Source of the DNA: an uncultured Verrucomicrobiota bacterium
GTDB lineage: Bacteria > Verrucomicrobiota > Kiritimatiellia > PWTM01
Assembly: GCA_964402695.1 (NCBI GenBank)
Contig: CAYODK010000003.1
Span: 22,697 to 86,696, forward strand
DNA: 64,000 bases
Reading direction: 5' to 3'
Each line of letters begins with the position of its first letter. Positions within the stretch are counted from its first letter, which is position 1. Below are positions 1 to 64,000 of the stretch, piece after piece. The notes under the pieces are model-generated. The model was not told the DNA's origin, did not search any database, and saw only the letters and a list, made by a program, of their open reading frames with translations. The translations under genes were made by a program, and so were the position numbers.

Positions 1-845
1 TGGATCAGGACCTCGTCGAGCGTCTTCTTCACGTGCAGCGGCCGGGCGACCGCCGGAGCGACGGCGGCCGGCACGGCGCCGGGCTCCGGCGCGCCCTCGA
101 CGGCCAGCTCGGCGAGCAGGACCCGCGTGATGTCCTTGCCGGGACGCACCGCAAAGCGCACGTAGCGCGTCTCGACGGCCAGGTCCGCGCCGATGTCGAT
201 CGTCGAATCCTCGCGGCCCGAGCCGGGATCGGGATTCTCGGCCACGACCGGTTCCGACCAGGCCTTCCCGTCGTCGCTGACGGAGATGCCCACGGCCCCG
301 ACGACGAACTCGTGAGGCCGCTGGTAGGCCTTCACCGACGCGCGCGCGATCTTCGTCCGGGCGCCGAGGTCGGCGACGAGCGTCACGCGGCCGTCGTACT
401 GCACGCTGTCCCGCGTGGCGTTCTCCATCTTCCCGTCGGTCAGGCGCGACGGCGGCTGGGTGTCGGCATGCTTGGGGCTCGGCTTGAGATCCGCCGTGTA
501 GGTCAGCGGCAGCCCCTTCCCCTCCGGCCGCTCCGGCTCGCCCGCGAACAGAGCCCGGGCCAGCTCCCCGCGCGGGGCCTCGCCCGGTTCGAGCCACAGG
601 CGATAGGTCGCGCAGAGGTCGTCGCCCAGGTAGGGGTGCGGCGTCGCGAGAAAAACCTTCGCGCCCGCCTGCGCGGCCTCGGCCGCGGCGGCGACGCCGG
701 CCGAGGCGCCGCCCACCACGACGACATCGACGTCGTGGATCACCGGCAGGTCGCGGGCCGGCGAGCGGACAAGCTCCGCGGCGGGCGCCGACAGGGCGGC
801 GGCGAGAAAGGCGGCGATGGCGGCGGACCGGATCGATGTCGTCAT
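1..845 (-). CDS. FAD-dependent oxidoreductase, secreted; C-terminus lies beyond window start
   Basis: Minus-strand ORF starting at ATG ~845. Signal-like N-terminus MTTSIRSAAIAAFLAAALSAPAA, then dinucleotide-binding motif DVDVVVVGGASAGVAAAAEAAQAGAKVFL. Runs to the window edge. Family call from motif only. Confidence 0.65.
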   Translation of the reverse strand, partial: MTTSIRSAAIAAFLAAALSAPAAELVRSPARDLPVIHDVDVVVVGGASAGVAAAAEAAQAGAKVFLATPHPYLGDDLCATYRLWLEPGEAPRGELARALFAGEPERPEGKGLPLTYTADLKPSPKHADTQPPSRLTDGKMENATRDSVQYDGRVTLVADLGARTKIARASVKAYQRPHEFVVGAVGISVSDDGKAWSEPVVAENPDPGSGREDSTIDIGADLAVETRYVRFAVRPGKDITRVLLAELAVEGAPEPGAVPAAVAPAVARPLHVKKTLDEVLI

Positions 846-967
846 GATGCACCTCAGGCTGTAAGCCCGCATGATGAACGCCCGGAAGGTCGCGGGCAAG
901 CGCGGACCGCGGCCCCCGCGAGCGAGAAGCCCGGCGGGGACAACCCAGGGACGCAACGAGGAGAAAG

Positions 968-1175
968 GCGCCGTCCCGCCCCGGGCTTGTCGCTGATCCA
1001 AAACGCTCACGACCGCCGCCCCACCGGGCTTGTCACTGATCCGCAACGCTCAAGACCGCCTCCCCACCGGGCTTGTCCCGGATCCGCAACGCGCAGGACC
1101 GCCGTCCCACCGGGCTTGTCACGGATCCGCAACGCGCAGGACCGCCGTCCCACCGGGCTTGTCCCGGTGGGGGGC
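968..1175. repeat. Tandem array of five ~44-bp units carrying the REP-like core CCACCGGGCTTGTC; the terminal unit is the full palindrome CCCACCGGGCTTGTCCCGGTGGGG
   Basis: Read directly: units at ~974, 1017, 1061, 1105, 1149 with few substitutions and no unique spacers. Same palindrome family as 22.6 and 23.6 kb. Confidence 0.8.
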
Positions 1176-1192
1176 GAAAACCGGATGCGGGG

Positions 1193-1513
1193 TCAGGACC
1201 GAGGCGTGCCGGAGCGAAGCGCGAAGGCGAGGAGCCCGCCGCCGAGCGCGAGCCCGCCGAGGATGAAGCCGATCTGCAGAGCGCCGGCAATCGCCGCGTA
1301 GCCCTGGCGCGGCAGCGGCTGGCTGACCAGCGCGGCCATGGTGGCGGTGGATGCGAGGCCCGCGAGGGTCGTGATCGCCGCCCCGGCCGTCATGACAACC
1401 GCCTCCGGCCGGCGGGTCCGCACGGCCAGGAAGACGCAGCCGGACAACGTGACCAGGTGGATCAGCAGGTGGAGGATGCCCGGCAGAAGGGCGGTCAGGA
1501 TCGGCGCGTTCAT
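1193..1513 (-). CDS. small hydrophobic membrane protein (hypothetical)
   Basis: Track ORF 1193..1570(-). From the internal Met (MNAPILTALLPGILHLLIHLV...) about 3 TM segments. No family recognised. Could be spurious in high-GC DNA. Confidence 0.3.
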   Translation of the reverse strand: MNAPILTALLPGILHLLIHLVTLSGCVFLAVRTRRPEAVVMTAGAAITTLAGLASTATMAALVSQPLPRQGYAAIAGALQIGFILGGLALGGGLLAFALRSGTPRS

Positions 1514-1579
1514 GGAAGCGGGGGACGGCGCCGCGGCGCCCGCGGGAGGCCCGCGGACACCGCGCGTCATCCCGGGCCC

Positions 1580-2416
1580 TCAGAACGCCCAGGAGGCCTT
1601 GACGCCGCCGAGGAACCACGAATCGTCGTCGAACAGAAGCTCGGCGGACGACTGCACGGGGTCCTCGACCAGGGCCGTGTACTGGGCCAGCAGGGCGAGC
1701 GTCACCTTCTCCGTGACCTCCCACGCGAGCTCGGCCGTGACATTGAGATCGTTGAAGGCATCCTCCGCGGCGCCTTCGTACGGGCTGCCTTCGGGCACGA
1801 CGTCCGACGCATCGAAGAAGAAGGCGTTGTAGTCCTTCAGCCCGTAGCCGATGTTCGCGCCGAGCGTGAGGCTGACGGTCTCCGTCAGGTCCACGGACTT
1901 CTCGAGGCCGACGCTGAAGTAGAAGTCATCGATCTCGAGGAACTCGTAGTAGGCGGCCACGTAGGGCGTGGGCAGCTGCGCGACCCACGAGTCCCCCGCC
2001 GTCGCGGGATCCAGCGAGAGCTTCAGGTAGCAGTCCGCCGTGGTCCCCGCCGCGGCGGCCGGCTCGGCGATCACGTAGGTGGCGGCGCCGATCTCGGCCT
2101 GCAGGACGCCCTCGAACGGCAGCCCGTAGTAGACGGTGAAGTCGATCTCGCCCGGGTAGCCCTGCGTGCTGTTCTCCGGCGTCGAGTTGACGTCGGTGAG
2201 GTCCATGTTCATCCACGCGTTGAACCCGAGGCCGAAGTCGGTCGAGACGTCGAGCGCGGGCTGCAGGACCGGGTCATCCGTGTAGACCTGGCCGCGCCAG
2301 AGGTACTTCGACCACACGCTCGCCTCGAAGGTCGCCTCGGCCGCCTGAGCGACCGCCGCGCCCGCCAGCCACGCCCCGATGACCGCCACCGTCCAACCCC
2401 CGGACTTCCGATTCAT
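1580..2416 (-). CDS. outer-membrane beta-barrel protein (hypothetical)
   Basis: 278 aa. Signal peptide MNRKSGGWTVAVIGAWLAGAAVAQAAEA, alternating amphipathic aromatic-rich segments, C-terminal ...KASWAF typical of OM barrels. Confidence 0.55.
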   Translation of the reverse strand: MNRKSGGWTVAVIGAWLAGAAVAQAAEATFEASVWSKYLWRGQVYTDDPVLQPALDVSTDFGLGFNAWMNMDLTDVNSTPENSTQGYPGEIDFTVYYGLPFEGVLQAEIGAATYVIAEPAAAAGTTADCYLKLSLDPATAGDSWVAQLPTPYVAAYYEFLEIDDFYFSVGLEKSVDLTETVSLTLGANIGYGLKDYNAFFFDASDVVPEGSPYEGAAEDAFNDLNVTAELAWEVTEKVTLALLAQYTALVEDPVQSSAELLFDDDSWFLGGVKASWAF

Positions 2417-2548
2417 GGTCTCTCCCCGTGTTATGCCCCGCCCCTGCGGACGTCGCGGACCGATCCCGTCGGCCCGGCACGCCGTCCGCCCGGACGGGGC
2501 CCCGCCCTGTTCGCACTCCCCGATCCCGACTCCCGGCCGCCTCTCCGC

Positions 2549-3844
2549 CTACACCAGCGCCCACGGCCCGCGGTACGCGCGGGACATCATGCGCGCCGCC
2601 TGCGCGTCGCCCTCGAAGGCCTCCTTCGCCGGGTTCCACTTCAGCGGGCGGCGGAGCTGCATCGCGATGTTGCCGAGGTTGCAGACCGTGGTCGTGCGGT
2701 GCCCGATGGCGAGGTCGGCGACCGGCTTCGCCCGGCTGCGGATGCAGTCGAGGAAGTTCGCCATGTGCGCGTTGCCGCTGTCGCCGCCCTTGCCGGCGCC
2801 GCCGTCGATCTTGAGCAGGGCCTCGTCGCTCGCCTTGAGCTTCGAGCGCGAGACGTCGATCCAGCCCTTCGTGCCGAAGAATTTCACGTTGCCGTCGTAG
2901 ACGCCGTCGGTGCGCGTGCGGACGCGCAGCCGGACGCCGCTCGCGTAGGTCGCCGTGAAATCGACGCGCGTCGGCGCCGTGAAGAGGCCGGAGCTGGGAA
3001 ACTCGCCGGAGCCCTCGACGCCGACCGGGCCGGACGCGTCCATGCCGAGCGCCCACTGCGCGATGTCGATGTAGTGCGCGCCCCAATTGGTCGTCTGCCC
3101 GCCGGCGTAGTCCATGATGTAGCGGAACTGGTAGTGCGTCCGCTGCGACGTGTACGGCGCCCACGGCGCGGGGCCGATCCAGAAGTCGTAGTCGAGCCCC
3201 TCGGGCACGGGCTCGGGCTTCCACGTCGCGCCGACGTACTTGTTGTTGGCCGGGATCAGGATGTCGATGTGGTCGACCGTCCCGAGGTGGCCCTTGGCGA
3301 TGATGCCGGCGACGTAGCGGAAGGAGGCGTCGGACCGCTGCATCGTGCCGGTCTGGCCGACGCGGCCGTGCTTGCGCAGCTCGGCGACGAGGACCTGGCC
3401 CTCGCGGATGCTGTGGGTCAGCGGCTTCTCGACGAAGACGTCCTTGCCGTTGCGGATCGCGTCGAGCGCCGGCAGCACGTGCCAGTGGTCGGGCGTCGAG
3501 ACGACGATCGCGTCGAGGTCCTTCCGCCGCGTGATCTCGCGGAAGTCGCCGACCGCCGCGCAGCCGGTGCCGCCCTGGCCGGCGTCGACCTTCTTCGCCG
3601 CCTTCGCCGCCACGATGCGGTCGACGTCGCAGACCGCGACGATGCGCGCGCCCTGGTCGCGCAGCTTGAGGACACGGTCGATGTTGCTCATCCCCATGCC
3701 GCCGACGCCGACGAAGCCGAACGTCACCTGCTTCGAGGGAGCGTCCGCGCCGAGCACGCGGGAGGGGACGATCTGCGCGGCCGCGACGGCCGCCGCGGCG
3801 GCCGAGGAGGACTTGAGGAAGCTCCGACGGGAAACCGGGTTCAT
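2549..3844 (-). CDS. Gfo/Idh/MocA family oxidoreductase, Tat-exported
   Basis: Start at Met134 of track ORF 2549..4243: MNPVSRRSFLKSSSAAAAAVAAAQ (twin-arginine). Rossmann FGFVGVGGMGMSN and VFVEKPLTH (EKP motif). ATG overlaps upstream stop (ATGA). Confidence 0.8.
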   Translation of the reverse strand: MNPVSRRSFLKSSSAAAAAVAAAQIVPSRVLGADAPSKQVTFGFVGVGGMGMSNIDRVLKLRDQGARIVAVCDVDRIVAAKAAKKVDAGQGGTGCAAVGDFREITRRKDLDAIVVSTPDHWHVLPALDAIRNGKDVFVEKPLTHSIREGQVLVAELRKHGRVGQTGTMQRSDASFRYVAGIIAKGHLGTVDHIDILIPANNKYVGATWKPEPVPEGLDYDFWIGPAPWAPYTSQRTHYQFRYIMDYAGGQTTNWGAHYIDIAQWALGMDASGPVGVEGSGEFPSSGLFTAPTRVDFTATYASGVRLRVRTRTDGVYDGNVKFFGTKGWIDVSRSKLKASDEALLKIDGGAGKGGDSGNAHMANFLDCIRSRAKPVADLAIGHRTTTVCNLGNIAMQLRRPLKWNPAKEAFEGDAQAARMMSRAYRGPWALV

Positions 3845-4392
3845 GCCGCACCTCCGCCCAGGGTCTTGAAGGCCGCGCGCGCGGCGATGGTCCCGGCCAG
3901 CCCGTCGCGGGCGGGACCGGAGAGCTTCGGAAGGGCCGCCTGGAGCGCCGCATCGACCTCGGCGCCGGGGATGTTCTCCAGCGCGTACCGGGCCACGTCG
4001 CTCGTCTTCGCGCCTTCCAGCAGCGGCGCAAGGACCGGCACCGACGCGGCGGAGCCGATCAGGGCCAGCATCCGGCAGGCGAAGTCGCGCGCGGCGTCCG
4101 TGCAGCCGGCGTCCTTGAGGATGCCCAGGACCTTCTTCTCGAGGGCGGGGTACTGCGAGGGATCCGCGTCGAAGATCAGCGTCTGGAGACCCGAGGCGAA
4201 CGTGCGGTCGCCGCCGAACTCCATCGCCGCCGCCTCGGTCCACGGATCGGGCGACTTCTTGAACTCGTCCATCCGTTTGTCCGCATCGGCGTACTTCAGC
4301 GGGTCGCTCGACGCCCGCTTGTCCTGCGCCCGCGCGGCCGCGGCGGCGATCCCCGCCGCCAGCGCCAGCCCGGCTGTTGTCCGTTCGTTCAT
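3841..4392 (-). CDS. secreted hypothetical protein with HEAT-like repeats
   Basis: 183 aa. Signal MNERTTAGLALAAGIAAAAARAQ. Helical repeat-like C-terminal half. Translationally coupled to the oxidoreductase. Confidence 0.45.
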   Translation of the reverse strand: MNERTTAGLALAAGIAAAAARAQDKRASSDPLKYADADKRMDEFKKSPDPWTEAAAMEFGGDRTFASGLQTLIFDADPSQYPALEKKVLGILKDAGCTDAARDFACRMLALIGSAASVPVLAPLLEGAKTSDVARYALENIPGAEVDAALQAALPKLSGPARDGLAGTIAARAAFKTLGGGAA

Positions 4393-4407
4393 CCGGATGT
4401 CTCCCGA

Positions 4408-4518
4408 GGTTTCAGGTGTCAGGAAGGAGGAGTTTCAAGTTCCAAGTTTCACGTTTCAAGTTCAGAAGTCAGCCTCTTGGATGTTGGCTGTTGGGCGTTG
4501 GATGTTGGATGTTGAATC
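4408..4518. repeat. Composite heptanucleotide tandem-repeat element: GGTGTCAGG word, (GTTNCAA)x6 then (TTGGNTG)x6
   Basis: Read directly: gtttcaa gttccaa gtttcac gtttcaa gttcaga agtcagc ctc ttggatg ttggctg ttgggcg ttggatg ttggatg ttgaatc. Abuts the stop of the DUF1080 gene. Confidence 0.7.
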
Positions 4519-4519
4519 C

Positions 4520-5236
4520 CTATTTGGCCGCCTGGATCTTCAGGTTCCGGTACGCGACCTCGTCGTTGTGGTCCTGCAGCAGCAGGTGGCCGTCGGGCCA
4601 CTCGCCGAAGCCGGCGATCTTGGAGAACTTGCTCTTGGCGACCTCGGCGCGGAAGGCGTCGGAGCCGCGCTCGTACTCGACGACCTTGGCGCCGTTGAGC
4701 CAGTGCTCGACGTGCTTTCCCTTCACGACGACGCGCGCGGAGTTCCACTCGCCGATCGGGTTGACCTTCTTGCCCTTCGCGGCGGGCAGGATGTCGTAGA
4801 GCGACCCGACGGTGCGGTTGCCGTCGCGGCCGAGCTTCGCGTCGGGATGGTTGTCGTCGTCGAGGACCTGGAACTCGCACCCGACGCCGTGGCCGCCCTG
4901 CGCGCGGGAGGGGTCGATGAAGTACTTCAGTCCGCTGTTGGCGCCCTTCGTCAGGCGGAACTCGAAGCAGAGCTCGAAGTCGGCGAAGCGGTCCTTCGTG
5001 ATGATGTCGCCGGCCTTCGCGGCCTTGCCGATGGTCAGCGTGCCGTCGACCGCCTTCCACCCCGCGCCGATCTCCGGCTTCGCGAGACCCTTCCACGCAT
5101 CGAGGCTCTTCCCGTCGAACAGCAGCTTCCAGCCGTCCGCGACCTCCTGCGAGGTCAGCGTATTGCACTCCGCCGCCCCCGCGACGCACGCGACGAGAAC
5201 CGCACCCGCCATCCATCCGGCCATCCGCTTCATCAT
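4520..5236 (-). CDS. DUF1080 (3-keto-disaccharide hydrolase-like) secreted protein
   Basis: Signal MMKRMAGWMAGAVLVACVAGAAEC. Then GWKLLFDGKSLDAWKG...WKAVDGTL...FELCFEFRL...GCEFQVLDD...EWNSARVVVKG..VEHWLNG, characteristic of DUF1080. The upstream part of the track ORF (MGAGCWMLI) is repeat translation and is rejected. Confidence 0.85.
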   Translation of the reverse strand: MMKRMAGWMAGAVLVACVAGAAECNTLTSQEVADGWKLLFDGKSLDAWKGLAKPEIGAGWKAVDGTLTIGKAAKAGDIITKDRFADFELCFEFRLTKGANSGLKYFIDPSRAQGGHGVGCEFQVLDDDNHPDAKLGRDGNRTVGSLYDILPAAKGKKVNPIGEWNSARVVVKGKHVEHWLNGAKVVEYERGSDAFRAEVAKSKFSKIAGFGEWPDGHLLLQDHNDEVAYRNLKIQAAK

Positions 5237-5319
5237 GAGATCCCCCCGGCAGCCAGGCGCACCGACGCCCGGGCAAGCCGCGCCAATCCTATCACGCCCG
5301 CCGCGCGCGGATAAACCCC

Positions 5320-5362
5320 GAATCAACATCCAACAACCAGCGCCCAACAGCCAACATCCAAT
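5320..5362. repeat. (TTGGNTG)n heptamer array in reverse orientation, ~85 bp upstream of the DUF1080 start
   Basis: caacatccaacaaccagcgcccaacagccaacatccaa read directly. Confidence 0.6.
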
Positions 5363-5601
5363 CCCGCTCCGCGCTCTCCTCCGGTCCTGATCGTAATCGT
5401 ACTCGTAATCCCTGTCGGGGTGCTTCCTGAGGAACCGTCCGGAACACGCCCGCCTCCTTCACTGACTCGGCGGCCACACGACCGAGGCCGTCCTGTACGA
5501 CGCTCCCCTTCACTCCGCGACCGCTTCGCGCCCGAATGTGGAACGACACAGGCTTCTCTGTCCCCGTACCGCGTGCATTCCCTGTCCCGCGCACATCTCT
5601 T

Positions 5602-6039
5602 TCAGGAGTCGATGGGATTGACGAGACGGGCGAAGCCCAGATCGGAGAAGTCGCGGGTGTTGCGGGTGTGGAACTCCGTCACCCCGTGGGCGCGGAGGGT
5701 GATGCCCAGCACGAGGTCGAACGTGCGCCGGTGCGGGAAGTCGTCCCGCTCCAGATGGGGCGCGACCTTGGGCCAGAAGGCATGCTCCCAGCCGCATCGC
5801 CGGCACCCGGACTGCTCGGCCAGGAAGCGCACGCGTGCGGACGCCTCGGCCGACGGGAGCGGATTCGTGAGGATCCGGGGATGGCGCAGGCAGCGGTAGA
5901 GTTCGAAGAGCACCTGGTCGGCCAGCATCCATTCCAGCGGCGCGGCCAGGAGCCGGTCGAGCACCCCGCGGGCCTTGGAATGCTCTTCGCAATCCCGGTT
6001 CAATGCGTAGACGAGAATCTGCGTGTCCAGGCTCTTCAT
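5602..6039 (-). CDS. vapC: PIN-domain toxin, VapC family
   Basis: 145 aa. N-terminal LDTQILVYALNRD PIN signature. Immediately downstream of a small RHH-like ORF. Confidence 0.8.
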   Translation of the reverse strand: MKSLDTQILVYALNRDCEEHSKARGVLDRLLAAPLEWMLADQVLFELYRCLRHPRILTNPLPSAEASARVRFLAEQSGCRRCGWEHAFWPKVAPHLERDDFPHRRTFDLVLGITLRAHGVTEFHTRNTRDFSDLGFARLVNPIDS

Positions 6040-6048
6040 CGGCGCGCC

Positions 6049-6291
6049 TCAGTCCCGGTCATAGACCAGATCCTTCATCTGCGCGGCATCCGCCCGGATC
6101 GCTCCGCCGTGAAAGAGCAGCGCGTCGGCCGCAGCCGGCCGGGCGCCCTCGTCGGACAGAAACGCGCTCTTCTCCAGCCACTCCTCCGTGGCGCGACGGA
6201 TCAGGTCGCTGACGGATGTATCCACCCGCCGCGCCTGATGCCTCAACCGCGCCATCATCGGCTCGGGGAATAGTATCTGCATCTTCTGCAT
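6049..6291 (-). CDS. putative ribbon-helix-helix antitoxin (VapB-like)
   Basis: 80 aa from Met56 of track ORF 6049..6456: MQKMQILFPEPMMARLRHQARRVDTSVSDLIRRATEEWL (strand + helix). Stop lies 9 nt before the vapC start. Confidence 0.55.
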   Translation of the reverse strand: MQKMQILFPEPMMARLRHQARRVDTSVSDLIRRATEEWLEKSAFLSDEGARPAAADALLFHGGAIRADAAQMKDLVYDRD

Positions 6292-6471
6292 GGATCCATG
6301 TATCGCATGGATGAATGCCGTGTCAAGCCGTCTCCAGTCTCCAATCCATCTCTGTCCCCATCTTCCTTCACCTCGACCCTCGTCCCCCGCACCTCGCCCG
6401 GGTGCAGGATGCGGGGACAGAGAAGCGAATGCCGCGGGTTGACGGCTCCCGTCCACATGGTATATTCATAA

Positions 6472-6490
6472 TCAGACCAGATCTGGTCTG
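6472..6490. promoter_or_regulatory. Perfect 18-bp palindrome CAGACCAGATCTGGTCTG in the AT-rich divergent region between two TA operons; likely antitoxin operator
   Basis: Seen directly. Flanked by tatattcataat and ttacatacatagg (-10-like). Confidence 0.4.
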
Positions 6491-6503
6491 GTTACATACA
6501 TAG

Positions 6504-6767
6504 GTGGCGGACATGATCGTGAACACGGTGACTGAGGCGAAGGCACATCTGTCGGAGCTTCTTGATCTTGTGAGTCGTGGCGAGGAGGTCATCCTTAGCC
6601 GGGCCAGGAAGCCGGTGGCCGTCCTGCAACCCTATCGCCGGTCCGGGCGGCCGCGGCAGCCGGGCAGTCTGCGGGGACAGATACGGATCGCCCCCGACTT
6701 TGACGCGCTGCCGCCGGAGATCGCGGAGGCGTTCGGAATGAAGGCGGATGGAGGCGCGACGCCATGA
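6504..6767 (+). CDS. Phd/YefM family antitoxin
   Basis: 87 aa. NTVTEAKAHLSELLDLVSRGEEVILSRARKPVAVL. Stop overlaps toxin start (ATGA). Confidence 0.8.
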   Translation: MADMIVNTVTEAKAHLSELLDLVSRGEEVILSRARKPVAVLQPYRRSGRPRQPGSLRGQIRIAPDFDALPPEIAEAFGMKADGGATP

Positions 6768-7141
6768 ACCTCCTTCTCGATACCCATGTCGTCCTGTGGT
6801 GGCTGGCGGATGCGCCCGAGCTGGGCGCCGGGGCGCGCGATGCGATCGCCGACCCGGCCAACGTGGTCCACGTCAGCGCCGTCACCGCATGGGAGATCGT
6901 TGTGAAACGCGCCTTGGGAAAGCTGGAGATCCCGGACCGATGGGAGCAGGCGCTGGCGGAGGAGCCGTTCCCGCAGTTGGCCATCTCCTGGCGCCACGCC
7001 TTGCAGGTTGGACAGCTTCCGGACATTCACCGCGACCCCTTTGACCGGCTGCTGGTCGCCCAGGCGGTCGTCGAAGGCCTGACGCTGGTCACCCGCGACG
7101 AGGCCCTCGCCCGCTACGGCATCGCCACGCTGAAGGCGTAG
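6764..7141 (+). CDS. vapC: PIN-domain toxin VapC
   Basis: 125 aa. MNLLLDTHVVLWWL. Paralog of the 53004..53408 product (HRDPFDRLLVAQA vs HRDPADRILIATS). Confidence 0.8.
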   Translation: MNLLLDTHVVLWWLADAPELGAGARDAIADPANVVHVSAVTAWEIVVKRALGKLEIPDRWEQALAEEPFPQLAISWRHALQVGQLPDIHRDPFDRLLVAQAVVEGLTLVTRDEALARYGIATLKA

Positions 7142-7149
7142 CCGCGCAT

Positions 7150-7330
7150 TCTGCCACGCATTCTCTGTCCCCGCGTCCCACTGTCCCCGCGTCCCAGACG
7201 GGCAGGACAGGATGACAGGATCGACAGGATAGGGATGCGGCGGCCACATGCTTGGCTCGGTGGAGGGAGATCCAACCTTCCACAGAGGCTCCGCCTCAAT
7301 CCTGGACATCCTGTCATCCCGTCCGGTTCC
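7150..7330. repeat. Intergenic repeat region: direct 16-mer x2 (ctgtccccgcgtccca) plus inverted arrays of GACAGGAT units
   Basis: ggacaggatgacaggatcgacaggatagg ... cctggacatcctgtcatcccgtcc read directly. Lies between convergent genes. Confidence 0.5.
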
Positions 7331-7360
7331 TCAGGCCGTCAGCGGGTTCGGGGTTCGGGC

Positions 7361-8056
7361 TCAGGCGGCGGCCTTGCGGGCGACTTCGACGGTGATCTCG
7401 GGGGCTCCGCCACCGGAGAAGTCGAAGGCGACCTTCTCGACGCCGAAAGCGCGGGCGAGGGATTGGAGCGTGGCCTTCGCGGAGGACTGGACCTCGGGCT
7501 GGAGGTTGTCGATCAGGGATCGCGCCTGAGCCTCGGCGTGCGCCTTGGCGGCGGAGACGAGGCGGTTCTTGTCCTCCTCCGTGAACCCGCCGGCCAGGAA
7601 CCCGTTGAGAAGGTCCGGCAGCAGCCACGGCAGCAGGCGCGAGCGCTGCTCGTCGTAGAACCGGATGTCGCGGATGCGGGCGTCGTGGTGGCACGGCGGC
7701 ATCCGGATCACGGCGGACCCGTCGGCCGCGGCGACGACGTCAAACTCGGGCCGGCGCAGGTCGTAGCGGAAATCGATCTCGAACTCGAAGATCATCGCCA
7801 TCTTCTTCGTCGAGAGGATCCACGACAGGTACTTCTTCCCGAACTCGCCCCACGTGTGGTCGGTCTCGGTCACGATCTCCCGCGTCATCGCCTTGAAGAC
7901 CGACAGGTGCCCAACCGCGCGCAGGTTCTGCAGTCCCGACTGGATCGAGATCGCGGGGGCCGCACGCCGACGGCGCAGGGCCGTCGTCGCCCAGCCCGCG
8001 CCGGCGAGCGTCGCGAGCGCGGTCAGTACGATCAGGAGCAGGTTGTCGCCCATCAC
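7361..8056 (-). CDS. membrane-anchored hypothetical protein (DUF4230-like, tentative)
   Basis: 231 aa. N-terminal TM MMGDNLLLIVLTALATLAGAGWA then a soluble domain. Confidence 0.45.
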   Translation of the reverse strand: MMGDNLLLIVLTALATLAGAGWATTALRRRRAAPAISIQSGLQNLRAVGHLSVFKAMTREIVTETDHTWGEFGKKYLSWILSTKKMAMIFEFEIDFRYDLRRPEFDVVAAADGSAVIRMPPCHHDARIRDIRFYDEQRSRLLPWLLPDLLNGFLAGGFTEEDKNRLVSAAKAHAEAQARSLIDNLQPEVQSSAKATLQSLARAFGVEKVAFDFSGGGAPEITVEVARKAAA

Positions 8057-8159
8057 CGGGGTCCTCCGTCCGCTGCGAATCTACTCCAGACACCCCGCCG
8101 CGGAAAGCCGTCACCAGCGTCGTGCTTTGGGATTGCCCGGCCGCCCGGACTGTCGCAGC

Positions 8160-10733
8160 ATGGCGCCCATGAAGACCCTCCCCCCCCTCCCGTCCCTCCC
8201 GTCCCTCGCCGCGGCGATCGCGGCCTGCGGACTTGCGCTCGCGCCCGGCGCCGCTTCTGCGGACCGATCGGTCGTACCGCTCGACGGACCCTGGCAGATC
8301 GCGGAGGGCGGGATGGATGCGCCGCCCGCGGCCTACGCCGCCACGGCGCCGGTGCCGGGGCTCGCGGACATGGCCACCCCCGCGTTCGACTCCCCCGGTT
8401 CGACCGTGTCGGCGGAGGACCGCGGCAAGCCGTGGTTGCGCCCGGCCGACCCGCGACGCGAAGCGTTCTGGTACCGGCGCACGTTCCGCCTGGACGGCGA
8501 CGTGCCCGCCGTCGCGCTCTTGAAGGTGAACAAGGCGCGGTACGGGACGAAGGTCTTCGTCAACGGCGCGCCCGTCGGCGAGCACGCGCCGAACTTCACG
8601 CCCGGCTGGTTCGACGTCCGCGCGATGCTGAAGGGCGGCGGGGCGGAGAACGAGGTTGTGATCCGCGTCGGCGCGTCGCTCGCGCAGGTGCCGCCGCACC
8701 TGACCGACGGCTGGGACAACGAGAAGAGCCGCTACATCCCCGGCATCTACGACTCGGTCTCGCTGGTCCTCTGCGGCACGCCGCATGTCGTGAACGTGCA
8801 GGCGGCGCCCGACGTGCCCGGCCGCGCCGTGCGGGCGGCGGTGGAGATCGCCAACGCCGGGGCGGCAGGGGCGCCCGTCGACCTCAAGGCCGTGGTCCGC
8901 GAGGCGAAGTCCGGCCGCGAGGCCGGCTCGGTCCGGCTGACCGTCCCCGCGCCCCGTTTCGGCACGACGAACGCCGTCGACGTGACCGTGCCGATCCGCG
9001 CCGCGCACCCGTGGACGCCGGAGGATCCGTTCCTCTACACGCTGGAGATCGACACGGGGGCCGACACCGCGACGGTGCGGTTCGGCCTGCGTTCGTTCGC
9101 CTCCGACCCCGCCTCCGGCCGCTTCCTGCTCAACGGGACGCCCTGCTACCTGCGCGGATCGAACGTCTGCATCTACCGCTTCTTCGAGGACGCCGAGCGC
9201 GGCGCGCTTCCGTGGGACCGCGAGTGGGTGCGCACGCTGCACCGCCGTTTCCGCGACATGCACTGGAACAGCCTCCGCTACTGCATCGGGTTCCCGCCCG
9301 AGGCGTGGTACGAGATCGCGGACGAGGAGGGCATCCTGATCCAGGACGAGTTCCCGATCTGGTACAGCCGCGCGAAGGACGGCTGGCCCGAGGCGATCAC
9401 GCCCGACCACCTCGCCGTCGAATACACGGAGTGGATGCGCGAGCGGTGGAACCATCCCTGCGTCGTCCTCTGGGACGCGCAGAACGAGACCGCCAACGAC
9501 CGCGTCACCGCCGCCGCGCTGCAGGCCGTGCGCGGGCTCGACCGGTCGAACCGCCCGTGGGACAACGGCTGGGGCGCGCCGCAGCGGCCCGGCGACGTGT
9601 CCGAGGCGCATCCCTACCGCTCCAGCCGGCCCGGCTTCAGCCTCGCGCGCCTCGGCGCCGAGACCGGCATCCCCGACAACGGTCCGCGCCGCAACACCGC
9701 CGCGCCGCCCTACCTGATCAACGAGTACGCCTGGCTCTGGATCAACCGGGACGGCTCGCTGCCGACGCTGACGGTCGAGGTCTACAAGCGCCTGCTCGGG
9801 GAGGACGCAGCGCCGGAGGCCCGCTTCGCCCTCTACGCCCGGCTGCTCGCCGCCAAGACCGAGTTCTGGCGCGCGCGCCGCCGGTGCGCGGGCGTCCTGC
9901 ACTTCTGCGGGCTCGGGTACTCGCGCGCCGACGGCCAGACCAGCGACAACTTCCGCGACGTGCGGGCGCTGGTCTACGAGCCGCACTTCTACGAGCATGT
10001 CCGCGACGCGTTCGCGCCGGTGGGCGTCGCGATCGATTGGTGGGCGGAGCGAGCCGCGCCGGGCGAGACGCTGCGCGTCCCGGTGCGCGTGATCAACGAT
10101 CCCGACGCGCCGTGGAAGGGCGAGGTCACGCTCCGCCTCGAGCGCGACGGCGCGCCGCCGGTCGAGCGACGGAGGCCCGCCGAGGCCGCGCCGCTCGGCA
10201 CGGCCGACGTGGTCTTCGAAATGCCGATGCCCGCGGAGCCGTGCGCCGCGCGGCTGGTCGCGTCGATCCCCGGCGCGGACGGGACGCCGGTGCGAAGCCT
10301 GCGCGACGTCCGCGTGGCCCCCCTCCCGGTCAATCTCGCGGCGGGCCGCCCCGCCACCGCGTCGACCGAGATCCGCAACAACCTCGGGTTCTTCCCCGCC
10401 GCGCTGGCGGTCGACGGCGACCCCGGCACGCGGTGGTCCTCGGTCTTCACCAACCGGCAGTGGCTCGCGGTCAACCTCGGCGGACCGCGCCGCATCGGCG
10501 GCGCGCGCATCGCGTGGGAGGCGGCGCACGGCCGCGTCTACGCGGTCGAGGTCTCCGCCGACGGCGCGTCGTGGAAGGAGGTCTGGACCACGGACAAGGG
10601 CCGCGGCGGCGAGGACGACATCCGCTTCCCGCCTGTCGAGGCCCGCCACGTGCGCCTGCGCTGCGACACGCGCGCCACGCCGCACGGGTTCTCGGTGTGG
10701 GAGTTCGAGGTCTTCGACGCGCCGGAGAAGTGA
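8160..10733 (+). CDS. glycoside hydrolase family 2-like enzyme with C-terminal F5/8 type C (CBM32-like) domain
   Basis: Start at Met103 of track ORF 7854..10733. Signal MAPMKTLPPLPSLPSLAAAIAACGLALA. GH2 sugar-binding-like FWYRRTFRLDGDVPAVALLKVNKARYGTKVFVNGAPVGEH. WDAQNE acid/base-like motif. Discoidin-like C-terminus (GTRWSS...WLAVNLG...HGFSVWEFEVF). Confidence 0.75.
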   Translation: MAPMKTLPPLPSLPSLAAAIAACGLALAPGAASADRSVVPLDGPWQIAEGGMDAPPAAYAATAPVPGLADMATPAFDSPGSTVSAEDRGKPWLRPADPRREAFWYRRTFRLDGDVPAVALLKVNKARYGTKVFVNGAPVGEHAPNFTPGWFDVRAMLKGGGAENEVVIRVGASLAQVPPHLTDGWDNEKSRYIPGIYDSVSLVLCGTPHVVNVQAAPDVPGRAVRAAVEIANAGAAGAPVDLKAVVREAKSGREAGSVRLTVPAPRFGTTNAVDVTVPIRAAHPWTPEDPFLYTLEIDTGADTATVRFGLRSFASDPASGRFLLNGTPCYLRGSNVCIYRFFEDAERGALPWDREWVRTLHRRFRDMHWNSLRYCIGFPPEAWYEIADEEGILIQDEFPIWYSRAKDGWPEAITPDHLAVEYTEWMRERWNHPCVVLWDAQNETANDRVTAAALQAVRGLDRSNRPWDNGWGAPQRPGDVSEAHPYRSSRPGFSLARLGAETGIPDNGPRRNTAAPPYLINEYAWLWINRDGSLPTLTVEVYKRLLGEDAAPEARFALYARLLAAKTEFWRARRRCAGVLHFCGLGYSRADGQTSDNFRDVRALVYEPHFYEHVRDAFAPVGVAIDWWAERAAPGETLRVPVRVINDPDAPWKGEVTLRLERDGAPPVERRRPAEAAPLGTADVVFEMPMPAEPCAARLVASIPGADGTPVRSLRDVRVAPLPVNLAAGRPATASTEIRNNLGFFPAALAVDGDPGTRWSSVFTNRQWLAVNLGGPRRIGGARIAWEAAHGRVYAVEVSADGASWKEVWTTDKGRGGEDDIRFPPVEARHVRLRCDTRATPHGFSVWEFEVFDAPEK

Positions 10734-10750
10734 GGGGCGCCGGCGCCCGA

Positions 10751-11464
10751 TCAGCCGCCGGCCTTGGCGCGCGCGGCGTCGAGCATGGCCATCCACTTGC
10801 CCATGTAGGCGCCGTGGTCGTGGAACGTGCGGCCGCTGACGAGGTTTCCGTCGACCACGCAGGGCTCATTGACGAAGATGCCGCCGCAGACCTCGAGGTC
10901 GAACTGGCACTTGGCGACCGTCGCCATGCGCCGGTCCTTCACGCAGCCGGCGCGGGCGGGCACCTCGACGCCGTGGCAGACGCTGGCGACCGGCTTGTTC
11001 GTCTCGAAGAAGTGCCGCGTGACGCGGATCAGGTCCGGGTTGTCGCGGATGTACTCCGGGGCGCGACCGCCGCTGAAGAAGATGCCGAGGTACTCCTCCG
11101 GCTTGATGTCGCGGAAGGCGATGCGCGCCTCGATCGTGTAGCCCTCCCACTCGCGCGTGATGTCCCAACCGGGCTTCACCTCGTGCAGGACCATGTTGTA
11201 GCGGCGCTTCTCCGGGCCCGCGACAACCGGCTCGTAGCCGCCCTCGATCAGGCGGAAATAGGGATAGAGCGTGTCGACGGTCTCCGTCGCGTCGCCGACG
11301 ATGATGAGCACCTTGTGCGCCATGGCCGAACCCTCCCGTCGAACCTCGTCCGCCGCGTTGGCGGCCAGCGGGGCCATCGCGAGGACGGCCGCGCCGCCGA
11401 CGATCCGGCGGAACGCCTCGCGCCGCCCGATCGCCTCCGGCCCGTCCTGCGGAACCCGTTGCAT
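10751..11464 (-). CDS. DJ-1/PfpI family protein, Tat signal
   Basis: MQRVPQDGPEAIGRREAFRRIVGGAAVLAMAPLAANA. Nucleophile elbow PVASVCHGV. Confidence 0.8.
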   Translation of the reverse strand: MQRVPQDGPEAIGRREAFRRIVGGAAVLAMAPLAANAADEVRREGSAMAHKVLIIVGDATETVDTLYPYFRLIEGGYEPVVAGPEKRRYNMVLHEVKPGWDITREWEGYTIEARIAFRDIKPEEYLGIFFSGGRAPEYIRDNPDLIRVTRHFFETNKPVASVCHGVEVPARAGCVKDRRMATVAKCQFDLEVCGGIFVNEPCVVDGNLVSGRTFHDHGAYMGKWMAMLDAARAKAGG

Positions 11465-11587
11465 GGCGCCGACGCTAGCCCGCCGGCTCCCGTCGCGTCA
11501 AGGCCGGCCGCAGGTTCCAGGGCTGCCCGCGTGGGCCTTGGAGACGCGGCCCGGCTCCTGTACGCTTCGCGCCGGAGACCCACGTCC

Positions 11588-13159
11588 ATGCACCCAGTGA
11601 GCCGCACGGTCCTTGCCCTGCTGGCCGCCGCCCCCCTCGCCGTCCGTGCGGCGGAGGCGCCGAGGCCGAACATCGTATTCATCATCGCCGACGACATGAC
11701 GCGGGAAATGATGAACTGGACGCCCGAGGGGCGCGGGAAGAACCTGACGCCGAACCTCGACCGCCTCGCCGCCGGGGGCGTGATCCTGGAAGGCCAGCAC
11801 ATCGTGTCGCCGGTCTGCACGCCGAGCCGCTTCAATTGCCTGACCGGCCGCTACGCGAGCCGCGACCGGAGCCCGGAATTCGTTCGCCTGACCGAGCGGG
11901 CCGGCCAGACGATCATCACGTGGAACGCCCACATCCTTCCGAACGATCCGACGCTGCCGAAAAGGCTGCAGAAGGCGGGCTATCGGACCGGCTTCGCCGG
12001 CAAGAACCACACGATGAGCTCGCCGCGCCCGCCGAACGTTGCCCCCGACGCCGACGCCCGGGCGCCGGCTGTGGCCGCGAAGCTCCGCGACTACGGCGCG
12101 GCGATGCGCGAGGCGGTCCGCGCCTGCGGGTTCGACTTCGCCGGGGCCGTCTACGCCGGCAACGCGGAGCAGCACAAACCCGCCGTGTTGCGCGTCCACA
12201 ACATGGACACCATCGCCAAGGCCGGCCTCGACTTCCTCGACGAGGCGAAGGCGGGACCCTTCTTCCTCTACTTCGCCCCGACGCTCTGCCATTCGCCCTA
12301 CACGCCGGAGCAATCCTGGAAGGCGGACCCGCTCGCGACGCCCGAGGGCTTCCTCGACAAGGCCCCCGACGTCCTTCCGCCACGCGCGACGCTGCCGGAG
12401 CGGCTGAAGAAGGCGGGGATCGCCGGCCGCAACAAGGAGATGGTGCTGTGGCTCGACGACGCCGTCGGCGCGCTGCTGGCGCGGCTGGAGACCCACGGCG
12501 TGCTGGACCGGACGATCGTCTTCTTCTTCAACGACAACGGGCAGGAGGGGAAGGGCTCCATCTACCAGTGCGCAACCCACAACCCGTCGATCGTCTGGCG
12601 CAAGGGCGGCTTCCCCTGCGGACGGACCTGCGCCGCGCGCGTGACGAACCTCGACTTCGCGCCGACGATCCTCGACCTCGCCGGCGCGCCCGCGCCTCCG
12701 GACGCCTTCGACGGCGTCAGCTTCCGCGCCGCGCTCGAGGGCGGGCCGTGGAAGGACCGCGACGCCCTCTTTTTCGAACTCGGCTTCACGCGCGGGGTGC
12801 TGATCGGGGACTGGAAGTACATCGCGCTCCGCTACCCGCCGAACCCCGAGACGCTGGTCGACCTCCGGAAACCCGGGGAGTACGGGCCGATTGCGGAGAT
12901 CATCGCCCGAAAGGCCGGTCCGAACCCTCCGCCCTACGGCCACATCGGCGGCAACAACAACGAATTCAAGACGCTGAAGGGACAGGCCGCCTACTTCGAT
13001 GCGGACCAGCTCTACGACCTCGCCGCCGACCCGGGCGAGCAGGTGAACCTCGCGGGCAGGCCCGAGCACGCGGCGAAACTGGCGGCGATGAAGGCCGCGC
13101 TGCGGGCGCACCTCGAACGGATGCCGGGCGGCTTCGCCGATCTCAAGCCGGCCCGGTGA
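11588..13159 (+). CDS. sulfatase (formylglycine-dependent)
   Basis: 523 aa, counted back from the stop. Signal MHPVSRTVLALLAAAPLAVRAAEA. PNIVFIIADD. CTPSRFNCLTGRY (C-x-P-S-R). Confidence 0.9.
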   Translation: MHPVSRTVLALLAAAPLAVRAAEAPRPNIVFIIADDMTREMMNWTPEGRGKNLTPNLDRLAAGGVILEGQHIVSPVCTPSRFNCLTGRYASRDRSPEFVRLTERAGQTIITWNAHILPNDPTLPKRLQKAGYRTGFAGKNHTMSSPRPPNVAPDADARAPAVAAKLRDYGAAMREAVRACGFDFAGAVYAGNAEQHKPAVLRVHNMDTIAKAGLDFLDEAKAGPFFLYFAPTLCHSPYTPEQSWKADPLATPEGFLDKAPDVLPPRATLPERLKKAGIAGRNKEMVLWLDDAVGALLARLETHGVLDRTIVFFFNDNGQEGKGSIYQCATHNPSIVWRKGGFPCGRTCAARVTNLDFAPTILDLAGAPAPPDAFDGVSFRAALEGGPWKDRDALFFELGFTRGVLIGDWKYIALRYPPNPETLVDLRKPGEYGPIAEIIARKAGPNPPPYGHIGGNNNEFKTLKGQAAYFDADQLYDLAADPGEQVNLAGRPEHAAKLAAMKAALRAHLERMPGGFADLKPAR

Positions 13160-13181
13160 GCCGCCGGCGGCGGGGCGCGGG

Positions 13182-14516
13182 TCAACGACGCAGCCGGATC
13201 CGCGGACCGGAATCCGGCGCAGACGCGGGAGCGTCGGATTCCGGCGTGCCGGGCACGGGGACCAGGACGCCGGAGGTGAGTTGCTCCCGCATCTGGATGT
13301 AACGATCGTTCATGTCGCGGTAGGACTGGACGATCTCGGCGTGGGTGCGCTCGAGATCCTGCAGGCGTCGCCGGACGGTGTCCACGGCGGACTTCTCGCG
13401 GCGCGCCTGGTCCTCCGCGAGGCGGACGCGGGTGTCGCTGTCGGCCCGGATCGTCGCGAGTTCCTCCTGCGCCTGGCGCAGCTCCTCGTTCTTGTCCGCG
13501 AGCTGCCGGGTCAGGACATCGTAATTGACCATCAGGTCGCGATAGGCCCGGAGCAGGTTCGCATCCTCCGTGGCGGCGGCGGGGCCGCCGGTGCGCGGCT
13601 CCTTCTGCAGGGCCTCGATCTCCCGGCGCAACCGCTCGATCTCGGCGGACGAGGCCAGCTGGTCTTCCTCGGCGCGGCGGGTGATCTCCGCCAGCCGCTC
13701 CGCCTGGGCGCGGGCCGCGGCGCCTTCCTGCTCCAGGAGGCTCTTCCACTTCGCCGCCTCCCGTTCGTAGCGATCGCGCTCGCGCGCGATCGCCTGCCAC
13801 GTCAGGGTTCGCTCCGGCGGCGCGACGGGCGCGGACGGCTCGGCAATTACCGGCACCGGTTCCGGCGCGGGCGCGGGCTCGATGGTCGGCGGAAGAGGAG
13901 GGGGCTCCGGGGCCGGCGGCGTCACCGGCTCGGGGACGGGCATCGGCTCGGGTGCGGAAGGTTCGGGCTCCGAGGCAGGGGGTTCGGGCGCCGGCTGCGT
14001 CGGCGCGGGCTCCGGCTGCGCGGGTGCCGGCGCGGGAACAGGCGGCTCTGGCTCCGTTTCGGGCACGGCAGGCTCCGGCGCCGTGGATTCGGGTTCGGGG
14101 GGCGGTTCCGGAGCTGCGTCGGACGCGGGAGCGGGCCCGTCGAACGATATCTTCTGCGTGTCGCCCTTCGAGACCGGCTCCTCCGGAGGCGCGGCGGCCT
14201 CGCCCAGGACGAGGATTTCGCCCGTGGACTGGTTCCGCAGGCGCAGCGGCGGCTGGAGCGCACCCTCCGCCAGCATGCCCTCGAACGCCAGCCGGTGCGC
14301 GGGACCGTAGGAGAGCCCCTCCTCCAGCTCGAGCAGCCAGTCCATCTCCAGGGCCCCGACCTCGAACGACGCGCGCCACTCCTGCTGGTCCGTGGAGAGG
14401 TAGTCCTCCGGCGCGACGCGGCCGTCCGCCGCCCACGCCTGGAGCGTCGGCAGGTCCACGGGGCCGTAGACGCCCCCCGCCTCCTTCCGCAGATACCAGC
14501 CCACGGGTTCGCTCAT
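13182..14516 (-). CDS. proline-rich coiled-coil protein with two N-terminal GYF-like (DUF4339-type) modules
   Basis: WYLRKEAGGVYGPVDLPTLQAWAADGRVAPEDYLSTDQQEWR plus a second similar module. ~90-aa PEP/PAP-rich linker. Heptad-rich C-terminus. Same strand as the upstream LysM gene. Confidence 0.6.
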   Translation of the reverse strand: MSEPVGWYLRKEAGGVYGPVDLPTLQAWAADGRVAPEDYLSTDQQEWRASFEVGALEMDWLLELEEGLSYGPAHRLAFEGMLAEGALQPPLRLRNQSTGEILVLGEAAAPPEEPVSKGDTQKISFDGPAPASDAAPEPPPEPESTAPEPAVPETEPEPPVPAPAPAQPEPAPTQPAPEPPASEPEPSAPEPMPVPEPVTPPAPEPPPLPPTIEPAPAPEPVPVIAEPSAPVAPPERTLTWQAIARERDRYEREAAKWKSLLEQEGAAARAQAERLAEITRRAEEDQLASSAEIERLRREIEALQKEPRTGGPAAATEDANLLRAYRDLMVNYDVLTRQLADKNEELRQAQEELATIRADSDTRVRLAEDQARREKSAVDTVRRRLQDLERTHAEIVQSYRDMNDRYIQMREQLTSGVLVPVPGTPESDAPASAPDSGPRIRLRR

Positions 14517-14529
14517 GGATGCGACGCCT

Positions 14530-15129
14530 TCACTTCTCGGGGATGAAGAGCTTCTGGCCCGCCCGCACCTTCGACGGGTCGCTGATCCCGTTCTCCTGGG
14601 CGATGACCGCCTGCGTGACGCCGTAGGCGGCCGCGATGGCCGACAACGTCTCGCCGGGCTTCACCACGTGCTCGTAGCCGGTCGCGCTCGAGGAACGGCG
14701 GACGGGAGTCGTGGATCGCGTCGCCCCGGACGACGAGCCGCCGGAGCTCTTCTTGAGCATGTCCGCAACCCGGCGGCTGATGTCGTCGACGATCGCCTGC
14801 CGGTCGCTCTCCCGCGCCGTCTCCAGCTGCCGGACGCGCGTGCCCAGTTCCTGCACCTGTCCCTGCACGAGGCGGCCCTGGCTTTCGCCCGCCGTCGACG
14901 CCAGCCGGCGGACGGCCTCGTTGTCCGCGGCGAGCCGCTGCGTCTCCATCTCCAGGCCCTCGATGCGGCCCGACAGGCGCTGGATCTGCTCCTGAAGCGC
15001 GCGGACGTCCTCCTGCTGCCGGACCTGCTGCGCGTTCATGTCCTCGAAATACGTGGCGCACCCCGGGCCCGCCGCGAGTGCGAGCGCCGCGAGGGCGAGG
15101 GGCGCCCCGGCATGAAGAATACGGATCAT
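14530..15129 (-). CDS. LysM peptidoglycan-binding protein with coiled-coil
   Basis: Signal MIRILHAGAPLALAALALAAGPGCA. C-terminal LysM YEHVVKPGETLSAIAAAYGVTQAVIAQENGISDPSKVRAGQKLFIP. Confidence 0.75.
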   Translation of the reverse strand: MIRILHAGAPLALAALALAAGPGCATYFEDMNAQQVRQQEDVRALQEQIQRLSGRIEGLEMETQRLAADNEAVRRLASTAGESQGRLVQGQVQELGTRVRQLETARESDRQAIVDDISRRVADMLKKSSGGSSSGATRSTTPVRRSSSATGYEHVVKPGETLSAIAAAYGVTQAVIAQENGISDPSKVRAGQKLFIPEK

Positions 15130-15164
15130 GGGGCCACCCTAGCGGACGACGGGGGCAATTCAAG

Positions 15165-15242
15165 CGGATTCAACATCCAACACCCAACATCCAACATCGA
15201 AGCCGGTGCAACCTGAAACTTGGAACTTGGAACTTGAAACTC
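15165..15242. repeat. Composite heptamer element in a divergent promoter region: (CAACANC)x4 then GAAACTT/GGAACTT x4
   Basis: caacatc caacacc caacatc caacatc gaagccggtgcaacct gaaactt ggaactt ggaactt gaaactc. The reverse complement is the (GTTNCAA)n(TTGGNTG)n element oriented toward the LysM gene start ~45 bp away. Contains GGAAC/TGAAAC words. Confidence 0.7.
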
Positions 15243-15283
15243 CCGGATGCCATGATGCGCGACACTCTGCACGGGAGACGGAC

Positions 15284-16651
15284 ATGCGACGGTGGGCGGT
15301 TCTTGCGGCGGGGCTGGCGGCGTGGGTCGGCATCTCGGGCGCGGCGGAGCCGCGGCCGAACGTGGTCGTGATCATGACCGACGACCAGGGCACGATCGAC
15401 GCGCATTGCTGTGGCGCGGCGGATCTCGAAACGCCGGCGATCGACCGGCTCGCCCGGGAGGGGGTCCGGTTCACGCAGTTCTACTCCGCCGCCCCCGTCT
15501 GCTCGCCGTCGCGCGCCGGTCTGCTGACCGGCCGCTACCCTCCCCGCGCCGGCGTGCCGAACAACGCGCCGTCGGAATCCGGCAGGGCCGGCATGCCGCC
15601 ATCCGAGGTCACGATGGCCGAGATGTTCAAGGCCGCCGGCTACGCGACCGCTCACATCGGCAAGTGGCACCTCGGCTACTCGCCGGAGACGATGCCGAAC
15701 GCGCAGGGCTTCGACCTCTCGTTCGGCCACATGGGCGGCTGCATCGACAACTACTCGCACTTCTTCTACTGGCAGGGTCCGAACCGCCATGACCTGCACC
15801 GCGACGGCGTCGAGATCCACCGTCCCGGCCGCTTCTTCCCGGACCTGATGGTCGGGGAGGCCTCGGCGTTCCTCCGCGCGAACCGTGCCCGCCCCTTCTT
15901 CGTCTACTTCGCGCTCAACCTGCCGCACTACCCGTACCAGGGCGACGAGAAGTGGCTGAAGCGCTACGCGTCGCTGCCGCACCCGAGGAACCTCTACGCG
16001 GCCTTCGTCTCGACGCTCGACGAGCGCGTCGGGCGGCTGCTCGACGAACTCGATGCCCTCGGCCTCGCGTCGAACACGGTCGTCGTCTACCAGTCCGACA
16101 ACGGCCACTCGACCGAGGAGCGCGCGCACTTCGGCGGCGGATCGGCCGGCGAGTACCGCGGCGCCAAGTTCAGCCTGTTCGAGGGCGGCATCCGCGTCCC
16201 GGCGATCGTCCGCTGGCCCGGCCGCATCCCCGCCGGCGCGACACGCGACCAGGTCGGCCACGGCTGCGACTGGCTGCCGACGCTCGCGGAGTTGTGCGGC
16301 GTGAAACCGCCGGAGGCCGCGCTCGACGGGCGCAGCCTCGTCCCGGTGATCCGCGACGCCTCGGCGCCGACGCCGCACGACGTGCTGCACTGGCAGGTCG
16401 GCGGGCCGTGGGCCGTGCGCGAGGGCGACTGGAAGCTGCTCGGCCAGCCGCAGGACACGGGCGTCCGCCCGGCGGAGAAGCTGCCGAAGCTGTTCCTCGT
16501 CAACCTGCGCGACGACCCGCGCGAGCGGACCAACCTCGCCGACCGCGAGCCCGCGCGCGTGCAGCGCATGAAGGCGCTCCACGAGGCGTGGGTGGAAGAC
16601 ATCGGACGTCAACAACCAACATCCAACAGCCAACAACCAACAACCAAGTAG
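15284..16651 (+). CDS. sulfatase
   Basis: Start at Met27 of track ORF 15206..16651. Signal MRRWAVLAAGLAAWVGISGAAEP. PNVVVIMTDDQG. CSPSRAGLLTGRY. The last ~13 codons (QQPTSNSQQPTTK) are a translation of the heptamer repeat. Confidence 0.9.
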   Translation: MRRWAVLAAGLAAWVGISGAAEPRPNVVVIMTDDQGTIDAHCCGAADLETPAIDRLAREGVRFTQFYSAAPVCSPSRAGLLTGRYPPRAGVPNNAPSESGRAGMPPSEVTMAEMFKAAGYATAHIGKWHLGYSPETMPNAQGFDLSFGHMGGCIDNYSHFFYWQGPNRHDLHRDGVEIHRPGRFFPDLMVGEASAFLRANRARPFFVYFALNLPHYPYQGDEKWLKRYASLPHPRNLYAAFVSTLDERVGRLLDELDALGLASNTVVVYQSDNGHSTEERAHFGGGSAGEYRGAKFSLFEGGIRVPAIVRWPGRIPAGATRDQVGHGCDWLPTLAELCGVKPPEAALDGRSLVPVIRDASAPTPHDVLHWQVGGPWAVREGDWKLLGQPQDTGVRPAEKLPKLFLVNLRDDPRERTNLADREPARVQRMKALHEAWVEDIGRQQPTSNSQQPTTK

Positions 16652-16723
16652 CGAACGGGAGGACGTGCCCGCTTCGTTGGGTGTTGGGTGTTGGGTGTTG
16701 GTTGTTGGGCGTTGGCTGTTGAG
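16609..16723. repeat. Inverted pair of heptamer arrays, (CAACANC)x6 ... (TTGGNTG)x7 with ~28-nt spacer; potential long hairpin
   Basis: caacaac caacatc caacagc caacaac caacaac caagtag ... ttgggtg ttgggtg ttgggtg ttggttg ttgggcg ttggctg ttgagc read directly. Confidence 0.7.
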
Positions 16724-16767
16724 CTTCCCCGTGCCATGATGCCCGGCAACCTGCAGGGAGACGCATC

Positions 16768-19203
16768 ATGACGCGACGGATGGCGGCGGCAGTAGGTCTG
16801 GCGGCCGGGCTCGGGGCGGCGGCGGGCGCGGCGGAGCCCGTGTGTGTGTCGGGCACCTACCCGCACCTGGCGATGTTCAACAACGAGGGCGAGTGCGGCA
16901 CCGGCGCCGTCGTGCCGTGGGCCGACCGGCTCTGGGTCATCACCTACGGACCGCACCTGCCGAACGGGTCGTCGGACAAGCTCTACGAGATCACGCCCGC
17001 CCTCGATCAGATCATCCGTCCCGAGAGCCTCGGCGGCACGCCGGCCAACCGGATGATCCACCGCGAGTCGAACCAGCTCGTCATCGGCCCCTACTTCATC
17101 GACGCGCAGCGCACCGTCCGCGCGATCCCCTACACGAGGATGCCCGGCCGCCACACCGGCAACGCGCGGCACCTGGCCGACCCCGCCGGCAAGGTCTTCT
17201 TCGCGACGATGGAGGAGGGCCTCTACGAGGTCGACGTGAAGACGCTGGAGGTCCGCGGCCTGATCCGCGACGGCAACTTCAAGAAGCCGCTTCCGGGCGA
17301 GACGAACCCCGCGACGATCGACTCCCAGCTTCCGGGCTACCACGGCAAGGGCTTCTATTCCGGCCAGGGGCGGCTCGTCTACGCCAACAACGGCGAGCGC
17401 GGCAACGTCCACGACCCCACGATCCCCAGCGGCGCGCTGGCCGAATGGACCGGCGAGGGCGACTGGCGTCTCGTCCGCCGCAACCAGTTCACCGAGGTCA
17501 CCGGCCCCGGCGGCATCGAGGGCAACCCGAATCCCGCGACCGACCCGCTGTGGAGCGTCGGCTGGGACCACCGGTCGCTCATCCTGATGCTGCTCGACCG
17601 CGGCGCGTGGCACGCCTACCGTCTGCCGAAGGCGAGCCACTGCTACGACGGCTCCCACGGCTGGAACACCGAGTGGCCGCGCATCCGCGACATCGGCGGG
17701 GCCGACCTGCTGATGACCATGCACGGCACGTTCTGGCGCTTCCCGAAGGCCTTCGCAGCCGCAACGTCGGCCGGCATCGCCCCGCGCTCGACGTATCTGA
17801 AGGTCGTCGGCGATTTCTGCCGCTGGAACGACCGGGTCGTGCTCGGCTGCGACGACAGCGCCAAGAGCGAGTTCCTCAACAAGCGGAAGCTCAAGGGCGG
17901 CATCGGCGGGCCGGGGCAGTCGCAGTCGAACCTGCGGTTCCTCGACCCGGCCGACCTCGACCGCATGGGCCCCGCCCTCGGCCGCGGCGCGGTCTGGCTG
18001 GCCGACGCCGTGAAGGCGGACGAGCCGTCCGACCCGTTCCTCTTCGCCGGCTTCCCTCACCGCTCGCTGCACCTCGCGCACGACGGCGCGGAGGCTGTGA
18101 CGTTCACCCTCGAGGTTGACGCGAAGGGCGACGGCACCTGGACGAAGCTGAGGACCGTTCCGGTGCCGGCGCACGGCAGCGCGTGGACCGCCTTTGGCGC
18201 CGGCGAGGCCGGCGCGTGGATCCGCGTCCGCGCCGACCGCGACTGCGCGAAGGCGACCGCGTTCTTCCACCTGCGCGGCGACGATCCGCGCCCGGCGAAG
18301 GCCGACCCGATGTTCGACGGCATCGCGAGGCCCGGCGACGCGAAGGTTCTCGGCGGCCTCCTCTACGCCCGCGGCGGCGGCATCAAGACCCTGCGCATGG
18401 CCGCGGGTGGCGGCGGCGACACGTGCTTCGACCTCGACGCGGGGCTGAAGCTGGTTGCGACGAATGACGCGACCGGCGCGGCCTACACACGCAAGAACTA
18501 CGCGATTCCGGCCGATGTCGTCACGATCGACGAGGCCTCCGTGCTGATCGTCGATGAGAAGGGCCGCCGCTGGCGGCTGCCCAAGGGCGATCCCGCGTTC
18601 GACGCGCCCGGCCCGCTCGGCGCCGAGCGCGTGTGCCGCGAGGTCTGCACCGAACGCGACCTGCTCAACGTCGGCGGCGCCTTCTACGAGCTGCCCGCCG
18701 AGAACGCCGGCGGCCTGATCAAGGTCCGCCCGGTCGCGACCCACAACCGGCGCATTCTGGACTACACGTCCTACCGCGGCCTGCTCGTCATCAGCGGCGT
18801 CGCGGCCGACGCCCCGGCCGGCCCGCACATCGTCCGCAGCGACGACGGCGCGGCGGCGCTGTGGGTCGGCTCGGTCGACGACCTCTGGAAGCTCGGCAAG
18901 CCGCGCGGACGTGGCGGGCCTTGGAAGGACACGGCGGTCGAGGCCGGCGCGCCCAGCGACGCCTATCTCATGACCGGCTTCGACCGGCGGTCCGTCGAGT
19001 TCACCCACGACGCCGGCGGCCCCGTCACGATGCGCATCGAGGCCGATGTCACCGGCACCGGCGCGTGGACCGACCACGCCTCGGTCGAGGTCCCGAAGGG
19101 CGCGACCGTCCGCCACAAGTTCCCCGCCGCCTTCGGCGCCTACTGGGTCCGCGTCACCGCCTCCAAGCCCTGCCGCGCGACGGCGGCGTTCGCCTACGAA
19201 TAG
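16768..19203 (+). CDS. secreted hypothetical protein with duplicated C-terminal ~130-aa domains
   Basis: 811 aa. Signal MTRRMAAAVGLAAGLGAAAGAAEP. Internal duplication (DPFLFAGFPHRSLHLAHDGAEAVTFTLEVDAKGDGTWTKL...CAKATAFFHL vs DAYLMTGFDRRSVEFTHDAGGPVTMRIEADVTGTGAWTDH...CRATAAFAYE). Confidence 0.6.
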   Translation: MTRRMAAAVGLAAGLGAAAGAAEPVCVSGTYPHLAMFNNEGECGTGAVVPWADRLWVITYGPHLPNGSSDKLYEITPALDQIIRPESLGGTPANRMIHRESNQLVIGPYFIDAQRTVRAIPYTRMPGRHTGNARHLADPAGKVFFATMEEGLYEVDVKTLEVRGLIRDGNFKKPLPGETNPATIDSQLPGYHGKGFYSGQGRLVYANNGERGNVHDPTIPSGALAEWTGEGDWRLVRRNQFTEVTGPGGIEGNPNPATDPLWSVGWDHRSLILMLLDRGAWHAYRLPKASHCYDGSHGWNTEWPRIRDIGGADLLMTMHGTFWRFPKAFAAATSAGIAPRSTYLKVVGDFCRWNDRVVLGCDDSAKSEFLNKRKLKGGIGGPGQSQSNLRFLDPADLDRMGPALGRGAVWLADAVKADEPSDPFLFAGFPHRSLHLAHDGAEAVTFTLEVDAKGDGTWTKLRTVPVPAHGSAWTAFGAGEAGAWIRVRADRDCAKATAFFHLRGDDPRPAKADPMFDGIARPGDAKVLGGLLYARGGGIKTLRMAAGGGGDTCFDLDAGLKLVATNDATGAAYTRKNYAIPADVVTIDEASVLIVDEKGRRWRLPKGDPAFDAPGPLGAERVCREVCTERDLLNVGGAFYELPAENAGGLIKVRPVATHNRRILDYTSYRGLLVISGVAADAPAGPHIVRSDDGAAALWVGSVDDLWKLGKPRGRGGPWKDTAVEAGAPSDAYLMTGFDRRSVEFTHDAGGPVTMRIEADVTGTGAWTDHASVEVPKGATVRHKFPAAFGAYWVRVTASKPCRATAAFAYE

Positions 19204-19305
19204 GGGGAATCAACAACGGCCTGCGTTACGGCGCGCCTCACTGCGGCCGAATGGAGGGAGCGACGACGTGAAGCGTCTGCGACGCGAAACAAGTCGGGGG
19301 CCGCG

Positions 19306-20175
19306 ATGAACCACTCTACCGAGCGCACGCTGGCCGCCCGCGCAACGGCGCTGGGCAACGGGGCGGATGGGGGCGCCTTCGCGGAACTTGCGGAATGCCT
19401 CCGCAGTGAATCCCCGCTCGTGCGCAGGCTGGCCGCCTCGGCGCTCGGCAAACTGGCGGGGCTGGTTCCGGCGGACGCCGCGGTGCAGGCGCTTCTTCCC
19501 CTGCTTTCGGACCCGCACCCGCAGGTTCGGCAGTACGCCGCGAAGGCCCTCGGAGCCTTCGGCGCCCACGCGGCGCCCGCGCTCCCGGACCTGCGCGACC
19601 TGTATCGGAACCCGGCCGAACTGGACTATGTGAAACGAAGCGTGCTTGCCGCAGGGAAGACCATCCGCGCCGCCATGGATCTGGCGGCGGCCAAGACCGT
19701 CCACCGGTGCCGTAGATGCAGTGTCGAGGTCTCGGCCGACGAGTTCGCGCGATCCCGCATGGCCTTCCAACGGGTCTTCTGCGATCACTGCTTCGACGAG
19801 GTCTTCCTCGACCGCCGGAACTTCGAGACCAAGGTCGAGTTGCAGAAGACGATCCGCGCCCGCGACGGCACCCTCGTGCAATCCGATGGCGAACGCCGCG
19901 TCGCGGAATGGCTTTCGGCCCACGGCATCGCCTATCGCTACGACGAGCGCTTCCGCATTCTTGACGGGTACGCCATCCGTCCCGACTTCTACCTGCCCGA
20001 ACACGATGTCTACATCGAATACTGGGGTCTGGACACCGCCGACTACAAGATCGGCATGCTCAAGAAACAGCAACTCTACCAGCAACAGGGCAAGCGCCTG
20101 ATTTCGCTGCACTGGCAGCACAAGGCGACCCTGGAGGCGGATCTGGAGGCCAAGATGAAAGAGATTCGGCGATGA
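19306..20175 (+). CDS. HEAT-repeat / zinc-ribbon protein with C-terminal PD-(D/E)xK- or NERD-like domain (hypothetical)
   Basis: HEAT-like SPLVRRLAASALGKL, DPHPQVRQYAAKALGAFG. CRRCS...CDHC zinc-ribbon. RVAEWLSAHGIAYRYDERFRILDGYAIRPDFYLPEHDVYIEYWG. Stop overlaps the next start. Confidence 0.5.
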   Translation: MNHSTERTLAARATALGNGADGGAFAELAECLRSESPLVRRLAASALGKLAGLVPADAAVQALLPLLSDPHPQVRQYAAKALGAFGAHAAPALPDLRDLYRNPAELDYVKRSVLAAGKTIRAAMDLAAAKTVHRCRRCSVEVSADEFARSRMAFQRVFCDHCFDEVFLDRRNFETKVELQKTIRARDGTLVQSDGERRVAEWLSAHGIAYRYDERFRILDGYAIRPDFYLPEHDVYIEYWGLDTADYKIGMLKKQQLYQQQGKRLISLHWQHKATLEADLEAKMKEIRR

Positions 20176-22604
20176 AACCCTGCATTTCGGTTCCGATCCT
20201 GTTCGCGCTTCTGGCCGGGTGCGCCACGCCCGTCGCGCCGCCGGCGCCGAAGCGGACGGAGGCGCCGCCGTGCGTGGTGGTCGCGAAGGCGGAGTGGCAG
20301 CCGATGAAGGGCTCGCCGACATCCGAGGTCGTGCGCGCCGACGGGCGCGAGGTCGTGCGGCTGGGTTGCACGTTCGCCGGGACGACGATCGAGCGCGTGT
20401 CGTGGGATGTGCCGGTGAAACTCGACCTGACTGCGGCGCGGGGGCTGCGGTTCGAGGTCCGGTGCGACGACCTCGCGCCGGTCTCGCACTTCTCGCTCTA
20501 CCTGCGCAGCGGCAAGGGCTGGTACAGCACCACGTTCCATCCCGAGTCGACGGGACGGTGGGAGGCCGTCGCGATCGAGCGCGACGGCGCGCGCAAGGAG
20601 GGCGAGCCCGCCGGCTGGGGCGCCATCGACATGCTTCGCTTCTCCGCATGGCGCGCGAAGGACGCCGACACGTCGTTCTGCCTCGGCGACATCCGGCCGG
20701 ACGGCGTGCCGGGCGGCGACACGCTCGTCGCGGTCCTGCGCGCCGACTCCGTCGCGAAGACCGACGAGGGCGAGGCGAAGTCCGTCGCGCAGTTCACCGA
20801 CGGCATGGTCGCGGCCTTTCGCGAGGCCGGGGCCGGGTGCACGGTGGTGAGTGATCTCGACATTGCCGCGGAGCGGCTCGCGCCGTTCCACCTCGTGGTG
20901 CTGCCCTACAACCCGAAGCTCCCGGACGGCGCCGAGGATGAGCTTGCCCGGTTCGCCGCCCGCGGCGGGAAGCTGATGGCGTTCTACACCGTCCCGGCGA
21001 AGCTGCGTCCGCTGCTCGGCATCGACGGCGGCGCACACGTGAAGGCGGCGCGCGACGGCCAGTTCGCGGCGATCCGCACGGTCCGTGGCGCACTGGCCGG
21101 CGCCCCGAAGACGACCGGCCAGAAGTCCTGGAACATCCACTCGTTCACGCCCGTCGCCGGCGCGGGCCGCGTCGTGGCCGAATGGCTCGACGACCGCGGC
21201 CAGCCGGCCGGGCATGCCGCGATCCTCGGCTCGACGAACGGCCTTGTGATGTCGCACGTGCTGCTGCCGGACGATCCCGCGAACAAGCGGCGCCTGCTGC
21301 TGGCGATGGCCGGAAGCCTCGCGCCGAAGGTCTGGCGGCAGATCGCGGAGACGGCGATCGCCGGCGTGGGCGACGAACTGGGCTACGACACGTTCGAGAA
21401 GGCGGTCGAGGGCATCCGGTCCTTCGGCGGCGCCGACTGGCGGGGGCGGTGGACGCTCCACGCGGCGCGGTCGCAGTATGCCTCCGCGTTGCGCTCGCTT
21501 TCGCGCGGGCGGTTCGCCGACGCCACCGACCGCGCCGCGCAGGCGGACCGGCGGATCGTCGACGCCTTCTGCGCGGCGCAGCCGCGGACGCCGCTCAAGT
21601 TCCGGGCGTTCTGGTGTCATGACGCGTACGGCGTGGCGGGGATCCCGTGGGATGAGGCCGTCCGCCGCCTGAAGGCGAACGGCTTCACCGCGATCGTCCC
21701 CAACATGCTCTGGGGCGGCTCGGCGTTCTTTCCGAGCGACGTGCTCCCGGTGGCCGCGAAGGTCGCCGAGCGTGGCGATGCGGTGGCCGAGTGCCTGGCC
21801 GCCTGCCGGAAGCACGGGATCGAGATGCACGTGTGGAAGGTGAACTGGAACCTCGGGCACACGGTGCCGAAAGAGTTCACGGAGCGGATGCGCACCGAAG
21901 GGCGCCTCCAGAGGAGCTCAAAGGGTGTCGAGGAGCCGTGGCTGTGTCCGTCGCACCCGGCGAACCGGCAGCTGGAGATCGCCTCGATGGTCGAGGTCGC
22001 GCGGAAGTACCCGGTGGACGGCATCCACTTCGATTACATCCGCTATCCCGGCCACGACCACTGCTTCTGCGACGGCTGCCGCGAGCGCTTCGGAAAGGTT
22101 GCGGGCGCCCCGGTCGCGAGCTGGCCCGCCGACGTGCAGCGCGGCGGGCCTCTGCATGCGAAGTGGCTCGATTGGCGGCGATCCAACATCGACGCGGTCG
22201 TGGAGGCGGTCAGCCGCGAGGCGCGCACGGTGCGGCCGGGGATCAGGATCTCCGCGGCCGTGTTCCGCGAGTGGGCGACGGACCGCGACGGCGTCGGGCA
22301 GGACTGGAAGCTCTGGTGCGACCGGGGCTGGCTCGATTTCGTCTGCCCGATGGACTACACGCCCAGCAACCGGCGCTTCGAGGGCATGGTGTCGCGGCAG
22401 GTCGAATGGGCCGGGAAGGTGCCGTGCTATCCGGGGATCGGCGTCAGCGCGTCGTCGTCCCGCTTCGGCGCCCCGCGCGCGATCGAGCAGATCCGCATCG
22501 CGGAGCGGTACGACACCGGCGGGTTCATCCTCTTCAACTACGGGGCGAAGGAGAGCTCGGTCCTGCTCCCCCGCCTCGGCCGCGGAATCACGCGGCCGGA
22601 GTAG
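20172..22604 (+). CDS. lipoprotein with glycoside-hydrolase-like (GHL10/DUF4015-type, tentative) C-terminal TIM-barrel domain
   Basis: Lipobox LLAGC. 810 aa. HVWKVNWNLGH, DGIHFDYIRYPG, CPMDYT motifs. Confidence 0.55.
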   Translation: MKPCISVPILFALLAGCATPVAPPAPKRTEAPPCVVVAKAEWQPMKGSPTSEVVRADGREVVRLGCTFAGTTIERVSWDVPVKLDLTAARGLRFEVRCDDLAPVSHFSLYLRSGKGWYSTTFHPESTGRWEAVAIERDGARKEGEPAGWGAIDMLRFSAWRAKDADTSFCLGDIRPDGVPGGDTLVAVLRADSVAKTDEGEAKSVAQFTDGMVAAFREAGAGCTVVSDLDIAAERLAPFHLVVLPYNPKLPDGAEDELARFAARGGKLMAFYTVPAKLRPLLGIDGGAHVKAARDGQFAAIRTVRGALAGAPKTTGQKSWNIHSFTPVAGAGRVVAEWLDDRGQPAGHAAILGSTNGLVMSHVLLPDDPANKRRLLLAMAGSLAPKVWRQIAETAIAGVGDELGYDTFEKAVEGIRSFGGADWRGRWTLHAARSQYASALRSLSRGRFADATDRAAQADRRIVDAFCAAQPRTPLKFRAFWCHDAYGVAGIPWDEAVRRLKANGFTAIVPNMLWGGSAFFPSDVLPVAAKVAERGDAVAECLAACRKHGIEMHVWKVNWNLGHTVPKEFTERMRTEGRLQRSSKGVEEPWLCPSHPANRQLEIASMVEVARKYPVDGIHFDYIRYPGHDHCFCDGCRERFGKVAGAPVASWPADVQRGGPLHAKWLDWRRSNIDAVVEAVSREARTVRPGIRISAAVFREWATDRDGVGQDWKLWCDRGWLDFVCPMDYTPSNRRFEGMVSRQVEWAGKVPCYPGIGVSASSSRFGAPRAIEQIRIAERYDTGGFILFNYGAKESSVLLPRLGRGITRPE

Positions 22605-22612
22605 TCCGCCGC

Positions 22613-22800
22613 CGATTTCCGGCCCCACCGGGACAAGCCCGGTGGGAGCCAAGAGGGACGGCCGATCGCTCCCACCGGGCTTGTCGAGGTGCGAGTCCGA
22701 AACTCGTACTCTTGCTCCGCTCCCACCGGGCTTGCCCGGTGGGGGGCCGGATGATGAGGCGAAGCGGCGTTTCCACCGGGCTTGTCCCGGTGGGGCGGAA
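22613..22800. repeat. REP cluster: four copies of the palindrome CCCACCGGG-N6-CCCGGTGGG (left flank of the RAYT gene)
   Basis: ccccaccgggacaagcccggtggg, cccaccgggcttgtcgagg (partial), cccaccgggcttgcccggtgggggg, ttccaccgggcttgtcccggtggggcgg read directly. Confidence 0.8.
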
Positions 22801-22818
22801 AACGAAGGGGGGCGATGC

Positions 22819-23598
22819 GTGCGGTACACGGGCGTGAACGTGCACATCCCGCACAAGCTCCTTCTCGACTGGACCGGCTGGCTCTCCGACGGCGCCTCCT
22901 TCCCTCCCGCCACGGCCGCGGCCATCGAATCCGCCGCGCCCGCCTGGGCCTCCGACGGCCTCACCCTCGACACCTTCCGCATCGCGGGCGACCTCGTGCA
23001 GATCCTCTTCGCAACGACGCCCGACGTGAGTCCGGTCCTTCTCGCCGCCCGCGCGAAGGGCCGTCTCCAGCACGCGCTTCGCGCCGCGGGTGCGCCGGTC
23101 GCGTTCAGCCGCAAGGTGTCCGTCCGCTCCGTCGGGGAGAACACGAGGGCGGATGTCGAGGGCTACCTCGCGCGCCAGGTGGAGCGGGGCGAGTTCGCCG
23201 ATCCGCGTTTCCGCGAACGGATGGCGCGATACACGGCGGTGCGCGACGTGACCGACCTGGCCGCGCCGATGGCGGGCGGACACGGGCGGTACTGGTACAA
23301 CCTGCACGTGGTCTTCGTCACCGCGGACCGGTTCCGCTTCGGGGCGGACGATGTCCTTGCGGGGCTCCGCGACGCGGCTGTCGCGGCGGCGGACCAGAAC
23401 GGGCACGGCCTCAAGTCGGTCGCCGTGATGCCGGACCACGTTCACATGGCGCTGCGGGGGGCCATCGCACGATCGCCGCGGGAGATCGGCGTGGGGTTTC
23501 AGAACGCGCTTGCGGATGTCGCCGGGTGCCGCGCGTGGCAGGACGAGTTCTACGCCGGCACGTTCAGCGAGTACGACGTCTCCGCCATCCGCCGCTGA
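22819..23598 (+). CDS. REP-associated tyrosine transposase (RAYT; IS200/IS605 TnpA-like HUH Y1 enzyme)
   Basis: C-terminal ~125 aa carry the Y1 signature: RYWYNLHVVFVT (beta1), SVAVMPDHVHMAL (HUH), REIGVGFQNALADVAG helix, QDEFYAGTF (Tyr). Start uncertain: GTG 22819 just after the REP cluster, or ATG 23221 / 23269. The upstream in-frame ~130 aa look like a degenerate second copy (DLVQILF in place of HVHMAL). Overlapping minus-strand track ORFs are rejected. Confidence 0.7.
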   Translation: MRYTGVNVHIPHKLLLDWTGWLSDGASFPPATAAAIESAAPAWASDGLTLDTFRIAGDLVQILFATTPDVSPVLLAARAKGRLQHALRAAGAPVAFSRKVSVRSVGENTRADVEGYLARQVERGEFADPRFRERMARYTAVRDVTDLAAPMAGGHGRYWYNLHVVFVTADRFRFGADDVLAGLRDAAVAAADQNGHGLKSVAVMPDHVHMALRGAIARSPREIGVGFQNALADVAGCRAWQDEFYAGTFSEYDVSAIRR

Positions 23599-23750
23599 TT
23601 TCCGGCCCCACCGGGACAAGCCCGGTGGGAGCCAGAGATCTCGTACACTCGGCCCGCTCCCACCGGGACGAGCGCGGTGGGAGCCTGAAGAGACGGCCCG
23701 CTCCCACCGGGCTTGTCCCGGTGGGGCGGAAACGGGTGGAGGCGGGGGCC
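23596..23750. repeat. REP cluster, three copies (right flank of RAYT)
   Basis: ccccaccgggacaagcccggtggg, cccaccgggacgagcgcggtggg, cccaccgggcttgtcccggtgggg. Confidence 0.8.
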
Positions 23751-23774
23751 GGGTCGGCGTAGGATCGTTCCGCC

Positions 23775-24926
23775 ATGAACCGCCGCCGATTTCTTGCCGC
23801 TGTCGGCACCACCGCGTTCGCCGCGCGCCTGCCCGCGGGCGCGGGTGCGAAGACGGACCGCTTCTTCACGCTCGCGCAGCGCGGCGGGCGGTGGTGGCTC
23901 GCCGCGCCGGACGGCTCGCCGTTCTTCTCGATCGCGCTCAATCACATCGACCCCTCGCCTCTGCGGATCGAATCCAACGGCGACCTGTGGGCGCGGAAGT
24001 ACGGCAACTCCATGGAGCGCTGGCTGAAGGAGTCCGTCGCGCCCGACCTGCGCGCATGGGGCTTCAACAGCGTCGGCTGGACGCAGGAGGTCGTCACGCG
24101 GGGCCTAACGAACCACCGGCATTCCCGCGCGTTCACGTTCGAGGAGTACCAGTGGCTCGGCCTTCCCTACTGTCACCAGCTTCCGTTCGCCGACTTCCAC
24201 CAGTGGGAGGCCGAGACGCGCCATCCCGACCTTGCCAGCCCCGAGTTCGCCGACTGGTGCGACTACGTCGCGCGCGAGCACTGCGCGCGCATGGCGGACG
24301 ACCCGAAGCTGATCGGCTACTTCTACCTCGACTGCCCGACGTGGATCCACACGCGGCCGGAGAACGAGTGGAAGGGTCCGGTGTTCGACCCGGCGCGGCT
24401 CGCGACCGACGAGGGGCGGCGCGCTCTCTTCGACCTCGCCACGCGCTGGTACCGGATCACGCACGACGCGATCCGCCGCTACGACAAGCGCCACCTGATC
24501 CTCGGCGACCGCTACGAGGCGGCGCGCTCGATCGCGGACGAGGTGATCGAAGCCGCGAAGCCCTTCGTCGACGCCCTCAGCTTCCAGCATTTCGCGAAGC
24601 CCGACGCCGTCGCCGCGAACCTCGACGCATGGCACCGGAAGACCGGCAAGCCCGTGCTCCTCGCGGATCACGCGATCTCCGTCCGCCTGCCCGACGGCGG
24701 CCAGCGCCACGACGGCGCGGGCTACGCGGAGATGCTGCGGCGGTTGCGCGACGTGCCCGGCTGCGTCGGCTACCACCTGTGCGGCGCCTACCTCCGCAAC
24801 GAGACCCGCAAGCGCGCGCTGCGCGACGCCGCCGAGCACCCCGACGAGGAGGCCCTGCGCGCCATCACCGCCGCGAACCGTGAGACCGCGGACTGGATCC
24901 GCGCGGCGGCGGACACGAAACCCTGA
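23775..24926 (+). CDS. Tat-signal secreted protein, putative glycoside hydrolase, family unassigned
   Basis: MNRRRFLAAVGTTAFAARLPAGAGA twin-arginine signal. 383 aa. Confidence 0.5.
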   Translation: MNRRRFLAAVGTTAFAARLPAGAGAKTDRFFTLAQRGGRWWLAAPDGSPFFSIALNHIDPSPLRIESNGDLWARKYGNSMERWLKESVAPDLRAWGFNSVGWTQEVVTRGLTNHRHSRAFTFEEYQWLGLPYCHQLPFADFHQWEAETRHPDLASPEFADWCDYVAREHCARMADDPKLIGYFYLDCPTWIHTRPENEWKGPVFDPARLATDEGRRALFDLATRWYRITHDAIRRYDKRHLILGDRYEAARSIADEVIEAAKPFVDALSFQHFAKPDAVAANLDAWHRKTGKPVLLADHAISVRLPDGGQRHDGAGYAEMLRRLRDVPGCVGYHLCGAYLRNETRKRALRDAAEHPDEEALRAITAANRETADWIRAAADTKP

Positions 24927-24941
24927 TCGGAAGGATGGACC

Positions 24942-25017
24942 GCTGTAGCCGCGACCGGTCGTCGCGGCAGTGGCGTGCTGTGGTGCAAGGCAACCGCGAC
25001 CAGCGGTCGCGGCTACA
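24942..25017. terminator. Bidirectional hairpin between convergent genes (15-bp stem ctgtagccgcgaccg / cggtcgcggctacag)
   Basis: Inverted repeat read directly in the 105-bp gap between a + gene end (24926) and a - gene end (25032). No U-tract. Confidence 0.4.
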
Positions 25018-25031
25018 GACGACGGTTCGGG

Positions 25032-26936
25032 CTACCGGGACGCGGGGGCGGCCAGATCGGCGCGCTGCCAGATGCGAACGTAGTCGATGATGAAGTCGGC
25101 CGGCAGTTGCGCGTCGTCGAGCGGGCTGTTGTCCCAGCCGCCGGTGACCATGTAGAGGATCGGATAGGCGGGTACGCGCGAGACGCGGACGTTGTCCCAC
25201 CGCGCGACAAGCCGGCCGTTGCAGTAGTACGCGGCGGACCCCGGCAGCCACATCAGCCCGCACGTCAGGAAACCCTCGCGGTCGGGCTGGACGTAGATGT
25301 TCGACGTTCCGATCGACTTGTGCTCCTTGCCGTAGCCGTCCCAGTGCATCGCGATGTTGTAGCGGTACGGCCCCCAGCGCGTCAGATGCTCCATGATGTC
25401 GAACTCCATGCCGCCGTCGCCCGTGCCGGCGCGCTTCCACTGCGGATCGGTCACGGGGCCGCGGTCGGGCATCATCCAGAACGCGGGCCAGAGTCCGGGC
25501 GCGGTCGGCAGCTTCATCCGCGCCTCGAAGTAGCCGTAGCGCTGCGCCCAGCGGCCCCACGTGTCGAGGTAGCCGACGGTGTAGGGCGTCGACTTCCTCT
25601 TCGGGTCGTCGTTCTCGGGACCGGTCTTCTTCTCCATGCGCAGCCGCGCCACGCCGCCGCCGACGAGGATGTTGTCCTTCGATAAGTGGCTGCGCTTGTC
25701 CCAGTAGTTCTCCGTGTGGATGTTCCACCGCCCGCGGTCGAGGATGTCGCCGTCGAACTCGTCGCGGAACGTGACCGACCAGTCGCCGTCGGCCGGCGGT
25801 CGCTTCCCGAGCCAGTCCGGCAGGTCGGCGGGCGTCGCCTCGGCGACGATCGATTCGACCCGCACCTCCGCCGCGCCGTCGTGGGCGAAGGCGACGCGCA
25901 CGGTGTCGGCCTTGTCGCTCGCGAAGTCCGTGCCCGTACCGCGCTCGCCGCCGGCGTTCAGGCGCGTCACCTCCGAGGTCGATCCGGTCCAGGCGCGCGC
26001 CGGCGCAAAGGGGACGAGGATCTCGCAGGCGTCGCCCGGCGCCAGCGGCGCGGCGGCGGCCGCGAGGTCCGTGCCATGGTGCCGGTCGCTCGTCGCCTGC
26101 GCGGCCGGCGTGACCTGCGTCGCGCCCGTGTTGCGAAGCGTCACGCGCAGCCCGGTCGCCTGCGTCAGGTCCCAGCGGCCGACGGGTGGGCGCACGAACA
26201 CCTCGTGGTTCGTCCGGCCGGCGGGCAGCGCGACGACGATCGAGTCACGCTCGATCCGCGCCGTCGCGCCGTCGCGCGCCTCGACCTGCTTCGCGGCGTC
26301 GAGCGGCTCGGCGCCGGCGCCGAGGATGCGGCCGGCGGGCGGACGGATCCGCACGTCCTCGGGCTTCACCGGCGGCTTCTCGCCCTTCGGACCCGCCGCG
26401 CGGAGCGACTCGATGCGGAACGAGACCGGCTCCTTCGCCTTCCCGGTGAAGAGAAGCACCTGGGTCACCCTGGAGGGATCGAGCGGGAAGCCGGGCTTCA
26501 GGCCGTACTGGTGCCCGAAGATCGTCGTGACGACGCCCGTCGCGCCGGGGGCGAGGTGGACGCTCTCGCAGTTCCAGGGGTTGTCCTGCCAGGCGCCGTC
26601 ATTGTCGACGCGCAGGCTGACGTCGATCGCCGCGCCGCCGGTGTTGACGATGCGCGCCTCGACGTGGCCGAACGAGGAGAGATCCCACGCGGCGCCCGGC
26701 GGCTTGATTCCGAGGCCGGGCCAGCCGGCGTCGCCCGGGGCGATTCGGACGACCAGCGCGGAGGCGTCCCGCGCGAACGTCACCTGTCCGTCGCTTGGCG
26801 TGCAGCGCGCGGCAAGGTCGTCCGCCGCCGGATCAAGCAGCGCCATGCGGGGTCCTTCAGCCGCGGCCGGAAACGCTGCCACGAGAAGAAGTGCTCCCAA
26901 CCGTGCGCCACGGGGGAAGGCGAAGATCGTGTTCAT
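25032..26936 (-). CDS. glycoside hydrolase family 16 enzyme with N-terminal beta-sandwich/CBM-like domains
   Basis: Signal [28 protein letters not shown]16 catalytic motif E-F-D-I-M-E ([10 protein letters not shown]) with WPAFWMM. The track ORF extension to 28319 is rejected. Confidence 0.8.
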
Positions 26937-27026
26937 CCCGCCAGAAGTACGGGAAGCCGATGCCCGGCGCAAGGCGCTCGTCGCATTGAAGGTGCCTTGC
27001 GACGCGGCCGACGCTATAAACGGGGC

Positions 27027-28415
27027 ATGAAGACTGCTCTCCGTTGGTCGTGCCGCACCGCCGGCGTCCTGGCGTTTGCGATCCAGTCCGTCCCCGCCCA
27101 GAACCCGCCGTACGACGTGTTTCCGCCTGCGGAGCCGCCGGTGTACCGCGTGCGCTACGAAGCCTCGTCGGAGCCGGGCGGACTGGCCTTCCCCGTGAAT
27201 TACACGATCTGGATTCCGCCCGGGGCGAAGACGCTGCGCGGAGTGATCGTCCACCAGCACGGCTGCGGCGAGGGCTCGTGCAAGTCCGGCCTGACCGGCG
27301 CCTACGACCTGCACTGGCGGGCGCTGGCGAAGGCCCATGACTGCGCGCTGCTCGCGCCGGCCTACGAGCAGCCGGAGAAGGCCGAGTGCCAGAAGTGGTG
27401 CGATCCGCGCAACGGGTCGGACGCGGCCTTCCAGCGCGGCCTCGCCGATCTCGGCGCGCGGTCGGGCCATCCCGAACTCGCGACGGTGCCGTGGGCGCTC
27501 TGGGGACACAGCGGCGGCGGGCACTGGGCGGGCGCCATGACGCTGCTGCACCCCGACCGCGTCGCCGCCGCGTGGCTGCGCTCGGGTGTGCCGTTGCTGG
27601 CGGCCAATCCGGACCGGCCGACGATCCGGCCGCACGCGCTGCCCGACGCGCCGCTCGGGGTTCCGGTCATGTGCAACCCCGGCACGAAGGAGGGCGTGAC
27701 CGTCAGGGAGGGCCGCTTCAAGGGCGTCTGGCCCGCCAACGAGGCCTTCTTCGGCGCCGTGCGGTCGCGCGGCGGACTGATCGGCATCGCGATCGATCCG
27801 CTCACCAGCCACGAGTGCGGCAACCAGCGCTACCTCGCGATCCCGTGGCTCGACGCCTGCCTGCGCGCCCGCCTGCCGGAGACGCCCGGCGGCACGCTCC
27901 GCCCGATGCCTTCCACCGCCGCGTGGCTGGCCCCCGTGGGCGGCACGGAGGCCGTGCCCGCCGCGTCGTTCCGGGGCGATCCGCTCAAGGCCGTGTGGCT
28001 GCCGGACGGGGCCGTGGCGCGGAAGTGGATGCAGTACGTGAAGGACACGGCGGTCGCCGACGCCACGCCGCCGCCCGCGCCCGTGAACGTGCGCGTCGCG
28101 GACAACGTCCTCACGTGGGAGGCCGAGGCCGATCCCGAGAGCGGCATCGCGCGGTTCGTCATCGAGCGCGACGGCCAGGCGATCGCGCGCGTGCCGGAGA
28201 AGGACGCGAATCCCTTCGGCCGCCCGGTCTTCCAGGGCCTCCAGTACAGCGACACGCCGGTCCAGCCGCTCGTGCCGATGCGCTACGCCGACACCAACGC
28301 CGCCCCCGGCCGCACGCACGCCTACCGCGTCATCGCCGTCAACACCGCCGGCCTGCAGTCGCCGCCGGCCGGTGCGGACGGGAAGGATGGCAAGCGAATG
28401 GGGGCGGGCGAGTAG
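27027..28415 (+). CDS. alpha/beta-hydrolase esterase with C-terminal fibronectin type III domain
   Basis: Signal [31 protein letters not shown] nucleophile elbow. FN3-like [41 protein letters not shown]...[16 protein letters not shown]. Confidence 0.7.
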
Positions 28416-28592
28416 AGGGCGGGCGTTGGCGGGGACGGAAACCGAGGGAGCTGGCGTCCGGAATCACATCCTGATGGAGGGGCGAGCTACCGCGAGCCCG
28501 AACGCAGCGCACCCGATGGGGCGCATCTGCGTTTCATTGCATCGAGGACAACGATGCTCGCGCGGGCTTCCCGTTCGGCCGGGCGAGCCGCC

Positions 28593-28631
28593 CGGCCCTA
28601 CCACGGTTTCCATGGGCACGCATGGTAGGGC
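28593..28631. other. Stem-loop: 10-bp perfect inverted repeat ggccctacca / tggtagggcc with 19-nt loop inside a 490-bp intergenic region
   Basis: Read directly. Function unknown. Confidence 0.35.
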
Positions 28632-28817
28632 CGGACCGCCGGGCCGGCCGTTCGATGGATCCCCGAAGCCATGCAGGCTCTGCGAAGCGCCGGCCCGATG
28701 CAGGTCAATGAATCGCCCCTCCCGATGCATCCCCCCGCCGGCCTCGCATAGCTCGGCCCTCCATCCTAGGAAAGGGGACGAGGTCGGGGGACCCGGGAGG
28801 ACGGCGCCGGGCGGGGA

Positions 28818-28868
28818 GTTTCACGTGGTTGGATGTTGGTTGTTGGGTATTGGCTGTTGGATGTTGAT
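28818..28868. repeat. (GTTTCAC)(TTGGNTG)x5 heptamer element ~40 bp upstream of the GH26 start
   Basis: gtttcac gtgg ttggatg ttggttg ttgggta ttggctg ttggatg ttgatc. Confidence 0.7.
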
Positions 28869-28908
28869 CTCTCGTGGCATGCTGTCCGCGACACGCGGGA
28901 GGAGACTG

Positions 28909-30711
28909 ATGAAACGAGCGGCACGGCTTGTTGCAATGGCGGCGGGGCTGGCGGCGGCGGCCGGGGCGGTCGAGCCCGTGGACCGCGACCTCATTCCCGA
29001 GGCGCGGGCGGCGCTTGGCTACCTCGAGTCCGTCTACGGGAAGCAGTCGCTCGGGGCGGTGTCGGGCACCGACAACGCGGGGTTCGTCCAGGAGGTGTCC
29101 GGGCGACTGCCGGCGATCGTCTCGTTCGACCTGTGCGGCTGGAACAGCCCGACGTGGGGCAAGACCTACACGCCGGTGGTCGAGCGCTCGGTCGAGGCGG
29201 CGAAGGAATGGTGGGACCGCGGCGGCATCGTCGCGATGCAGTTCCACTGGAAGCATCCCGCGAAGACCAACGGCTCCGCGTGGGTCGGCAAGCACGGCAA
29301 CAGCCCGCCGAGCGGCCCCTACGACATGGCGAACGTCACGAAGCCCGGCACGCCCGCGCACGGGGCGTTCATGACGGATCTCGCGAGGCACGCCGACTAC
29401 CTGCAGCGGCTCGCCGACGCCCGCGTGCCGGTGCTGTGGCGTCCGTTCCACGAGATCGACGGCGGCTGGTTCTGGTGGACGGATCAGGAGACCCCGGAGA
29501 ACACCGCCGCCGCCTGGCGGATGATGTTCGACTTCCTCGTGAAGGAGCGGAAGCTCCACAACCTGATCTGGGTCTTCAATCCCGGCGTCCACGCGGGCGG
29601 CTACAAGAAGATGCTGCGCGAGACGAAGAAGGAGGCCACGCTCGCCAACGAGATCGCGTTCCGCAAGCGCTACTACCCCGGCGCGGCGTACTGCGACCTC
29701 GCGGGCATCGACATCTACCCGAACAAGGCCGAGGGCTACGGCGATCCCACGGGCGACACGTTCCCGAAGGCGTGGGAGATCATGACGCAGGTCGCGCCGG
29801 GGAAGATGCTCGCGATGTGCGAGTCGTCCGGCGTGATCCATCCCGGTCTCATGGAGAAGAACGGCCCGCGCTGGCTCTACACGCTCCAGTGGTTCCCCGG
29901 CGAGCCCGCCTATGCCCGCGAGGTCTACAACCATGACTTCCTCGTTACCCTCGACGAATTGCCGCCGCTGAACCCCGACGCCCTGCCGTTCGCGCGGCTG
30001 GTCGCGCCGGCGGACGGCGCGGCGCCGCCCGCGGGCGCGGTGGAGCTGAAGGCCGACACCGGCGCGCGGACGGACGGCATCGCGCAGGTCGAGTTCCTCG
30101 CCCTGGCCGGACCGTGGAAGAACGGGTGGATGATGAAGGCCTCGGAGAAGGAGGAGTCCTTCGCCGGCGCGACGTCGGTCGGCGTCGCGAAGGCGGCGCC
30201 GTTCACCGTGTCATGGAAGGCCCCGCCCGCCGGGCTGCACACGGTCGTCGCGCGCATCACGGACCGGAAGGGCCGGTCGACGCTGTCCAACGCGGCGCGG
30301 GTGAGTGCGGGGCTCGACAACCTGGCGCGGCGCGGGACGTTCACCGCCTCGTCGGGGGCCGACGGCGCGGCGAAGGCGGGCGACGGCGACCCCTTCACGT
30401 CGTGGAACGGCGAGAAGAAGGACGACCAGTGGCTGGCGGTCGATCTCGGCGCGGCGAAGACGGTCGGCGCCGTCGCGGTGTCGTGGTGGAAGGCCTACGC
30501 GAAGGCGTGGGAGATCCAGGTCTCCGACGACGGCGCGGCGTGGCGGACGGTCCACGCGGTGCCGAAGAAGAGCGAGTTCCTCGGCAACACCGACGTGGTC
30601 CGGTTCGACCCGGTCCGCGCGCGGCACGTCCGCCTTCTCTGCAAGCAGCGCGCCACCGACTGGGGCGGCTACACGGTCTACGAACTCGGCGTCTACGGGA
30701 GCCTTCCATGA
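28909..30711 (+). CDS. glycoside hydrolase family 26 (mannanase-like) with C-terminal F5/8 type C (CBM32-like) domain
   Basis: Signal MKRAARLVAMAAGLAAAAGAVEP. WRPFHEIDGGWFWW GH26 signature. Discoidin-like FTSWNGEKKDDQWLAVDLGAAKTVGAVAVSWW...GGYTVYELGVYG. Confidence 0.85.
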   Translation: MKRAARLVAMAAGLAAAAGAVEPVDRDLIPEARAALGYLESVYGKQSLGAVSGTDNAGFVQEVSGRLPAIVSFDLCGWNSPTWGKTYTPVVERSVEAAKEWWDRGGIVAMQFHWKHPAKTNGSAWVGKHGNSPPSGPYDMANVTKPGTPAHGAFMTDLARHADYLQRLADARVPVLWRPFHEIDGGWFWWTDQETPENTAAAWRMMFDFLVKERKLHNLIWVFNPGVHAGGYKKMLRETKKEATLANEIAFRKRYYPGAAYCDLAGIDIYPNKAEGYGDPTGDTFPKAWEIMTQVAPGKMLAMCESSGVIHPGLMEKNGPRWLYTLQWFPGEPAYAREVYNHDFLVTLDELPPLNPDALPFARLVAPADGAAPPAGAVELKADTGARTDGIAQVEFLALAGPWKNGWMMKASEKEESFAGATSVGVAKAAPFTVSWKAPPAGLHTVVARITDRKGRSTLSNAARVSAGLDNLARRGTFTASSGADGAAKAGDGDPFTSWNGEKKDDQWLAVDLGAAKTVGAVAVSWWKAYAKAWEIQVSDDGAAWRTVHAVPKKSEFLGNTDVVRFDPVRARHVRLLCKQRATDWGGYTVYELGVYGSLP

Positions 30712-32239
30712 ATCGCGCGACGGCGGGCACGGTGGTCTTCGGACTGGCAGCGGCGCTCGGCTGGGCGACACGGGGGACGGCGGCGGCCGCCCCCGCGGCG
30801 CGGGGGGACCGGGGTGTTGTGGCCGGGGGCCCCCCCCGCCCCGCGCCGGGGGGGACGACCTGCGCCCGGAGCTGGGCTGCTCCGGCGTGAAGGGGATCCA
30901 CTCGCCGGCCATCGACCGGCTCGCCGCACGGGGCACGGTCTTCGAGCGCGCCTACTGCCAGCAGGCGGTCTGCTCGCCGTCGCGCACGAGCCTGCTGACC
31001 GGCTGCCGGCCGGACACGACGCGGGTCTACGACCTCGAGACGCATTTCCGGAAGAACCTGCCGGACGTCGTCACGCTGCCGCAGCATTTCAAGGCCCACG
31101 GCTACTTCACGCGCAGCGTCGGCAAGATCTTCCACGGCGGGCTCGACGACGCGCCGTCGTGGTCCGAACCGCCCGCAAAGGCCGGCCGGCCGATGTACGC
31201 GCTGCCGGTGAACAGGGACCTGGTCGCCCGCAAGGCCGAGGCGGCGAAGGGCCGCGAGTTCAAGACCGCCAGCGCCCGCTACAACGCGATGACCGGTCCG
31301 TCGACCGAATGCGCCGACGTTCCGGACAACGCCTACTCCGACGGCGCGATCGCCGACGCCGCCATCGAGATGCTGCGCGCCGCGAAGGACAGGCCGTTCT
31401 TCCTCGCCGTCGGCTTCCTGAAACCGCACCTGCCCTTCATCGCACCGAAGCGGTACTGGGATCTCTACAGGCGGGACGGGATCGCCACCGCGCCGAACCC
31501 GTTCGCCCCCGACGGCGCGCCGCGCTTCGCGCTGCCCGACTGGGGCGAGATGCGCGCCTACTCGGACATCCCGCGCACCGGTCCGCTGCCGGAGGAGCAG
31601 GCGCGCCTGCTCAAGCACGGCTACTACGCCTGCGTCAGCTACATGGACGCCCAGCTCGGGCGCGTGCTCGACGAACTGGACCGCCTCGGCCTGCGCGAGA
31701 CGACCGTCGTCGTCCTCTGGGGCGACCACGGCTGGAAGCTCGGCGACCACGGCGCGTGGTGCAAGCACACCAACTTCGAGGTCGACACCCGCGCGCCGCT
31801 GATCTGCGCCGCGCCGGGGCGGAAGGGCGCGGGGCGCCCCAGCCGCGCGCTGGTCGAGTTCGTCGACATTTACCCGTCGCTGTGCGAGCTCGCCGGCCTG
31901 CCGCCGCCGCCGCACCTGGAGGGCCTGAGCTTCGCGCCGCTGCTCGACGCGCCCGACCGGCCCTGGAAGCCCGCCGCGTTCAGCCAGTACCCGCGCGGCC
32001 CGGTCATGGGCCACACGATGCGCACCGACCGGTACCGGTTCACGCGCTGGGTCGCGAAGGACGGCACCGAATCCGCCCGCGAGCTCTACGACCACGGGGC
32101 GGATCCGCAGGAGAACCGCAACATCGCCGAGACGCCGGAGAACCGCTCACGGGTCGCGGAGCTCACCGCGCAGATGCAGGCCGGCTGGCAGGCCGCCCGC
32201 GCCGCGGCCGCCGGCGGCGCGAAGGACAACCGGCCCTGA
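30708..32239 (+). pseudogene. sulfatase (iduronate-2-sulfatase-like) with an apparent frameshift between signal peptide and catalytic domain, in G/C homopolymer tracts
   Basis: ATG 30708 overlaps the GH26 stop and encodes MNRATAGTVVFGLAAALGWATRGTAAAAPA... in a frame that stops at 30890. The sulfatase body (DDLRPELGCSGV...CSPSRTSLLTGCRPD) sits in another frame (track ORF 30305..32239) with no start or signal of its own. The junction lies in gggggg / cccccccc / ggggggg runs (~30800-30855). One extra G would give ...APGGDDLRPELGC. Confidence 0.6.
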
Positions 32240-32361
32240 TTCGCGACAGTTTCCTGTCGCCTCATGTCCGTCTTTGCCCTCCGCCGGCTTCCGCGAAAGG
32301 ATCGTGGGTGCGGCACGATTCGTATTGACGGTGCGAATGTTTCGTATTGTACTTACGAATC

Positions 32362-33591
32362 ATGACACGTTATCGCAGGCGGGAGGTGGGGGTATTGCTG
32401 GCGCGGGCGCTGAAGCAGGCGCCGGTGGTGGTGGTCAGCGGGCTGCGCCAGTCGGGGAAGAGCACGCTGCTGCGGCAGGATCCGGCGGTCAGCGCCGGCC
32501 GCGCGTACCGGACTCTCGACGACCTGGACCTGCTCGCCGGCGCGCAGGCGGCGCCGCGTCCGTTCCTGGAGGCGGAGCCGGTGATGGCGCTGGATGAGGT
32601 GCAGCGTCTGCCATCGCTGTTCCTGCCCCTGAAGCAGACCGTCGATGAGGACCGCCGTCCGGGCCGCTTTGTCCTGACGGGCTCGGCCAACCTGCTGCTG
32701 CTCAAGAGCGTGGCGGACAGCCTGGCGGGTCGCGCGGTGTACGCCACGCTGCACCCAATGAACCGGCGCGAGATCCTGGGCCGCATCGACCGTCCCCCGG
32801 CGACGGTCCGGTTCCTGGCCGAAGGACGATGGCCGTCGGTCCGGGACGTGCCCGCGGTGACAGAGTCCGAGATCCTGCGCGGCGGATTCCCGGAAGTGGC
32901 CCTGCATCCGGACCTCGATGCGACGCTGTGGTTCGAGGGCTTCGAGCGGACGTATCTGGAGCGCGATGTGCGGGACCTGCGGCAGGTGGCCGACCTCGTG
33001 AGCTTCCGCCGGCTCCTTCGCCTGACGGCCCTGCGGGTGGGCGGCGTTCTGAACGTCAACGGGCTGGCGCGCGACGCGCAGTTGCCCGAGGCGACGGTGC
33101 GCAATCATCTGAACCTGATGGAGACGCTGATGGTCATCCGCCGGCTGCCGCCCTTCCGCGGCAACCGAAGCGCGCGGCTGATCAAGGCGCCGAAGCTGTA
33201 TCTTGCCGATACGGGGCTGGCCGCCTTCCTGGCCGGTGTGCGGGATATCGGGGCCGGCTCCGCGGAACCCTTGCGGGGCGCGCTGATCGAGAACTATGTT
33301 GTCCAGAACCTGATCGCCGCGATGGAACCGCACCTCGCCGGCGTGCAGTTCCATTACTGGCACGAGCAGGGGCGGCACGAAGTGGATCTAGTGGTCGAAT
33401 ACGGACGGCAGGTGCTGGCGATCGAGATCAAGGCCGGCGGACGCCTGGCGCCGGGGGACACCCGCGGGCTCGAAGCGTTCATGGCTCGCACCCCCGGGTG
33501 CGTGGGCGGGGTCGTCGGCTACCTCGGTCGCGACGTGGTGCCGTTGGGAGCGAAGATCCGGGCCGTTCCGCTGTCGCTGCTGCTTTCCTGA
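32362..33591 (+). CDS. AAA-family ATPase with C-terminal DUF4143-like domain
   Basis: Walker A VVVSGLRQSGKSTLL, LALDEVQ Walker B-like. Alternative start 32347. Preceded by an unusually AT-rich segment with TTCGTA/TACGAA inverted repeats. Confidence 0.75.
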   Translation: MTRYRRREVGVLLARALKQAPVVVVSGLRQSGKSTLLRQDPAVSAGRAYRTLDDLDLLAGAQAAPRPFLEAEPVMALDEVQRLPSLFLPLKQTVDEDRRPGRFVLTGSANLLLLKSVADSLAGRAVYATLHPMNRREILGRIDRPPATVRFLAEGRWPSVRDVPAVTESEILRGGFPEVALHPDLDATLWFEGFERTYLERDVRDLRQVADLVSFRRLLRLTALRVGGVLNVNGLARDAQLPEATVRNHLNLMETLMVIRRLPPFRGNRSARLIKAPKLYLADTGLAAFLAGVRDIGAGSAEPLRGALIENYVVQNLIAAMEPHLAGVQFHYWHEQGRHEVDLVVEYGRQVLAIEIKAGGRLAPGDTRGLEAFMARTPGCVGGVVGYLGRDVVPLGAKIRAVPLSLLLS

Positions 33592-34035
33592 AGTGTCACG
33601 CTCCACTTGAATCGCCGGGACTTCCCGAGCCCCCGCATCGGCATGGGCCGATCCGCTCCTGCCTGTCCGCCGGAGCCTCGGGTTGCGAAGGCGAAAGCGG
33701 ATCCCCGCGGTGCTCGCGGGAGATGAAGATCGCTGCGCTCAACGACGACCGCGCCGTCATCGAGCGCATTCCGCCATCGCCCCGGGCGGCTACGACGGAC
33801 AGGCCTGCGCCACCTCGGCCTGTGGCGTGCCCACCATAGCTTCAGCGAAGGAGGGGGACAGGGCGTGCGCGTCACGCCCGCCACCTGCCCCGCGTGGAAG
33901 AAGAAGGCCAGGCCCCTTGCAGCATCGCAGCCCGGAGGCTGAGCCGTCGGCCGGGGTCCCGCGGGGCCGGCTTCAATTCCTTCCTGCGATCGGTCAGGAT
34001 CCGGCCGCGTGGTGCGTTGCATTCATCGGTGCACG

Positions 34036-34563
34036 ATGGCCCTGTCGCACGAAGAGATCATGCGGAGCCTGTTCGCGGCCCGGTCGAGGCTGTCCGCGGC
34101 GGCGTGGGTCGTCGTGCGCGACGCCCAGGCGGCGGAGGACCTTTTCCAGAACGTCGCGCTGAAGGCCATGACGAAGAACGTCGTGTTCGAGCACGAGGGG
34201 GCGTTGCTTTCGTGGGCCACCGTGTCCATCCGGCGCGAGGCGATCGACTGGATCCGGCGTCGCCGGCCCGAACTGCCCGGCCTCGACCCGGACGTTCTCG
34301 ACCTTCTTGACGCGGACGCGCAGGCTTCCGCCGTCGCCGACTCGGGGCGCGTGGGCGCCCTACGGGATTGCCTTGAAGCGGTGCCCGAACCGGCCCGGCG
34401 CCTTCTCGAACTGCGCTATTTCGACGGCCACACGTGCGGCGAGGTGGCCCGCCGGGCCGGGCTCGGGCTCGACGCCGTCTACCAGCGGCTCTCGCGGCTT
34501 CACCGGCAGCTTCGCGCGTGCATCGAACAGCGGCTCGCCGCCGGGGCGGAGGCGGTTCCATGA
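34036..34563 (+). CDS. ECF-type RNA polymerase sigma factor
   Basis: Region-2-like LFQNVALKAM. Region-4 HTH ELRYFDGHTCGEVARRAGLGLDAVYQRLSRLHRQLR. Stop overlaps the anti-sigma start (ATGA). Confidence 0.8.
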   Translation: MALSHEEIMRSLFAARSRLSAAAWVVVRDAQAAEDLFQNVALKAMTKNVVFEHEGALLSWATVSIRREAIDWIRRRRPELPGLDPDVLDLLDADAQASAVADSGRVGALRDCLEAVPEPARRLLELRYFDGHTCGEVARRAGLGLDAVYQRLSRLHRQLRACIEQRLAAGAEAVP

Positions 34564-35864
34564 CGCCCCGCCGCGACACGTTCGACCTGCTGATGCGCCA
34601 CCTCGACGGGCGGCTCTCGGGCGACGACCTCCGCGCGCTGAACGACCTCCTGCGCACCGACGCGCGGGCGCGGGACTGGCTCCGGGAGATCGCGGGGCAG
34701 GCCGTGGCGATGGGCGACCTGGCGCGGAGCCGCACGGCGGAGCGACCGGCGGCGGTTGCCGGGCCGGCCCGCAGCCCGCGATGGTTCGCCGCTCCTGCCT
34801 GGGCGGCGCTCGCGGTCGCCTCCGTCGGGCTGATGTGGTGGTGGGCCGGCCCGGCGCGGCGGTCGGCCGCGCTCGTTGACGTGTCCGGCTCCGTGCTCTG
34901 GAGCGATGGCGGGACCGGCCCGCAGCCCGTATCGGCCTCCGGCGCCCGGCTGCATTCGGGCACGCTGGAGACCGTGGGGGCGGTGTCCTCGGCGCAGCTC
35001 CGGTTCGACGACGGAACGTGGTTCACGTTGGGCGGCAACTCGGAACTCTCGTTCTCGGCGGTCGGAGCGACGCGCGTGCATCTTCGCGGCGGATCGCTCA
35101 CCGCATGGGTCGCCCGGCAGCCTCCGGGGCGGCCCCTGGTCGTGCGCACGCCGACGGCGGAGGTGGAGGTTCTCGGCACCGAGTTCGCCGTCAACACCGT
35201 GGCCGACCAGACACAGCTCAACGTGGAGACGGGACGGGTCCGGCTGCGAAGACTCGTGGACGGACGCGTCGTCGAGGTCGCGGCGCGGCACGAGGCCGTG
35301 GCGTCGCTCGACGCACAGCAGCCTCTGGTGGCGGTTGCGCCGGCGGTTCCGCCGGGCGAGTGGAACGCCGATCTCGCCTCCGCCCCGACGGGCGGATCGA
35401 AGGGCGAACCGATTGCGGCGACCGGCGCCCGGCCCGCATGCTGGCGCGCCGTGCCCCTGGTCATGGGTCGCCGCGCCGCCGGATCGCCCGTCATCCACCA
35501 CGGGATCAGTGTCCGCGAGACGTCCCGCTCCCCGGCGGGATCGTTCGTATCGCTGTCGTCGGACAGCGAGGTCGTGCTGCGCTGGCGAACGGACCGGCCG
35601 TCGGGCCTCTTTGTCTTCCTGATCACGCAGCGCCCGGGCGGGGGCTTCGGCGGGAACTTCGAAATCAAGACGGCCGCGTTGGCGGGATCGGACGACGGCG
35701 GCGGGTGGCGGCGGGCGGCGCTTCCGCTCCGCGATTTCCGCCCCCTTCATCCCGGCCGGGCGGCTTTCGCGGGCCACGGCGTCTCTGCGGTTCTGGTGAC
35801 GACGTACGGCACGGACGCGGGCCTGGAGGTGGCGGCGGTGCGGATCGGGAGCGCCCGGCCATGA
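34560..35864 (+). CDS. FecR-domain anti-sigma factor, single-pass membrane protein
   Basis: Start at Met43 of track ORF 34434..35864. TM WAALAVASVGLMWWWAG. FecR-like LRFDDGTWFTLGGNSELSF...GRVRL. Confidence 0.8.
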   Translation: MTPRRDTFDLLMRHLDGRLSGDDLRALNDLLRTDARARDWLREIAGQAVAMGDLARSRTAERPAAVAGPARSPRWFAAPAWAALAVASVGLMWWWAGPARRSAALVDVSGSVLWSDGGTGPQPVSASGARLHSGTLETVGAVSSAQLRFDDGTWFTLGGNSELSFSAVGATRVHLRGGSLTAWVARQPPGRPLVVRTPTAEVEVLGTEFAVNTVADQTQLNVETGRVRLRRLVDGRVVEVAARHEAVASLDAQQPLVAVAPAVPPGEWNADLASAPTGGSKGEPIAATGARPACWRAVPLVMGRRAAGSPVIHHGISVRETSRSPAGSFVSLSSDSEVVLRWRTDRPSGLFVFLITQRPGGGFGGNFEIKTAALAGSDDGGGWRRAALPLRDFRPLHPGRAAFAGHGVSAVLVTTYGTDAGLEVAAVRIGSARP

Positions 35865-38701
35865 CCGTGCGGCACGCACGGGCCGCGGCGATCCTGCTGG
35901 CCCTCGCGCCGGCGGTCCGCGGCGCCGACACGCTGGAGTCTGCGGAAGCCCTGCTGGCCGCGGCGACGGGGGCGACCGGAGGGCGCGAGAAGACGCGCGT
36001 CTGCGGGCTGACCGACGCCCTGGCCGACCGCGCCGCGGCGCTGCTTTCGGACCCCGATCCGTTCGTCCGCGGAATCGCCGAATGGGCGATCGCGATCCGG
36101 GTCGGCACGGACAACGACCGGCGCCGGTACTGGCCGCGGCCGGATCCGCCGGCGTGGTATGCGCGGTGGAGCCGCCTCCGGCCGGAGGAGATGCTGGACG
36201 CCGACTACGTGCGCCAGGCCGTGGCCCTCGGCGAACACCGGTCGGCGGAGGCGATGCTGAGGTCCGCCGACGCAATTCTCCGCCGCGCGACGGGCCCCTC
36301 CGGGGAGGTGCGGCGGCGCGGGACCGAAGCGCGGCGCGCCCGCCTCGATCGCGATGTCGCGGCCCTTGCCGGGGCGCACGAGGCGGTGGTCCGTCTGGGC
36401 CGGCAAACGCCCGTCCCCATGACCGGGCTGCGCTCCGCGTGGCTGGCCCTCCGCCGCGCGGCGCGCCCGGTGGTGATGGCCCACCCGGACCTGGACTTCG
36501 ACGCGATGGTCTTCCTGACCCGCTACTCCTGCATCGGCCCCCACAACCTTGCATCCTACAGCTACCACCCGGACCATTACCGTCCCGGCGGTGACATCGT
36601 CGTGCAGCAGGGTCTCGACCCCGCCGCACCCGTGCGCGGAATCCTCGCCGGCCGGCCCGGCCCGGGCCACCTGCGCGGCATGGACCTCTGGTGGGACGCC
36701 GGCCGCGTCTGCTTCGCCTTCACGCCCCAGCCCGGCTGGACGAACGGGCCGGTCGGAGACGGAGGCGTCCATTCCGAACCGACGCACGTGTATGAGGTGC
36801 GCCTCGACGGAACCGGGCTGCGAGCGCTCACCCACGACCCGAAGTGGATCGACACCGAGCCGGCCTACCTGCCCGACGGCGGCGTGATCTTCGGCTCGGA
36901 CCGCGCCGGCATCGGGAGCGAATGCGGCGGATGGACGCAGAACGCCGGCGTTCTGAACCTCTTCCGGGTCTCCGCCGACGGGCGCACGGTGCGGCGCCTG
37001 ACGGTGAACAAGGACTACGACCGCTATCCGCACACGCTCGACAACGGCACGGTCGCCTTCCTCCGCTGGGACTACGCCGAGCGCCAGTTCTTCAGCTGCC
37101 ACTCGCTCTGGACCGTCCGCCCGGATGGCACGATGGCCGATGCCCTCTACAAGTCGCACATCCAGGCGCCGCCCTACTCGCTGCGCGATCCCCGTCCGGT
37201 CCCGGGCGGCACCAAGCTCGTGGCGATCGCCTGCGGGCACCACACCCTCGCCGAGGGCGCCGTGACGGTCGTCGACCCCCGCCGCGGCGTCAACGAGTCC
37301 GGCGGCATGCGCTACATCACACCGCACGCCGGCCCGACCGAGGGCGGGCTCGGCCGCATCGAGCCGGTCGCCGAGGGCGGGGTCGTCGATGCCGGCGGGC
37401 TCTATCAGACCCCCTGGCCGCTCTCGGAACGGGGCTTCCTGGTGTCCTACGCCTACGCGCATCCGGCGTCCGCGGGCTTCGCGCTGTACTACATCGACGC
37501 CTGGGGAAACAAGGAACTGCTCCGCCGCGACCCGGTCCTCGACTGCGCGTACCCCATGCCGCTTCGCCCGCGCCCGCAGCCGCCCGTGCTCGCGGAGGCC
37601 GCGGAACCCGGCCGGCCGCATGCGGTCTGCCATGTCAGCGACGTCTACCACGACCTTGACGGCGTCCCGCGCGGCGCCGTGAAGTGGTTGCGGATCTCCG
37701 AGCGCGTGCCCTGGCCGTTCGACAAGTCGCCGCGCGGCGAACTGCGCTGGGTGCCGGGCAACCCCTTCGCCCCGCAGTTTGGTTACTGGACATGGGCGCC
37801 GGTCCGCGTCATCGGCATCGTGCCGGTCGCGGCGGACGGCTCGGCCCACTTCCGGGTCCCTGCGGGCCTGGGCGTCTACTTCCAGGCGCTCGACGAGCGC
37901 TTCATGGAGATCCGCCGGATGCGGAGCCACGTCGCCTTCCAGCCGGGCGAGACGCGATCGTGCCTCGGCTGTCACGAGACCCGGGGAGGCGTCACCCCCT
38001 CGACCTACTGGACGGCCTCCACGGCCGCGCGCCGCCCGCCCGACGTTCCGGCGCCGCCGCCGTGGGGCGACACGGCCCTGTTCGATTTCGAGCGGATGAT
38101 CCAGCCGATCCTTGACCGCCGCTGCGCCGGCTGCCATGGCGCGACCCGGCCGAAGGGGGGGCTCGATCTGACCGCGACCCCCGACCCGTACGGCTTTGCG
38201 CAGTCCTACCGCTCGCTCTTCGGACTGAAGCCCGGCCGGCCGACCCCGGTCTCCGATGGCGACGGCTGGTACCGGAAGCACTTCCCCGGCGTGCCGTCGT
38301 ACGAGGACAAGGACTGGTACCGGCTCGTTCTCGAAAACCGGGCGCCCGGCCAGCTCGTCGCGGTCTCGGACCGCACCACCTCGCCCTGGCAGAAACCGGT
38401 CGACGCAAGCATCTCCCGGCCGATGCAGTTCGGCTCGCACCAAAGCGGGCTTGTGCTCAAGCTGCTGCGCGACGACGCGCACCGGCGTGCGGCCGCGCTC
38501 ACGGACGACGAATGGCACCTGCTCGTCGCGTGGATCGACGCCAACGCACCCTACCGTGCCCCGTTCTTCCAGAAGTTCGACGAGAACGGCGCGCCGCTCG
38601 CCCGGCCGTGGCGCGTGGAACTCGCGCTGCGGTCCCCCTGGGCCGCGGAACCGGCGGGGATGACCGGCCCCGTGCCGGTCCCGGAAGGAGGGACACCGTG
38701 A
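35861..38701 (+). CDS. large secreted protein: PD40/TolB-like beta-propeller region plus C-terminal Planctomycete-type cytochrome c (PSCyt-like) domain
   Basis: Signal MTVRHARAAAILLALAPAVRGA. LPDGGVIFGSDRAGIG and RVSADGRTVRRLT propeller-like repeats. Two CxxCH motifs (CLGCHE; IQPILDRRCAGCHGATRPKGGLDLTA). Confidence 0.65.
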   Translation: MTVRHARAAAILLALAPAVRGADTLESAEALLAAATGATGGREKTRVCGLTDALADRAAALLSDPDPFVRGIAEWAIAIRVGTDNDRRRYWPRPDPPAWYARWSRLRPEEMLDADYVRQAVALGEHRSAEAMLRSADAILRRATGPSGEVRRRGTEARRARLDRDVAALAGAHEAVVRLGRQTPVPMTGLRSAWLALRRAARPVVMAHPDLDFDAMVFLTRYSCIGPHNLASYSYHPDHYRPGGDIVVQQGLDPAAPVRGILAGRPGPGHLRGMDLWWDAGRVCFAFTPQPGWTNGPVGDGGVHSEPTHVYEVRLDGTGLRALTHDPKWIDTEPAYLPDGGVIFGSDRAGIGSECGGWTQNAGVLNLFRVSADGRTVRRLTVNKDYDRYPHTLDNGTVAFLRWDYAERQFFSCHSLWTVRPDGTMADALYKSHIQAPPYSLRDPRPVPGGTKLVAIACGHHTLAEGAVTVVDPRRGVNESGGMRYITPHAGPTEGGLGRIEPVAEGGVVDAGGLYQTPWPLSERGFLVSYAYAHPASAGFALYYIDAWGNKELLRRDPVLDCAYPMPLRPRPQPPVLAEAAEPGRPHAVCHVSDVYHDLDGVPRGAVKWLRISERVPWPFDKSPRGELRWVPGNPFAPQFGYWTWAPVRVIGIVPVAADGSAHFRVPAGLGVYFQALDERFMEIRRMRSHVAFQPGETRSCLGCHETRGGVTPSTYWTASTAARRPPDVPAPPPWGDTALFDFERMIQPILDRRCAGCHGATRPKGGLDLTATPDPYGFAQSYRSLFGLKPGRPTPVSDGDGWYRKHFPGVPSYEDKDWYRLVLENRAPGQLVAVSDRTTSPWQKPVDASISRPMQFGSHQSGLVLKLLRDDAHRRAAALTDDEWHLLVAWIDANAPYRAPFFQKFDENGAPLARPWRVELALRSPWAAEPAGMTGPVPVPEGGTP

Positions 38702-40677
38702 GAATCTGGATTCCGGCCGCACTCGCTGCGGCGATGGGGGCGGGCACAGCGGCAGGACCCGTCGACGGCGGCGGACTGCGCGTGTACCACATCGGCAACA
38801 GCCACACCGATTCGCTGCGGAACACGCTGATGCCGCTGGCCGTCGCGGCCGGGCACTCGAACCACTTCTTCTCGACGTCGATCATCCTCGGCGCGCCGCT
38901 CCGCTGGATCCGCGACCACGACAAGGACTGCCGCGAGCAGCCGTGGTCGGAGGGGCTCGCGCCCGGGAACGCCTGGGACGCCGCGACGCTCCAGTGCTAC
39001 GCGAGCGACGACGACGACATCGCCGCCGCCGTGCACTTCGCCGGGCTGCTCCACCGCGGAAACCCGCGGTGCCGCATCCTCATCTACACCATCTGGCCCG
39101 GCGCGGACGACGACTGGGAGGCCCCGAAGCACGAGCGCACCGAGGCGCGCTCGGAACGCTACGCCGAGGCGATCGCGAAGGCCTTCCCCGACGCCCCGCC
39201 CCCGCGCGTCGCGCCGACCAGCCTGGTCCTGCGCGAACTCGGCCGCCTCGCCGACGCCGGGGACCTGCCCGGCGTGCCGTCGCGGTTCGCGCTGCTCTCC
39301 GACGGCGGCCACCTCGCCGCGGCGGGCCACTACGCCGTCAGTGCGACGTTCTGCTCGATGCTCTACAACGAGCACCCGTTCGCCTACCCCGGCCGGATCC
39401 TGGCGTACGCAAAGGAGTCGAAGACGGAGAAGCGGGTCAGCCCCGACCGGGTGCAGTTCGAGCTTGCGCCGGAGACCGCCGCGGTCATCCGGCGGGTCGT
39501 GTGGGATGTGCTCGCGACCTATCCGCCCGCGGGCGTCGAGGCCGGGCTGGTCATCGCCGACCGCGCACTGCCCGCCGCGGTCGCCGGCCGGCCGTACGCC
39601 CATGCGTTCCGCGCGCTCCATGCCTCCGGCCCTGCCGCGTGGTCGCTCTCCGCCGACGCGCTCCCGGCCGGGCTGGCGCTGGGCGCGGACGGCACGCTCT
39701 CGGGCGCCCCGGCGGCGCCCGGCTCGTTCGCGATCACGGTCCGCGTCGAGGCCGGCGGGCGCCGGTTCGAGAAGCCCTTCACACTGGTCGCAAGCGAGGA
39801 CCGTCCGCCGCGGATCGCGTCGGGCGATCTTGAGTCCGTCCCGCTCGACCGGCACGTGTTCCACGAACTCCGGGCCGACGGCGGGGTGGGCAAACTCACA
39901 TGGAGCCTCGCATCCGCCGAGGCGCGCCTGCCCTACGGCGTGCGGCTGGCGAAGACGGGGATCCTGCTGGGCACGCCGGGCGAGGCCGGGGAGTTCCGCT
40001 TCGCCGTCCGCGTGACCGATGCGCATCCCGACGGCCCGCGCAGCGACGAACGGTCCATCGTCTGGCGGATCGACCCCGCGACGCCCGGCGCGCTGGTGGC
40101 GCCCGCGGTGGCGACCGCACCCGTGCTGGACGGGAACCTCGACGAACCATTCTGGCGCCTCGACCAGGCCGTCACCGGCGCCCCGCCCGCGAAGGCCGCC
40201 TCGCTCGGAGTCGTCTGGGTGCCGAACCGCGACTGGCGAAAGGGCGGCACCGTCCACATCGCGATGAAGGTGAGCGACGGCGCCTCCGGCCGGAGCCCCC
40301 GGGATGCGGTCCACCTCTATCTCGACGGCATGCACAACCGCGAGCGGATGTACAACCAGGACGACACCCATTTCGTGATCCGGCGCGACGGGCGGAGCGA
40401 AACGGTCCGCGGCAAGCCGAACTGGTTCCTCAAGGCCGCCGCGCGCGAGGCCGACGGCGGCTGGACGTTGGAGATCGCCGTGCCGCACAATTACTTCGTC
40501 GGCGCCGGCTCATGGATCGACATGGCGCCGCGGGCCGTCTACGGATTCGACCTGGCCGTCGCGTCCGGCACGGAGGGGGCGGCAAGCGCCTTCTGGCGCG
40601 GCTCGGCGGCGAACGACGAGGACACGAGCGGATTCGGAAGCCTGGTGCTCGGCGGGGCCGGGGACGGGAAGCGATGA
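38698..40677 (+). CDS. secreted multidomain protein: SGNH-like N-domain, two putative Ig (dystroglycan/cadherin-like) domains, C-terminal CBM9/DOMON-like domain
   Basis: GTG start overlapping the previous stop (alternative ATG 38734). LRVYHIGNSHTDSL. ALPAGLALGADGTLSGAPAAPGSFAITVRV and LPYGVRLAKTGILLGTPGEAGEFRFAVRV. C-terminal TAPVLDGNLDEPFW. Confidence 0.55.
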   Translation: MRIWIPAALAAAMGAGTAAGPVDGGGLRVYHIGNSHTDSLRNTLMPLAVAAGHSNHFFSTSIILGAPLRWIRDHDKDCREQPWSEGLAPGNAWDAATLQCYASDDDDIAAAVHFAGLLHRGNPRCRILIYTIWPGADDDWEAPKHERTEARSERYAEAIAKAFPDAPPPRVAPTSLVLRELGRLADAGDLPGVPSRFALLSDGGHLAAAGHYAVSATFCSMLYNEHPFAYPGRILAYAKESKTEKRVSPDRVQFELAPETAAVIRRVVWDVLATYPPAGVEAGLVIADRALPAAVAGRPYAHAFRALHASGPAAWSLSADALPAGLALGADGTLSGAPAAPGSFAITVRVEAGGRRFEKPFTLVASEDRPPRIASGDLESVPLDRHVFHELRADGGVGKLTWSLASAEARLPYGVRLAKTGILLGTPGEAGEFRFAVRVTDAHPDGPRSDERSIVWRIDPATPGALVAPAVATAPVLDGNLDEPFWRLDQAVTGAPPAKAASLGVVWVPNRDWRKGGTVHIAMKVSDGASGRSPRDAVHLYLDGMHNRERMYNQDDTHFVIRRDGRSETVRGKPNWFLKAAAREADGGWTLEIAVPHNYFVGAGSWIDMAPRAVYGFDLAVASGTEGAASAFWRGSAANDEDTSGFGSLVLGGAGDGKR

Positions 40678-42146
40678 GACGGACGTTGGGATGGGCGATG
40701 GCGCTTTGGATGGCGGGGGTTGCGACACCGGGCGCTGTCGGGGCCTCGCCCGCCGCCACGGAGCCGATGCCGCGCCTCGGCGTCGCCCCGAACGGCCGGC
40801 ATCTGGTGCAGTCGGACGGGACGCCATTCTTCTGGCTCGGCGACACCGCCTGGCACCTGTTCGGCAAGTCCGTGCGCGAAGACGCGACGAACCAGCCTTC
40901 CGTCACCCGCTATTTCGCGGCGCGGGCCGCCCAGGGATTCACCGTGATCCAGTCCGTGATGGTCCGCGAGACCGACGGGGGGCCGGCGCGGAACGAGGCC
41001 AATGCGTACGGGCACGTTCCGTTCGAGGAGGGCGACGCGTCGCGGCCGCGGATTCGACCCGGGGCCGACGACGACTACTGGGACCACATCGGGTGGTGCA
41101 TCGACGAGACGGCCCGCCACGGGCTCCGCATGGCCGCGCTGCCGGTTTGGCTGCAGGATATCGAGGATGACGATCCGTTGGCTGCGGATCCGACGGTCGC
41201 CTATCGCTACGGACGCTTCCTCGGCACCCGCTGGGGCCGGTCGCCGTCGGTGGTCTGGGTGCTGGGTGGCGACGCATGGAAGAAGGGCCGCAACGTCGAC
41301 ACCCCCTCCCGGCTCGCGCTCGTCCGTGCGATGGCCGAGGGCATAGCGGACGGCGCGACCGGGTCCGACGCCTTCGACGGTGCGGCCCGCTGGGATGCGG
41401 TGCTGATGACCTTCCATCCGCCCGGCGGCGGACATTCCTCATCCGAATGGCTGCACGACGAGCCGTGGCTCGATTTCAACATGATCCAGACGACCACGCG
41501 CTTCTCGTTCGACAACTGGCGCACCGTGGCGCGCGACTTCGCCCGGACTCCGCCGAAGCCGACCTTCGACGCCGAGGTCGCCTACGAGGAGTCGCTCTCG
41601 CTGCGCAAGACCGAGCGACAGGACATCCGCATCCGACCGTGGGATGTGCGCCGCGCCGCCTGGTGGGGCGTGCTCTCCGGCGGCTGCGGCCACACCTACG
41701 GTCACCGCAGCTTCATCGGGTGGATTCGGAAGGGCGAGACCTACAAGCACGGGGCGCACATCCCGTGGGTCGAGCGTCTTGATGCGCCCGGGGCCACGCA
41801 GATGATCCACCTCCGTCGCCTGGTCGAGACGTGCCGCTTTCACGACCACACGCCCGCGCCGGAGTTGATCGAGGGCGGTCCCGGCGACGGCGACGCACGA
41901 ATCCAGGCCGCGCGCTCCGCCGATGGCCGCGTGGCCCTGGTCTACACGCCCATGGGCCGCGCCATCGCCCTCCGAGGCGACCGCTTCGGCGCACCGGCGG
42001 ACGCGTCCTGGTACGATCCGCGCACCGGCGAGACGACCGGGATCGGGCCGTTGTCCGCTTCCGCGGGCCGCCCCTTCCGTCCGCCGACCTCCGGCGAGGG
42101 TTGCGATTGGGTCCTGGTGGTTCGTGCACGGGAGGAGCAACGATGA
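40674..42146 (+). CDS. DUF4038-domain glycoside hydrolase (GH140/apiosidase-like)
   Basis: Signal MRRTLGWAMALWMAGVATPGAVGA. DGTPFFWLGDTAWHLF N-terminal motif of DUF4038. Confidence 0.7.
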   Translation: MRRTLGWAMALWMAGVATPGAVGASPAATEPMPRLGVAPNGRHLVQSDGTPFFWLGDTAWHLFGKSVREDATNQPSVTRYFAARAAQGFTVIQSVMVRETDGGPARNEANAYGHVPFEEGDASRPRIRPGADDDYWDHIGWCIDETARHGLRMAALPVWLQDIEDDDPLAADPTVAYRYGRFLGTRWGRSPSVVWVLGGDAWKKGRNVDTPSRLALVRAMAEGIADGATGSDAFDGAARWDAVLMTFHPPGGGHSSSEWLHDEPWLDFNMIQTTTRFSFDNWRTVARDFARTPPKPTFDAEVAYEESLSLRKTERQDIRIRPWDVRRAAWWGVLSGGCGHTYGHRSFIGWIRKGETYKHGAHIPWVERLDAPGATQMIHLRRLVETCRFHDHTPAPELIEGGPGDGDARIQAARSADGRVALVYTPMGRAIALRGDRFGAPADASWYDPRTGETTGIGPLSASAGRPFRPPTSGEGCDWVLVVRAREEQR

Positions 42147-44983
42147 ACGCGATGAGGTGCCGCACTTTTCGATGTCTCGACCCGCGGGGGCCACTCGCGC
42201 GGGCGTGGGGCGCGGTGTCCGGCACCGCCGTCAGGCCCGTACTTCTGGCTGTCGTCGCGCTCGCGGCCGCGGCCCCGGCGGCGGAGAACCTGGTGCGGAA
42301 CGGGTCCTTCGAGGGCGCGCTGCTCTACTGGCACGGGGTCAGCCCGTCGAACCACGCGCTCGCGCGCGGGGCGCGGTGCGGCGACTACGCGCTCCAACTC
42401 CGCAAGGGCGCCGTGATGAGCGCGCCGTTCGTCTGCGAGCGCGGGAAGAATTACACGGTGAGCTTCTTCGTCCGGGGCGAGACGCCATGCGAGGTCCACG
42501 TGCAGATGCCGCCGAGCGCCCGCGAGGAGGGACAGAAGGCGGGGCGGCTGTGGTCGCGCGAAGGGACGAAGTCGGCGAAGGTCGGAACGGCGTGGCAGCG
42601 CGTTTCGTTCTCGTGGCCGGCCGATGTGCCGCCGAGCGGCTTCTGGCCGAATCCGCACTACATGGCCCAGATCGAACCACGCGGGGGCACGATCCTGGTC
42701 GACGGCATGACCGTCACGGAGGGCGACACGGGAACGGACGACTACGTTCCGCGCCGCCCCGTCGAGGTCGTCGCCGAATGTCCCGACCTGCCCGGCTACG
42801 AAGGCGCGAAGGCAAACCTGTTCGCGACCGGCGCGACGGTCCGCGTCACGGGACACGTCTCGAATCCGGGCGCCGCGGACCGCGAAGTGCGCCTCTGCTG
42901 GCAGTTGTTCGACTACGAGGGCGAGCGGCCCGTCGGCCAGCCGGTCGTGAAGGACATCCGCGTGCCCGCCGGAAGGACCGCGAGCGAAACGGCGCTGCTT
43001 CAGCTCACGGCCAGCGGCTGCGTTCTTGCCCGCGTCAGCGTCCTCGATGCCTCCGGGATTTCGACGAAGGGCCCGTCGCGGCTCGACGCGTCCGAGATCC
43101 CGCTGACGTCCCTGCCCTATCCGAAGGCGGCCGTGAAGCCGGACTGGCGGGAGCGCTTCGGCGGTTCGTTCGCGGGCGGAACCGGGTGCGTCGACAAGTT
43201 CCGCGCGCTGGGCTTCGGCTGGATCCGCTGGCGGCCGCACATGAACGGCCAGGACCACTGGCCCGACCGCGACGCGCCGATGCTCTTCTTCGACAAGGAA
43301 CTCGACGAGCAGGAGTCGCGCGGCTGCTCGACCCACTGCGTGCTCTATCCGCCGCCGAAGTGGATCATGGAGAAGGGCCATCCGCTGCCCACCGACATGC
43401 GGTGGGCGGCGGACGATCTGCGCTGGGACGACCTCGCCGTCGAGACCACCTGGGACCGCTTCGTCAAGGCGGCGGTCGGGCACTACCGGGGGCGTTCGCT
43501 CATCTACGAGATCGAGAACGAGCCGGAATTCGACAAATGGGACGACCACCTGGAGCAGTACGCGAAGTTCACGATCCGCACCGCGAAACTGATTCGTCAG
43601 ACCGATCCCGCCGCGAAGATCATGGTGAACAACGTCTATGGCATCCCCAGCAAGGTGAACGCGGCCTTCTTCAAGGCGGGCGGGCTGAAGTTCATCGACG
43701 TGATGTCCTGGCACGACTACCACGAGGGATGGCTCGCCGACGCGACGGGTATCAAGCGGATGCGGCAGAACATGGACGAGGCCGGCGGCAGGAACGTTGA
43801 GATCTGGTTCAACGAGGGCTGGGCGTTCTCCAACACGGCCGTCGACGAGCCGATCGCCTGCACGCGGCTGACCGCCGCGCAGAGTTGCAACGCGATCGTG
43901 GACTCCGTCGCCGAACTGAGCGCCAACGGGCAGGCGAAGACGATCCTGTTCCACGTCGCGTACGAGACGCACGGCATGAGCTTCTGGGACTACAGCGGCC
44001 CCGGCACGATGCTGTGGGACTGGTACGACCTGCCGATGCCCCTCGTGGCCGCCTGGAACGTGCTCGCGCACCACATCGGCGTCAGCGAGGCCGTCGGGTT
44101 CGTCCGCCCGCCCGGCGCCAGCGTGTGCATCTTCGACGACCTCCGCAACAGGCGCGGCGTGATGATCGCCTACGCGGACCGCGACGCGAAGACCGACGCG
44201 GTCGTCGACCTTCCCGACGTCGGCGCCCCGCTGGTCGCCGAGGACATCATGGGCAACGCGGCCTCCGCGCCCGCGCGGCTCGTGCTGTCGAAGACCGGGC
44301 GGCCGGTGATCCTGTACGCCGCGCGCCCCGTCGGCGGGCGCGTCTTCTTCGACCGGCTGGCTCCGCTCGACCGGAAGCACGCGGGCTTCGTCCGCACGGG
44401 CAAAGGCGGCGCGCGGACGTGGTCGCTTCCGCCCGCATGGGAGGGAACGGCCAAGGGGTCGCCCGACGGCAGCGCGGTGCTCGCCGACGGCCGGCCCGTC
44501 TGGAAACTCGAGCAGGTCTGGCCGCCGGAACCGCGAAAGCCTGCGAACTACCGGCCGATGGTCTGGAGCGGAACGGCGTGGAACGTGGCCGAGGGCGGGT
44601 TCGGCGGCCAGCCCGGCGCGGGTCTCCGCGACAGCGCGATGGTCCTTTCCACCCGCGCGGCGCACGGCCAGCCGCCGCAACGCCGGTTCTGCGCGCTGGT
44701 CTTCGTCGCGCCGGATCCCGGCCGCTACACGCTCCGGGGCACGGTCCGCGCCCGCATCTGGGACGGCAGGCAGACGACCGTCCTCCGGCTGCTGCGCAAG
44801 AACGCCGCCGACGCGGTGGAGATCGCGCGGATGTCGGTCGCACACGGCGCGTCGGCTGCGCTGGACTGGCCTGCTGTCGAACTGGGCGCCGGCGACGAAC
44901 TGGTTCTGCTGCCCGAGATCGAGGGCATGTACGCCGGCGGCGACCTGGCGATCGAAGACCTCTCCGTGGCCGGCGCTCCGTGA
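42143..44983 (+). CDS. clan GH-A glycoside hydrolase with N-terminal CBM4/9-like module
   Basis: Signal. ENLVRNGSFEGAL..W. IYEIENEPEF (NEP acid/base) and VEIWFNEGW nucleophile region. Confidence 0.65.
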   Translation: MNAMRCRTFRCLDPRGPLARAWGAVSGTAVRPVLLAVVALAAAAPAAENLVRNGSFEGALLYWHGVSPSNHALARGARCGDYALQLRKGAVMSAPFVCERGKNYTVSFFVRGETPCEVHVQMPPSAREEGQKAGRLWSREGTKSAKVGTAWQRVSFSWPADVPPSGFWPNPHYMAQIEPRGGTILVDGMTVTEGDTGTDDYVPRRPVEVVAECPDLPGYEGAKANLFATGATVRVTGHVSNPGAADREVRLCWQLFDYEGERPVGQPVVKDIRVPAGRTASETALLQLTASGCVLARVSVLDASGISTKGPSRLDASEIPLTSLPYPKAAVKPDWRERFGGSFAGGTGCVDKFRALGFGWIRWRPHMNGQDHWPDRDAPMLFFDKELDEQESRGCSTHCVLYPPPKWIMEKGHPLPTDMRWAADDLRWDDLAVETTWDRFVKAAVGHYRGRSLIYEIENEPEFDKWDDHLEQYAKFTIRTAKLIRQTDPAAKIMVNNVYGIPSKVNAAFFKAGGLKFIDVMSWHDYHEGWLADATGIKRMRQNMDEAGGRNVEIWFNEGWAFSNTAVDEPIACTRLTAAQSCNAIVDSVAELSANGQAKTILFHVAYETHGMSFWDYSGPGTMLWDWYDLPMPLVAAWNVLAHHIGVSEAVGFVRPPGASVCIFDDLRNRRGVMIAYADRDAKTDAVVDLPDVGAPLVAEDIMGNAASAPARLVLSKTGRPVILYAARPVGGRVFFDRLAPLDRKHAGFVRTGKGGARTWSLPPAWEGTAKGSPDGSAVLADGRPVWKLEQVWPPEPRKPANYRPMVWSGTAWNVAEGGFGGQPGAGLRDSAMVLSTRAAHGQPPQRRFCALVFVAPDPGRYTLRGTVRARIWDGRQTTVLRLLRKNAADAVEIARMSVAHGASAALDWPAVELGAGDELVLLPEIEGMYAGGDLAIEDLSVAGAP

Positions 44984-45035
44984 CCGCGCCGGCCCCGGTT
45001 CGTGGACAGTGGCACGGGTGCGGGAGGGATGGACG

Positions 45036-46631
45036 ATGAGGATGCAGGCGGTGGCGATGGCGGTGGCGGCGGCCCTGGGCGTGCCGGGGCTCGCGGGGAC
45101 GGGGATGGCCGCGCAGCCGGCGGAGGCGCCCGCCGCGACGCGGCTGGGGATCAACCTCGCCGGCCCGGCGGACTGGAACAGCGAACTGCCGTTCGTCGAT
45201 GTCTTTCGCCAGTCGAGACCGTGGATCAGCCAGAAAGAGGGCGCCGCGTGGGGCAAGGGGCCGGACCTCGCGCTGGACGAGTTCGGCTGGGTGAAGCGGC
45301 TGGAGCCCGGCTGCTACGCCGAGAGCATGCTCTGCACGGTCGGCGGCGGACACTACCCCGGCGGCGTCTACACGGTCCTCTACGAGGGCGAGGGAAAGCT
45401 GGGCGTCGGACACAACGCGAAGATCGTCGACGCCGCGCCCGGCCGGATGCGCGTCGACGTCGATTCGTCCAAGGGCGGCTGGTCGCTGCAGATCCGCGAG
45501 ACGAACCCGCAGAACCCCGTGCGCGACATCCGCGTCCTCATGCCCGGCTTCGAGGCGACGGGGCAGACCGAGCCGTTTCATCCGGTCTTTCTGAAGCGAT
45601 GGAAGGGCTTCGCGTGTTTCCGGTTCATGGACTGGATGCATACCAATGGCTCGGAGATCCGCACGTGGGCCGACCGCCCGACGCTGCGCCACGCGACGTT
45701 CTCCAGGCGCGGCGTCGCGCTGGAATGGATGATCGACCTGTGCAACCGCCAGAAGGCCGATCCGTGGTTCTGCATGCCGCACCTGGCCGACGACGACTAC
45801 GTGCGACGGTTCGCGCGCATGGTGAAGGAGCGGCTGGACCCGGGACGGAAGATCTACATCGAATATTCCAACGAGGTCTGGAACGGCCAGTTCGCGCAGA
45901 GCCGGTACGCCGGCGAGCAGGGCGTGAAGCTCGGCCTCGGTCCGAAGGACAAGCCGTGGGAGGCGGGCTGGCACTATACCGCCGTCCGGTCGGTGGAGAT
46001 CTTCCGCATCTGGGAGGAGGTCTTCGGCGGGCACGACCGGTTCGTCCGCGTGCTGCCCGTGCAGACCGGCGTCGGCGCGGTCGCGGACGGCGTGTGCGGC
46101 TTCCGCGACGCCGCGAAGCACGCCGACGCGATGGCCGTCGCGCCGTACATGGGCTACAGCATCGGGCGCGGGAAGACGGCGGACCTCGGCCCGACGATGC
46201 GCGACTGGACCGCGGACCAGATGCTCGACCACTTCGAGAAGACCGGCTTCGCCGACGCCCTGCAGCGGATGGCGAAAGACAAGGCCTCCGCCGCGAAGCA
46301 CGGCCTCGCGCTCGTCGCCTACGAGGGCGGGCAGCACATGGTCGCGTTCGTGAAGGACCGCGACCTCACGGCGGCCCTCACGAAGACGATGCACGCCTGC
46401 AACCGGCATTCGCGGATGGGCGACCTCTACCGGCGCTATTTCGCGGAATGGGCCCGGCTCGGCGGCGGCACGTTCTGTCACTTCTCCAGCATCGGCAACT
46501 GGAGCAACCACGGCGCGTGGGGGTTGGCCGAACACTACGACAGCCGGCCCGCCGACTACCCGAAGCTGGCCGCGGCCCTGGATTGGGCGAAGACGCTCGG
46601 CCAGCCGGTTGAACTCGAGGCCCGCAAGTGA
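45036..46631 (+). CDS. clan GH-A (GH5-like) glycoside hydrolase
   Basis: Signal MRMQAVAMAVAAALGVPGLAGTGMAA. IEYSNEVWN. Confidence 0.6.
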   Translation: MRMQAVAMAVAAALGVPGLAGTGMAAQPAEAPAATRLGINLAGPADWNSELPFVDVFRQSRPWISQKEGAAWGKGPDLALDEFGWVKRLEPGCYAESMLCTVGGGHYPGGVYTVLYEGEGKLGVGHNAKIVDAAPGRMRVDVDSSKGGWSLQIRETNPQNPVRDIRVLMPGFEATGQTEPFHPVFLKRWKGFACFRFMDWMHTNGSEIRTWADRPTLRHATFSRRGVALEWMIDLCNRQKADPWFCMPHLADDDYVRRFARMVKERLDPGRKIYIEYSNEVWNGQFAQSRYAGEQGVKLGLGPKDKPWEAGWHYTAVRSVEIFRIWEEVFGGHDRFVRVLPVQTGVGAVADGVCGFRDAAKHADAMAVAPYMGYSIGRGKTADLGPTMRDWTADQMLDHFEKTGFADALQRMAKDKASAAKHGLALVAYEGGQHMVAFVKDRDLTAALTKTMHACNRHSRMGDLYRRYFAEWARLGGGTFCHFSSIGNWSNHGAWGLAEHYDSRPADYPKLAAALDWAKTLGQPVELEARK

Positions 46632-48058
46632 AGCCCGCGCCCACCGCGCCGCGCCTCGTCTGCCTGGGGCTGCTGCTTGCCGTTTCGCCCGCATCCAGTC
46701 AGGAAGGCCGGCCGGCGGCGGGCGGCAGGCCCAATGTCCTCTTCATCATCGCCGACGACCTCAACCGCAGCCTGCCGTGCTACGGCCATTCCATCGTCAA
46801 GACGCCGAACGTGGACCGGCTGGCGGCGCGGGCGGTCCGCTTCGACCGCGCCTACTGCCAGTATCCGGTGTGCAGCCCGTCGCGCGTTTCGTTCCTGAGC
46901 GGGCGGCGGCCGGAACAGACGCGGATGTTCGGCAACGAGGACGCCTCGCGCACGCCGTCGCTGAAGGACGCCGTGTTCCTGCCGGAGTTCTTCCGGCAGC
47001 AGGGCTACTTCACCGCGCGCGTCGGCAAGGTCTTTCACATCGGCCGCGACGTGCCGGAGTGCTGGGACGTGACCGAGGAAGGCACGCCGGACGGCAAGGT
47101 CATCTACCAGCCCCAGGAGCCGGACAAGCTCGGCCTGCGGGAGAGCATCGCGCAGGAGGGCGAACTCGACGGCGACACGGGCGAAGGCGGGCACTGGTAC
47201 CGGCTCGCGCCCGTCGAGGAGAAGCTGATCGACCCGAGCACCGCGCGTCGCGTTTCGGCACTGATCGAACAGGGCGCGACGGGCGGCCGGCCGTTCTTCG
47301 TCGCGTGCGGTTTCCGCCGTCCGCATCTCCCGTGGATGGCGCCGGAGGAGTTCTTCGCGCCCTACCCGCCGGAGACCCTGCCGCTGCCGGCCCGGGGCGA
47401 GGTGCCGCGCCCCGTCGGCCCGGTGCAAGGCAAGGCGCCCGCCGCGTCGGACGACTCGCGGCGCGCCGCCCTGCGCGCCTACTTTGCCTGCATCAGCTTC
47501 ATGGACCGGCAGCTCGGCCGCGTGCTCGACACGATGGACCGGCTCAAGCTCTGGGACAACACGGTCGTGCTGCTGCTCGGCGACAACGGCTACCACCTCG
47601 GCACGCGCGGCGGCTACTGGGGCAAGGGCACGCCCTACGAGGAAAGCTGCGGCGTGCCGCTGCTGATCGCCGCTCCCGGCAGGGCCAAGGCGGTCGGTTG
47701 CCCGCGCGTGGTGGAATACGTGGACTTCTACCCGACGCTCGTCGACCTCTGCGGCCTGCCCGCGCAGCGCGACCTGGCCGGCCGCAGCCTGCGCCCGCTG
47801 CTCGACGATCCCGCCGCGCCGTGGGGCCACGCCGCATTCAGCATCAACGCCCGGAACAACCAGCCGTGGAATCTCGCCGTCAGCACCGAGCGGTTCCGGT
47901 ACATCGAATACGCGGATGAGAAGAAGCCGTGCGAACTCTACGACATCCAAACCGACCCGCGCGAGTGGACGAATCTCGCCGCCGCACCGGAGCACGCCGC
48001 GACGCTGGATGCTCTGCGGAAGCTGGCGGCGGAGCACCGACAGAGATTCTGGAGGTAG
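46628..48058 (+). CDS. sulfatase
   Basis: GTG start overlapping the previous stop. PNVLFIIADDLN. CQYPVCSPSRVSFLSGRRP. Confidence 0.9.
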   Translation: MKPAPTAPRLVCLGLLLAVSPASSQEGRPAAGGRPNVLFIIADDLNRSLPCYGHSIVKTPNVDRLAARAVRFDRAYCQYPVCSPSRVSFLSGRRPEQTRMFGNEDASRTPSLKDAVFLPEFFRQQGYFTARVGKVFHIGRDVPECWDVTEEGTPDGKVIYQPQEPDKLGLRESIAQEGELDGDTGEGGHWYRLAPVEEKLIDPSTARRVSALIEQGATGGRPFFVACGFRRPHLPWMAPEEFFAPYPPETLPLPARGEVPRPVGPVQGKAPAASDDSRRAALRAYFACISFMDRQLGRVLDTMDRLKLWDNTVVLLLGDNGYHLGTRGGYWGKGTPYEESCGVPLLIAAPGRAKAVGCPRVVEYVDFYPTLVDLCGLPAQRDLAGRSLRPLLDDPAAPWGHAAFSINARNNQPWNLAVSTERFRYIEYADEKKPCELYDIQTDPREWTNLAAAPEHAATLDALRKLAAEHRQRFWR

Positions 48059-48061
48059 GTC

Positions 48062-49339
48062 ATGAAGCGCACGCTTGAAGTGCTGGCCGTCGTCCTCGCC
48101 CTGGCGGCCCCGGCGGTGGAGGGCGCGCCGCGCTGGGAGATCCGGGCGGCGGGAGGCGGCTGGCAATTGCTCCGCGACGGCCGGCCGTTCCACATCGAGG
48201 GCGCCGTCGCGCCGAACCGGTTCGACGTGCTGGCCGCGTGCGGCGGCAACGCGGTGCGCGTCAATGCCAGCCGCAAGGCGCTCGACGCGGCGCAGGGAGC
48301 CGGTCTCGCCGTCATGGCCAACCTTCCCGTCCGCGGCGAGCGCAACCAGCTCGACTGGGACAACGCCGGGCAGGTCGCCGAACAGAAGGAGAAGGTCCTC
48401 GCGGTGGTGCGCGAGTTGAAGGACCACCCGGCGCTGATGTTCTGGTCGATCGGGAACGAGCTCGACCACATCCCCGGCAACCGGCGCTACAACCCCGCCA
48501 TCTGGGCGCGCCTGAACGACCTCGCCGTCGCCATCAAGCAACTCGACCCGCATCATCCGGTGATGACCGTCGTCGGCACCGGTCACTTTGAGACGAAGGT
48601 TCAGGAGATCGCCGCCGGCTGCAAGGACATGGACCTTCTCGGCATCAACGCCTACGGCGACATCGCGCGGGCGTGCGAGCTGGCCCGCGCGCATTGGCCG
48701 AAGGCGTACGCCGTCACGGAATGGGGGCCGACCGGTCACTGGGAGGTTCCGAAGACGGCCTGGCGCGCGCCGATCGAGCAGACCAGCAGCGAGAAGGCGA
48801 AGGTCATCGAGGAGCGGTATCGCAACGTCATCCTCGCCGACCGGACGCGCTGCCTTGGCTCGTTCGTCTTCTACTGGAGCGAGAAGCAGGAGACGACGCA
48901 CACGTGGTACGGCCTCTTCTGCGACGGCCTGCGCACCGAGTCGATCGATGTGATGCAGCATCTCTGGACCGGGGCGTGGCCGTCCAATCGCGCGCCGGCG
49001 ATCGCAGGGCCGGCCATCGAGGGCGTTGCCGACCCACGGGCCGTCGTGCTGAAGGCCGGAGCGGCGCACCGCGCCTCGGTCCGGGTGACGGATCCGGACG
49101 GCGATCCGCTTGCGTACACCTGGGACATCCGTCCGGAGGTCGTGATCCCGCCCGGCTCCTACGCGGGGGGACTTGAGAAGCGCGCCGAGCCGGTCCCCGG
49201 CCTCGTCCGCGAGCCCGCCGCGGCGGCGACCGGATTCTCCGCGCCGCTCGCGCCCGGGGCCTACCGCCTCTTCGTCGCGGTCGCCGACGGCCGCGGCCAC
49301 ATCGCATACGGCAACGTGCCGTTCCGGGTGGAGGAGTAG
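48062..49339 (+). CDS. clan GH-A glycoside hydrolase
   Basis: Signal MKRTLEVLAVVLALAAPAVEGA. WSIGNEL and AVTEWG motifs. Confidence 0.65.
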   Translation: MKRTLEVLAVVLALAAPAVEGAPRWEIRAAGGGWQLLRDGRPFHIEGAVAPNRFDVLAACGGNAVRVNASRKALDAAQGAGLAVMANLPVRGERNQLDWDNAGQVAEQKEKVLAVVRELKDHPALMFWSIGNELDHIPGNRRYNPAIWARLNDLAVAIKQLDPHHPVMTVVGTGHFETKVQEIAAGCKDMDLLGINAYGDIARACELARAHWPKAYAVTEWGPTGHWEVPKTAWRAPIEQTSSEKAKVIEERYRNVILADRTRCLGSFVFYWSEKQETTHTWYGLFCDGLRTESIDVMQHLWTGAWPSNRAPAIAGPAIEGVADPRAVVLKAGAAHRASVRVTDPDGDPLAYTWDIRPEVVIPPGSYAGGLEKRAEPVPGLVREPAAAATGFSAPLAPGAYRLFVAVADGRGHIAYGNVPFRVEE

Positions 49340-49342
49340 GCC

Positions 49343-49485
49343 ATGATGCACCGCGGGCTGACGTTCGGGCTCCTGCTGGGCTGCGCCGCGGCCGCGGCCG
49401 GAGGGCCGACGCAGGAGACCCTCCGCGCCTTCTATTTCGGCAACAGCCTGACTGACCGCGCGGCGGGGACAGAGATGATCGGATT
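49343..49485 (+). pseudogene. N-terminal remnant of an SGNH-like lipoprotein, truncated where a dispersed repeat begins
   Basis: MMHRGLTFGLLLGCAAAAAGGPTQETLRAFYFGNSLTDRAAG (lipobox LLGC; FYFGNSLTD, compare VYHIGNSHTD of the 38698 gene). The downstream frame dissolves into repeat-derived sequence. Confidence 0.3.
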
Positions 49486-49560
49486 CGTAGACACGGCACC
49501 CCCGCCGCGTTTCCCGGGAGGGGCAGCGGCCCCGCTGCCCGAGCGCGGGATCCCCGTCCC
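49462..49560. repeat. Dispersed repeat, copy A (upstream flank of the ATPase gene)
   Basis: ggggacagagatgatcggattcgtagacacggcacccccgccgcgtttcccgggaggggcagcggccccgctgcccgagcgcgggatccccg, ~85% identical to 50983..51085. A second shared segment gtttccgagaggcgcc..gccttctcc lies at ~49700 and ~51140. Confidence 0.7.
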
Positions 49561-49650
49561 GCCGTTTCCTCCGCACGAACCCCTGATCCGGCCGTCGGGC
49601 TTGTCGCGCCGGAGCGTAAGCGAAGGCGGAGCCGGCGGCCCTCCCGACCC

Positions 49651-50922
49651 TCACCCTCCTCTCGCGGGGGCGGCGTCCCAGGGGATCACGATGTCGGTTT
49701 CCGAGAGGCGCCACGCCTTCTCCACGGGTGCGACCACCAGCCCGGGAGCGATCGAAAGGCCCGGGTAGGTGGCGCGAAAGGCGCCGATCCCGCGGGCGTC
49801 GTTGCGCGACAGTCGCGTGGAGGCCTTGATCTCGACGGGGTGATATCGCCCGTCCCGTTCCAGGATCAGATCGACTTCCGCGCCGCCATGCGACCGCCAG
49901 TGATACAAGGCGGGCGGCGCGGACATGCGGCTGCACAGGCGTCGAACCTCGCCCGCAGCCGCGGTTTCGACCAGCGCGCCCAGCGCCGGGTGGGACGCGA
50001 TCGCCGATGGGCTGGAGATCGCCAGCGCCATGCAGGCGATGCCGGTATCGGCGATGTACCCCTTGGCCTTGCCCGACACGCGCTTGACGGTGTTGCCCGA
50101 GAAGGCCGGCGTCTCGAACCACTGAAACGAGGACTTCAGAATCGCCAGCCAGTGGGCGGCCGTCTTCGGATTGATCCCGATGTCACGCCCCAGATGGGCG
50201 AAGTTGATCTCCTGCGCGGTCAGCGCAGCGGCGAGCCTCAGGAACCGGCCGAACAGCTGGCCGTCGGACACATCCGCCATCAGACGAACATCCCGCTCGA
50301 TGTAGGTCCGCTGGTAGCCCTCGTGGAACGAGCGCACCCCGTCCAGGGGCAGCCGCCGCGCCTCCGGCAACGCGCCCCGGTACAGGTACTCGTAGGGACC
50401 GACGGGAAGCCCGCGCGATATCCACGCCAGGGCCGTTTCGGGCTCCGGTGCCCGGAGCCAGTCCTCGATCCAGGACATCGACGGAGAGGCCGCGCCGCAC
50501 CACTCCGCCATTTCGAACCCATGCAGATCGAGGAACACCGCGCGGCCGGCCAGGCTTTCCGACAGGCTGCGCATTACGGCCCATTGCTGGCTTCCAGTCA
50601 GAAGAAACCGGCCCGGACGACGGTCGCGATCCACCGCGCGCTTGACCGCAGCCGCGAGTTCCGGGGCGTACTGGATTTCGTCGAGCACCAACGGCTCGCG
50701 GTGGTTCTTCAGGAAGAGATCCGGATCCCGGCGGGCACCCTCCACATCGTACGAAGGATCGAACGTCACGTAGTCCGCATCCGGAAGGATGTGACGAAGC
50801 AGTGTCGACTTTCCCACCTGCCTTGCGCCCGTCACCACCACCACCGGAAAGAGACTGAATAGCCTCGTCAGCCGTTCCGTGACCTGACGATACGTATAGT
50901 TATCTTGATTTGCGGTATCCAT
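49651..50922 (-). CDS. AAA-family ATPase with DUF4143-like domain (paralog of 32362..33591)
   Basis: Start at Met20 of track ORF 49651..50979: MDTANQDNYTYRQVTERL...VVVVTGARQVGKSTLL Walker A. Somewhat lower GC than its neighbours. Its C-terminal codons overlap repeat segment 2. Confidence 0.75.
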   Translation of the reverse strand: MDTANQDNYTYRQVTERLTRLFSLFPVVVVTGARQVGKSTLLRHILPDADYVTFDPSYDVEGARRDPDLFLKNHREPLVLDEIQYAPELAAAVKRAVDRDRRPGRFLLTGSQQWAVMRSLSESLAGRAVFLDLHGFEMAEWCGAASPSMSWIEDWLRAPEPETALAWISRGLPVGPYEYLYRGALPEARRLPLDGVRSFHEGYQRTYIERDVRLMADVSDGQLFGRFLRLAAALTAQEINFAHLGRDIGINPKTAAHWLAILKSSFQWFETPAFSGNTVKRVSGKAKGYIADTGIACMALAISSPSAIASHPALGALVETAAAGEVRRLCSRMSAPPALYHWRSHGGAEVDLILERDGRYHPVEIKASTRLSRNDARGIGAFRATYPGLSIAPGLVVAPVEKAWRLSETDIVIPWDAAPARGG

Positions 50923-50982
50923 AGGACTGATATTCAAGAAAAGTATGCCTACATCTGAACAAGAGCAAGCCTGATCCACGGT

Positions 50983-51180
50983 CGTTCGGGGACAGCGATG
51001 CGCGCAGTCGTAGACGCGGCGCCCCCGCCGCGTTGCCCGTGCCCGGGAGGGGCAGCGGCCCCGCTGCCCGAACGCGGGATCCCCGCAGCCATGCAGGCTC
51101 CGCGATGCGTCCGCAGGATCGGGTCAACGAAGCGCAGATGCGCCCGTTTCCGAGAGGCGCCGGGCCTTCTCCGCGCGCGG
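50983..51180. repeat. Dispersed repeat, copy B (other flank of the ATPase gene); its right part (gccatgcaggctc..gcga.gcg) also occurs at ~28650-28720
   Basis: Read directly. Confidence 0.7.
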
Positions 51181-51245
51181 GTTTCGTGCTACACGGAGTG
51201 TGGCGGGCCGACGGACCGGGCGCGCCGGACCCGCGGGAGGACCGG

Positions 51246-52733
51246 ATGAGAACGACGATCGTCGTGATGGCGCTTCGGTTCCTGGTCGGCTGGCACTTCC
51301 TCTACGAGGGGCTGGCCAAGATCGTGCAGCCCGGCGGCTGGTCCGCGGCCGGCTACCTGCGGATGAGCCAGTGGTTCGCCGCCCCCCTGTTTCATCACAT
51401 CGCCGACACGCCGGCGCTGCTGCGCGCGTGCGATCTGCTGAACATGGGAGGGCTGACGCTGATCGGACTCGCGCTGATCCTTGGCGTGTTGGTCCGCCCG
51501 GCGGCGCTCTGCGGCATCGCGATGCTGGCCTTCTACTACATCGCGCAGCCACCGTTCCTTGCGTGGTCGGCCGAGGGGCATTTCCTCTGGATCGACCGCA
51601 ACGTCGTCGAGGCGGCTGCGCTGGCGGTGATCGCGCTGCTGCCGTCGGCCGATCTCGGCCCGTGGATCGCCGCGAGGCTGCGCGCCCGCCGCGGGTCGGC
51701 GGAGGGCGCCGCAACGGTCGCCCAGCCGCCGGCCTCGCAGACCCGGCGCGATCTTCTGCTGCGCCTCGGCTCGCTGCCGGTGCTCGGCGCGTTCGGGTTC
51801 GCGTTCCTGCGCAAGCACGGGCCCGTCTGGGAACGCGAGAACCTGAGGGACCGCGTGGATGTCGTGACGACCGCCACAGTGAAGGCGTTCGACTTCGCCG
51901 ACATCAAGGATCTCAAGAAGCCGATCGACAAGTTCGGGAAGATCGGCAACCTGAAACTCAGCCGGATGTTTCTCGGTGGAAACCTGATCGGCGGCTGGGC
52001 GCATGCGCGCGACCTGCTCTACGCCGACAAGCTCGTGAAGGCCTATTTCACCGACGACCGCGTCTTCCGGACCTTCCGCATGGCCGAGGCGTGCGGCATG
52101 AACGCGATCCTCACCAACCCGGCGCTGATGCGGGTCATCAACGATTACTGGAAGAAGGAAGGCGGGAAGATCCAATTCATCTCCGACTGCGGCCACAAGG
52201 ACGGCCTGATCCGCGGCGCGGAGCTGTCGGTCGAGCACGGCGCCAGCGCGGTCTACACCCACGGCGGCCGGTCGGACCAGCTCGCGGCCGGCGGCGCGTT
52301 CGGCGAGATTGCCAAGGCGCTCGACGCGATGCGCAGGCTCGGGGTGCCGGCGGGAATCGGCGCGCACCGGCTCGAGACGGTCAAGGGCTGTGTCGAACAC
52401 GGCATCATCCCCGACTTCTGGATGAAGACGCTGCACCACACGAAATACTGGTCCGCCCATCCCGAGGCCGGCTACTACTCCCACGACAACGTCTGGTGCC
52501 TGGACGCCGACGACGTCGTCACCTACATGGAGCAACTCGAACAGCCGTGGATCGCCTTCAAGATCCTCGCCGCCGGCGCGATCCAGCCGCACGAGGCCTT
52601 CCCCTACGCCTTCCGGAGTGGCGCCGACTTCATCTGCGTCGGGATGTACGACTTCCAGCTCGTCGAGGATGTCAACCTCGTGAACACCATCCTCGACGCC
52701 CCCATCGAACGCCGCCGCCCCTGGTGTGCATGA
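51246..52733 (+). CDS. DoxX-family membrane domain fused to ~330-aa uncharacterised soluble domain
   Basis: MRTTIVVMALRFLVGWHFLYEGLAKI DoxX-like N-terminus with 4 TM segments. The C-terminal domain is not recognised. Confidence 0.6.
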   Translation: MRTTIVVMALRFLVGWHFLYEGLAKIVQPGGWSAAGYLRMSQWFAAPLFHHIADTPALLRACDLLNMGGLTLIGLALILGVLVRPAALCGIAMLAFYYIAQPPFLAWSAEGHFLWIDRNVVEAAALAVIALLPSADLGPWIAARLRARRGSAEGAATVAQPPASQTRRDLLLRLGSLPVLGAFGFAFLRKHGPVWERENLRDRVDVVTTATVKAFDFADIKDLKKPIDKFGKIGNLKLSRMFLGGNLIGGWAHARDLLYADKLVKAYFTDDRVFRTFRMAEACGMNAILTNPALMRVINDYWKKEGGKIQFISDCGHKDGLIRGAELSVEHGASAVYTHGGRSDQLAAGGAFGEIAKALDAMRRLGVPAGIGAHRLETVKGCVEHGIIPDFWMKTLHHTKYWSAHPEAGYYSHDNVWCLDADDVVTYMEQLEQPWIAFKILAAGAIQPHEAFPYAFRSGADFICVGMYDFQLVEDVNLVNTILDAPIERRRPWCA

Positions 52734-52773
52734 CGCCCTTGATTTGTGATGACCGGTCATATAGACTGGTCAT

Positions 52774-53007
52774 ATGAAGACGATGAGCGCGTCGCAGTTC
52801 AAGGCGGAGTGTCTCCACATTCTGGATGTGGTTAGCCAGACGGGGGATCCGATCACAATTCTGAAGCGTGGAAAGCCGGTGGCTCAGGTGGTTCGGGCTC
52901 CGCAGGGCACGCAGAAGCCGTGGCTTGCCCTGGCCGGGAGCGGTCGCTTCGAGGGCGATCCCCTTGCGCCGGCGATCGGCGAGGACGAGATCGAGGCGCT
53001 CCGGTGA
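52774..53007 (+). CDS. Phd/YefM family antitoxin
   Basis: 77 aa. MKTMSASQFKAECLHILDVVSQTGDPITILKRGKPVAQVV. Confidence 0.8.
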   Translation: MKTMSASQFKAECLHILDVVSQTGDPITILKRGKPVAQVVRAPQGTQKPWLALAGSGRFEGDPLAPAIGEDEIEALR

Positions 53008-53408
53008 AGCGACCTCTGCTGGATACGCACATCTGGATCTGGTGGATGATCCGGTCCGAAGAGCTTCCAACGGAGAGCGCGAGTCGTCTCGACGCGATGC
53101 CGACCGACCGACGCCCCCTCGTGTCCGCGATCAGCCTCTGGGAAGTCGCGACACTGGTGGAACGGGGACGCCTCAAACTGGATCGGGACCTCCGCGCCTG
53201 GCTTCGGATCGCCGCGGCGGCGGAATGTGTCGAGCTTGTGCCGATCACACCGGACATCGCCGCAGAAACCGCCGCCCTGCCTCCGGACCTTCATCGTGAC
53301 CCGGCAGACCGGATCCTCATCGCCACGTCCCGCATCCTCGGTTGCCCGGTCTTCACCCGCGACGACCGGATCCGCCAGTCGGGGCTCGTCGACCTTTGGT
53401 CGGACTGA
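53004..53408 (+). CDS. vapC: PIN-domain toxin VapC
   Basis: GTG start overlapping the antitoxin stop. VKRPLLDTHIWIWWM...HRDPADRILIATS. Confidence 0.8.
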   Translation: MKRPLLDTHIWIWWMIRSEELPTESASRLDAMPTDRRPLVSAISLWEVATLVERGRLKLDRDLRAWLRIAAAAECVELVPITPDIAAETAALPPDLHRDPADRILIATSRILGCPVFTRDDRIRQSGLVDLWSD

Positions 53409-53497
53409 CCGGTGGCGCCCGATCCCGTCTCGCGTTGGAGGCCGCCAACGGCTAGGCTGTGCGGGCCGGCCGCGGAGCGCGCGCCGGTCCCGGAGAG

Positions 53498-56014
53498 ATG
53501 CTCGTGAAGCCGAACACCGACCCGTCCGTCACCGACGCGAACGACCGGCCCCGACGGGGTCTGGGCGCGGGGATCCTCCTGGCCTTCCTCCTGCTCGCCT
53601 CGCTGGGCATGGCGAAGGTGCTGCTGCGCCCGGACCACGTACTCGACTTCAACGACGGCAACATCGAGTCGGTCCTCTCGCCGACCTTCGCGCTGCCCGA
53701 CGCGATCCTGCGAGTCTGGGACAACCAGTTCTTCTTCGGCCAGGGCGGCAAGCTGTTCTCCCTCTCCTCGGCCAGCATCGGCGAATCGCTGATGGGGCCG
53801 CACGAGTACCGGCGCATCTTCGTGGCGCTCCTGGTCGCGCTCGCCGGGGCGGGCGTCTACTGGATGCTTCGCCAGTTCCGCATCGCCCGCGCGGCCGCCG
53901 CGCTCGCGGCCGGGGCCGTGATGCTCGGCGGCACATGCTACACGTTCTCCGTGCTGGGGCTGATGGTCCGCGCCGGGGCGCTCGGCTTTGCGGCGCTCGC
54001 GACGGGCTTCCTCGAGCGGGGCCGGCGCGACGGCGCCTGGATCCCCTATGCCCTCGGCGGCGGGTGCCTGGGCCTCGCCCTCTCCGAGGTGCCGGACATC
54101 GGTGTGTTCCTGGCGGTCGCGACGGCGGGCATCTGGCTCTGGACGCACTGGCCGGAGGCGCCGGCGAAGGCCCCGTGGGCGAAGCTGGCCGGCCGGTTCG
54201 CGCTGTACGTCGTCTGCAGCGGCCTGCTGGCGTGGCAGACGATCGGCGTGATGTTCGCGACGCAGGTGGAGGGCGTGCAACAGGGCGCCGCCGAGGATCC
54301 CGCCGAACGATACGCCTGGGCGACGCAGTGGAGCCTGCCGCCGGAAGAGACGTGGAACCTGGTCTCGGGAACCTACTTCGGCACGACGTCGCGCTCGGCG
54401 GACGCGCCGTACCGCGGCCGGATGGGCCGCAGCCCCGGCTGGGAGACGACGAAGCAGGGGTTCCGCAACTTCTCGCTGACCGGGCACCACCTCGGTGTCG
54501 TCCCGTCGATCCTGCTGCTGACCGCAATCGCCGTCGCCCTGGCGGGGCCGCGCGACCGCCGCCGGCTGGCATGGCTGGCCGTCGCCGGGGGCGGCGTCTC
54601 CCTCCTGCTCGCGATGGGCAAGTTCACACCGCTGTACCGGCTCGTCTTCTCGCTCCCCTACTTCAGCACCATCCGCAATCCCGAGAAGTGGATGGTCCCG
54701 TTCGTCCTGTTCGCCGCGCTCGGCATCGCGCTGGCGGTCGAGGCGCTTCGCAATCCGTCCGGCGAGGAGTCCCGGCGCGTGCGCCGCTGGACGCTCTGGA
54801 CCTGCGCCGGGATCGGCGGGCTCTCGCTGCTGCTGCTCGTTGCGACCTTCGCCGGGAAGTCCGGGTTCCTCGCGCAGATGCAGGCCGAAGGCTATGGCGA
54901 GCAATCCGCCGCCGCCTGGTCGGCCGCCGTCCTGGCGTGCCTGAAGACCGCCGCGATCGCAGGGGTCTTCGCGCTGGCCGTGGGTGCGATGTCCCGGCCC
55001 GTCTCCCTCTCGTTCTCCCGCCGGGCGGCCCTGCTGACGGCGGCCGCAGGGGTCCTGACCGGGCTCGATCTCCTGGCGGTCAACGGCCACTACGTCGCCG
55101 GCCGCACCTACGGCGCGGTGCTGACCCCGAACCCGCTGCGGCAGTTCATCGACGCCCATCGCGGCGACGGCCGGTTCAAGATGCTCCCGCCCACGCACCC
55201 GGCGCTGAACAACATCCGCATGAGCCACATGCAGGTGTCGGGATGCGACCTCTTCGACCCGGTCAGCGTCTCGCGCATGCCGACGGACTACGCCGCGCTG
55301 TTCGAGGCGCTGCAGCCCCTCCCGATGCGGATCTGGGAACTGGGCGGCGTGCGCTACTTCGTCACCCTGCCCGGCGGCGCGCAGCAGCTCGAGCAGGCCG
55401 ACGGCGGGCGGGGCCGCGTGAAGGAGGTCTTCGCGGCCGGCATCGCGCAGATGGACAACGCCCTCGTCCCGGTCGACGGCGCCCCGGCGGACCAGCAGGT
55501 CCTTCGAATCGCCGAGTTCTCCGGCGCCCGGCCGAAGATCGCCTTCTCCACCCGCGTGACCGCCGTTCCCGTCACGGCCGACGGCGAGAAGGCCGCGCTG
55601 GCCCGGCTCGCGGCGCCGGACTTCGACGCCGCCTGCGAGGCGGTCGCCCACGGGGAGCCCGCCCCGCCCGCCGCGCCGGCGGAGGCGAAGGTGCTGCGCA
55701 CCGCGCGTGACGAACCCGCCGACGCCGCGGTCGAGGTGGAAACCCCCGCCCCCGCCCGTCTGACCCGCACGACCAAGTTCGATCCCGACTGGAAGGTGCG
55801 GATCGACGGCGCCCCGGCCGCCCTGCTGCGCGTGAACTCCACGTTCCAGGGCGTCGTCATCCCCGCCGGCCGCCACACCGTCGACTTCGAGTACCGCCCC
55901 GACCGCAGCTCGCTTGCCGTCGCCGCCGCCGGCCGCCTCGGCTGGCTCGGCCTCTGGCTCGTCTGGCTCGTCTGGCTCGTCCGCCGTCGAGCCGAACTCA
56001 CACAGAGGCGCTGA
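53498..56014 (+). CDS. large polytopic membrane protein, YfhO/GT39(ArnT-PMT)-like putative glycosyltransferase
   Basis: ~839 aa. More than 10 predicted TM helices at the N-terminus and middle, periplasmic C-terminal region, final TM (LGWLGLWLVWLVWLV). Start at Met14 of track ORF 53459. Confidence 0.55.
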   Translation: MLVKPNTDPSVTDANDRPRRGLGAGILLAFLLLASLGMAKVLLRPDHVLDFNDGNIESVLSPTFALPDAILRVWDNQFFFGQGGKLFSLSSASIGESLMGPHEYRRIFVALLVALAGAGVYWMLRQFRIARAAAALAAGAVMLGGTCYTFSVLGLMVRAGALGFAALATGFLERGRRDGAWIPYALGGGCLGLALSEVPDIGVFLAVATAGIWLWTHWPEAPAKAPWAKLAGRFALYVVCSGLLAWQTIGVMFATQVEGVQQGAAEDPAERYAWATQWSLPPEETWNLVSGTYFGTTSRSADAPYRGRMGRSPGWETTKQGFRNFSLTGHHLGVVPSILLLTAIAVALAGPRDRRRLAWLAVAGGGVSLLLAMGKFTPLYRLVFSLPYFSTIRNPEKWMVPFVLFAALGIALAVEALRNPSGEESRRVRRWTLWTCAGIGGLSLLLLVATFAGKSGFLAQMQAEGYGEQSAAAWSAAVLACLKTAAIAGVFALAVGAMSRPVSLSFSRRAALLTAAAGVLTGLDLLAVNGHYVAGRTYGAVLTPNPLRQFIDAHRGDGRFKMLPPTHPALNNIRMSHMQVSGCDLFDPVSVSRMPTDYAALFEALQPLPMRIWELGGVRYFVTLPGGAQQLEQADGGRGRVKEVFAAGIAQMDNALVPVDGAPADQQVLRIAEFSGARPKIAFSTRVTAVPVTADGEKAALARLAAPDFDAACEAVAHGEPAPPAAPAEAKVLRTARDEPADAAVEVETPAPARLTRTTKFDPDWKVRIDGAPAALLRVNSTFQGVVIPAGRHTVDFEYRPDRSSLAVAAAGRLGWLGLWLVWLVWLVRRRAELTQRR

Positions 56015-56095
56015 GGACGCAGGGAAGCACGATCAAAGTGGTCCGGGAGGGCCGCCGGGTTGATTCCGCGCTGTGCCGCGGCTACTCTGCGCATC

Positions 56096-57043
56096 ATGAG
56101 CAATCCTCCGCAACGCGTGCTCGTCACGGGCGGCGCCGGCTACATCGGGTCGATCCTCGTCCCGATGCTGCTGGCCGAGGGCCACCCGGTGACGGTGCTG
56201 GACAACTTCCTCTACGGCCAGTCCTCGCTGCTGGACTGCTGCCACGATCCGAAGCTCCGGATCGTCCGCGGCGACGCCCGCGACGAGGGCCTCCTGAAAC
56301 GCCTCGTTCCCGAGGCGGACGTGCTGATCCCGCTCGCGTGCCTCGTCGGCGCGCCGCTCTGCGAGAAGCGGCCCGTGGAGGCGAAGACCCTGAACCTCGA
56401 CGCCGTGGAACGGATCGTCGCGCTCAGCCGCCCCGGCCAGAAGATCGTCTACCCGAACACCAACAGCGGCTACGGCATCGGCGAGGAGAACCTCGAGTGC
56501 ACCGAGGAGTCGCCGCTTCGGCCGATCTCGCTCTACGGGCGGCTCAAGGTCGACGCCGAGACGGCGGTGCTCGGCTCCGGCCGCGGCGTGGCGCTGCGCC
56601 TGGCGACGGTCTTCGGCATCAGCCCGCGCATGCGGCTGGACCTCCTCGTCAACGACTTCACCTACCGCGCCGTCACCGACCGCTTCGTGGTCCTGTTCGA
56701 GGCCCATTTCAAGCGGAACTACATCCACGTTCGCGACGTCTCGCAGGCCTTCATCCACGCGATGACGAACTTCGAGGCGATGAAGGGGCAGGCCTACAAC
56801 GTCGGCCTCAGCGAGGCGAACCTTTCCAAGATGGAGCTGTGCCTCGCGATCAAGGAACAGGTGCCGGATTTCACGATCATGGAGGCGCCGATCGGCAAGG
56901 ATCCCGACCAGCGCAACTACATCGTGAGCAACGCGAAGATCGAGGCGACCGGCTACCGCCCGCGCGTCGGGCTGCGGGCCGGCATCGCCGAGCTGATCAA
57001 GGGCTACCAGGTCGTGCGGCGGAACCAGTTCTCCAATGTCTGA
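56096..57043 (+). CDS. NAD-dependent epimerase/dehydratase family protein
   Basis: VLVTGGAGYIGS Rossmann motif. Extended-SDR fold. Confidence 0.85.
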   Translation: MSNPPQRVLVTGGAGYIGSILVPMLLAEGHPVTVLDNFLYGQSSLLDCCHDPKLRIVRGDARDEGLLKRLVPEADVLIPLACLVGAPLCEKRPVEAKTLNLDAVERIVALSRPGQKIVYPNTNSGYGIGEENLECTEESPLRPISLYGRLKVDAETAVLGSGRGVALRLATVFGISPRMRLDLLVNDFTYRAVTDRFVVLFEAHFKRNYIHVRDVSQAFIHAMTNFEAMKGQAYNVGLSEANLSKMELCLAIKEQVPDFTIMEAPIGKDPDQRNYIVSNAKIEATGYRPRVGLRAGIAELIKGYQVVRRNQFSNV

Positions 57044-57088
57044 AACGGACCGACAACACGGAGACGCGGAGATCGCAGAGAGGACGAT

Positions 57089-57679
57089 GTGAAGGAAGAG
57101 CCCGCCAGACCGATCATGTCGCACGCGTGCGATCCGTCGCAGCCGCTGGCGCGCCGCCTGGGGGTCGCGGTGCATGTGTCGCCGCTGCGGATGCGATTGC
57201 GCCGGCTGATGGCGGAGCATCCGTCCGCCGGCGCGGTCTGCGTTGAAGACTGGCTTCTCGATGTCGCGCAGACCCGCGGTGTCCGATCCGTCACGCGGGA
57301 CATCCATCCCCCCGCCGGTTTTCAACCTCCGTCGCTATCGGAGCTTTCGACCGAGGAGCTTGTCGCGGCCATCACGCAGCCGCAGAACCTGGACCGCCCC
57401 CAAATCCTGCGCGCCGCTGCGGAACTCGTTTCGCGCGGAGCCGTGGACCCCTCCGTGCTGGCGGCGACCGCCCGCAGGGAGCGCGCGGATCGTGTGCTGG
57501 CCGAGCTGGCGCGGCAGGCGCTTCATGTCGAGCCCGCCCATTTCGTATGGCGCGCTCTGGCCGGCGCCCTCGGCGATGTCCGGCCGCTGCGTTCGCCGCT
57601 TCTGCATTGGACGCGAATCGCCTTCCCTGTTCCCGACGAGCGGGGCGTTTGCCGGGGCACATGGAGGCTGGTCGCGTGA
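57089..57679 (+). CDS. hypothetical protein
   Basis: 196-aa ORF. Start ambiguous (57089, 57116, or later). No family recognised. Confidence 0.4.
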   Translation: MKEEPARPIMSHACDPSQPLARRLGVAVHVSPLRMRLRRLMAEHPSAGAVCVEDWLLDVAQTRGVRSVTRDIHPPAGFQPPSLSELSTEELVAAITQPQNLDRPQILRAAAELVSRGAVDPSVLAATARRERADRVLAELARQALHVEPAHFVWRALAGALGDVRPLRSPLLHWTRIAFPVPDERGVCRGTWRLVA

Positions 57680-58212
57680 ATCGCGCGGAGATCATCCTGG
57701 CGACGCTGGACCGGCACCTGCAGTCCCGGGTCGAACTCACGCTGTTCGGCCGGGCCGCGCTGGCCCTCGGCTTCTCCGATCCCCCGCCCGAGTTCGGACT
57801 GAGCCTCGATGTGGATGGCGTCCTCTGGAACGGTCAGGCCGAGGAACTGCTGGAACGGACGGATTTCTGGAGCGCGGTCGAGCGGGCCAATGCCGAGCTG
57901 GCCGGCGCGAAGCTCTACATCAGCCATTTCTTTCAGGAAGACCAGATCGTGCTCTCTCCCGACTGGCGCACCCGGCGGGTGCCCGTGCCCGGCGCATGGA
58001 GTCATCTGACCCTCTTCCGGCTTGGCGATGAGGATCTCTTTCTTTCCAAACTGATGCGTCTGGATCCGCAGGATCTCGCCGATGCGCGGTTTGTTGCAAA
58101 CCGCGCCGGCTGGACTCCGGCGCAGATTCGGACGATCCTGCACGACGCGCGGGTTCCGGGCATTCCCGAGATTCGCGAGCAATTCGAGCTATGTTCCAGA
58201 GAATTCTTGTAA
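57676..58212 (+). CDS. hypothetical protein with nucleotidyltransferase-fold-like signature
   Basis: GTG start overlapping the upstream stop (alternative ATG 57661). ELTLFGRAALALGF...SLDVDGVL resembles the hG[GS]-x9-17-DxD minimal NTase motif. Tentative. Confidence 0.4.
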   Translation: MNRAEIILATLDRHLQSRVELTLFGRAALALGFSDPPPEFGLSLDVDGVLWNGQAEELLERTDFWSAVERANAELAGAKLYISHFFQEDQIVLSPDWRTRRVPVPGAWSHLTLFRLGDEDLFLSKLMRLDPQDLADARFVANRAGWTPAQIRTILHDARVPGIPEIREQFELCSREFL

Positions 58213-59135
58213 CCGGCGCCACCGGCTTCCTCGGGCACCACATCGTGCCGGCGCTCCGAACGGCCCTCCCCGGCGCCGAGCTGGTGCCGGTCGGCCGGCG
58301 CGACGCCGACCTCCTGCAGCCCGCCGCGCCGGCGCGGCTGCTGGCGGACGTGAAGCCGGACGCCGTCGTCCACCTCGCCGCGAAGTCGGGCGGCATCCAG
58401 GACAACCGGAAGCGCCCGGCGGACTACTTCTACGAGAACCTCGCGATGAACACCGCGGTGTTCGAGGCCGCGTTCCGCGCGGGCGTGACGAAGTTCCTCA
58501 CGCTGATGGGCGGCTGCTCCTACCCGTCGAAGGCCGTCTCGCCGATCGGCGAGGACCAGATGTGGAACGGCTTCCCGCAGATCGAGAGCGCCGGCTACTC
58601 GGTCGCGAAGAAGATGATGCTCGTCCAGTCGTGGGCCTACCGCGTCCAGCACGGCTTCAACTCCGTCGTGCTGATCCCGGGCAACGTCTACGGCGAATGG
58701 GACAACTTCAACCTCGAGCAGTCGCACGTGATCCCGGCGCTTGTCCGCAAGTACATCGAGGCGCGCGACCGCGGCGACGCCGAGATCGTCGCGTGGGGCA
58801 CCGGCCGGCCGACGCGGGACTTTGTCTACGCCGGCGACGTTGCCGCGACGATCCCCTGGTTCCTCTCGAACTACGACTCGAGCGATCCGGTCAACATCTC
58901 CACCGGCACGCGGATCTCGATCCGCGAGCTCGCCGAGACCGTCGCGCGGACCACCGGCTTCGCCGGACGCATCGCGTGGGACACCACCAAGCCGGACGGC
59001 CAGGTCGACAAGATCTTCGACGTGTCGCGCCTTGCCTCCCTCGGGCTCTCGTGCCGGACGACGCTCGAGGAGGGCCTCCGGCGCACCGCGCAGTGGTTCG
59101 ACCAGGCCCGCCGCGAGGGGACGGTGCGCCTGTGA
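58191..59135 (+). CDS. fcl: GDP-L-fucose synthase-like 3,5-epimerase/4-reductase (GMER family)
   Basis: ILVTGATGFLG...RPADYFYENLAMNTAVFEAA...FLTLMGGCSYPSKAVSPIGEDQMWNGFPQIESAGYSVAKKMM closely follows the GMER/Fcl pattern. Confidence 0.85.
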   Translation: MFQRILVTGATGFLGHHIVPALRTALPGAELVPVGRRDADLLQPAAPARLLADVKPDAVVHLAAKSGGIQDNRKRPADYFYENLAMNTAVFEAAFRAGVTKFLTLMGGCSYPSKAVSPIGEDQMWNGFPQIESAGYSVAKKMMLVQSWAYRVQHGFNSVVLIPGNVYGEWDNFNLEQSHVIPALVRKYIEARDRGDAEIVAWGTGRPTRDFVYAGDVAATIPWFLSNYDSSDPVNISTGTRISIRELAETVARTTGFAGRIAWDTTKPDGQVDKIFDVSRLASLGLSCRTTLEEGLRRTAQWFDQARREGTVRL

Positions 59136-59944
59136 GCGACGCCCGCCAGCGCACGTGTCTCGTGCTCGGCGCGAAGGGCTTCGTCGGCTCCGCGATCGCC
59201 GCCGAGGCCGCGCGGCGCGGCTGGACCGTGCTTGCGGTGGACAAGGACGAGTACGACGCGGCCGTCGGATCGGCCTGCGACCTCCTGGTCAACGCGAACG
59301 GCAACTCGCGCAAGTATCTCGCGGCGCAGGATCCGAAGCAGGAGTTCGACCTGTCCGTGCGGTCCGTCGAGCGCTCGCTGCACGACTTCCGCGCGGACCT
59401 CTACGTGCATCTCTCGACCATCGACGTCTACGCCGACGCCTCGTCGCCCGCGACGACCGGCGAGGACGCGCCGATCGACCCGGCCCGCCTCTCGCCCTAC
59501 GGCTTCCACAAGTGGCTCGCCGAGCGGCTGGTCGAACACGACGCGCGGCGACGGCTGATCCTGCGCATGGGCGGCTTCGTCGGCCCGCGCCTCTGGAAGA
59601 ACTCGATCCACGACCTTCTCGCCGGCGTCCCGCTGCGCGTGCACCCGGATTCGGAGTACCAGTACCTCGACACGCGGGAGCTCGCGCGGATCGTGTTCGA
59701 CCTTGTCGCGGCGGGCGTCGAGGGGACACGCCTCAACGCCTGCGGCGCCGGCACCGTCGCGTTGCGCGAGGTCGCGTCGTGGATCCCGGGCTGCGACCTG
59801 TCCGCGCTGCCCGCCGGATTGCCGCGCGAGCGCTACGAGGCGTCGACCGGCCGCCTCGCGGCCCTGCGCCCCGTTCCGCCGACCCGCGACATGGTCCGCG
59901 CCTTCCTCGCCGAGTGCCGGACCGCCGGAGGGATCCCCCGATGA
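59132..59944 (+). CDS. NAD-dependent epimerase/dehydratase family protein
   Basis: GTG start overlapping the fcl stop. LVLGAKGFVGSAIA Rossmann motif. Confidence 0.7.
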   Translation: MSDARQRTCLVLGAKGFVGSAIAAEAARRGWTVLAVDKDEYDAAVGSACDLLVNANGNSRKYLAAQDPKQEFDLSVRSVERSLHDFRADLYVHLSTIDVYADASSPATTGEDAPIDPARLSPYGFHKWLAERLVEHDARRRLILRMGGFVGPRLWKNSIHDLLAGVPLRVHPDSEYQYLDTRELARIVFDLVAAGVEGTRLNACGAGTVALREVASWIPGCDLSALPAGLPRERYEASTGRLAALRPVPPTRDMVRAFLAECRTAGGIPR

Positions 59945-60927
59945 TCATCGCGCGCGCCCCGTTCCGCATCAGCTTCTTCGGCGGCGGCACCGACTTCCCC
60001 GGCCACTACCGGCGGCACGGCGGCGCCGTGCTCGCGACGACGATCGACAAGCACACCTACCTGAGCCTCCACGCGCTGAGCCCCTTCTTCAAGTACCGCT
60101 TCCGCGCCAGCTACGCGCGGACCGAGCTCGTGCAGCACCCGCGCGAGTTCGAGCATCCGCTGATCCGCGAGAGCCTGCTGATGCTCCGCGTCCGCGAGGG
60201 GCTGGAGCTCACGCACGTCTCGGATCTGCCCGGCCGCACGGGGCTGGGCACCTCGTCGGCCTTCACCGTCGCGCTGCTGCACGCGCTGCACGAGCGGCGC
60301 GGCGACCGGGTCGGTCCTGAGGATCTCGCCCGCGAGGCGATCGAGGTCGAACGCGAGCGCGTCGGCGATTCCGGCGGCCACCAGGACCAGTACGCCGCGG
60401 CCTACGGCGGCATGATGCGCATCGACTTCGGCCCCGGCGACGCGGTGCGCGTCCGTCCCCTCGCCCTCCGCGCCGCGCGCCTCGCACAGCTCGAGGGCCG
60501 CCTGCTGCTCTTCTACCTCGGCCGCGAGGAGTCCGCCGAATCGATCCTCGCCGAGCAGACACGGCGCTCGCGCCGCAACGCGGACGCCCTGAAGCGCATG
60601 CACCGCATGGTTGATCAGGCGGAGCGGATCCTCACCGCCGGCGAGCTCGATGACTTCGGCCGGCTGCTGCACGAGGGCTGGACGCTGAAAAAGACGCTCT
60701 CGAGCGGCATCTCGAACGCGCCGATCGACGACGCGTACGCGGCCGCGCTCAAGGCCGGCGCGCTGGGCGGCAAGCTGCTCGGCGCGGGCGGACGCGGATT
60801 CCTTCTGGTCTTCGCCGACCCGGCGCGCCACGCGACCGTGCGCCGCCGCCTCTCGGCGCTGCGCGAGGTGCGGTTCCGCTTCAGCCGCGAGGGGAGCCGG
60901 ATCGTGTTCCGGTCCGGCGGGTCATGA
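59941..60927 (+). CDS. GHMP-family sugar kinase (HddA-like heptose/fucose kinase)
   Basis: MIIARAPFRISFFGGGTDFP is the N-terminal motif of HddA-type GHMP kinases. GHMP motif LPGRTGLGTSSAF. Confidence 0.8.
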   Translation: MIIARAPFRISFFGGGTDFPGHYRRHGGAVLATTIDKHTYLSLHALSPFFKYRFRASYARTELVQHPREFEHPLIRESLLMLRVREGLELTHVSDLPGRTGLGTSSAFTVALLHALHERRGDRVGPEDLAREAIEVERERVGDSGGHQDQYAAAYGGMMRIDFGPGDAVRVRPLALRAARLAQLEGRLLLFYLGREESAESILAEQTRRSRRNADALKRMHRMVDQAERILTAGELDDFGRLLHEGWTLKKTLSSGISNAPIDDAYAAALKAGALGGKLLGAGGRGFLLVFADPARHATVRRRLSALREVRFRFSREGSRIVFRSGGS

Positions 60928-61937
60928 CGGAACCCGCCGCGCCGCCGCGCGTGTCGGTCATCGTCCCCTTCAAGAACGAGGAGGCGACGATCCCGCTCGT
61001 GCTCGACAGCCTCGCGCGGCAGGTCGTCGACTTCCCCTACGAGGTCATTTTCGCCGATGGCTGCTCGACCGACCGGTCCGTCGAGGTCATCCGCGCCCAT
61101 CCGCTGAACGCGAAGGCCGACGTCCGCGTGCTGCCGCTGCCGCCGGAGAACCACGGGATGAACGTCGGCCGGAACCTGGGCGCCGCCGCCGCCCGCGCCC
61201 CGTTGCTGGTGTTCATGCAGGCGGATGTCCGCATCCGCGACCCCGACGCACTGGCGAAAACGGCCCGTCGGCTCGACGAGCCCGGCGTCGTCGGCACGAC
61301 CTTCGTCGGTCTCGGCGCCGGGGAGGATTTCCGGGCGTACGACTTCTGGGGCCAGGTCTTCCTCGCCCGATACCAGGGCCTCCGGTGCGAGAACGACTTC
61401 GACACCAAGTTCAACGGCGTGCGGCGCGAAGTGTTCGAGAAGATCGGCGGCTTCGACGACCGCCGGTTCCCCTACGGCGGCGAGGATTTCGATTTCCGCG
61501 TCCGCCTCGCCCGCGAGGGGCGCATCGTCGGGACGGGGGTCGATGTGGAGCACCTGCACGGCTTCGGCAAGCGGCACACGTGGCAGGGTCTCCTGCGCAA
61601 GTATGCGCGCAACGCGGAGTGCATGGGCGCGACGACGCCAGTCTACCTTGCGCACCTCGACCAGGAGCCCGGCTACCTCCGGACCCTGACCGCGCGCCTT
61701 GCGCTCTGCATCTGCTGCCTCGCGGCGCCGCTGCCATGGGCGTGGCCGTGGGCCGCGCTGGGCGTTCTGGCGTTCAGCCTCGCCTGGAGCGCCCCGGCCT
61801 ACCGGCACGTCCGGAGCCCGCGCCTCGCCGTCGTCCCCTTCTTCGGCATCGCTGCGATGTACGTGTTCACGGTGTATTATCTTCGCGGCCTGGTCGGGGG
61901 CCGGGTGCGGGTGAAGATCGAGAATCCCATGCAATGA
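60924..61937 (+). CDS. glycosyltransferase family 2
   Basis: VSVIVPFKNEE...ADGCSTD. C-terminal TM helices. Confidence 0.85.
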   Translation: MTEPAAPPRVSVIVPFKNEEATIPLVLDSLARQVVDFPYEVIFADGCSTDRSVEVIRAHPLNAKADVRVLPLPPENHGMNVGRNLGAAAARAPLLVFMQADVRIRDPDALAKTARRLDEPGVVGTTFVGLGAGEDFRAYDFWGQVFLARYQGLRCENDFDTKFNGVRREVFEKIGGFDDRRFPYGGEDFDFRVRLAREGRIVGTGVDVEHLHGFGKRHTWQGLLRKYARNAECMGATTPVYLAHLDQEPGYLRTLTARLALCICCLAAPLPWAWPWAALGVLAFSLAWSAPAYRHVRSPRLAVVPFFGIAAMYVFTVYYLRGLVGGRVRVKIENPMQ

Positions 61938-62791
61938 GCGACGCGGAACCCAGAACGAACGCGGGGGCGCTGCCGGACCGGCACACGCTGCGCGCGGCCA
62001 TCGAGCGGATCCACGGGGAGTGCATGCGGGCCGACCCGGCCCTGCGCGACGCCCTGCACGCCGAGTACGGCCGCGCCGGGATGGTCACGCGGTTCGCCTC
62101 GATCGTCCGGGCGTTCCGCCGGCTCCTGCCCGCCGGCCGCCCGCTCGACGGGCTCGAGGTCGGCGTCGGCGAGGGCGCGCTCGTCCTCGCGCTGCACGAG
62201 TTCGTCCCGGCCGTCCGCTGGCAGGGCGTCGACATCCCGCTGCGCCATTCCACCTACCAGCGCGAGTTCGACGCGATCATGGCGCGGCACTCGATCCGGA
62301 TCGTCGAGGCCGACCTGACGAGGAACACGATCCCCTTCCCCGACGCGTCGTTCGACGCGGTATCGTTCTCCGAGGTGCTCGAGCACCTGCCCGCCAACGG
62401 CGTGATGCCGACCCTGCGCGAAATCGCGCGCATCCTGCGCCCGGGCGGGGTCGTCGTGGCCACCTCGCCGAACCTCCTCTCGCTGATGAATCGTCTGCTG
62501 CTCCTGGCGGGACGGAGCCCGTTTCACCTGCCGGTCTCCGAGAATTACAACGGCAGCGATGTGTATCCCCACATCCACCTCTACGCCGCGTTCGAGTTCG
62601 AGGCCCTGTGCCGCAAGGCGGGGCTCGAGCCCGCGGGCCGGGAGCACCTGACCTACCTGACCCACGCGTTCTTCGGCGGGAACGCGGCCCGCAACGCGGC
62701 GCTGCGCGCCTACCTCGCCGCCGAAGCCGTGCTGGGCGCGGTCGCCCCGGCCCTGAAGGACGGCTGGCTCGTCGCGGCGCGCAAGCCATGA
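61934..62791 (+). CDS. class I SAM-dependent methyltransferase
   Basis: LEVGVGEGALVL (motif I) and FDAVSFSEVLEHL. Confidence 0.8.
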   Translation: MSDAEPRTNAGALPDRHTLRAAIERIHGECMRADPALRDALHAEYGRAGMVTRFASIVRAFRRLLPAGRPLDGLEVGVGEGALVLALHEFVPAVRWQGVDIPLRHSTYQREFDAIMARHSIRIVEADLTRNTIPFPDASFDAVSFSEVLEHLPANGVMPTLREIARILRPGGVVVATSPNLLSLMNRLLLLAGRSPFHLPVSENYNGSDVYPHIHLYAAFEFEALCRKAGLEPAGREHLTYLTHAFFGGNAARNAALRAYLAAEAVLGAVAPALKDGWLVAARKP

Positions 62792-63639
62792 TGCCGCCGG
62801 CGATCATCCTGTGCGGCGGCCGCGCCACGAGGCTGGCCGCTCTCCACGGCGACCGCCCGAAGGCGCTCGTGCCGGTCGCGGGCCGCCCCTTCCTCGAGTG
62901 GCAGATCGCGTGGCTCGCGCGCGGCGGCGTGCGACGTGTCCATCTCGCCGCCGGCCACCTGGCGGACCAGCTCGCGGCGTGGGCGGAGGAGGTGTCAGGT
63001 GTCGGGTGTCCGGTGTCAGGAGGACGGGCCGGATGGCTGCCACCGATGATTCGATATCTGTCCTCCGGCGTCCTCGAGGGCGGGGGGTTGACATCCGGTG
63101 CCCGGTGTTCGGCCTCCGCCCCTGACACCCGACACCTGACACCTGAAACCTCCGTGTCTCTTTCCGTCGAGCCCCGGCCGCTGGGCACGGGCGGCGGATT
63201 GCGGTACGCGGCGGACTTTGTCGACGGCGACGCGATGCTCGTGGTGAACGGCGACACGCTGCTGCCCGGCCTGGATTTCCAAGGGTTGGAAGCCGCGGCC
63301 GAGCGGACTTCCAAGGGTTGGACGTCGATCGCGGTGACGCGGGTCGACGACGCGGCCCGGTTCGGAACCGTGACGGTCGAGGACGGCCGCGTGGTCGATT
63401 TCCTCGAAAAGGGGCGCTCCGCGTCGGGCTGGATCAACGGCGGCGTCTACCGGATGAGCCGCGCGGCCGTCGACTCGATCCCGCGCGAAACGGCCGTTTC
63501 CATCGAGACCGACCTCTTCCCGGACTGGGCGCGCGACGGCCGCATCGCCGCCGTCCCCGCCGATCCGCCCCTGCTCGACATGGGCACGCCCGACGGTCTC
63601 GCGGAGATGGTCCGCTGGCTGGACGCGCACCGCCCGTGA
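62788..63639 (+). CDS. sugar-1-phosphate nucleotidyltransferase (HddC/ManC-like) carrying an in-frame ~160-bp palindromic insertion
   Basis: AIILCGGRATRL (G-G-x-x-T-R), PLGTGGGL, VVNGDTL, GVY motifs in HddC order. Insertion lies between AAWAEE and VSLSVEPRPLGTGGG. Confidence 0.8.
   Translation: MMPPAIILCGGRATRLAALHGDRPKALVPVAGRPFLEWQIAWLARGGVRRVHLAAGHLADQLAAWAEEVSGVGCPVSGGRAGWLPPMIRYLSSGVLEGGGLTSGARCSASAPDTRHLTPETSVSLSVEPRPLGTGGGLRYAADFVDGDAMLVVNGDTLLPGLDFQGLEAAAERTSKGWTSIAVTRVDDAARFGTVTVEDGRVVDFLEKGRSASGWINGGVYRMSRAAVDSIPRETAVSIETDLFPDWARDGRIAAVPADPPLLDMGTPDGLAEMVRWLDAHRP
62989..63148. mobile_element. MITE-like element with terminal inverted repeats built from NGGTGTC heptamers (ggtgtcaggtgtcgggtgtccggtgtcagg ... 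cctgacacccgacacctgacacctg)
   Basis: Read directly inside the nucleotidyltransferase ORF. No stop codon introduced. Confidence 0.55.
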
Positions 63640-63716
63640 CGGCCCGTCCGCGCGTTCCCCAGCCCTCCGACTCCCCCCCTCCCGGCCGCCCTTCGTCTCT
63701 CCGCTTCGTTCCGCAG

Positions 63717-63758
63717 GTGTAACATTATCGAGTGCGACCGCACTCGGTAATGTTACAC
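63717..63758. promoter_or_regulatory. Near-perfect palindrome with 20-bp arms gtgtaacattatcgagtgcg-acc-cgcactcggtaatgttacac (one mismatch), AT-richer than surroundings
   Basis: Read directly. Lies 78 nt after the nucleotidyltransferase stop and ~58 nt before the next ATG. Operator or terminator. Confidence 0.35.
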
Positions 63759-63815
63759 ATCGAGGCGACCGCGCGCGGCAGTCCGATCGGTCGGGCCTTG
63801 AAACCGCGGCCCGGA

Positions 63816-64000
63816 ATGTCGAGACTCGCGGGCATGAACCCGATGCCTGAAGGCGTGGATGCCGCCCCGAGCGGATCGCCCCCCGGACGCGGAACGCCGA
63901 ATCCGGAACCCGGAACCTCCGCGCCCGTGCGCCCGCTGCCGCGTACGCGGACGTGCTATGTCTGCGGCGTCGAGAATCCCGGCGGATTCCGGCTCGCGAT
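63816..64000 (+). CDS. partial CDS (5' end), possibly hotdog-fold thioesterase-like
   Basis: MSRLAGMNPMPEGVDAAPSGSPPGRGTPNPEPGTSAPVRPLPRTRTCYVCGVENPGGFRLA. The C-x-x-C-G-x-x-N-P-x-G-[FL] word recalls the PaaI-like thioesterase N-terminus. Truncated by the window end. Confidence 0.3.
   Translation, partial: MSRLAGMNPMPEGVDAAPSGSPPGRGTPNPEPGTSAPVRPLPRTRTCYVCGVENPGGFRLA

Follow-up and report, generated by a model that had tools for sequence, protein, structure and literature searches.

A palindromic heptamer-array insert lies in frame in a loop of an HddC-like nucleotidyltransferase gene of an uncultured Kiritimatiellia bacterium

How does an imperfect palindrome of about 160 bp come to lie in frame within the gene of a sugar-nucleotide enzyme, and what, if anything, does it do there? 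The question was raised by a sequence-only reading of a 64-kb window, that is, the whole 64,000-nt stretch of DNA analyzed here, which described the palindrome as a MITE-like insertion and offered three fates for it: a tolerated surface insertion, a recent inactivation, or an excisable element that gates the pathway. The first is the option that fits the data. The insert is probably translated, essentially neutral repeat DNA in a permissive loop on the surface of a functional nucleotidyltransferase, and a mosaic of heptamer arrays instead of a discrete transposon.

The host gene and its palindromic insert

The host gene (62788–63639, plus strand) encodes a protein of 283 aa with Pfam matches to PF00483 and PF12804, and its start codon overlaps the stop codon of a methyltransferase-like ORF upstream (ATGA). 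The NTP_transferase fold with the G-rich loop and the EPxPLGTGG motif is present, the best solved relative is HddC (6jq8/5xhw), and the AF2 model of the protein matched 5xhw with a target-normalized TM of 0.89. By fold and motif, the product would be an HddC/ManC-like sugar-1-phosphate nucleotidyltransferase, with scores under the curated NCBIfam equivalog cut-offs (90.2 bits, far below the 300 of the HddC model NF049965, and 122 vs. 440 for the ManC model). Its glycan-cluster neighbors are an HddA-like GHMP kinase, a GT2 glycosyltransferase and a methyltransferase, and the kinase next door also stayed below its cut-off (148.7 vs. 600 for HddA). A 31-nt repeat, whose period is not a multiple of 3, is a second repeat within the same transferase gene and marks a second hot spot there.

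A heptamer-repeat palindrome was indeed found between the AAWAEE region and SLSVEPRPLGTGGG of this protein, although the limits first given for it (62989–63148) were off by a few bases: inverted-repeat search and folding placed the entire imperfect element at 62988–63153 on the plus strand. Its 30-bp main stem pairs 62988–63019 with 63122–63153 and closes two internal hairpins. The inverted arms 62988–63045 and 63096–63153 match over 58 nt at 76%, and the terminal arms 62990–63013 and 63121–63144 over 24 nt at 96%. The left heptamer array, (GGTGTCN)×4.4 at 62990–63020 (plus strand; reported by TRF as (AGGTGTC)×4.4), encodes VSGVGCPVSG, and the right one, (NGACACC)×4.4 at 63121–63151 (plus strand; (CCTGACA)×4.4 by TRF), is its reverse complement and encodes PDTRHLTPET. 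Between them, hairpin A (63020–63075, plus strand), recognized in the fold, holds GATGATTCGATATC, which by eye resembles a decayed (GTTCGAT)n array of the type-2 alleles described below. Hairpin B (63078–63121, plus strand), delimited by fold, repeats and allele alignment, holds the words CGGTGCC/CGGTGTT/CGGCCTC, a decayed period-7 relic aligning with the type-2 (GGTGTTC)n array.

The insert proper is exactly 162 nt (54 codons) and is bounded by two GTGTC words, a 5-nt direct repeat read from the sequence at 62992–62996 and 63154–63158 (both plus strand). The claim that about 54 residues are added without a stop codon was correct, the peptide quoted being the true in-frame translation. The right GTGTC encodes the Val-Ser with which the conserved strand VSLSVEP begins, and since the repeat unit has this same word at its core, GTGTC is ambiguous as a target-site duplication.

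Repeat content and fold both departed strongly from shuffled controls. At up to one mismatch, GGTGTCNGGTGTC matched 7 times in the window vs. 0.45 expected, a count reached in 0 of 100 shuffles. The RNA fold of positions 62980–63160 had an MFE of -120.1 kcal/mol (z = -8.18) and the DNA fold one of -59.4 kcal/mol (z = -7.09), values matched by 0 of 200 shuffles in either case. An Rfam scan of the element returned only far sub-threshold miRNA-hairpin matches, and the element contained neither a sigma-70 promoter nor an intrinsic terminator when searched for these; as no match qualified, its assignment to a known RNA family, promoter or terminator was rejected.

The position of the insert was evaluated on homologs and on the structure model, as the sequence-only reading had proposed, and both placed it in a loop. 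HddC residues 61–73 correspond to query residues 62–121. In the AF2 model the core has pLDDT values above 90, while residues 70–120, between helix H56-70 and strand E122-126, have pLDDT values of 33–51; the insert is thus predicted to be disordered and to sit in the loop between helix alpha2 and strand beta3. The segment from HLAAGH to EP.PLGTG spans 19–23 aa in 16 Kiritimatiellae homologs, 29 aa in one further locus (L003), and about 73 aa here. All 12 nearest ortholog clusters (P0002–P0013) are full length and carry an insert at the same site. In a more distant ortholog (L092, 50% identity) the same loop holds (TTCACAT)×3.4, the sole tandem repeat in 16.8 kb, and in another (L093, 43% identity) an unrelated palindrome; distant orthologs thus have an array or palindrome there independently, and the site has been hit repeatedly. 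The insert itself was recovered from independent NCBI, JGI, ENA and Logan assemblies, and its presence in these four sources indicates that it is not an assembly artefact.

Selection, allele types and turnover of the insert

Among the insert-carrying orthologs, with flanking synonymous divergences of 0.16–0.45, the flanks had dN/dS values of 0.10–0.19 overall (0.03–0.14 in the N-terminal and 0.10–0.26 in the C-terminal part), while the insert had dN/dS values of 0.67–1.67 and its three codon positions were equally diverged. In the closest pair (L081 and L001) the insert divergence was 0.157 vs. a flank pS of 0.160. These comparisons indicate that the loop of about 54 residues is neutral at the protein level, and that the enzyme gene is functional and under purifying selection.

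In several pairs, the insert was less diverged than the flanking synonymous sites, e.g., 0.13 vs. 0.44 between the window and L084. This low divergence is attributed to recombination, with nucleotide-level constraint as the alternative; nucleotide-level selection was set aside because insert type and flank tree disagree, the identity profile is block-like, and in the closest pair the insert divergence equals pS.

Two types of insert allele were distinguished, which have both ends and the internal array relics in common, with the palindrome in type 1 only. The hairpin z was -10 for the window copy, -6.3 to -3.2 for the other type-1 orthologs, and about 0 for the type-2 alleles (L085, L002, L086, and L087), which are mosaics of (GGTGTCN), (GGTGTTC/GTTCGAT), (CCCTCCA) and (CGGACCT) arrays. 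The contrary case named at the outset, an ordinary lineage-specific loop in which related homologs carry equivalent residues and no inverted repeats, is partly borne out: equally close orthologs do carry a heptamer-array insert with z about 0 at this position. The long hairpin would form because the mosaic of the type-1 lineage holds (GGTGTCN)4 together with an inverted copy. In its right array, the unit whose variable base is in frame as NGA reads CGA in all five type-1 orthologs. A z of -10 exceeds what neutral decay from an old ancestor would leave, which counts against the neutral reading; something has refreshed the palindrome of the window, be it templated repair, array re-expansion or selection. 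A conserved structure was tried with RNAalifold and pair counts on the five type-1 orthologs and rejected, as no convincing covariation was obtained; 4 pairs had changed on both sides, a count reached in 284 of 500 shuffles, and 22 stem pairs varied on one side yet stayed paired vs. 17 that were broken.

The flank tree gives the distribution of the two types. In it, L084 (type 1) and L002 (type 2) are sisters (bootstrap 100%), and L085 (type 2) is nested within the type-1 clade. L084 and L002 are 95–100% identical outside a divergent block of about 330 bp (about L084 390–720), which consists of the insert and roughly 75 and 90 nt of flank. The allele type is thus discordant with the flank tree, and the block is as homologous recombination would leave it, with the caveat that chimeric assembly of metagenome contigs can mimic such a mosaic. 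Excision of the element, as had been envisaged, is not what this single traceable switch resembles, since about 75–90 nt of gene flank per side moved with it, which is the mark of homologous recombination. The arrays also differ within types: in L083 all four left units read GGTTTCA, and the near-identical alleles P0136 and P0009 differ by FHPPPST, i.e., 21 nt or 3 heptamers. A 30-nt GC-rich hairpin nested in the (GGTGTC) array of L085 and L087 had no copies elsewhere.

A mechanism may be proposed on these comparisons, in which we infer that the insert is translated, originated by slippage and template switching, and has no function. Replication slippage would both create the arrays and drive their turnover, an entire array would switch its unit sequence in concert, and changes in copy number would survive only in steps whose total length can be divided by 3 nt. 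A switch of strand or template at a quasi-palindrome would be the most likely source of the inverted copy. Selection would filter solely for an open frame and for a placement in the loop that spares the fold, so that the disordered loop of about 54 residues could drift at the neutral rate, while alternative insert alleles would pass between related lineages by homologous recombination of the surrounding gene segment.

Heptamer arrays in the window and competing explanations

Period-7 arrays were found in 10 segments of the window vs. 0.0 in shuffles, with none at periods 8 or 10–12; they also occur in other Kiritimatiellae loci, such arrays are scattered through intergenic DNA in this genome, and in the window several lie directly 5′ of start codons. 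When the element was compared with the other array regions of the window, a single similarity beat the shuffled controls, namely an exact 18-nt copy of its right end CCTGACACCTGAAACCTC (63135–63152), located by sequence comparison at 4406–4423 on the minus strand. This copy lies just 5′ of the Shine-Dalgarno sequence and ATG of a minus-strand gene starting at 4392, has the same sense orientation in the mRNA of that gene as in the transferase mRNA, and adjoins (AGTTTCA)n and (TTGGATG)n arrays. The word earlier said to be shared with 4410–4426, GGTGTCAGG, was located at 4415–4423 within this copy, and the link then drawn between heptamer repeat families is real in that the 18-mer is common to the element and 4406–4423. 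As the identical 18-mer also stands in a 5′ UTR 58 kb away, arrays at separate loci are linked, whether through descent or through copying of some kind, and this sharing counts as a point against a plain reading of the insert as a neutral array formed in situ.

A genuine non-autonomous MITE/RPE-like element is a rival reading. By this account, one ancestral transposition into the loop duplicated the target GTGTC, and decay or rearrangement then gave the type-2 alleles, a possibility that we regard as doubtful. It is suggested by arrays that can be taken as terminal inverted repeats (the 24 nt at 96%), by a size of 162–166 bp typical of MITEs and RPEs, by GTGTC words that bound the 162-nt insert exactly, by the recurrence of the right terminus as the 18-mer, by in-frame insertion in metabolic genes as an RPE hallmark (PMC10969869), and by the unrelated palindrome that occupies the loop of L093. 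However, local BLAST detected no second copy of the core off the orthologous site in the 64-kb window and 93 loci, and none was obtained in a metagenome scan, which used an exact 28-nt pattern and missed the known JGI ortholog L083. Dispersed diverged core copies could exist, as the search of the own genome covered 64 kb. No transposase-family match was found by Pfam among the 31 larger ORFs of the window, the putative target duplication is the unit core encoding a conserved Val-Ser and so is not diagnostic, the ends and array relics are shared by both types yet only type 1 is palindromic, and the traced allele swap carried flanking gene sequence along. A MITE-like gate excised to switch the pathway finds no support either, with no second core copy in these searches, no empty-site allele in the 12 closest protein clusters and no transposase match among the ORFs scanned; the search for element copies and target-site duplications proposed with it yielded no other core copy and, for the duplication, only the 5-nt GTGTC repeat that is the same as the unit core. 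The ORF at 4520–5347 was considered as a RAYT/REP transposase, as inverted (GTTGGNT)n arrays of about 43 nt flank it (4477–4518 and 5321–5362) in the manner of REP-associated transposases, and was rejected, its Pfam family being 3-keto-disaccharide hydrolase PF06439.

The unit length inside an ORF is not a multiple of 3, and the array might instead serve as a contingency device, in which slippage by 7-nt units shifts the frame and turns off or splits the transferase, and with it the surface-glycan pathway, the in-frame state being ON. The 31-nt repeat, whose length 3 does not divide either, might act likewise, a slip in the L083-type allele might turn the enzyme off or have it made as two pieces by termination-reinitiation, and the recurrence of arrays in this loop at 50% identity would then reflect selection for switchability; we hold this device, with these extensions, to be unlikely. 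The glycan-cluster context agrees with it, as do the perfect arrays of L083, (GGTTTCA)×4.7, and of L092, and the in-frame difference of 21 nt between P0136 and P0009, which shows that copy number differs between near-identical alleles. Further, three independent Logan calls of the L083-type allele (P0123–P0125, 197 aa) begin at Met87 within the insert, and a simulated slip of -1 unit ends the N-terminal ORF at a TGA overlapping the ATG of Met87. On the other side, these 197-aa calls may be contig truncations, and when N-terminal frameshift fragments of the L083-type allele were looked for, nothing but unrelated, truncated homologs turned up. All alleles read at the DNA level are in frame, and in arrays this short, of about 4 units and for the most part imperfect, slippage rates are expected to be low.

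A function of the hairpin or heptamers as RNA or DNA, either as an RNase III or pausing site or as the platform of a heptamer-binding protein that ties the gene to a regulon of 5′-UTR arrays, is very unlikely. The structure is very stable (z of -8 to -10), the same-sense 18-mer stands just 5′ of another gene's Shine-Dalgarno sequence, arrays immediately precede several start codons of the window, and heptamer repeats before start codons have been proposed as sites of a post-transcriptional regulator (PMC4679880). Within units, by eye, the variation is concentrated at one position, and the 22 one-side-varied but paired stem pairs outnumber the 17 broken ones. The covariation is not significant, however, equally close orthologs do without the structure (z about 0), the insert of the cleanest pair evolves at the synonymous rate, and the Rfam, promoter and terminator searches gave no match.

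The idea of a pseudogene, or of an insert produced by misassembly, which an unusual, repeat-rich insert and relatives' contigs that often break nearby (P0133 and P0135 start just after it) might suggest, is effectively refuted by an ORF intact in independent assemblies of four sources and by strong purifying selection on either side of the insert. The recent inactivation first entertained fails likewise: the ORF is unbroken, purifying selection acts on both flanks (dN/dS 0.03–0.26), and the insert is common to diverged orthologs.

Relation to known repeat systems and implications

The preferred reading, a translated and essentially neutral heptamer-array mosaic, was compared with known systems. 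Rickettsia palindromic elements (RPEs) are alike in that a palindrome of about 150 bp lies in frame in a metabolic enzyme gene, at a site compatible with the fold and in a host gene under purifying selection, as summarized in PMC10969869; translation would be a further likeness, here deduced from the frame. RPEs form multi-copy families (R. conorii carries 44 insertions), and each family encodes a conserved peptide. Unlike them, the element studied here has no second core copy in the searches made, is made of 7-nt arrays, occurs at a single site as two widely different alleles, and comes from an unrelated phylum; its peptide evolves at a dN/dS of about 1, whereas the RPE peptide is conserved in many unrelated genes, and no sequence kinship is expected. 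By analogy, the insert may be called RPE-like in effect and built from heptanucleotide arrays typical of its lineage. Bacterial MITEs with ORF fusions (ERIC, BOX, Correia, and cyanobacterial ones; PMC10969869) share the small size, the terminal inverted repeats, the hairpin potential and the occasional in-frame fusion. They differ in that here no dispersed family was found, the target-site duplication is ambiguous, the ORFs scanned in the window include no cognate transposase, and the "terminal inverted repeats" are tandem heptamer arrays whose unit sequence and copy number vary among orthologs.

With head-to-tail 7-nt units in at least 3 copies (4.4 by TRF in both arms), the element has the makeup of a heptanucleotide array. 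The heptanucleotide units of cyanobacterial STRRs are CCCCAGT, TTGGTCA and CAACAGT. TAACTGA heptamer repeats occur in Beggiatoaceae, Cyanobacteria, and Bacteroidetes (PMC4679880, citing Mrazek et al., 2007). Such LSSR/STRR arrays are alike in having tandem 7-nt units in 3–6 copies and in being abundant across the genome, mostly intergenic and often just before start codons, with slippage as the proposed origin. The units here are others, GGTGTCN, GGTTTCA, CAACANC/GTTGGNT and AGTTTCA, the CAACANC arrays of the window only resembling STRR3. Unlike in LSSR/STRR, the arrays here are paired as inverted copies and lie in frame within a coding region, where 7-nt units would be expected to be counter-selected. 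No description of heptanucleotide arrays in this high-GC PVC lineage was found in the literature searched.

The tandem repeats of Borg elements (PMC9879509) are likewise fast-evolving nucleotide repeats within ORFs that yield disordered protein segments, and are reported to be under strong selection to create disordered regions; here, by comparison, the units are of 7 nt, the insert appears neutral and the segment is palindromic. SSR contingency loci (Haemophilus influenzae; PMC12721329, PMC8262952) also have units that are not multiples of 3, in or near surface-structure genes, where slippage can alter frame or expression, whereas the arrays here are short and imperfect and the alleles read are all in frame. 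If phase variation did prove true, contingency loci would be extended to free-living PVC bacteria.

For annotators, the locus is a warning that such length variants are not pseudogenes, and in the HddC/ManC fold it points to a site permissive for insertions. The locus further draws attention to how abundant heptanucleotide arrays are in high-GC Kiritimatiellota/Lentisphaerota-like genomes, which is as yet undescribed; many of these arrays stand just 5′ of the start codons of secreted carbohydrate-active enzymes. As a clean natural case, outside Rickettsia, of repeat DNA inside an enzyme gene with unusually good comparative evidence, it shows that arrays of 7-nt units, although ordinarily expected to be kept out of coding DNA, can survive there when the units come in threes.

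Fold position and anatomy of the insert

The transferase gene (62788-63639, plus strand), whose ATG overlaps the stop codon of the ORF upstream, encodes 283 aa with Pfam NTP_transferase and NTP_transf_3 domains. It lies in a glycan cluster with an HddA-like GHMP kinase, a GT2 glycosyltransferase and a methyltransferase, plus epimerases in the ortholog at locus L081. Because the NCBIfam HddC and ManC scores were far under the equivalog cut-offs, 'HddC-like' denotes fold and gene context rather than an established specificity. Query residues 5-62 and 121-269 aligned with residues 4-61 and 73-215 of the nearest solved structure, Yersinia HddC (6jq8/5xhw), which leaves about 47 additional residues in a single loop. 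In an AlphaFold model built from 31 homologs (target-normalised TM of 0.89 against 5xhw), pLDDT was above 90 in the core of the fold and 33-51 at residues 70-120, between helix 56-70 and strand 122-126. The homolog alignment identified the same insertion point, as about 73 residues separate the HLAAGH motif from EP.PLGTG in the window, vs. 19-23 in 16 Kiritimatiellae homologs and 29 in the relative L003. Modelling and alignment thus bear out the loop position suggested by the sequence-only reading. Since the loop precedes a strand, it should face away from the active-site side in the usual Rossmann-type geometry.

The claimed palindromic heptamer-repeat insertion also proved real. The inverted-repeat search returned arms at 62988-63045 and 63096-63153 (58 nt, 76%) with terminal arms of 24 nt (96%), and TRF found (AGGTGTC)x4.4 at 62990-63020 and its complement at 63121-63151. 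The double-heptamer word had seven matches in the window vs. 0.45 expected. The element region folded at -120 kcal/mol as RNA (z = -8.2) and with z = -7.1 as DNA, two internal hairpins being closed by a 30-bp main stem. The insert measures exactly 162 nt (54 codons), bounded by GTGTC at 62992-96 and 63154-58, and contains no stop codon.

A second repeat hot spot was observed in the same gene at 63273-63327, with the 15-nt palindrome TTCCAANNNTTGGAA at a 31-32-nt period (two copies in the window vs. 0.01 expected by chance). Other Kiritimatiellae orthologs carry 3-6 copies of TTCCAACGATTGGAA, with hot spots at L004 2473-2612, L005 1882-2021, L011 609-780, L013 2495-2572 and L007 1040-1086. This repeat is read in three frames (FQxLE, SNDWK and FPTIGK) and, among the fetched loci, was found only inside the transferase gene.

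Insert alleles in orthologous genes

The nearest sequences belong to uncultured PVC bacteria; among the genomes, the best match carries the label Lentisphaerae MAG (81% identity), and others are labelled Verrucomicrobiota or Kiritimatiellae. Each of the 12 nearest clusters of proteins (61-86% identity) has an insert at the site. Ten ortholog DNAs were fetched and compared, and the inserts fell into three groups. Type 1, the same palindromic element, occurs in the window and in loci L083, L084, L081 and L001, with hairpin z-scores of -10, -3.6, -6.3, -3.9 and -3.2, respectively; as a palindrome the window copy far surpasses its relatives. Type 2 (L085, L002, L086 and L087) has the ends of type 1, with (GGTGTCN)n on the left, while the remainder is a string of (GGTGTTC/GTTCGAT)n, (CCCTCCA)n and (CGGACCT)n arrays showing no significant folding (z of about 0). 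The inserts of L088 and L089 are shorter, without clear arrays. Decayed relics of the type-2 arrays persist in type 1 (CGGTGCC/CGGTGTT/CGGCCTC; GATGATTCGATATC), which makes the two types homologous mosaics. A concerted change of a whole array is seen in L083, where each of the four left units is GGTTTCA rather than GGTGTCA and the right arm is unchanged. Array copy number changes as well: within clusters of at least 90% identity, P0136 and P0009 are distinguished by FHPPPST, equal to 21 nt or three units of (CCCTCCA), which shows that such change survives only as multiples of three units. A GC-rich hairpin of about 30 nt, CCCGCCTTCGCCAGGCCTTCGGCGGGCGGG, lies in-frame within the (GGTGTC) array at L085 1621-1650 and L087 1319-1348, whose carriers belong to different flank clades; a search for further copies found none.

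The same loop was also hit independently in more distant relatives. L092 (50% identity, GC 52%) carries a perfect (TTCACAT)x3.4, the sole tandem repeat in 16.8 kb, and L093 (43% identity) an unrelated 210-nt palindromic insert (-86.8 kcal/mol).

Mobility, recombination and selection

A true MITE/RPE-like transposon, the excisable element of the sequence-only reading, would accord with the palindromic form but is unlikely, as the multiple copies that define both classes were not found in the sequences searched. No other copy of its core, the ~100 nt between the left (GGTGTCN)n array and the right inverted copy, was present in the window or the 93 fetched loci. When metagenomes were scanned with a degenerate 28-nt pattern from the core that matches all five type-1 orthologs, the only matches were to the orthologous gene, on two contigs, and none of the 31 larger window ORFs scanned against Pfam matched a transposase family.

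The tree of flanking codons conflicts with the insert types: in it, type-1 L084 and type-2 L002 are sisters with 100% bootstrap, and type-2 L085 falls inside the type-1 clade. Divergence between L084 and L002 is 1-4% in the outer parts of the gene and rises to 12-18% beside the insert, which lies within one divergent block of ~330 bp. This block is probably the footprint of homologous recombination that carried the insert with its flanks, or possibly of a chimeric assembly, and either would account for some inserts being less diverged than flanking synonymous sites. Over their 2-kb contigs, a segment of the glycan cluster, the two loci alternate between blocks of 95-100% and 75-85% identity, indicating frequent homologous recombination among these populations, or strain-chimeric assemblies.

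A slippage-based contingency switch appears improbable. The gene calls P0123, P0124 and P0125 (197 aa; Logan contigs of 1.4-3.2 kb) begin at Met87 inside the insert of the L083-type allele, the one with the perfect (GGTTTCA) array, and may be frameshifted or split alleles, or contigs ending early. In a simulated slip of -1 unit, the upstream ORF would end at a TGA overlapping the Met87 ATG; a search for N-terminal fragments of this allele found none.

The strong fold of the window copy might point to a structure that functions as RNA or DNA, or to a platform for heptamer binding, a reading that is very improbable. Stem covariation was unconvincing (four pairs changed on both sides, matched by 284 of 500 shuffles), 17 stem pairs were broken in some type-1 sequences, and the RNAalifold covariation term was unfavourable.

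Among the five type-1 genes, dN/dS was 0.10-0.19 in the flanks vs. 0.67-1.67 in the insert, where the three codon positions were similarly diverged. In the closest pair, L081 and L001, insert divergence (0.157) equals flanking synonymous divergence (0.160), which is neutral drift. The one heptamer whose variable base is read in frame as NGA has C (CGA) in all five type-1 sequences, consistent with stop-codon avoidance, if weakly when taken alone.

An artefact or pseudogene can be virtually dismissed, and with it the suggested recent inactivation, because the N-terminal 66 residues (dN/dS 0.03-0.14) and the C-terminal 159 (0.10-0.26) are each constrained, so the gene is read across the insert.

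Heptamer arrays of the window and origin of the element

Period-7 arrays typify the window, where they formed 10 segments vs. 0.0 in shuffles; periods 8 and 10-12 gave none there. They also occur in further Kiritimatiellae loci, and those of the window are mostly intergenic, often directly 5' of the start codons of secreted sulfatases or glycoside hydrolases. The proposed second occurrence near 4410-4426 was recovered as the GGTGTCAGG word near 4415, within 18 nt that exactly repeat the right end of the element (4406-4423 minus strand, 63135-63152 plus strand). Lying in a 5' UTR 58 kb from the element in the same sense orientation, this 18-mer was the only similarity of the element to the other array regions above shuffled controls.

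Unrelated sulfatase and GFO/IDH/MocA-type genes share a composite 5' region (15171-15256, plus; 4393-4518, minus) ordered as (CAACANC)4-5, spacer, (GAAACTT/GGAACTT)3-4 and start codon, which suggests a shared 5'-UTR or promoter module of heptamer arrays. Four closely alike (GTTGGNT)5-7 arrays of ~40 nt lie at 28828-28866 (+), 16676-16721 (+), 5321-5362 (-) and 4477-4518 (+), three of them ~40 nt 5' of start codons (GH26, an unknown protein and a 3-keto-disaccharide hydrolase). The last two are inverted repeats either side of the hydrolase gene, for which a transposase identity was rejected. At 16610-16721, (CAACAAC)x5.4, encoding the last ~13 codons of a sulfatase ORF ending at 16651, and (GTTGGGT)x6.6, 28 nt apart, form an intergenic hairpin. 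Downstream of the transferase, (CCCGGAA)x5 at 63882-63917, in the N-terminal region of an ORF starting at about 63835, would be another coding-region array.

Other features were noted. The intergenic stretch after the transferase (63717-63759) holds a near-perfect AT-richer palindrome, GTGTAACATTATCGAGTGCG / GCACTCGGTAATGTTACAC, with ~19-bp arms and one mismatch; the L081 ortholog has a Laminin_G_3 gene at the equivalent place that is missing from the window. The strongest tandem repeat of the window is a 43-nt unit (x4.3, 90% identity, TRF score 276) at 981-1167. Two paralogous AAA_14 + DUF4143 ATPase genes (32347-33588, plus; 49654-50979, minus) and a PIN-domain gene (6764-7138) were also found.

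Rickettsia palindromic elements likewise sit in frame within enzyme genes, at positions compatible with the fold (PMC10969869); our element is alike in effect but differs in that no multi-copy family was found. By its building blocks it joins the long simple-sequence repeats with heptanucleotide units known in Beggiatoaceae, Bacteroidetes and cyanobacteria (PMC4679880), although the unit sequences differ, and the literature searched gave no report of such repeats in PVC bacteria.

The best-supported account, which we consider probable, is that the element is tolerated repeat DNA, the option favoured by the loop position, the constrained flanks and the relaxed dN/dS of the insert. Lineage-typical heptanucleotide arrays would expand, contract and homogenise through slippage, and one array would have gained an inverted partner, probably via template switching. 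Selection would spare only in-frame, stop-free variants in a loop dispensable to the fold, leaving a disordered loop of ~54 residues whose alleles would spread through homologous recombination.
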